This document shows, piece by piece, positions 1 to 18,625 of a stretch of 18,625 bases of DNA. Source of the stretch: Promethearchaeia archaeon (GTDB lineage Archaea; Asgardarchaeota; Lokiarchaeia; Sigyniarchaeales; SOKP01); the NCBI GenBank assembly GCA_046497275.1, contig JAWOFX010000059.1, positions 1-18,625 on the forward strand. The letters run 5' to 3'. Under the pieces are notes generated by a model. That model ran no database searches. It saw only the letters and a program-made list of their open reading frames with translations, and was not told where the DNA came from. How positions within the stretch are numbered: position 1 is the first letter of the stretch; every line of letters starts with the position of its first letter. A program made the translations under genes and the position numbers.

Positions 1-4
1 ATGT

Positions 5-1012
5 TTAAGACTTTAAATCTTGAAAATACGCCTTAAATTCAAACAATTTTTCTTTAATATCTTTATAATTTTCCACTTTTGTATTTTCTCCTACAATTTG
101 CGCGATTGCGTCTTCAATTATCTTTAGATCTTTATATAGGTTCGGATCATAATATTTTTGTTCCGAAAGACTGCCTTCCCAAGGTTTTAATTTAGGCAAA
201 GAATTTAGTAGCCTTTTTTCCCAATTAATTTGGAATTTATAATCTTGAGTTAGTGGTTTAATTGAGTTGGGATCCCATTTTTGAATTATCCACGGTGCAT
301 ATGAATTCAATTTATCATAATCTAAAGCCAAATCAAATCTCCACTCATACTGATGGAACCAATTTGCCACCGCTATATAATTATCTCCTCCCTTTTTTTC
401 ATAGTGAAAGAACTGCCATGGTGCTACTTTTAAATCTTCAACTGCAAAAGGTTTCCCTTCACCATATTGGAAGAAAAACCCTAATTGATTAACCTTCTTT
501 GGATCATTTTCCTCAATTGTAAGGTATAATTCAATTTGAGTAATGTCTATTGTATTTCCATAAATCTCTTCCTCATACAATTTATAGATTAAATTTTTTG
601 CTTCATTTGGATGACATTTTCCAGAAAAAATAGGATAAAAAGTAAAACAATAATTGGAAGTTCTCCCTTCAGATGGACCTTTAAATATTTCAATCCAACA
701 TTCAATTGGTTTAATTCTAACATTTGTTCTCCAATAATTAAAAATAAGAATACTTGCGATAATTACACAAATAACTATAACAGATGCAAATAAAGGAATA
801 CTAAAATAGATTGAAGAGATCATTACTGAAATCGATATATAGATTAATAGCCCTCCCAAGATAAGGAAGAACCCTATTAATGAATTATATGATTCGTGCT
901 CTTTATCTTCTTTTGAAAATAAAATCTCTGGAGCATTATCAGTTATAATTTTTATTCCAAAATTATTCACGAATTGCTTGAACTTCACCTTAATCCATTC
1001 TGAATCTGACAT
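5..1012 (-). CDS. Hypothetical protein with two adjacent predicted TM helices near residues 45-90 and a soluble C-terminal region
   Basis: Complete 335-aa ORF; hydrophobic stretches SLIGFFLILGGLLIYISISVMISSIYFSIPLFASVIVICVIIASILIF; no family recognised. Confidence 0.75.
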   Translation of the reverse strand: MSDSEWIKVKFKQFVNNFGIKIITDNAPEILFSKEDKEHESYNSLIGFFLILGGLLIYISISVMISSIYFSIPLFASVIVICVIIASILIFNYWRTNVRIKPIECWIEIFKGPSEGRTSNYCFTFYPIFSGKCHPNEAKNLIYKLYEEEIYGNTIDITQIELYLTIEENDPKKVNQLGFFFQYGEGKPFAVEDLKVAPWQFFHYEKKGGDNYIAVANWFHQYEWRFDLALDYDKLNSYAPWIIQKWDPNSIKPLTQDYKFQINWEKRLLNSLPKLKPWEGSLSEQKYYDPNLYKDLKIIEDAIAQIVGENTKVENYKDIKEKLFEFKAYFQDLKS

Positions 1013-1206
1013 AATAATCTATTGCTCTCTCTAAATATAAAAAAGATCTTATAATTCAATAATAAAGAATTTGATTTTAAATTTAATTAAATTTGGTCAA
1101 ATATGGATTTCTTATAAGCTTTTTAGTAAATCAACTAAAAATAAATAAATCAGCTCTCTATGATATTTTTAATAAATATGATTAATTATAACCTATTAAG
1201 ATATAA

Positions 1207-3510
1207 ATGGTTGATTTTGACTCCTTTATAAAATCTATAAAATCAGAGAATTATTATTCTGATCAAATTTCCTATGTTCAGCACATACCTGAAAAAAAAG
1301 CGATATTCGGAGAAATAGAGAAGTCTATAAAGCCAAGAATTCAACGCTGGCTTGAAAGTAACAATATTGATATCTGGAGACACCAAGCTAAGGCAATTAA
1401 TTCAATTAGAGAAGGATTTAATACAGTAATTTCGACCTCAACCGCTTCTGGAAAATCGCTATGTTATAATCTATCAGTCTTTCAATCAATATTGGAAGAT
1501 CCTAAAACTACAGCACTTTATATCTTTCCTACTAAGGCATTAGCTCGAGATCAATATCACACGATTTTAAATATTTTTTCACAAACAAACATCAAACAAA
1601 CAAGAGTTGGATTGTACGATGGGGATATTGAAGCAAATGAAAAGAGACAAGTATTATCAGATGCTAATATTATAATTACAAATCCTTACGGTCTTCATGT
1701 TTATCTTCCGTGGTTTAAAAGAAAATGGGGAAGAATATGTCAAAATCTAAAATATATTGTTCTAGATGAGATTCATATTTATCGGGGGATATTTGGATCA
1801 AATTTCGCTTTATTAATTCGAAGATTGAAACGTATGTTGGAATCTTATGGAGTTAAACCCTTGTGGATCCTTTCCAGTGCAACTATTAATAACCCAAAAA
1901 AATTTGCAGAGAAATTAGTTGGTGAACCTTTTAATGTTATAGATGAAGATGATTCCCCATCCGGCGCAAAGAAGGTAATATTATGGGATTTACCTTATGA
2001 TGAATATTCTGAGAAATATCGATCTGCGCACCAAGAAACTAAAAATTTATTTATAACTCATTTGAAACAAGATATTCAAACACTCACGTTCACTTTATCT
2101 CGAAAAATGGCAGAATTACAAGCAATTTGGACGAGAGAGACCCTCCCAACCATTAAAGATAAAATCCACAGTTATCGAGCAGGTATTAGTAAATCGAAAA
2201 GAAGAGAAATCGAACAAAATTTTAAAAAAAGAAATATTTTAGGGATCAGTTCAACAAATGCCTTAGAATTGGGAATTGATATCGGATCTTTGGAAGCAAC
2301 TATTTGTTCTGGCTTTCCAGGAACTCTCTCCAGTTTCTGGCAACAAATCGGGAGATCTGGAAGGGGTGAGGAATTATCAATCTCAACATATATTCCAATG
2401 GAAAATCCCTTGGATTTATTCTATATTCATAATCCTGAGGTCTTATTTGGTCCTATTCAAGAAGAGATTCTTATCTCACTTAAAAATAAATATATCTTGA
2501 AAAATCATCTTTCATGTGCAGCTAAAGAACGGCCGCTAGAACTAGACGAATATCAGAAATTTTGTCTCCAAGATAAAGAATTATATATTAATTGTTTGGA
2601 GGAGCTTATTCAAGATAATTTATTGATGAAACGCGGAAAAAAATATTATTGGAAAGGCACTTATTATCCGAATCAAAAATATAATCTAAGTGATCTTTCC
2701 GATAAGATCTATAAGGTAATCTTGAAAACTCCAATGAAGGATTATATCTTAACAACCGAAGATGAGAGTTACGTTTTTCGAGATCTACATCCGGGGGCAG
2801 TGTATCTTTATGAAGCGGAAACCTATGTAGTAAAAGAAATTGATTTAGAAGAAAGAAAAGTCTTTATCTCTAAGGAAAGAGTCGATTACTATACACAATC
2901 ATTGAAACATACGGATATAATGCCTTTGGAGTTACTATATCAGAGTACATCGGGGCCCAAGGAAAATATTGAACTTCAATTTGGAGATGTAAGAGTAGAA
3001 CATGAATATTATTCCTATAAAGTTATTGATACATTGTCTCAAGAAATTAGATCCCGTCATCCACTTGAAAATATTCCAATTATTGAATATGAAACTCAAG
3101 CATTTTGGTTTTATATTCCCTTTGAAATTCAAAAACAATTGGAATCTGAGGGATTTGATTTGGGAGGATCAATACATGCAATCGAGCATGCGATGATTGC
3201 GATAGCACCTGCATTAGCACAAATTTCTCGTTGGGATCTCGGTGGAGTTTCTATTGATTTTGATCCTGTGAAACAAGAACCTATTATTTATATTTATGAT
3301 GCTTATCGTGGAGGTATTGGGATTTCTGAATTACTTTATTTTAATTTTAATGATCTATTAAGGCTCACATATAAATTAATTGATTCGTGTAGCTGTAATA
3401 CTCCTAATGGCTGTCCTGCTTGTATTATGTCTAGCCGCTGTGGGAATCAAAATAATCCATTAGATAAATTAGGTGCACTTTTCCTTTTAAGAAAATTGCT
3501 TAAATCTTAA
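1207..3510 (+). CDS. MrfA/YprA/Hrq1-type DEAH-box superfamily 2 helicase with C-terminal DUF1998-like Cys cluster
   Basis: 767 aa; Walker A-like STASGKSL, motif II DEIH, SSATI motif III, QQIGRSGRG motif VI, C-terminal CSCNTPNGCPACIMSSRCGNQNNPLDK. Confidence 0.9.
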   Translation: MVDFDSFIKSIKSENYYSDQISYVQHIPEKKAIFGEIEKSIKPRIQRWLESNNIDIWRHQAKAINSIREGFNTVISTSTASGKSLCYNLSVFQSILEDPKTTALYIFPTKALARDQYHTILNIFSQTNIKQTRVGLYDGDIEANEKRQVLSDANIIITNPYGLHVYLPWFKRKWGRICQNLKYIVLDEIHIYRGIFGSNFALLIRRLKRMLESYGVKPLWILSSATINNPKKFAEKLVGEPFNVIDEDDSPSGAKKVILWDLPYDEYSEKYRSAHQETKNLFITHLKQDIQTLTFTLSRKMAELQAIWTRETLPTIKDKIHSYRAGISKSKRREIEQNFKKRNILGISSTNALELGIDIGSLEATICSGFPGTLSSFWQQIGRSGRGEELSISTYIPMENPLDLFYIHNPEVLFGPIQEEILISLKNKYILKNHLSCAAKERPLELDEYQKFCLQDKELYINCLEELIQDNLLMKRGKKYYWKGTYYPNQKYNLSDLSDKIYKVILKTPMKDYILTTEDESYVFRDLHPGAVYLYEAETYVVKEIDLEERKVFISKERVDYYTQSLKHTDIMPLELLYQSTSGPKENIELQFGDVRVEHEYYSYKVIDTLSQEIRSRHPLENIPIIEYETQAFWFYIPFEIQKQLESEGFDLGGSIHAIEHAMIAIAPALAQISRWDLGGVSIDFDPVKQEPIIYIYDAYRGGIGISELLYFNFNDLLRLTYKLIDSCSCNTPNGCPACIMSSRCGNQNNPLDKLGALFLLRKLLKS

Positions 3511-3694
3511 TCTCCATATATTAAAACTTCTCATTAGTTTAGTATAAAAAAGAACAAAAAACCTTATATTATAATTGAAAAAACCTAAATTAAGAATTTA
3601 TAATTTAGAAAAAAGAAAATTATTAATCTTATTTTTTTATATGCATTTGAATTTAAACATTAATCAATAATTATAGAAGCCGGTAGAAATAATA

Positions 3695-4195
3695 ATGGAT
3701 TTGAAATGGGATGACATAAAATCTCCAACTAAAGATACTGATGAATATTTAGAATATATTAAGGAAAAGGATGATTTGATAAAGAGTTTTGAAGAATATC
3801 CTCCAAAAAAAGATATTTTGAATCAGATAAATAATTTATTATCTAAAAATAATGAGGAAGTTAAAATATTCGTAATTGGAGCTGATTGGTGCCATGATTG
3901 TGCTGAAAGAGTTCCAAATATGACTAAAATCATAAAACAACTTAATAATAACCGGATGCATTTCGAAGTCTTATATGGTGTTAAAACTAATCCTTTTCAT
4001 AAAAAGGATGAGCCTTTATGGCACAGAGAGCATTCTCCTCCGGAAGCAACAGATCCCAAATTCGAGTTAGAAGCAATCCCCACATTTTACTTTTTTAATA
4101 AAGAGGGGAGATTTCTAGGTAGAATAGTTGAAAAACCGAGAAAAGAAGATACTTTAGAAGAAGAAATGCTTAGAATTTTAAAAAAGAATCTGTAA
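3695..4195 (+). CDS. Thioredoxin-like protein
   Basis: 166 aa; VIGADWCHDCAERVPNMTKI active-site-like CxxC and downstream EAIPTFYFFNKEGRFLGRI (cis-Pro region). Confidence 0.8.
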   Translation: MDLKWDDIKSPTKDTDEYLEYIKEKDDLIKSFEEYPPKKDILNQINNLLSKNNEEVKIFVIGADWCHDCAERVPNMTKIIKQLNNNRMHFEVLYGVKTNPFHKKDEPLWHREHSPPEATDPKFELEAIPTFYFFNKEGRFLGRIVEKPRKEDTLEEEMLRILKKNL

Positions 4196-4305
4196 TTGTT
4201 TTTTTCTTTTGCTCCCTCCTTAAAACCTATTTTAAAAAATTTCGATACTTTTTCACTCATTTTAGTTTAATTAAAGTTAAATTTCAGACTAGCTATATTC
4301 TTTCT

Positions 4306-6339
4306 ATGAACAAATTAAAAGTCCAAAGAGTAATTATTTTCAAACACGGAGTCAGCTATTTTATTCTCAATGGAAACATAAAGGGAAATGGTACATTTGA
4401 ACTTGAATTTAAAATCGATGAGATGAATGATGTATTAAAATCACTCTTTGTCTTAGATACGAGTGAAAAAGGTTTCATTTCCAGTATTTCATATGATGCT
4501 GCGTTAGAAACTTCTCAGTTATTAAAATCAATAATTCTTGAAGTTCCAGATAAAGATTCTTTAACATCTCTTCTTACTCAAATTAAGGGAGCAAATGTTA
4601 AATTAACTTTAGGAAATGACGTAGAAGAAGTTTCTGGGACGATTATGGGAATAGAATTGAATGAACAAATCAGAAAAGAGATGAAAATAACTGAAAAATT
4701 ATTAGTATTACTGAAAGAAAATGGTGTAATTGTAAAACTTCCTTTTTCAGAAATATCTTCTTTCGATATTCTTAATGATGAAATAAAGAACGATCTTAAA
4801 TTCTACTTAGAAACCATAATCGCAAGTAAAAAGAAAGATAGTAAAAATATAATAATCAATTGCGAATCAGGGGGAAATGATAACATAAGTAGAGAAATCA
4901 TTGTGAGCTATATTAGAGAATCACCAATATGGAAAACTTCTTATCGTTTAATAATGAGTAAACAACAGAGTGAACGTGAAGCAGCTCTCCTTTCTGGATG
5001 GTGTATGGTTGAGAATACAACTAATCAAGACTGGGAAGATATTGAACTTACACTAGTGGCGGGAATGCCTGTTTCATTTATATATGATTTTTATCGACCA
5101 ATCTTTATTAAACGTCCAAAAATTGAACCTCCAAAAGTAATAAGTGCGACTCCAACAGAAATTGAAGAAGGTTTTGTTGCTGATGAATATAAAGAATATG
5201 CTAGGGAAGCGGAAATGGCTCCCTCTGGACCTCCTATGATGAGGGCAAAAAAAGCCGCATATGTAGGGGGCGGATTTAAAGCTGCTCCCTCCCCAACGGC
5301 ACGAATGGATGATAGTACACTTTTAGATAAAGTAAAGGCATCGACGAAAACCCAAATAAAAGATTTAGGAGAATTATTTGAGTATAATATCTCCAATCCT
5401 GTTTCTATAAAAAGAAAGAAAAGTGCTCTTGTGCCTATCTTAACAGAAGAAATTAAAGCTAAACGCATTCTTTTATATAATAAGACTGAACATGATAAAA
5501 ACCCGAATGCATGTCTTGAAATCACTAATAATACTAATTTAACTTTGGAAAGAGGGCCAGTCACTCTAGTATATGATAATAATCTCGCGGGAGAGGCAAT
5601 CATCCCATTTATGAATAAAGAGGATACCAGATTGTTAAATTATGCAATTGAACAAGCGGTTGTAATTAATACGGAAGAAAAAACAGAAAATAAGAATATC
5701 CATAAAATATCATTCGGAGGAGCTTATTGCTATGAATATTATTATACTAATCTATTAAGCACCTACAAGATTAAAAACAAAACAGAAGAGATAAAAGATT
5801 TATATATTGATCATCCCAAGAAATCACAATATGCAATCATCGAAAAACCAATTGAACCGGAGGAGACAGATAATTATTGGCGCTTTAAACTGACTTTGAA
5901 ACCAAAAGACGCTATAGAATTTAAAATTCTCGAGCAGAAAGAAAATTATACCAGTTATAATATTTGGAATTGGAATAAAGAGGATATCTTAAATAGAGTC
6001 TCTTTTTATATCAGAAAAAAATTCATAGATGAAAAATTAGAAAAAGAATTAAAAGAAGTTGCTGAATTAATTGGGAAAGTGAATTCTTTAAATCAAGAGA
6101 AATCAAAATTAGAGAATGAACGAGATGATCTTACAACTGAACAAGAGCGTCTACGTGAAAATATTTCTGTGTTAGGAAACACTACTCAAGAAGCCTCTCT
6201 AAGGGAAAAATACGTAAAAAAATTGTCAACCCAAGAAAATCGCTTTGAGGAGATTAGAGATAAAATTGATGAATTAGATAAAGAAATAAAGGAATTAAAT
6301 TCACAAATAGAAGAAAAAATTAATAATTTAAAAGCATAA
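4306..6339 (+). CDS. DUF4139-like protein with C-terminal coiled coil
   Basis: 677 aa; WKTSYRLIMSKQQSEREAALLSGWCMVENTTNQDWEDIELTLVAGMP resembles the DUF4139 core; C-terminal heptad-rich region ELKEVAELIGKVNSLNQEKSKLENERDDL... Confidence 0.6.
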   Translation: MNKLKVQRVIIFKHGVSYFILNGNIKGNGTFELEFKIDEMNDVLKSLFVLDTSEKGFISSISYDAALETSQLLKSIILEVPDKDSLTSLLTQIKGANVKLTLGNDVEEVSGTIMGIELNEQIRKEMKITEKLLVLLKENGVIVKLPFSEISSFDILNDEIKNDLKFYLETIIASKKKDSKNIIINCESGGNDNISREIIVSYIRESPIWKTSYRLIMSKQQSEREAALLSGWCMVENTTNQDWEDIELTLVAGMPVSFIYDFYRPIFIKRPKIEPPKVISATPTEIEEGFVADEYKEYAREAEMAPSGPPMMRAKKAAYVGGGFKAAPSPTARMDDSTLLDKVKASTKTQIKDLGELFEYNISNPVSIKRKKSALVPILTEEIKAKRILLYNKTEHDKNPNACLEITNNTNLTLERGPVTLVYDNNLAGEAIIPFMNKEDTRLLNYAIEQAVVINTEEKTENKNIHKISFGGAYCYEYYYTNLLSTYKIKNKTEEIKDLYIDHPKKSQYAIIEKPIEPEETDNYWRFKLTLKPKDAIEFKILEQKENYTSYNIWNWNKEDILNRVSFYIRKKFIDEKLEKELKEVAELIGKVNSLNQEKSKLENERDDLTTEQERLRENISVLGNTTQEASLREKYVKKLSTQENRFEEIRDKIDELDKEIKELNSQIEEKINNLKA

Positions 6340-6369
6340 TAATAAATTTAATTATTTCGAAGCTCTAAT

Positions 6370-6391
6370 CTATTTTTTTTTTTATTTTCTC
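6370..6391 (+). terminator. Poly-T tract downstream of the DUF4139-like gene, candidate archaeal terminator
   Basis: ctatttttttttttattttct shortly after the stop codon at 6339. Confidence 0.4.
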
Positions 6392-6519
6392 GACTTATTA
6401 TTTTACTTCTATTAAATATAAAATATTACAATATTAATCTTTAGAAGCCATGAATTTAGGATATGATTATTTTAAAAATTATGTATCACTTATTATTTTT
6501 AAAATAAAAAGGTGATTTA

Positions 6520-6723
6520 ATGAGTATCGAAAAGCTTGAAAAACAAGTAGAAGATCTTATGGAAAAAAGAGATGAGCTCGAAGAGAATTGCGATACTCTT
6601 CCTCAATGTCAAGAAGATAATGGCTGTGCTTCTTGCGAAATTTATGAACAAATTGAAAAAATTGATCAACAAATTGAAGAATTAGAAGATACAATAGAAA
6701 GCTTAATTCCAGAGGAAGATTAA
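6520..6723 (+). CDS. Small coiled-coil hairpin protein with four cysteines in the turn
   Basis: 67-aa ORF; SD-like GGTGA just upstream; ENCDTLPQCQEDNGCASCEIY between two charged heptad-like helices. Confidence 0.7.
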   Translation: MSIEKLEKQVEDLMEKRDELEENCDTLPQCQEDNGCASCEIYEQIEKIDQQIEELEDTIESLIPEED

Positions 6724-6846
6724 ACCATCAATCAAATTATTCATGTCCTATAAAAGCTATATCTTTTATTTCTTATTCTATTTATGATTTTTACATTAAT
6801 AGATTTCAAATGTACCTATTAAAAATACTATAAAGAAAAAAAAGAT

Positions 6847-8145
6847 TTAAATTCCAGCCATTTTATATAAGGTTCTTAACGCTCTGCTCATAATATATTG
6901 CTGAATTTGACGTGATCCTCCTACAATTTCCTGAATTCGAGAGATGTTTATATAATCATGCATAAGAGTATTATCGCATAACCCTGCACCTCCCATCGAG
7001 TTCCCTGCTTCATAACATACTTCTTCCGAAAGTTTAGTTGCTTGATATTTCAACTGCGAGGCAGATGCAACCATCACTTGTTGTATATTTCCAGGAATCT
7101 TCATATCTCCCCCAAACTTTTCAACTTTTTCATCATAGGATTGGCAGAATTTAAGCATTCCAAGTGTTAAATTTGTTGTCCTCGCCCATAAATCCGTTAA
7201 TAAAAAACCTACTCCTTGAAATTTGAGGATTAACTGGTTAAATTGTTCCCTTAGGTTTGCATAAATCACTGCATGAGCAAGAGAACCCCAACATTGAGCA
7301 ATACTCATTATTGCGATGGAAATTCTTTCTGGAACTAAACCTTCAAACATATATTCACGTCCTTTTCCAACACCCCCGAGAACATACTCCTTAGGAACGT
7401 GTACATTTACTAATTCTTCTTTTCCTAAATATAGTTTTGGAACCCATGGAATATTGACGCGTTCAGCATTAAAACCATCCCATCGTGTATCTATTAAGAA
7501 TTGAGCCATTTTCCCTACATTATTGGCCTCTGTAGTCGCATAGCATACTACATAATCAGATCTGGGGGCATTAGTATTATAAATCTTAGTTCCATTTAAA
7601 ATAAAACTTCCATCTTCTTGTTCCTCACAAGTAGTAAGTTGATGAAGGGCATCAGATCCTCTCTCTGGTTCTGTAATTAAAATTGCTCCAGGAGTTTTTC
7701 CTGTTACCATAGCTTTTAATGCTTCTAGTCTTTCGGACACATTCTCATGATGCCAATAGACTGGATTTACCGCCAACACTGTAGCTCCACTGCCCATTAG
7801 GAATTGTGGTGAAAACATATCAATTGCCAAAGTTCTTAAAAATTCTGCTGTTAATCCCCAATAATCATAATTGACATCAATCATCTCAAAATTATGCGCT
7901 CTCGTTATATATCCTTCTTGTCCGAAATCCTCTACCCAATCATAAATATCCTCTTCAGGTCCATGTTTTATATTATTTTTCTTTTGATATCTTTGACAAA
8001 AACGTTGAACTCCTTTTAAAAAATTAAATTCCTCGGGTTCAAGGATCGTCATCAGATTTGTATTTAGAAAAGAATAGCGGTTTTTCAAACTTAATTTTTC
8101 AAGTATTTCGTCATTAATTGCTTGTGTTTTAAACTTTTTTGGCAT
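6847..8145 (-). CDS. Acyl-CoA dehydrogenase family protein (paralog 1 of 3)
   Basis: 432 aa; ILITEPERGSDALHQL, VPERISIAIMSIAQCWGSLAHAVIYANLREQF, EIVGGSRQIQQYIMSRALRTL. Confidence 0.92.
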   Translation of the reverse strand: MPKKFKTQAINDEILEKLSLKNRYSFLNTNLMTILEPEEFNFLKGVQRFCQRYQKKNNIKHGPEEDIYDWVEDFGQEGYITRAHNFEMIDVNYDYWGLTAEFLRTLAIDMFSPQFLMGSGATVLAVNPVYWHHENVSERLEALKAMVTGKTPGAILITEPERGSDALHQLTTCEEQEDGSFILNGTKIYNTNAPRSDYVVCYATTEANNVGKMAQFLIDTRWDGFNAERVNIPWVPKLYLGKEELVNVHVPKEYVLGGVGKGREYMFEGLVPERISIAIMSIAQCWGSLAHAVIYANLREQFNQLILKFQGVGFLLTDLWARTTNLTLGMLKFCQSYDEKVEKFGGDMKIPGNIQQVMVASASQLKYQATKLSEEVCYEAGNSMGGAGLCDNTLMHDYINISRIQEIVGGSRQIQQYIMSRALRTLYKMAGI

Positions 8146-8425
8146 TTTTCTCTCACTGAAATTTAAGATTTCAATTCAATTATAACATTATTTTTTAAAT
8201 ATTATAAATAATTACTATTTTTTCTAAAAATAGGCATTGAAAATGCAGAAAAGTTTAAGAGAGATATGAAAATATTTACATAACCTAAAAATATTCTTGA
8301 AAAATGCTTGAAAATTATAATTTTTAGTTTCTTTCTAAATTAGACTTCACTCAAAAATAAATGAATTATTATGAAAAAAAGATCAAAAAAAATAAAAAAG
8401 AAGATTAAAATTGTAATTAAATGAC

Positions 8426-9733
8426 TTATACTGACATTTTAAAGAGAGTACGTAATGCTAATGACATTATATATTGTTGAATTTGACGTGAGCCTCCTAC
8501 AATTTCTTGGATACGAGAAATCCCGATATAATCGTACATGAGAGTATTATCACATAATCCTGCACCTCCCATTAAGTTCCCAGCTTCATAACATACATCT
8601 TTACAAAGAGATGTACAATGGAACTTTAACTGACTCGCAGCAGAAACCATTGCTTGGCTAATATTTTTTGGTATTTTATCTTCTCCTCCAAATTTCTCAA
8701 CTTTTTCATCATAGGCTTCGCAAAATTTCAGTAAAGCTAATGTTAAATTGGTTGTTTTAGACCATAATTCAGATAAGAGAAAACCGACTCCTTGAAACTT
8801 GAGAATTTCTTGATCAAATTGTTTTCTCATATTAGCATATAAAGCTGCATGAGCAACAGATCCCCAACATTCGCATATTGCCATTATTGCAATTCCAATC
8901 CTTTCAGGAACTAAACCCTCGAAAAGATATTCTCTTCCCTTCCCCACTCCCCCAAGAATATACTCTTTTGGAACGCGAAGATTTTCTAGATGTTCCTTTC
9001 CTAAATAAACCTTAGGAACCCATGGAATGAAGACTCTCTCACAATTCCAACCGTCCCAATCAGTATCGATTAAAAATTGCGCCATCTTGTTGCCGTTATT
9101 GCGTTCTGCGGTCGCATAAACCACTGCCCATTTAGATCTGGGAGCGTTAGTATTGTAAATTTTATCTCCATTAATTATATAACTCCCATCGGCTTGTTCA
9201 TCACATGTGGTTAATTGATGGACTGCATCGGATCCTCTTTCAGGTTCTGTAATACATATACATCCAGGTGCATCACCGACAACTAAATCTTTCAAGGCTT
9301 CCAATCTCACTGGGACATCTTCATGATGCCAATGAAGTGGATTAATAGCTAATACAGTAGCTCCACCTGCCATGGCAAATTGTGGATCAAACATATCCAC
9401 TGCAAGATTTCTCATCATTTCAACAGTTAACCCATATTCTTCAAAACCCGTATCAATTTCCTCAAAGGGATGAGCTCTAGAAATGTATCCTTCTTTTCCG
9501 AAATCATCAATCCAATCATAAACATCCTCTTCTGGTCCATGAGTAATTTCGTTTTTCTTTTCAAATCGCATACAGAATCTTTGAACATTTCTAAGAAATC
9601 CAAATTCTTCTTGAGTTAAAATACTCATTAGATTATTATTAAGGAAATTATATCGATTTTTTAAGCTTAATGCTTCTAAAATTTCATCATTTATAGCTTG
9701 AGTCTTAAACTTTTGACCCATATTTCTTCTCAC
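8426..9733 (-). CDS. Acyl-CoA dehydrogenase family protein (paralog 2 of 3); the start may be the internal MGQKF
   Basis: 435 aa; same motifs as neighbouring ORFs (ITEPERGSDAVHQL, VPERIGIAIMAICECWGS, EIVGGSRQIQQYIMSLALRTL). Confidence 0.92.
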   Translation of the reverse strand: MRRNMGQKFKTQAINDEILEALSLKNRYNFLNNNLMSILTQEEFGFLRNVQRFCMRFEKKNEITHGPEEDVYDWIDDFGKEGYISRAHPFEEIDTGFEEYGLTVEMMRNLAVDMFDPQFAMAGGATVLAINPLHWHHEDVPVRLEALKDLVVGDAPGCICITEPERGSDAVHQLTTCDEQADGSYIINGDKIYNTNAPRSKWAVVYATAERNNGNKMAQFLIDTDWDGWNCERVFIPWVPKVYLGKEHLENLRVPKEYILGGVGKGREYLFEGLVPERIGIAIMAICECWGSVAHAALYANMRKQFDQEILKFQGVGFLLSELWSKTTNLTLALLKFCEAYDEKVEKFGGEDKIPKNISQAMVSAASQLKFHCTSLCKDVCYEAGNLMGGAGLCDNTLMYDYIGISRIQEIVGGSRQIQQYIMSLALRTLFKMSV

Positions 9734-9903
9734 ATATTTTACTAATTATTTTTATTAAAATTTAGCAGTTAAAACAGCTAAGTTTAATTATATGCTTTGT
9801 TAAAGAACTATAAAAAGTTATAAAAATATAATCATAACTTTTCTAATAATAAGAAAAATAATAATAAAAAGAAGATTTGGTATTGAATGAATTAAGTAGT
9901 TAT

Positions 9904-11199
9904 TTATACTGACATTTTGAATAGTGTTCTTAATGATAGAGACATAACGTATTGCTGTATTTCAGTACTACCGCCAATAATTTCCTGTATTCTTGAAATA
10001 TTTATGTAGTCATGCATGGGTGTGTTATCACATAATCCTGCTCCACCCATTAAATTCCCTGCCTCATAACAAACTTGCTCAGAAAGTTTGGTGGCATGAT
10101 ATTTAAGTTGACTGCCTGAAGCAACCATTGCTTGCTGAATATTTCTTGGGATATTCTGATCACCACCAAATTTTTCAACTTTCTCATCATAAGATTCGGT
10201 AAATTTAAGCATACCTAATGTTAAATTTGTAGTTTTTGCCCATAAATCAGTTAGATGAAATCCTACACCTTGAAACTTCAGTATCTCTTGATTAAATTGT
10301 TCTCTTAGATTAGCATATATAGTAGCTATAGATAATGCTCCCCAGCATTGAGAAATGGCACCCATAGCAATACCTACTCTTTCCATAACTAAACCTTCAA
10401 ATAGATGTGTTTTTCCTTTACCAATTCCTGCTAAGATATATTCTTTTGGAACTCTTACGTTATTTAATTCTTCTTTCCCTAAATAGAGCTTTGGGACCCA
10501 AGGTATTCCAACACGCTTTACATTAAAACCATCCCAATTAGTATTTATTAAGAATTGTCCCATTTTATTACTATTGTTTTTCTCTGTGGTAGCATATCCA
10601 ACCACCCATTTGGATTTTGGTGCGTTGGTATTAAAGATCTTTGTTCCGTTAAGTAGAAAGCTACCATCATCTTGTTCTTCACATTCTACTAACATATGAG
10701 TAGCATCTGAACCGCGCTCTGGTTCTGTAATAAGAATAGCCCCAGGAGTTTTTCCAGTAATCATTTCCTTCAATGCTTCTAATCTAACAGGCACATTTTC
10801 GTGATGCCAATGAATAGGATTAGTTGCTAATATCGTGGCTCCAGCACCCATAGCGAATTGAGTATCAAAATTATCTATTGCTAAATATCTAAGAAAATCA
10901 GCAACAGCACCATGAGGTTCATAATTTTGGTCAATTTCATCATATGGATACATTCTTGAGATATATCCTTTCTCTCCAAAAGTAGGAATCCAATCATAAA
11001 TGTCCTCTTCAGGGCCGTGAGTTATCTCATTCTTCTTTTCAAATCGCATGCAGAATCTTTGAACTTCTTTGAGAAAATTGAATTCATCAGGACTTAATAT
11101 CGCCATTAAATTATTATTAACGAAGTTGTAACGATTTTTTAAGCTCAATGCGTCTAAGATTTCGTCATTAATTACTTGAGTTTCAAATCTTTTTGCCAA
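9904..11199 (-). CDS. Acyl-CoA dehydrogenase family protein (paralog 3 of 3)
   Basis: 431 aa; ILITEPERGSDATHML, VMERVGIAMGAISQCWGAL, EIIGGSTEIQQYVMSLSLRTL. Confidence 0.92.
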   Translation of the reverse strand: MAKRFETQVINDEILDALSLKNRYNFVNNNLMAILSPDEFNFLKEVQRFCMRFEKKNEITHGPEEDIYDWIPTFGEKGYISRMYPYDEIDQNYEPHGAVADFLRYLAIDNFDTQFAMGAGATILATNPIHWHHENVPVRLEALKEMITGKTPGAILITEPERGSDATHMLVECEEQDDGSFLLNGTKIFNTNAPKSKWVVGYATTEKNNSNKMGQFLINTNWDGFNVKRVGIPWVPKLYLGKEELNNVRVPKEYILAGIGKGKTHLFEGLVMERVGIAMGAISQCWGALSIATIYANLREQFNQEILKFQGVGFHLTDLWAKTTNLTLGMLKFTESYDEKVEKFGGDQNIPRNIQQAMVASGSQLKYHATKLSEQVCYEAGNLMGGAGLCDNTPMHDYINISRIQEIIGGSTEIQQYVMSLSLRTLFKMSV

Positions 11200-11311
11200 T
11201 TTTTTTCACTTTATTTTTGTTATTTTTTAAAAATTAGTATACTAAAAAAAATGTGATTTCATTTAATAATTTTTTTTTTAAAATAGATAATTGCGTGTTG
11301 ATATTTAAAAA

Positions 11312-12064
11312 TTAAATGATTAAATTTCGCAACCTTTGTGAAAATTTTTTAGTAGTAATTAAACTAGTTTCGAATGGACAATTTTTCTTAAAAAGGATAA
11401 CAGATATAAAATGCTCATCAATTCCTTTTAGGGATAATATCCCAAAATCTTCTAATGAGATTAATTCGGTAATTTTGTAATTACCCGTCATAAATCTTCC
11501 TTCAAGAAGGCGTATAATTTCAGACAAAACATTAGGATCTAAATAAGAGACAATAACTCTTCCCGTTTGGGTTAATAAGGCGGAAGAAACAACATACACA
11601 GAAAACGTTTGTAATTCATTGAAAATTTTTATAATATCTTCCTTTACATCATCAGAGACTAATTGTTTATTATTTTCTAAAATATTTTCAATATTTGCAT
11701 CAAAATCATTAAATTTGGAAATCTCTCCATCAAAATTATGAGTTAACGAATCTTCATCAAACTTCTCTAGGAACTGAGCTTTAACTTCACGTAATTGATT
11801 ACGAAGTTCCACTAAATTATCTGTCCGATCCGCAAAAAGAGCAAATAAAAGTTCATCTCTTCCCATTCGCTCTATTTCAAATATGAATCTAAATGGGCCC
11901 ACCTCAATTTCTGAAAGCTTCTCAGTTTTTAGGGTTTGCTTAACAAAAGAAAAAATAGCGCTTAAAAAGCTACTGGTTAATTTTACATCGAAAATATCTT
12001 CATAGGTTTTATAAAAGATTAGCTCACCCGTGTTGCCTTTTTGTATGAATACGTTTTTAATCAT
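11312..12064 (-). CDS. Longin-like N-terminal plus roadblock/LC7-like C-terminal protein, possible small-GTPase regulator
   Basis: 250 aa; N-terminus GNTGELIFYKTYEDIFDVKLTSSFLSAIFSFVKQTL...FRFIFEIER resembles longin strands; C-terminus VSSALLTQTGRVIVSYLD...ISLEDFGILSLKGIDEHFISVILFKK resembles roadblock folds. Confidence 0.55.
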   Translation of the reverse strand: MIKNVFIQKGNTGELIFYKTYEDIFDVKLTSSFLSAIFSFVKQTLKTEKLSEIEVGPFRFIFEIERMGRDELLFALFADRTDNLVELRNQLREVKAQFLEKFDEDSLTHNFDGEISKFNDFDANIENILENNKQLVSDDVKEDIIKIFNELQTFSVYVVSSALLTQTGRVIVSYLDPNVLSEIIRLLEGRFMTGNYKITELISLEDFGILSLKGIDEHFISVILFKKNCPFETSLITTKKFSQRLRNLII

Positions 12065-12103
12065 AGCACTAAAGTATTTTTGATTTTAAATAACTATAAG
12101 CCT

Positions 12104-12113
12104 TATATAAATA
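12104..12113 (-). promoter_or_regulatory. Candidate archaeal TATA box upstream of the longin/roadblock-like gene
   Basis: minus strand ATTTATATAA about 40 nt upstream of the start codon at 12064. Confidence 0.4.
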
Positions 12114-12280
12114 AAAAAACAATTTAATAATAAAAAGATTTACAAGAGGTAAATTCTTTGGACAATATCGAGTATTCTCTAAAGAAAACAGAAATAAGGA
12201 TATTTTTTTTTAAGCATTTCAATTCTTTTATTAATGATAAAATAGAAGAAAGTTTGGAATAATAAAATAATTTCACTCTT

Positions 12281-13063
12281 TTAAAACCCATCAAACTTCG
12301 CCCATTCGTCCTCTTCCTCTTCGTATTCCTCTTCAAAGTCTTCATCCTCACCCCGTTCATATTCACCGCCCTCATCAGCTTCTACCTCTCCCTCATACTC
12401 ATACTCATCCTCTTCGAAGCTTAATGCTTTTTCTATCTCGGAAATTGCTTCCTCTTCTGGACCAGCAACTCTAACTTGAGGTACAGGCTCTTCTGCTTCT
12501 ATTTCCTCTTTCTTCTTTTCTACTAATTTCAAGTAATCTCCATGGATTTTGATTGTAATGGGAGTTTCCTCTTGAAGCAAACGAACTACTACCTCTTCAC
12601 TACTTGAGGTGTCGTGCGGCATTCTCATTACCTTAGCTCTCGCGCCTTCGAACACACCACTAATAATTTCCACCGTGTCTCCTTCTTCAAGAAATTCTGT
12701 AACTGAACGAGGCAATAATACATGTTTTATCTCTTCTAAAACAATATTTTGAACAATTCTTCCTTTTATATGTGGTATTCCTTGCACAGCGATCTGAACA
12801 TCCCGTTTTTGGGGGGCTTCAAAAAAGATATACCCTGGAAGCAATGGTGAGACTAACATAGCTTTAATATCTGGAATAATGTCTAAGATTCTAAATCTAT
12901 AAAATATTTGCTTTAGGATATTACTTTCTTGGTTTATAGTTGTTCTAACCGCAAATAAAGTTGTTAAATCTTCACCCTCTTCTGATTGAGCGCTACTTAT
13001 TACTTTATCCGCATCAATCTCTTCTACTTCTGGATCTGTATATTTCTCTTCTTGTTCTGACAT
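12281..13063 (-). CDS. spt5: Transcription elongation factor Spt5 (NGN + KOW) with long acidic C-terminal tail
   Basis: 260 aa; NGN-like LFAVRTTINQESNILKQIFYRF...LLPGYIFFEAPQKRDVQIAVQGIPHIKG; KOW-like EEGDTVEIISGVFEGARAKVMRM; Glu/Asp/Tyr-rich tail. Confidence 0.9.
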   Translation of the reverse strand: MSEQEEKYTDPEVEEIDADKVISSAQSEEGEDLTTLFAVRTTINQESNILKQIFYRFRILDIIPDIKAMLVSPLLPGYIFFEAPQKRDVQIAVQGIPHIKGRIVQNIVLEEIKHVLLPRSVTEFLEEGDTVEIISGVFEGARAKVMRMPHDTSSSEEVVVRLLQEETPITIKIHGDYLKLVEKKKEEIEAEEPVPQVRVAGPEEEAISEIEKALSFEEDEYEYEGEVEADEGGEYERGEDEDFEEEYEEEEDEWAKFDGF

Positions 13064-13276
13064 ATAATTTTTCTCATCTACCTAATTTGAATTGTTCTAA
13101 ATTTTAATATTCATTATTTAAATTAGAAAAACAGATATAAAAAAATAAGTATTTATAAAATTAAAATTTTTGCATTTCTCAAAATTAGCAATTCAATTAG
13201 AAGATAGCATAAAAATTTAGTTAATCTACTGACGAACAGAAATAAGATTTAAAAATAAGAGGTAAAAAGGAATAAA

Positions 13277-13621
13277 TTAAACAGGAATATTATTTATATC
13301 CAAAATCTCTGGTATTTTTCCGTGTCTTTGCAACCATGATATTTCGTTTTTCCTATAACGCCATGTTATTTCACATTTACCTAATTGATCTTTAGTCTCA
13401 GTCTCCCAATCCCACGGATTCACAACTACAAGGTCTCCTTTGCGAATCCAGACCCTTTTCTTGATTTTTCCACGAATTCGACCGATTCTATGTTTTCCAT
13501 CCTCACAAAAAACACGCATTCGATCATTCCCATATATATCAATCACTCGTGCAAACATCTCACCTGCTCGTCTATTAGGTGCTTTTACTCTTCCTACGCC
13601 TTCTTCAGAATCTCTACTCAT
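13277..13621 (-). CDS. eif1a: Translation initiation factor aIF1A (eIF1A family)
   Basis: 114 aa; FARVIDIYGNDRMRVFCEDGKHRIGRIRGKIKKRVWIRKGDLVVVNPWDWE, a typical OB-fold eIF1A core. Confidence 0.95.
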   Translation of the reverse strand: MSRDSEEGVGRVKAPNRRAGEMFARVIDIYGNDRMRVFCEDGKHRIGRIRGKIKKRVWIRKGDLVVVNPWDWETETKDQLGKCEITWRYRKNEISWLQRHGKIPEILDINNIPV

Positions 13622-13669
13622 ATTTAATTACCTTTAAATGATTATATTTAACATAATGAATAATTTAGA

Positions 13670-14029
13670 TTAAATTTTATCATCGGGTTTATAATCTCCT
13701 TTTATAAATACCACCTTAATTGGTTCCGATGACTCGTTTCGTATATTATGCATCTCTTTTGGTTCAATCAGAAAAACACTCCCTTCAGGGGCATTATATT
13801 CATTATCATCGACCATCATTATTCCATTTCCTTCCATAAAATAGAAAGTCTCATCTATATAATTATGTCCGTGGGCTTGTTCAGCCATTTTATCACCCGG
13901 CATAATTTTAATGACCCCCCAATCAATACTGGGTCCTCGCATTAAATATTTTACGCCAGAATCACCATCGCGATATTCAAACTCATTTTCATTTACTTTT
14001 TTCATATAAATAACACTCAAACTTTCCAA
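13670..14029 (-). CDS. Cupin-domain protein
   Basis: 119 aa; IKIMPGDKMAEQAHGHNYIDETFYFMEGNGIMMVDDNEYNAPEGSVFLIEPKEMHNIRN. Confidence 0.88.
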   Translation of the reverse strand: MESLSVIYMKKVNENEFEYRDGDSGVKYLMRGPSIDWGVIKIMPGDKMAEQAHGHNYIDETFYFMEGNGIMMVDDNEYNAPEGSVFLIEPKEMHNIRNESSEPIKVVFIKGDYKPDDKI

Positions 14030-14146
14030 TAAGGTCTATAGGATATTATTTTACCTTATTAATAACATTTATCACTATATCCTAGAAATTTTAATAGCTG
14101 CTTGAAAAAGTATTAAAAAAACAGTTAGCGTTCTCAAAAGATATCA

Positions 14147-14671
14147 TTATTTTCCCAAGCTATTTAAAATATTAAGGGTCAAAAGCTCAAAAGACTTTTG
14201 AACATTTTCACCTGTTTTGCTAGAAATTTTCAAATAATCGATAAGCTCGTATTTTTCAAGATATTCCATTGCGTAATCATCACTCACAGAAATTTCACTT
14301 TTCAAATCATTCTTCGTTCCTAAAAACAAAATAGGAAGGTTAGGATTATCCGTTCTACAGATATCGATCCATTGTCCAATTCTATCCAGCGTGAGGGGTC
14401 TTGTTAAATCAAACATGAGTAATGCACCTTTTGCCCCAGAAGTATAAGATTGTAGCAAAAATCGAAAGCGTTCTTGGCCTCCAAAATCCCATAGTTGAAG
14501 CATTATATTTCTATTATGAATTCTTAACTCTTTTAGAAAAAATTCAACCCCTATCGTCATTTTAGTATTCGCTTCAAATTTACCTTCAACATAACGATGA
14601 AGAAGAGTGGTTTTTCCAACTCCACCTTCCCCTGCTGTCAATATCTTCAACACAATGGGTTTATCAGACAT
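14147..14671 (-). CDS. Ras/Rab-like small GTPase (paralog A)
   Basis: 174 aa; G1 GEGGVGKTT, switch I TKMTIGVEFF, G3 LWDFGGQERF, G4 TKND, G5 SSKTG. Confidence 0.92.
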   Translation of the reverse strand: MSDKPIVLKILTAGEGGVGKTTLLHRYVEGKFEANTKMTIGVEFFLKELRIHNRNIMLQLWDFGGQERFRFLLQSYTSGAKGALLMFDLTRPLTLDRIGQWIDICRTDNPNLPILFLGTKNDLKSEISVSDDYAMEYLEKYELIDYLKISSKTGENVQKSFELLTLNILNSLGK

Positions 14672-14839
14672 CTTACTCGCTAAACTAATTTATATGAAAT
14701 TTGTATTTAATTTGAACCGTTATTTCCTAATCCTAAAAGTAATTTTAAAAAATTGATGAACTATGTTTAAGTATATATCTTTAAACTTAGTTATAATTAA
14801 AAAATTTATTTTTCTTCTATATTAATTAAAGCATTAATC

Positions 14840-15322
14840 TTATGCCCTAGTTATAGAGATAAATTGTTTCTTCCTTAAATAAATTATAGAAATTTCGGAT
14901 TGAGTCGCTTTTTTTCTTAATTCATAATCATTGGTTGCTAAAAAAACAGAAGAGATTTCTTTTTTCAATAATTTAGCTTTTTTTAAGAGAAACTGATCTG
15001 TAGTTTCCTTTTCATTTTTTACCTCATCGATAAAGGAAATATGGAATTTATTTTTATTCATCTCCAAATAGCGTTTTCCTGCTTCTAATTGAGTATGAAA
15101 TTTGTTACTTTTTCTTTTTTTTCTAAATCTTTCTTTTTTAGCCTCTAATTCATCACATACTTGTTTGTATATTATAAATTTTGTTTTCCCTTCTAATTTA
15201 AAAACAATATCTTCCAAATAATCTAAATGAAATTGAACGGGAAGTAAAATAAAATTAGAATCCAGTATTACAGCATTGAATTTTAAGGACATTTTATTTT
15301 GATTTAACTCAATAATATCCAA
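14840..15322 (-). CDS. Fcf1/VapC9-like PIN-domain protein
   Basis: 160 aa; AVILDSNFILLPVQF...IYKQVCDELEAKK...ETTDQFLLKKA...SSVFLATNDYELRKKA...IIYLRKKQFI, acidic residues at PIN-like positions. Confidence 0.72.
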   Translation of the reverse strand: MDIIELNQNKMSLKFNAVILDSNFILLPVQFHLDYLEDIVFKLEGKTKFIIYKQVCDELEAKKERFRKKRKSNKFHTQLEAGKRYLEMNKNKFHISFIDEVKNEKETTDQFLLKKAKLLKKEISSVFLATNDYELRKKATQSEISIIYLRKKQFISITRA

Positions 15323-15381
15323 TTAATCTTATAAATAGTAAGGTAAATAACATATATTTAAGAATTGGGAATTCAAGTTTT

Positions 15382-15912
15382 TTATATCTGTTGTTTTTCA
15401 AGGATTCGAGTTGTTAATAATTCAAACGCTGCTTGAACATTTTCTCCTGTCTTGGATGAGATCTTTAAATAGTCAAAGAGGTTTAATTCCTCCATGAAGC
15501 TCTTCGCATACTCATCATCAACCATGATTTCATCTTTAAGGTCAAGCTTAGTACCAAGAAAAAGGATGGGGAGATTTGGATCACCTTTTCGGACAATATT
15601 AACCCATTGTTCTAAGTTTTCTAATGTTTGAATTCTGGTTAAATCAAACATTAATAAAGCGCCTTTTGCCCCTAATACATAACTTTCTAATAAAAATCGG
15701 AATCTCTCTTGACCACCAAAATCCCAGAGCTGAAGAGTGCAGTCTTGACTATTAATTTGAACTTCTTTTAGAAAAAACTCAACCCCGATCGTCATCTTTG
15801 TAGATTGTGAAAACTTTCCCTCTACATAGCGATGAAGGAGCGTAGTTTTTCCAACTCCTCCCTCTCCCGCTGTTAAGAGTTTCAAAATGAATTTTTTGCC
15901 CATTTTCTTCAC
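15382..15912 (-). CDS. Ras/Rab-like small GTPase (paralog B); the start may be the internal MGKKF
   Basis: 176 aa; GEGGVGKTT, TKMTIGVEFF, LWDFGGQERF, TKLD, SSKTG; highly similar to the 14147..14671 protein. Confidence 0.92.
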   Translation of the reverse strand: MKKMGKKFILKLLTAGEGGVGKTTLLHRYVEGKFSQSTKMTIGVEFFLKEVQINSQDCTLQLWDFGGQERFRFLLESYVLGAKGALLMFDLTRIQTLENLEQWVNIVRKGDPNLPILFLGTKLDLKDEIMVDDEYAKSFMEELNLFDYLKISSKTGENVQAAFELLTTRILEKQQI

Positions 15913-16405
15913 ATATTTACTAGATTTTTAGATTCAGTTATTAAGACGATATCTATTTGAATTGTGATTATATCTCAATAATTTCATTCAAGGATGTATG
16001 TTTAATTAATTAAAATTCTGTTTTATTAATTTAGTGATTTCATGATTTTCTGTTCTATAAGATAGAAGATTTAAGATTTATATCCGATTTTATGTAATAT
16101 TAGTGCTTAATTTTAAGTATTAATTTTTTAAAATTATTCTTATATGAATATAATACATTAATCATAGTACAACTAAATAAATCTTTTTAATTGTGAAGTA
16201 TTAACAATTATTCATTGTTTTATCCAATTCTAACATTTTTAAAATTCTAAATATTGAATATAAAATTCTTTAGTAATAAGACAAATTATTGATTTTTAGT
16301 TCATAAAATTTCAATTAAAACAAACTATAAAAAAATTCATTTCTTATACTTAAATGGCAGTAAATATTGATATTAATGAAAAATTATCTGAGGTATTAAT
16401 AAAAT

Positions 16406-16699
16406 ATGGGAAAAATTAAGAAGAAAAAACCTTCTGATGAATTGCTTGATAGATTAAATGTTACATCATGGGGGATTTGGGAGAAGGAGAAAAGTGAATT
16501 TCCTTGGTCTTATAGTGATACTGAAACATGCTATATTCTAGATGGGGAAGTTGAAGTCACCACTGAAGATGGAGAGAAGGTTGAATTTAAGGAAGGTGAC
16601 CTCTTACAATTTCCAGAAGGTTTGAATTGTAAATGGAATATTAAAAAACCTGTGAGAAAGTATTATAATTTTGGTCCTTTAGATATCGAGGAAGAATAA
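16406..16699 (+). CDS. Small cupin protein (DUF861/Cupin_3-like)
   Basis: 97 aa; ETCYILDGEVEVTTEDGEKVEFKEGDLLQFPEGLNCKWNI. Confidence 0.85.
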   Translation: MGKIKKKKPSDELLDRLNVTSWGIWEKEKSEFPWSYSDTETCYILDGEVEVTTEDGEKVEFKEGDLLQFPEGLNCKWNIKKPVRKYYNFGPLDIEEE

Positions 16700-17137
16700 T
16701 TTGCTTTTTTCCTTTATTTATTTTATTTTTCACTTATTTCTTTCTATAAAAATTTTTTAAACCAGGAAAGTAATGTTCTATATAGATTTATTTATCAGAT
16801 TTTTCACATACAAATATATGAAAATTCCTCTGCTCAGAAATCATTAAAAGATGGCAAAATCAATCAGCAAGAGATGGATTTTCCCTTAAAAAAATCAGCA
16901 TTTCTAGAACTATTGATGGTAAAGCTGAATTAATTGTGATTCTTGGGCTGATTTCACTAATTTTAGAAATACTAGGTATAATTTCAAACTAAATAAACTA
17001 AAAGATCAATAACTAATTATTGTAAAAATTGAGAAATTAAAAAAGAAATTATTTAGTTGTAGCTCTTTTTTAAATTTGAATACACTATTAGAGTTTTTGA
17101 ATATCCATAAAATTAAAATCCTTTTTATTTGACTTTC

Positions 17138-17614
17138 TCACAACTTTTTTTCTCTTCTTCTCTTTTTAGTCTCTTGTAATTCTATTAGAAAACCTAAAGT
17201 GTTCTCTGTATCGAAATAAGCGAAATGTTGTTTTCCAATGTTTCCAATAAATACAGGATCCATTTTATTTTTTTTAAATAATTCAATATAATCATCTAAA
17301 CCCTCTACCATACAACTTATATGCTGGAAGCCTTCATTGCCATTGTCTAAAAATTCTTTATGAATTCCTTCCCCAGAAACCCATTCAATAAGTTCAATTT
17401 GTTTACCGAAATATCTACTCATGGCAATTCTTGTCGTATAGGTTGATTTTTCACCACGGTATATAATTTCATTAGTATTCGGCCCAAGTTTTGCAAATTT
17501 TGGCATACCCCATACTTCTTCCATTATTTTAGCCTGTTTATCAATATCTCTATATACATAACCTAATTGGAATATTTTCAAATCTTTTAAATTTAATATT
17601 TCTTGATCTGACAT
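17138..17614 (-). CDS. VOC/glyoxalase-superfamily protein, methylmalonyl-CoA epimerase-like fold
   Basis: 158 aa; FQLGYVYRDIDKQAKIMEEVWGM...QIELIEWV...GFQHISCMVEGLDDYIELFKK...HFAYFDTENTLGFLIELQE. Confidence 0.85.
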   Translation of the reverse strand: MSDQEILNLKDLKIFQLGYVYRDIDKQAKIMEEVWGMPKFAKLGPNTNEIIYRGEKSTYTTRIAMSRYFGKQIELIEWVSGEGIHKEFLDNGNEGFQHISCMVEGLDDYIELFKKNKMDPVFIGNIGKQHFAYFDTENTLGFLIELQETKKRRREKKL

Positions 17615-17660
17615 TTTTTTTCATTTTTAAATTAATTTTTAATTTATAGAAAAAACAAAT

Positions 17661-18185
17661 TTATTCTATATTTTGAGAATTTTGATTTTTTTGATTAATC
17701 CTATTGTGTCTTTTTAAAGTCTCTTCAATAGTTCGTATTTCTGCTCGTGTATTAATATCAACTTTTTTAAATGTCTCAAATAATTCCTTTTCTCCATAAC
17801 CTTTCGTCTGGAGTTCTATAAATTTTTCTATCAAATCACTATGATAGAAAATATATTTATTATTTAAGAGAATTATTAACCAATCTCTTTTTTCTTGATT
17901 TTGAGAGAGATTGAAAAGATTTTTTCTTATTTTGCCCTTTTCTTTTCCAAAGCCTTTTACTATATCACTCTCTTCTATTCGATAATATTTTTTTAAAAAT
18001 CTAAGAAGACGATTTTTGAAAAAAAAGGATGGTATATACGAAGCAATAAATAAAGCGATGGTGATAATACTAAGTATTATTGCTGCGAGAGGATTATAAA
18101 TTGCTAAAATGATAATAATTATAACGAGAATTATGAACCAGCTTCTCCAAATGGTTTTTAAAAAGACAACGTATTTTTTTGGCAT
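17661..18185 (-). CDS. Hypothetical protein with two N-terminal TM helices
   Basis: 174 aa; SWFIILVIIIIILAIYNPLAAIILSIITIALFIASYIPSFFF followed by a charged cytosolic-like region. Confidence 0.7.
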   Translation of the reverse strand: MPKKYVVFLKTIWRSWFIILVIIIIILAIYNPLAAIILSIITIALFIASYIPSFFFKNRLLRFLKKYYRIEESDIVKGFGKEKGKIRKNLFNLSQNQEKRDWLIILLNNKYIFYHSDLIEKFIELQTKGYGEKELFETFKKVDINTRAEIRTIEETLKRHNRINQKNQNSQNIE

Positions 18186-18283
18186 AATTTATTTCGTTTC
18201 TAAATTCATTTAGTATAATTTATGGTATATAAGATGATTTAAAAATTATTTCACAGCAATAATTATGATTTTTTTAAAAGAAA

Positions 18284-18481
18284 GGTGTTCAGCCACATAG
18301 AATAAGCGTTTCTGGGTTCGGAATGGGACCAGGTACTATCCGATGTTGCTATGACCGTGAGCGAACTCACAGCTTAGTATTTCCCACTGATTTCAACAGA
18401 AGTACTATTACTAACGCAACAAAGTTTAACTTCCAGCGCTTTAGCGTGTAGCTACATCTTATGTGGCTACGAACATACACC
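18284..18481 (-). ncRNA. Predicted precursor of the permuted 5S rRNA with paired 5' leader and 3' trailer
   Basis: Leader GGUGU(18481-18477), UC(18472-18471), AGCCACAUA(18468-18460), AAGCG(18441-18437) pair with trailer ACACC(18288-18284), GA(18290-18289), UAUGUGGCU(18299-18291), CGCUU(18308-18304). Confidence 0.75.
18310..18430 (-). rRNA. 5S rRNA, circularly permuted: 3' segment 18430->18366, UUCG linker 18365->18362, 5' segment 18361->18310
   Basis: Minus strand contains the loop C signature CCUGGUCCCAUUCCGAACCCAG, CACGGUCAUAGC (start of the 5' domain) and, upstream of these, GGAAGUUAAAC...GUUAGUA...AGUACUU...CAGUGGGAAAUAC...GCUGUGAG (the 3' domain). Helix I CUGUGAG/CUCACGG is capped by UUCG; helix II GCAACA/UGUUGC; UUAGUA/UACUAA closes the third arm. 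Reassembled length is 117 nt plus the 4-nt cap. Confidence 0.88.
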
Positions 18482-18501
18482 ATATTCATTTTTTAAGTCT
18501 C

Positions 18502-18520
18502 TCAATTTCTTGGAAATTGA
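18502..18520. repeat. Perfect inverted repeat TCAATTTC-TTG-GAAATTGA
   Basis: 8-bp arms around a 3-nt spacer, about 20 nt upstream (minus sense) of the predicted 5S leader stem. Confidence 0.8.
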
Positions 18521-18625
18521 TAACTTAAAACATTATGGTTTTTTAGGTAAATAATTGTAATAATGTCTAATAATTAAAGTTTACTATGGAAAACCATTAA
18601 ATTTAAAAGGGATAAGTGTTCGGAT

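Follow-up and report, generated by a model that had tools for sequence, protein, structure and literature searches.

How a cell could obtain a working 5S rRNA from a gene that encodes the two halves of the molecule in swapped order is the question raised by a locus on the minus strand of an 18,625-nucleotide contig (JAWOFX010000059.1) from a Promethearchaeia archaeon; we call this whole stretch of DNA the window. Finding the 5S gene is said to be straightforward in archaeal, bacterial and nuclear genomes (PMC4267664). An initial annotation, made from the letters alone, had read the locus as a circularly permuted 5S rRNA gene in an apparent Asgard archaeon. The window has a GC content of ~30%, its genes include two Ras-family GTPases, eIF-1A and an Spt5-NGN protein, and all named homologues of a neighbouring gene (90/90) come from Asgard-labelled MAGs, mostly of Loki- or Promethearchaeota. 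We conclude that the locus is a circularly permuted, apparently functional 5S rRNA gene of an Asgard archaeon (Lokiarchaeota/Promethearchaeota).

Gene order and 5S identity

Read on the minus strand, positions 18430..18366 form the 3' half of a 5S rRNA (GUUAAAC...GCUGUGAG), followed by UUCG (18365..18362) and then by the 5' half (18361..18310, reading CUCACGG...CCCAGAA). The 3' part thus lies upstream of the 5' part, with the natural ends joined by a short linker and the whole served by one promoter-like box and one T-run. The parts of the unit are listed from upstream to downstream, using BHB for bulge-helix-bulge.

18594..18611 (-): conserved AT-rich box 1, CCCTTTTAAATTTAATGG, from an alignment of 32 upstream regions; possibly a promoter element
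18567..18582 (-): conserved box 2, AAACTTTAATTATTAG, the likely TATA box of the 5S unit
18477..18540 (-): hairpin in the leader, AACCAUAAUG...AUAUGGUGU, downstream of the putative TATA box and upstream of the processing stem
18460..18468 (-): outer processing stem, 5' strand, AGCCACAUA; 9 bp with 18291..18299
18446..18457 (-): small leader segment, AUGUAGCUACAC, from the outer stem to the BHB, with a helix around it in the constrained fold
18437..18441 (-): BHB outer helix H1, 5' strand, AAGCG; pairs with CGCUU at 18304..18308
18433..18436 (-): BHB central 4-bp helix, leader strand, CUGG; pairs with CCAG at 18312..18315
18430..18432 (-): BHB bulge 1, AAG, 3 nt, directly 3' of the central-helix strand; predicted cut between 18431 and 18430
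18366..18430 (-): 5S 3' half, comprising the outer two helix III pairs, helix II 3' strand, helices V and IV, loops E and D and helix I 3' strand (from RF00001, model R1 and covariation)
18362..18365 (-): UUCG tetraloop on helix I, at the site of the free 5' and 3' ends of a normal 5S
18310..18361 (-): 5S 5' half, comprising helix I 5' strand, loop A, helix II 5' strand, loop B, inner helix III and loop C (RF00001 positions 1-51 at high posterior probability; R1)
18312..18315 (-): BHB central helix, 5S strand, CCAG; doubles as the helix III 3' strand
18309..18311 (-): BHB bulge 2, AAA; predicted cut between 18310 and 18309
18304..18308 (-): BHB outer helix H1, 3' strand, CGCUU; pairs with AAGCG at 18437..18441
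18291..18299 (-): outer processing stem, 3' strand, UAUGUGGCU; pairs with 18460..18468
18276..18285 (-): T-rich run, CCTTTCTTTT, read from the sequence; likely an archaeal terminator
17661..18185 (-): syntenic downstream gene for a 174-aa small membrane protein with no Pfam match

An Rfam search of the window gave no match at the gathering threshold, which for RF00001 is 38 bits. In E-value mode RF00001 gave two sub-threshold matches on the minus strand in swapped order, the reversed partial matches that the initial annotation had anticipated. The match at 18362..18248 (28.4 bits) is convincing in the 5' half only; the sequence that follows this half is not a 5S 3' domain and is aligned as filler, in keeping with the earlier statement that no canonical 3' domain is found there. 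The match at 18474..18364 (18.4 bits) is convincing from the GAAGUUAAAC stretch onward, which corresponds to the 3' portion of the model. The 5S loop motifs are present in the RF00001 alignment (loop A, CAUA/G; loop C, CCCAUnCCGAAC; loop E, AGUAC...GGGAA), and their columns are invariant or nearly so across the relatives described below. The break follows the AA bulge, between Rfam positions 51 and 52, which places the new ends in helix III as first proposed.

Two covariance models were derived from L084, an independent canonical 5S of a Thermoproteota MAG that RF00001 scores at 88.4 bits and that serves as our positive control. R2 keeps the order of L084, and R1 was rotated in silico at the window's breakpoint and given a UUCG cap. 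R1 matches exactly 18310..18430 (-) over its full length (model 1-125 of 125, 43.2 bits, E 8.8e-10), far above chance level; R2 finds only the helix III/loop C hairpin (model 25-53, 21.2 bits, E 0.15). The full-length match predicted for the rotated arrangement was thus obtained, with the model rather than the sequence rotated. Sub-gathering scores for RF00001 in native order are what a permuted gene should give, and so they speak of gene order and not of the RNA; none of the 17 relatives' loci tested (0/17) reaches gathering in native order, against 88.4 bits for the L084 control.

The relatives came from a genome scan with a lineage-specific pattern that lies wholly within the 5' half and would match canonical and permuted genes alike. 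It matched 73 other genomes, all Asgard, once each, and every match is permuted; two of these genomes are closed chromosomes (CP070831.1 and CP070805.1), and a 587-kb contig also carries the arrangement. The scan found no canonical-order version of this lineage's 5S in the genome collection, and a scan of JGI metagenomes with a ligated-junction pattern spanning both breakpoints returned only an unrelated canonical 5S gene of Thermoproteota. In every relative fetched, the 5S lies upstream of a homologue of the gene for the 174-aa protein (on the opposite strand in L007 and L008). Prometheoarchaeum and Lokiarchaeum ossiferum are among neither the matches to the lineage-specific pattern nor the neighbour-gene homologues, and the papers on cultured Lokiarchaea make no mention of their 5S.

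The bulge-helix-bulge motif and the predicted circle

Leader and trailer form a BHB (AAGCG-CUGG-AAG / CCAG-AAA-CGCUU), in which two 3-nt bulges on opposite strands are separated by a 4-bp helix. Introns of archaeal tRNAs are cut after the second base of each bulge. When this rule is applied in silico and 18310 is joined to 18430, the result is CCCAGAA-GUUAAAC, the canonical 5S junction (RF00001 consensus CggAAguUAAG). The flanking BHB has an outer helix of 3-8 bp that covaries and no contiguous inner helix beside its bulges, which makes it a relaxed form rather than a strict hBHBh'. For the window precursor, the fold containing the BHB has an energy of -52.6 kcal/mol against -53.4 for the minimum free energy structure, a cost of 0.8 kcal/mol.

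An unrestricted BHB scan of the precursors was dropped, as it yielded dozens of chance candidates per locus in sequence of ~30% GC. The test used instead considers the restoring register only, with register and shuffle controls. A BHB in the exact register that restores 5S occurs in 65 of the 68 unique precursors; among other registers up to 15 nt away on either side the share is 0.10%, and among shuffled leaders 0.40%. Pairing of the central helix holds in 54-57 of 57 contexts, and the first three pairs of H1 form in all 57 distinct contexts, with compensatory changes in H1 such as GCG/CGC, AACG/CGUU, CUGC/GCAG, AAUG/CAUU and CCAU/GUGG. The central helix also covaries with helix III: CUGG/CCAG, CCGG/CCGG and CUGG/CCGG are seen, CCGG/CCAG never. 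Outside the BHB, the longest leader-trailer helix, which covaries, averages 12.9 bp over the 68 precursors and 8.0 bp once the leader is shuffled.

Further upstream, the TTTAATTA core of box 2 is almost invariant across loci (alignment of 32 upstream regions). The leader hairpin is present in most relatives and missing in L067 and L070, where ~25-30 nt separate the TTTAATTA box from the processing stem downstream. The hairpin has a stem similar to the outer processing stem and is possibly a relic; RNAalifold on the poor upstream-region alignment gave no consensus structure for it. At the position of the small leader segment, relatives carry a GUAGC-loop-GCUAC hairpin.

The relatives fall into two breakpoint classes, each restored exactly by its own BHB. 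The second class is broken in loop C (GGUC, then CCAUCCGAAC), and the same cut rule again gives the canonical sequence; the predicted ligated junction is ACCCGGUC^CCAUCCGAAC in class 2 and CCCAGAA^GUUAAAC in class 1. A model rotated at the second breakpoint (R3) scores 38-44.5 bits on second-class loci and 18.3 bits on the window. The classes differ even between near-identical 5S at the same locus (L057 and L073, differing in 1.6% of columns).

Permuted halves flanked by the splice signal of archaeal tRNA introns lead us to predict that the finished 5S is a closed circle. In the reading we consider likely, the locus is the working 5S gene of this Lokiarchaeon, permuted, and its transcript is spliced by EndA and RtcB into a closed circular 5S. 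A single transcript, probably running from the TTTAATTA box to the T-run, would contain leader, 3' half, UUCG cap, 5' half and trailer. Pairing of leader and trailer would form the processing stem, with the BHB at its inner end and a central BHB helix made of the leader's CUGG and the 5S's own CCAG. The tRNA-splicing endonuclease (EndA) would cut between 18431 and 18430 and between 18310 and 18309, after the second base of each bulge, releasing a 121-nt RNA whose two ends RtcB ligase would join. The new phosphodiester bond would remake the CCCAGAA-GUUAAAC continuity at the base of helix III while the tetraloop keeps the site of the normal 5S ends closed; with the junction ligated and the cap closed, the product would be covalently closed. 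This circle, with the standard three-arm fold, is the form we expect to be incorporated into the ribosome.

The precursor might instead be trimmed or cut at the BHB and left unligated, giving a linear permuted 5S with ends at helix III (loop C in class 2) like that of brown-algal mitochondria. Stramenopile mitochondria do include cases of 5S rRNAs that remain permuted (PMC4267664), and all helices can form without ligation since the cap holds both halves in one chain. Such an RNA leaves unexplained, however, why a BHB stands in the sole restoring register in 65/68 precursors and at two different breakpoints, and in class 2 it would carry a nick within the near-invariant loop C. Known archaeal products of BHB excision, namely pre-rRNAs, permuted SRP RNA and permuted tRNAs, are moreover ligated (PMC3978253; PMC4731332). 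We regard the linear form as unlikely.

We give an equally low probability to the proposal that the circle is an intermediate, reopened at the helix I cap to yield a conventional linear 5S, as for the permuted tRNAs of Cyanidioschyzon. Maturation of permuted tRNAs does involve a circle that is later opened (PMC3978253; PMC4267664), and circular pre-16S and pre-23S are classically re-linearised (PMC12918454). The cap itself speaks against reopening. That helix I is a hairpin capped by UUCG had been proposed from the window, and its top pairs covary among relatives (CUC/GAG, CUU/AAG, UUU/AAA, GCU/AGC, UCU/AGA, CCU/AGG). The caps are UUCG in 34 copies, UUAG in 18, UUUG in nine and UACG in five, with others besides, so that about 95% of copies have a 4-nt U..G tetraloop; with closing pairs that strongly covary, a cap so conserved looks like a structural loop under selection rather than a spacer. 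A processing signal is not apparent at this site, and by precedent the permuted SRP RNA remains circular (PMC4731332), as does 23S rRNA in the ribosomes of many archaea (PMC12918454). In four copies (L010, L023, L037, L040) a ~31-nt insert is kept in the cap, where it folds as an extra hairpin, and in these genomes the larger cap leaves room for some processing at the helix I end. We tried several registers for this insert as a BHB intron, and none fits.

Conservation and mini-introns among relatives

When 61 distinct matured sequences are threaded on the canonical three-arm 5S (helices I-V around loop A), 95.3% of cells are paired, compared with 21-46% in slid-register controls. Among the 35 pairs, 22 change on both sides, a value reached by none of 500 shuffles, and the covarying or paired set includes helix II and III pairs across the predicted ligation site. 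The initial annotation had named two outcomes that would speak against it: a better-conserved conventional copy elsewhere with this locus unexpressed and not conserved in relatives, or a rotated sequence that failed to match. What we find is a conserved locus, a rotated model that matches and, in the genomes and metagenomes scanned, no canonical copy of the lineage's 5S.

This bears on the notion of a non-functional relic, a decaying rearranged copy with the real canonical 5S elsewhere in the genome. Rfam makes no call at gathering, and a pattern specific to the lineage could pass over a divergent canonical copy. Against this, the locus occurs once per genome and is conserved across 73 species-level genomes with its 22 compensatory pairs, loops A, C and E are near-invariant, the promoter-like box and the processing stem are conserved, and no canonical-order 5S of the lineage turned up in the genome collection (5'-half pattern) or the JGI metagenomes; a relic is very improbable. 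An assembly artefact such as a mis-joined tandem 5S array is scarcely credible: collapsed tandem repeats can look permuted, but the same arrangement recurs with unique flanks and conserved synteny in 73 independent assemblies, including the two closed chromosomes and the 587-kb contig, and its leader and trailer are specific and structured.

In 27 genomes the 5S gene also contains BHB mini-introns of ~30 nt, at four sites. With the cut rule applied to these ~30-nt inserts, 72 of 76 processed copies come to 120-123 nt, the remaining four being those with the cap insert. One cut rule restores canonical 5S at six different sites. In the loop D mini-intron, helix IV serves as outer helix and a 4-9-bp hairpin as inner helix, a canonical hBHBh' geometry; both flanking helices are present at the two helix IV/loop D sites, and loop C mini-introns have the inner helix and no contiguous outer one. 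The intron of L062 was assigned by comparison with its relative L020, and L001, L002 and L078, in which one helix has a mismatch and falls below the strict thresholds, were resolved by eye. The inserts at the helix IV/loop D sites share the hBHBh' geometry of archaeal BHB introns in tRNA and rRNA genes, and the mini-introns as a group differ from those introns in host gene and in their unusually uniform size of ~30 nt. Our literature search, in papers outside subscription-only access, turned up no 5S rRNA gene reported to contain an intron. The reading of the locus as a permuted gene has stood, while the flanking BHB, the second breakpoint class and the mini-introns of the relatives had escaped the initial annotation.

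Known permuted and circular RNAs and the meaning of the locus

In Thermoproteus the splicing endonuclease cuts the permuted SRP RNA, which is then closed into a circle (PMC4731332). In T. tenax (Plagens et al. 2015, eLife; PMC4731332) a universal structured ncRNA is thus likewise made from a permuted gene, by the mechanism proposed here for 5S. The SRP RNA case belongs to the Thermoproteales, where it occurs in some Thermoproteus species, and has been demonstrated experimentally; the 5S case, by comparison, occurs in Lokiarchaeia, in 73/73 genomes, with two breakpoints and added mini-introns, and its circle is predicted. Permuted tRNA genes (Cyanidioschyzon merolae and some archaea; PMC3978253) also place the 3' half first in one transcript, with a junction BHB and a circular RNA. 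Their circle is transient, being opened at the acceptor stem, whereas the equivalent site in 5S is the tetraloop, which bears no sign of processing.

Archaeal 16S and 23S rRNAs (PMC12918454; PMC7758197) likewise have a long leader-trailer helix with a BHB and are circularised by EndA and a ligase. Circular 16S and 23S transcripts have been observed in Asgard archaea, circular 23S is kept in the ribosomes of many archaea, and 5S has been explicitly placed outside the archaeal rRNA circularisation pathway (PMC12918454). The 16S and 23S genes are collinear, so circularisation joins natural ends; the 5S gene is permuted, so circularisation is needed to make an internal bond.

The brown-algal mitochondrial 5S (mtPerm-5S; Valach et al. 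2014, PMC4267664) is comparable in that its helix I is closed into a hairpin, with the ends at another site. A 5' hairpin stands there in place of helix I, the ends fall at the alpha/gamma junction, the beta and gamma domains otherwise keep their collinear order, and the RNA is organellar and stays permuted with no BHB or ligation. In the Lokiarchaeal gene, by contrast, entire halves have changed places: the beta domain (helices II/III) either is interrupted or follows the gamma domain, the ends fall in helix III or loop C, and the BHB predicts religation. The locus thus departs from what defines mtPerm-5S; Rfam also reported RF00001 only, which says little since overlapping matches of the same clan are collapsed. 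An engineered circularly permuted 5S sustains viable E. coli (Huang et al. 2020, PMC7283268), so a rearranged connectivity can work in ribosomes; that construct, unlike the Lokiarchaeal gene, is artificial, bacterial and fused into 23S, with no free circle. We found no circular, permuted or intron-containing archaeal 5S in the literature searched, which left aside subscription-only papers.

These observations have practical as well as biological consequences. Since Rfam at gathering misses the window's gene and those of all 17 relatives tested (17/17), annotation and MAG-quality criteria based on RF00001 would score the 5S as absent, and a permuted covariance model would repair 5S annotation in Lokiarchaeal genomes. 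With two breakpoints and several mini-intron sites, the locus is a natural experiment on the interconversion of BHB introns and gene permutation. We lean, by a modest degree, towards a wider view in which Lokiarchaeia ribosomes contain circular 5S and the locus is a hotspot of BHB turnover. The two breakpoints and the mini-introns at four or more sites would then point to repeated rearrangement of a universal rRNA gene, at the level of cassettes or mediated by RNA, which is tolerated only thanks to repair of the transcript by the tRNA-splicing machinery. The 5S rRNA is a universal component of the ribosome, and a closed-circle 5S was previously undescribed in the literature searched; if true, our reading would extend the finding of circular 23S to an rRNA explicitly thought exempt (PMC12918454).

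Identity and setting of the permuted 5S locus

On the minus strand of the window the two halves of a 5S rRNA stand in swapped order around a tetraloop, and the sequence quoted by the initial annotation, which had proposed a circularly permuted gene here, agrees exactly with the minus-strand reading:

18430..18366, minus strand: 5S 3' half, reading GUUAAACUUUGUUGCGUUAGUAAUAGUACUUCUGUUGAAAUCAGUGGGAAAUACUAAGCUGUGAG
18365..18362, minus strand: UUCG cap between the two 5S halves
18361..18310, minus strand: 5S 5' half, reading CUCACGGUCAUAGCAACAUCGGAUAGUACCUGGUCCCAUUCCGAACCCAGAA

Rfam at its gathering threshold returns no match anywhere in the 18.6-kb window, and in E-value mode the native sequence gives two sub-threshold partial matches to the 5S rRNA family (RF00001), both on the minus strand and in the swapped order that had been anticipated. 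The match at 18362..18248 (28.4 bits) aligns convincingly only over model positions 1-51, i.e., from the helix I 5' strand through the AA bulge of helix III, and that at 18474..18364 (18.4 bits) is convincing only for the 3' part of the model, beginning with the GAAGUUAAAC stretch. The permutation was tested by rotating the model and leaving the sequence as is. A metagenome scan provided the canonical 5S source, a contig (L084/L085) whose conventional gene scores 88.4 bits against RF00001; it comes from a Thermoproteota MAG and is therefore a control independent of the lineage studied. From this 5S, with its Rfam-derived structure, we built three covariance models: R1, rotated at the window breakpoint and given a UUCG cap over the natural ends; R2, unrotated; and R3, rotated at a second (class 2) breakpoint found in relatives. 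R1 aligns exactly to 18310..18430 (minus strand) over model positions 1-125 of 125 (43.2 bits, E 8.8e-10), whereas R2 recovers just the helix III/loop C hairpin (model 25-53, 21.2 bits, E 0.15) and R3 reaches 18.3 bits. Only after the rotation first proposed does the window sequence read as a complete 5S; its RNA belongs to the 5S family, and the gene falls below the family's detection threshold because of gene order alone. Beside the canonical 5S of the control contig lies a tRNA match (L084 22-116, minus strand) that spans 95 nt for a 71-position model, so that a tRNA intron is probable.

The window is about 30% GC, contains no tRNA genes and encodes two Ras-family GTPases, a PIN protein, eIF-1A, an Spt5-NGN protein, cupins, a DEAD/MZB helicase and three acyl-CoA dehydrogenase paralogues, the last in tandem (432, 435 and 431 aa; 6847-11199, minus strand). 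Just downstream of the 5S, 17661..18185 encodes a small membrane protein with 90 homologues, of which all that are named come from Asgard-labelled MAGs, mostly Lokiarchaeota/Promethearchaeota (Promethearchaeota being the NCBI phylum of the former Lokiarchaeota). Distant Lokiarchaeal genomes share one order of genes around the 5S (window 13670-18185; relatives' loci L004, L005 and L007): Peptidase_C25, 5S, small membrane protein, Glyoxalase_4, Cupin_3, Ras-family GTPase, PIN-domain protein, Ras-family GTPase.

A bulge-helix-bulge motif at the gene ends

The flanks of the window gene show the geometry of the archaeal bulge-helix-bulge (BHB) splicing motif, with an additional stem pairing further out:

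18441..18430, minus strand: BHB leader strand AAGCG-CUGG-AAG, upstream of the 5S body
18315..18304, minus strand: BHB opposite strand CCAG-AAA-CGCUU, at the other end of the 5S body
18468..18460 (AGCCACAUA) with 18299..18291 (UAUGUGGCU), minus strand: outer processing stem

AAGCG pairs with CGCUU and the leader CUGG with CCAG, a stretch belonging to the 5S itself (helix III, 3' strand); AAG and AAA form 3-nt bulges, each 3' of its own central-helix strand. Archaeal tRNA introns are cut after the second bulge base, a rule derived from the canonical 37/38 intron. Applied in silico, this rule excises a 121-nt RNA (18430..18310) whose joined ends read CCCAGAA-GUUAAAC, matching the RF00001 consensus CggAAguUAAG (positions 46-57). 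Enforcing the BHB and outer stem on the 187-nt window precursor costs 0.8 kcal/mol (-52.6 versus a minimum of -53.4) and keeps helices I, II, IV and V.

Across relatives, 65 of 68 unique precursors have a BHB (central helix 4/4, outer helix of at least 3 bp) in the register that restores the canonical sequence; the corresponding figures are 0.10% for all remaining registers up to 15 nt away on either side and 0.40% after shuffling of the nine leader bases. Among 57 distinct contexts the four central pairs form in 57, 57, 57 and 54; the variable second pair is C-G, U-G or U-A and follows the C-G/U-A covariation of helix III, such that CUGG/CCAG, CCGG/CCGG and CUGG/CCGG occur and CCGG/CCAG is absent. 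The three innermost outer-helix pairs are formed in all 57 contexts, with several compensatory types, and the outer processing stem, which also covaries, averages 12.9 contiguous bp (minimum 8) versus 8.0 with shuffled leaders.

The unit is preceded by two conserved AT-rich boxes (18567-18582 and 18594-18611, minus strand; AAACTTTAATTATTAG and CCCTTTTAAATTTAATGG), and the TTTAATTA core, nearly invariant in about 30 genomes, is probably a TATA box. A leader hairpin of about 64 nt (18477-18540, minus strand) separates the TATA-like box from the processing stem; it is missing in two relatives (L067 and L070), and its stem AACCAUA.../...UAUGGU resembles an (empty) outer processing stem.

Two breakpoint classes, introns and the search for a conventional 5S

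Contigs from JGI and NCBI that were found by synteny with the downstream gene show the same arrangement, and CP070831.1 and CP070805.1, both closed chromosomes, are among them; there is next to no chance that the permutation is an assembly artefact. GTDB representatives (one genome per species) were scanned with the pattern GGTCAYRGN{6,8}GGANARTACCYGGTC, which lies entirely within the 5' half and is hence blind to gene order. It matched 75 stretches, two of them chance bacterial hits and 73 in MAGs labelled Asgard or uncultured archaeon, one per genome; all 73 are permuted and none is canonical. GenBank titles naming Hod-, Hermod-, Thor- and Odinarchaeota (L013, L018, L019, L022, L024, L050, L051, L053 and other JBHL... 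records) belong to genomes sharing the 5S locus architecture and neighbours; either these labels are unreliable or the permutation extends past Lokiarchaeia.

The genes fall into two classes. Class 1 (43 genomes, two truncated copies and the window) breaks after ...CCCRGAA, and class 2 (27 genomes and one truncated copy; e.g., L004 2766-2887, plus strand) breaks inside loop C after ...ACCCGGUC, the gene starting with CCAUCCGAACCCGGAAGUUAAAC. The BHB of class 2 is a different one, formed by leader CYGG and CCGG, the 5' strand of helix III (bulges AAC and UCA); cutting by the same rule yields ...ACCCGGUC-CCAUCCGAAC..., once more the canonical sequence. R3 matches class 2 loci at full length (38-44.5 bits), R1 matches most class 1 loci (21-54 bits), and each scores lower on the opposite class.

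Predicted circles measure 120-123, about 150 or about 180 nt, the extra 30 nt or so being BHB-bounded inserts, all 29-31 nt, at four sites:

Site 1: loop C, UCCG|AAa...CGGG|AAc
Site 2: alternative loop C site, in L049
Site 3: loop D, UUGC|GAu...GCAG|AAu; helix IV serves here as the outer helix of a strict hBHBh' whose inner hairpin is 4-9 bp
Site 4: helix IV 5' strand, CUGC|AAa...GCAG|AAu

At least one mini-intron occurs in 27 of 73 genomes, two genomes carrying two (examples: L011 2132-2311, minus; L005 2738-2887, L006 2731-2881 and L049 2332-2482, plus); the window's own copy has none. Cutting the inserts out in the same way brings 72 of 76 processed copies back to 120-123 nt and renders L012 identical in that region to its intron-less relative L013. 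Canonical 5S is thus recovered at six separate sites with a single cut rule, which provides an internal check of it. Separately, four of 73 genomes (L010 4414-4564, plus; L023 7541-7721, minus; L037 4114-4264, minus; L040 1938-2088, plus) carry an insert of about 31 nt in the helix I cap, just 5' of the tetraloop, that folds as an extra hairpin; no BHB was found there in any register, and it may be an expansion segment or be processed some other way.

In a neighbour-joining tree of matured sequences, with very little sequence behind it (about 117 nt), class 2 appears nested within class 1 diversity, which would require at least five class switches. The closest cross-class pairs differ in 1.6-2.4% of columns, and in each of them the class 1 partner has the loop C intron. 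Upstream leaders are nearly identical between L057/L030 (class 2) and L073/L080 (class 1), placing them at the same locus, and in L073 the gene's own stem is closely preceded by UUUUAACCACAAAA, apparently a retained outer-stem strand of class 2. Near-identical 5S of differing class at one locus, together with this relic, tentatively suggests replacement of entire 'processing stem plus gene' cassettes. The window's leader hairpin (18477..18540) may likewise have been left behind by an earlier cassette, or may be a small RNA in its own right.

A conventional gene was also sought. The order-blind scan found only permuted copies, one per genome; a pattern spanning both breakpoints, which only a canonical gene or ligated product could match, hit only the Thermoproteota gene in the JGI metagenome collection, which does contain Lokiarchaeal contigs with permuted 5S; and RF00001 has no gathering match in the 8-kb loci of 17 relatives. 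MAG descriptions for other Asgard lineages (Borr-, Jord- and Kariarchaeum) list a 5S gene, so standard tools detect 5S in those lineages. A divergent second copy in Lokiarchaeal genomes is formally possible; that the locus is a relic beside a canonical gene is very improbable.

Fold and proposed maturation of the RNA

We counted pairs of the standard five-helix structure in an alignment of 61 distinct sequences, processed in silico and opened at the cap. Standard pairs fill 95.3% of cells (21-46% when partners are slid by 1-3 columns), and 22 of 35 pairs show both-sided changes. The covariation score of 0.366 (0.150 shuffled) is attained by 0 of 500 shuffles, a control that overstates significance because the sequences are mutually related; the slid register and the number of compensatory pair types are more reliable measures. 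Helices II and III, which pair across the predicted ligation site, also have support, and the capped helix I described by the initial annotation has double changes in five of eight pairs, beneath UUCG (34), UUAG (18), UUUG (9), UACG (5) or a few other caps.

Permuted order, 5S identity, conservation, an exact-register BHB, and covariation of the 5S helices, BHB and outer stem were all established in silico. By analogy with established archaeal RNA processing, the tRNA-splicing endonuclease EndA would cut the BHB of the precursor and the ligase RtcB would join the excised piece into a circle. The same mechanism is proposed as for permuted SRP RNA and tRNA genes: the permuted SRP RNA of Thermoproteus is processed by splicing endonuclease and works as a circle (PMC4731332), and permuted tRNA genes are a further precedent (PMC3978253). 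BHB-dependent circular pre-rRNAs, circular mature 23S and, in Asgard archaea, circular 16S/23S transcripts are also described (PMC12918454). A linear permuted product is unlikely; it recalls mitochondrial mtPerm-5S, which stays permuted, but there a 5' hairpin replaces helix I only, and the Lokiarchaeal 5S is of a different type. With lesser confidence, the circle itself is probably the mature form, given the tetraloop cap with covarying closing pairs, no evident processing signal at it, and the SRP RNA and 23S precedents; re-opening at the helix I cap is about as doubtful as the linear product. An engineered circularly permuted 5S functions in E. coli ribosomes (PMC7283268), so changed connectivity is tolerable in principle.

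Full-text searches, which covered few subscription journals, returned no report of introns in 5S genes or of a permuted, circular or intron-containing archaeal 5S, and according to a 2026 paper circularisation affects 16S and 23S 'but not 5S rRNAs' (PMC12918454). What would be new here is a known repair-by-splicing mechanism acting on a further, universal RNA, with the arrangement present in all genomes of the clade found by the scan and accompanied by introns in 5S genes.

Follow-up and report, generated by a model that had tools for sequence, protein, structure and literature searches.

A circularly permuted 5S rRNA gene lies on the reverse strand of a Lokiarchaeial contig, at positions 18430 to 18310 of the window (the whole 18,625-nt stretch of DNA analysed, contig JAWOFX010000059.1 of assembly GCA_046497275.1, Promethearchaeia archaeon; Lokiarchaeia, Sigyniarchaeales, SOKP01). 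Computed directly are the permutation itself, a conserved and covarying bulge-helix-bulge (BHB) geometry, the restoration of the canonical 5S sequence for two different breakpoints and the occurrence of mini-introns in relatives. We put at roughly 0.75 the probability that the permuted RNA is excised at the BHB by EndA, the archaeal tRNA-splicing endonuclease, ligated by RtcB to a 121-nt ring and most likely used by the ribosome as a circle. The enzymes, the cleavage, the ligation and the circle as final form are what we infer from these sequence comparisons.

Results and discussion

The permuted gene

The first part of the unit comprises the 3′ part of helix III, the 3′ strand of helix II, the gamma domain (helices IV and V) and a capped helix I. 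It is followed by loop A, the 5′ strand of helix II, the 5′ strand of helix III, loop C and the sequence CCAGAA. The new ends are located in the AA bulge of helix III, and the UUCG cap (18365-18362) links what an ordinary 5S rRNA has as its free 3′ and 5′ ends. The coordinates of the gene and of its flanking elements are collected in Table 1.

Table 1. Elements of the permuted 5S rRNA locus in the window (within bulges a slash marks the predicted cut)
Feature	Sequence	Position	Strand	Basis or remark
Permuted 5S coding unit		18310..18430	-	121 nt; split, swapped Rfam matches, colinearity after rotation, covariation
Helix I hairpin	CUGUGAG-UUCG-CUCACGG	18355..18372	-	sequence and comparison with relatives
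Helix H, leader strand	CUGG	18433..18436	-	pairs with CCAG 18315-18312
Helix H, 5S-side strand	CCAG	18312..18315	-	pairs with leader CUGG 18436-18433
Leader bulge	AA/G	18430..18432	-	predicted 5′ cut between 18431 and 18430; G18430 is the first nt of the excised RNA
Trailer bulge	AA/A	18309..18311	-	predicted 3′ cut between 18310 and 18309
Outer helix h, leader strand	AAGCG	18437..18441	-	pairs with CGCUU 18308-18304
Outer helix h, trailer strand	CGCUU	18304..18308	-	pairs with AAGCG 18441-18437
Leader hairpin	UAGC-UACAC-GCUA	18442..18454	-	between outer stem and h; kept in relatives
Outer stem, leader strand	AGCCACAUA	18460..18468	-	pairs with 18299-18291; starts at about the predicted transcription start
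Outer stem, trailer strand	UAUGUGGCU	18291..18299	-	pairs with 18468-18460
Outermost stem of the earlier description	GGUGU	18477..18481	-	with ACACC 18288-18284; uncompensated in relatives
TATA-box-like motif	CTTAAAAAA	18489..18497	-	about 26 nt upstream of outer stem; putative promoter
Oligo-T run	TTTCTTTT	18276..18283	-	directly after trailer; putative archaeal terminator

At the Rfam gathering score (38 bits) no single colinear match to RF00001 was obtained in the window. Under an E-value threshold two abutting 5S matches appear on the reverse strand with their order swapped: model positions ~1-52 at 18362 to ~18309 (28.4 bits) and ~52-120 at ~18432 to 18364 (18.4 bits). None of 17 permuted loci reaches the gathering score, against about 77-81.5 bits for the normal 5S genes used as controls (L056, L121 and L125; 81.5 for L056). 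The permuted loci score poorly because their gene order is rotated and not because their sequence has diverged. Once rotated, the unit is colinear with the canonical 5S of L056 and with 15 rotated relatives; with the predicted ends joined and the cap opened, it aligns with the canonical 5S from end to end. The three-domain fold is present, with loop A (CAUAG), loop C (CCCAUNCCGAAC), GAAGUUAA and loop E (AGUAC ... GGGAA). RNAalifold applied to a MAFFT alignment recovered helices I, III, IV and V with covariation, 15 of 22 pairs showing double-sided changes. Helix II was missed on this unrefined automatic alignment and is discernible by eye (GCAACA/UGUUGC).

Eighteen distinct homologous loci were assembled, 15 from Lokiarchaeia/Promethearchaeota and 3 from a Heimdall-labelled lineage. 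In all of them the 3′ part precedes the 5′ part and the native termini are bridged by a four-nucleotide cap (in L141 after removal of an insertion), mostly UUCG, with CUUG, UUUG, UUAG, CUCG and CGCG also found. The helix I stem of the relatives has 7-8 bp (L139 pairs 6 of 7), and the unit measures 120-121 nt, lengthened to 150-154 nt in genes with an insertion. A pseudogene or an assembly artefact was considered and ruled out: synteny, promoter- and terminator-like signals and structure-preserving substitutions are kept across many independent assemblies, including the records CP070831.1 (3.3 Mb) and CP070805.1 (2.3 Mb).

The loci differ in how they were reached. L118 came from a scan of genome contigs with the pattern GGGAA..CATAGC..YCCCATNCCGAAC; it was the only useful one among the matches listed, the pattern having caught ordinary bacterial 5S genes with a chance GGGAA upstream. 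A metagenome scan gave 14 matches (5 permuted 5S, 6 normal 5S followed by another structured stretch and 3 chance matches) and supplied L124, L130, L132 and L134. Its pattern required GAAGTTAARC, which biases the leader bulge of those four loci toward AA. L135-L146 were found through synteny with a neighbouring 174-aa protein or a DsrE-like protein, a route independent of the RNA sequence, and because of the bias in the metagenome pattern the analysis was weighted mainly on loci reached through these proteins. A pattern scan of viral contigs gave 120 matches, all of them chance, and no permuted 5S.

The BHB motif at the new termini

A BHB-like junction leading to a circular 5S rRNA had been proposed in a sequence-only reading of this locus, and the coordinates it proposed for the stems, bulges and central helix are correct on the reverse strand for every element. 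The central helix H has 4/4 pairs, with G-U counted, in 18/18 distinct loci (100% of cells paired); its second pair is C-G in 9, U-A in 6 and U-G in 2 of 17 aligned sequences. In the mature fold the CCAG strand of H instead forms distal helix III with CUGG 18332-18329, inside the 5S unit. Two 3-nt bulges sit on opposite strands, each 3′ of its H strand. In all loci a clean bulge of 3 nt separates H from the outer helix h on the trailer side. The three leader nucleotides that follow H stay unpaired in the strict register, but open into a loop instead of a closed bulge. The nucleotides predicted to be retained are conserved: the two A's of the trailer bulge correspond to the AA bulge conserved in helix III and, like the retained G of the leader bulge, are invariant in type A loci (breakpoint in helix III, as in the window). 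Those predicted to be discarded vary, the third trailer nucleotide being A, G or U and the leader pair AA or, in L137 and L141, AG. Helix h begins straight after the third bulge nucleotide and has 2-11 bp in all loci; all six h pairs counted show two-sided changes.

The strict inner helix h′ has 0 bp in every locus. If a 2-nt leader bulge is allowed, h′ has 3 bp (GUU/AAC) in Lokiarchaeial type A loci, 1 bp in Heimdall-labelled loci and 0 bp in type B loci (breakpoint in loop C, below). The motif at the new termini is a relaxed hBH (bulge-helix-loop) and not a strict hBHBh′, in keeping with the earlier remark that the exon-side helix is weak and the motif relaxed. Since h′ is absent, leader-side cleavage would depend on a broad-specificity enzyme. 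Asgard archaea have been reported to possess a broad-specificity (alpha-beta)2 EndA, whose L1 loop is linked to relaxed-BHB cleavage; relaxed motifs are reported to require (alpha-beta)2 or epsilon2 EndA (PMC5829648).

A cut after the second nucleotide of each bulge yields a 120-121-nt unit with a canonical 5S junction in 18/18 loci (150-154 nt in the insertion-bearing genes). For the window, joining 18310 to 18430 gives CCAGAA^GUUAAAC (the caret marks the joint), which is the normal helix III sequence in a unit of 121 nt, as had been predicted.

Outer stem and putative transcription signals

The outer stem is kept in relatives, with compensatory changes (CAACCGCAUA/UAUGCGGUUG in L118 and ACACCUUA/UAAGGUGU in L142). 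The leader hairpin is found in 15/15 Lokiarchaeial loci and covaries (GUAGC/GCUAC, ACAGCG/CGCUGU, AGGC/GCCU, AUAG/CUAU); we note that this hairpin (18454-18442) does not figure in the earlier description. That description placed GGUGU/ACACC as the outermost stem. The pairing exists in the window and is uncompensated in the close relatives L124 (ACAAC) and L135. GGUGU sits between the TATA-like motif and the apparent start site, probably upstream of transcription start, and the GGUGU/ACACC pairing probably lies outside the functional structure.

A TATA-like motif occurs at equal distance in the relatives, of the CTTAAAAA / CTTATATAA type in all Lokiarchaeial loci and as CTTTAAAA in the Heimdall-labelled loci. 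T-runs also follow the trailer in relatives. The locus has the appearance of a stand-alone transcription unit, with a putative promoter and start site.

Comparative support and energetics

The same BHB register is present in 18/18 distinct loci, compared with 0.1-0.6% of alternative cut-site pairs. Each locus allows only 3-15 BHB-compatible solutions out of 2601, and the register that restores the canonical sequence is invariably one of them. Scanning naively for BHB-like motifs gives much noise (20-30 per 150 nt); the motif is significant only because it coincides with junction and insertion boundaries that were defined independently. Leader and trailer covary in the relatives, the comparison to which the sequence-only reading had looked: 89.4% of leader/trailer cells are paired compared to 75.4 ± 1.9% in shuffles (0/500 as high), with a covariation score of 0.407 observed and 0.169 shuffled, statistics which treat kin sequences as independent and thus overstate independence. 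In slid-register controls 18-40% of cells are paired. Helix III also constrains the 5S side of H, so some of the covariation seen in H belongs to the mature fold as well.

The fold z-score of the window sequence alone is only -1.93. Single-sequence minimum free energy (MFE) folds usually favour native helix III over H and display the BHB only in L142. Under constrained folding the BHB conformer lies 0-3.5 kcal/mol from the MFE and equals it in L142. It is by comparative data, and not by any single sequence, that the BHB structure is judged to exceed chance.

A second breakpoint and mini-introns

Four loci (type B: L138, L139, L140 and L143) have homologous leader and trailer and a breakpoint 16 nt away, in loop C. 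The BHB register shifts along with the breakpoint. The identical cut rule places the type B cuts at CCGG-UC/A and CCGG-AA/C and gives GGUC+CCAUCCGAAC, the canonical loop C, in a unit of 121 nt.

Seven related genes (L135, L138 and L141-L145) carry insertions of 29-33 nt at five sites. Five of the seven insertions are perfect BHB mini-introns, whose cuts exactly restore the sequence of intron-less relatives (motif background 0.54%). Those of L141 and L145 fit a BHB with only 3/4 H pairs and are probable introns; the L141 insertion, 33 nt long, sits in the helix I cap, and its removal by the BHB rule regenerates a CUCG tetraloop. In all, the cut rule gives back the canonical sequence at 18 junctions, of two types, and at the five perfect mini-introns. 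On account of the mini-introns alone, these 5S precursors would already be acted on by the splicing endonuclease and ligase. Together with the positive covariation test and the loop C breakpoint class, which obeys the same rule, the mini-introns support the interpretation of the locus as a BHB-processed, circular 5S rRNA.

Proposed maturation

We propose that a precursor of ~190 nt folds with its leader pairing to its trailer, forming the outer stem, the small leader hairpin and helix h. The leader CUGG would take the 3′-terminal CCAG of the 5S from its normal helix III partner, thereby creating the relaxed BHB. EndA would then cut after the second nucleotide of each bulge (Table 1) and RtcB would join the resulting 2′,3′-cyclic phosphate and 5′-OH ends. 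With the joint CCAGAA-GUUAAAC the AA bulge of helix III would be back in place, and leader and trailer, ligated to each other as a by-product, would read ...GCGCUGGAA^ACGCUU.... As helix I is already capped by the UUCG tetraloop, the excised and ligated 5S would be covalently closed, a 121-nt ring with the normal three-domain fold, most likely entering the ribosome as a circle. A circular product would leave the genomic breakpoint free to move, and two positions are indeed seen within homologous flanks. That the mature ribosome-bound 5S of Lokiarchaeia and at least one Heimdall-labelled lineage is a covalent circle made by splicing from a permuted gene stands, in our estimate, slightly above even odds.

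The circle may be an intermediate, made by BHB cleavage and ligation and then re-opened elsewhere, for instance at the helix I cap, to give a linear, conventional 5S. Permuted tRNAs mature via a circle, and the 23S rRNA of P. furiosus is circularised and subsequently opened at helix 98 (PMC7758197; PMC10085705). The L141 insertion likewise indicates that the cap can carry extra processed sequence; its excision by the BHB rule would however leave a closed tetraloop and not open ends. No conserved single-stranded or BHB-like signal is found at the cap across the 18 loci, where it is uniformly a tight four nucleotides, and E. coli ribosomes accept a helix I closed by a tetraloop (PMC7283268). We consider re-opening unlikely. 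Slightly less likely again is a permuted 5S that remains linear, trimmed near the predicted sites and never ligated, the nicked molecule being held together by helix III pairs. The DNA gives no proof of ligation, and the brown-algal mitochondrial 5S rRNAs are permuted in their final product too (PMC4267664). EndA-excised archaeal rRNAs, on the other hand, are reported to be circularised (PMC12918454). With a type A nick, proximal helix III would be held by no more than 2-3 bp (GU/AC), and a type B nick would put the free ends within conserved loop C. That canonical sequence and length are restored exactly at two breakpoints is expected for ligation and needless for a nicked molecule, and the BHB introns in seven related genes require a ligase acting on the same RNA.

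Leader-trailer helices are common around rRNAs, and the flanking stem might thus be a generic processing stem for other nucleases, its likeness to a BHB being coincidental or the relic of a duplication. At loci with the palindromic CCGG, a duplication relic and a complement are indistinguishable. In the six CCAG loci, though, the leader 4-mer is CUGG, which is the complement and not a copy of the 3′-terminal 4-mer. We accordingly rejected leader CUGGAAG as a decayed tandem-duplication copy of CCAGAAG, the leader being the complement wherever the two can be distinguished. All 18 loci show exact spacing, with 4 bp in H, a bulge on the 3′ side of either H strand and h following the third bulge nucleotide immediately; the register shifts with the type B breakpoint, and slid registers lose pairing. 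A generic stem is on these grounds very improbable. We retain excision at the BHB and ligation to a ring as the preferred reading.

Comparison with known systems

The permuted SRP RNA of Thermoproteus tenax is circularised by the tRNA-splicing endonuclease and a ligase and functions as a circle (Plagens et al. 2015, eLife; PMC4731332). Both systems concern an essential, universally conserved structural RNA in rotated order, with a splicing-endonuclease site flanking its new termini; the native topology is regained on ligation (for the 5S, as predicted), and in both the canonical gene was reported 'missing' from annotation. They differ in the RNA and lineage, SRP RNA in Thermoproteales and 5S rRNA, a ribosome component, in Asgard archaea. 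The permuted 5S is further distinguished by its tetraloop-capped original ends, two breakpoint positions and BHB mini-introns. Circularity is experimental for the SRP RNA and only predicted for the 5S. Permuted tRNA genes (Cyanidioschyzon merolae; Thermofilum pendens, PMC3218864) share the order of 3′ half and 5′ half, the flanking BHB and a circular RNA. RNase P and tRNase Z open the tRNA circles again to give linear tRNAs, whereas the permuted 5S shows no visible signal for re-opening.

Archaeal pre-16S and pre-23S rRNAs carry a BHB in the leader-trailer stem, at which EndA cleavage and ligation give circular rRNAs, and circular 23S has been reported inside archaeal ribosomes (PMC7758197; PMC12918454). 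Their genes, unlike the permuted 5S, are unpermuted in the DNA. Archaeal 5S has been stated not to be processed through circularisation, in contrast to 16S and 23S (PMC12918454). The brown-algal mitochondrial 5S is also a natural molecule of rearranged connectivity missed by standard models, in which, however, a terminal hairpin replaces helix I, the three-way junction is open and the RNA is linear, without BHB or ligation (Valach et al. 2014; PMC4267664). The Asgard loci retain both strands of helix I, joined by a cap, and have their ends in helix III or loop C. Ribosomes are functional with an engineered E. coli cp5S in which a 4-nt connector links the native ends and the opening lies in loop C or D (Huang et al. 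2020; PMC7283268). It resembles the present RNA in the 4-nt bridge between native ends; it is artificial, bacterial, covalently inserted in 23S rRNA and not circular.

In the searchable literature we found no archaeal permuted or circular 5S rRNA. If our reading is correct, three things would be seen for the first time: a circular 5S rRNA, a permuted 5S gene outside organelles and introns in a 5S gene. 5S rRNA is held to be small, near-invariant, linear and autonomous. The probable ring would join a short list of functional circular RNAs and would mean that the 'moonlighting' tRNA-splicing machinery serves a third class of essential RNA as well. Ribosome biogenesis in these lineages is of particular interest because they are the archaea most closely related to eukaryotes. 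Authors working on circularised Asgard genomes reported that 5S genes 'could not be predicted' (PMC8813620). Rotated gene order, if our reading holds, would account for undetected 5S genes in Asgard genomes, and a permutation-aware model would complete rRNA annotation and the quality scoring of metagenome-assembled genomes (MAGs) in these lineages.

Permuted 5S rRNA gene

At the Rfam gathering score no match was found anywhere in the window. At an E-value threshold two adjoining partial 5S rRNA matches were obtained with their order swapped: model positions ~1-52 align to 18362..~18309 (28.4 bits) and positions ~52-120 to ~18432..18364 (18.4 bits). This order makes it a circularly permuted 5S rRNA gene, whose new ends fall within helix III at its conserved AA bulge (CCAGAA / GUUAAAC). 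The leader, body and trailer elements that the sequence-only reading described for 18481..18284 on the minus strand are present in the sequence as claimed and are collected in the table.

Elements of the permuted 5S unit in the window and insertions in homologous loci (L handles, other contigs)
Element	Position	Strand	Remark
TATA-like motif	18497-18489	-	~26 nt upstream of outer stem; position kept among relatives
Outer stem, leader strand AGCCACAUA	18468-18460	-	read from sequence
Small leader hairpin UAGC-UACAC-GCUA	18454-18442	-	read from sequence; consensus GUAGC-N5-GCUAC; between outer stem and bulge-helix-bulge
Leader AAGCG	18441-18437	-	read from sequence
Leader CUGG	18436-18433	-	read from sequence
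Leader AAG	18432-18430	-	read from sequence; 5S-like body next
UUCG tetraloop closing helix I	18365-18362	-	sequence
CCAG	18315-18312	-	end of 5S-like body
AAA	18311-18309	-	3' of CCAG
Trailer CGCUU	18308-18304	-	read from sequence
Outer stem, trailer strand UAUGUGGCU	18299-18291	-	then GAACACC and oligo-T run
Oligo-T run	18283-18276	-	3' of trailer; position kept among relatives
Insertion in loop C	L135 (locus ~1090-1118), L142	- in L142
Insertion in gamma-domain hairpin	L138, L143, L144
Insertion after GUUAAAC	L145
Insertion in helix I cap	L141

Genomic context and relatives

The window (G+C ~30%) encodes archaeal Spt5, aIF1A, two Ras-family small GTPases and three tandem acyl-CoA dehydrogenase paralogues. 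The last are very similar ORFs of 431-435 aa at 6847-11199 on the minus strand; the one scanned (6847-8145) has Pfam acyl-CoA dehydrogenase domains. Pfam gave no match at E <= 0.001 for a 677-aa protein with a long coiled-coil-like C-terminal tail (4306-6339, plus strand) or for a 250-aa protein (11312-12064, minus strand); a 170-aa ORF antisense to the former gene (5091-5603) is probably spurious.

Directly downstream of the 5S unit lies a gene for a 174-aa membrane protein ('MPKKY') with 90 homologues, of which those labelled by taxon are all Lokiarchaeota/Promethearchaeota or other Asgard. The window comes from a Lokiarchaeial (Asgard) genome. The order 5S unit, MPKKY protein, Glyoxalase_4 protein is kept. 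Because of this synteny, contigs L135-L145 were fetched through homologues of the MPKKY protein, a route independent of the RNA sequence, and a permuted 5S adjoins the MPKKY gene in 11/11. One further locus, L118, came from a genome scan with an unspecific pattern, and four (L124, near-identical to the window, L134, L130 and L132) from a metagenome scan with a permutation-specific pattern; L146/L147 were added via a DsrE-like neighbour protein. In total 18 distinct permuted 5S loci were obtained.

L130, L132 and L146 form a second lineage (~35% G+C) whose proteins cluster at >=90% identity with those of 'Candidatus Heimdallarchaeota archaeon'. One TPA MAG of this lineage carries the label Bathyarchaeia; a conflict in binning or labelling is the likely reason. 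Loop C is divergent in L130, L132 and L146/L147 (CCCGUCUGAUC / CUCGUCCGAUC where others have CCCAUCCGAAC), and a simple 11-bp leader-trailer helix abuts the junction motif. The small leader hairpin is absent from this lineage; it occurs in 15/15 Lokiarchaeial loci with compensatory changes.

Bulge-helix-bulge at the junction

The junction was defined independently of any bulge-helix-bulge (BHB), by the two cuts that give back a canonical 5S. In every locus all four bases of a leader 4-mer pair with the four nucleotides ending 2 nt before the 5S 3' end (central helix H), three unpaired nucleotides follow each H strand on its 3' side, and an outer helix h of 2-11 bp begins right after the third nucleotide of the trailer bulge. 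H is formed by CUGG/CCAG in 6 loci, CCGG/CCGG in 8, CUGG/CCGG in 2, and UCGG/CCGG and CCGG/UCGG in 1 each. BHB-compatible cut pairs number 3-15 of 2601 per locus and always include the canonical-restoring pair. That the leader 4-mer might be a mere relic of duplication is argued against by its sequence: where the 5S ends in CCAG the leader has CUGG, the complement and not a copy.

Covariation of leader and trailer across relatives had been named beforehand as a test, and the outcome was positive. In a gap-free alignment of 30 nt covering h, H and the bulges, 89.4% of cells pair vs 75.4 +/- 1.9% in shuffles (0/500 reach it), and the covariation score is 0.407 vs 0.169; the sequences are related, which makes both shuffle statistics generous. 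Double-sided changes are seen in 6/6 h pairs and in one pair of H, a helix on which helix III also places some constraint. Pairing falls to 18-40% when the partner strand is shifted by 1-3 nt. Variation is seen in the nucleotides that would be discarded (AA or AG in the leader; A, G or U at the third trailer position); those that would be retained are invariant among loci with the window's breakpoint (type A).

In strict register an inner helix h' is absent from the loci examined. The motif is therefore the relaxed hBH form, as had been suspected. If a 2-nt leader bulge is allowed, h' has 3 bp in Lokiarchaeial type A loci, 1 bp in the Heimdall-labelled ones and 0 bp in type B (breakpoint in loop C).

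Second breakpoint and putative mini-introns

The outer stem AACCACAUAAA/UUUAUGUGGUU and the leader hairpin are common to the type B loci L138, L139, L140 and L143 and to type A loci such as L134. In the four type B loci the coding unit has at its 5' end a 16-nt block, CCAUCCGAACCCGGAA, which in type A loci such as L134 lies at the 3' end. The placement of this block at opposite ends within homologous flanks shows that the breakpoint has migrated inside a common leader and trailer. The BHB is shifted along with it (leader ...GCG-CYGG-AA/C, trailer side ...CCGG-UC/A-CGC...), and the same cut rule yields GGUC+CCAUCCGAAC, the exact loop C of type A relatives, in a unit of 121 nt. A moving breakpoint with a constant processed product is what would be expected were the product joined into a circle. 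The CCGG of helix III is a palindrome, either strand of which is able to form a BHB.

Seven genes would give excised units of 150-154 nt, vs 120-121 nt elsewhere, because they contain insertions of 29-33 nt, at five sites in all. The insertions are unrelated to each other in sequence. Five of the seven have a perfect BHB (H 4/4, h' 2-5 bp) placed so that its cuts would give back precisely the sequence of relatives without the intron; in cut pairs of intron size the motif has a background frequency of 0.54%. Those of L141 and L145 fit a BHB with 3/4 H pairs. With the insertions removed, 18/18 predicted products are 120-121 nt, which would make the precursors endonuclease and ligase substrates independently of the permutation. 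The insertions look like the first BHB mini-introns in any 5S rRNA gene.

Folding and transcription unit

Rotated products align end to end with the canonical archaeal 5S of L056, an ordinary 5S gene (Rfam 81.5 bits). Their consensus fold shows helices I, III, IV and V, with double-sided changes at 15/22 pairs; the helix I cap is 4 nt in all cases and UUCG in most. At minimum free energy the precursor from the window folds with native helix III in place of H (z-score -1.93, modest). Forcing the BHB costs 0-3.5 kcal/mol in six loci, zero in L142, and leaves helices I, II, IV and V formed.

The TATA-like motif and oligo-T run would place the transcription start and stop sites. The outermost GGUGU/ACACC pairing proposed by the sequence-only reading fares poorly, as it is uncompensated in L124 and L135 and, with the start judged from the TATA-like motif, lies upstream of the transcript. 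Two more motifs resembling promoters, CCCTTTTAAATTTAATGG and AAACTTTAATTATTAG, lie upstream of this putative promoter at 18500-18625 (minus strand), together with an inverted repeat (CAATTTC...GAAATTG); a AAAGTTTAATTATTAG-type motif stands ahead of the 5S unit in the majority of Lokiarchaeial loci inspected, among them L118, L134-L137 and L139-L145. The region could be regulatory or could encode one more small RNA.

Proposed circularity

We propose that the archaeal splicing endonuclease EndA would cut at 18431/18430 and 18310/18309, that RtcB would join the ends left and that the resulting 121-nt circle would be the mature 5S. Computed support comes from the permutation, the conserved covarying BHB geometry, exact restoration at two breakpoints and the BHB introns in the same genes. 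Asgard archaea are reported to have an (alpha-beta)2 EndA with an L1 loop, a class linked to relaxed-BHB cleavage (PMC5829648), and archaeal rRNAs excised by EndA reportedly become circularised (PMC12918454). The permuted SRP RNA of Thermoproteus offers the closest parallel: the splicing endonuclease cuts it, its ends are ligated, and it works as a circle (PMC4731332); permuted tRNA genes and circular or permuted 23S rRNAs have the machinery in common. A circle is probably formed at least transiently (roughly 0.8). It could be re-opened before reaching the ribosome; the chief argument to the contrary is that the UUCG-type cap is tight and shows no processing signal. Ribosomes of E. coli tolerate a 5S in which a 4-nt connector links the native ends (PMC7283268). 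We lean slightly towards the circle itself being the ribosomal form.

An archaeal permuted or circular 5S rRNA, or a 5S BHB intron, was not found in full-text searches, which covered few subscription journals. The only 5S cited in a 2023 list of naturally permuted RNAs is the mitochondrial one (PMC10085705); the 'permuted' mitochondrial 5S of brown algae is linear and differently arranged (PMC4267664). Permutation and circular forms go unmentioned in a survey of prokaryotic 5S insertions. The Rfam threshold is reached by 0/17 permuted loci, in agreement with a study of circularised Asgard genomes in which 5S genes 'could not be predicted' (PMC8813620). Detectable 5S genes are reported for some other Asgard MAGs, thus the trait is not universal in Asgard. 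The metagenome contigs L121, L122, L125, L127, L128 and L131 carry ordinary 5S genes (Rfam 77-80 bits for L121/L125), each followed directly by a conserved G+C-rich stretch of ~100 nt that starts with GGCCAUAGCGGCUAG (loop A-like) and includes a UUCG hairpin.
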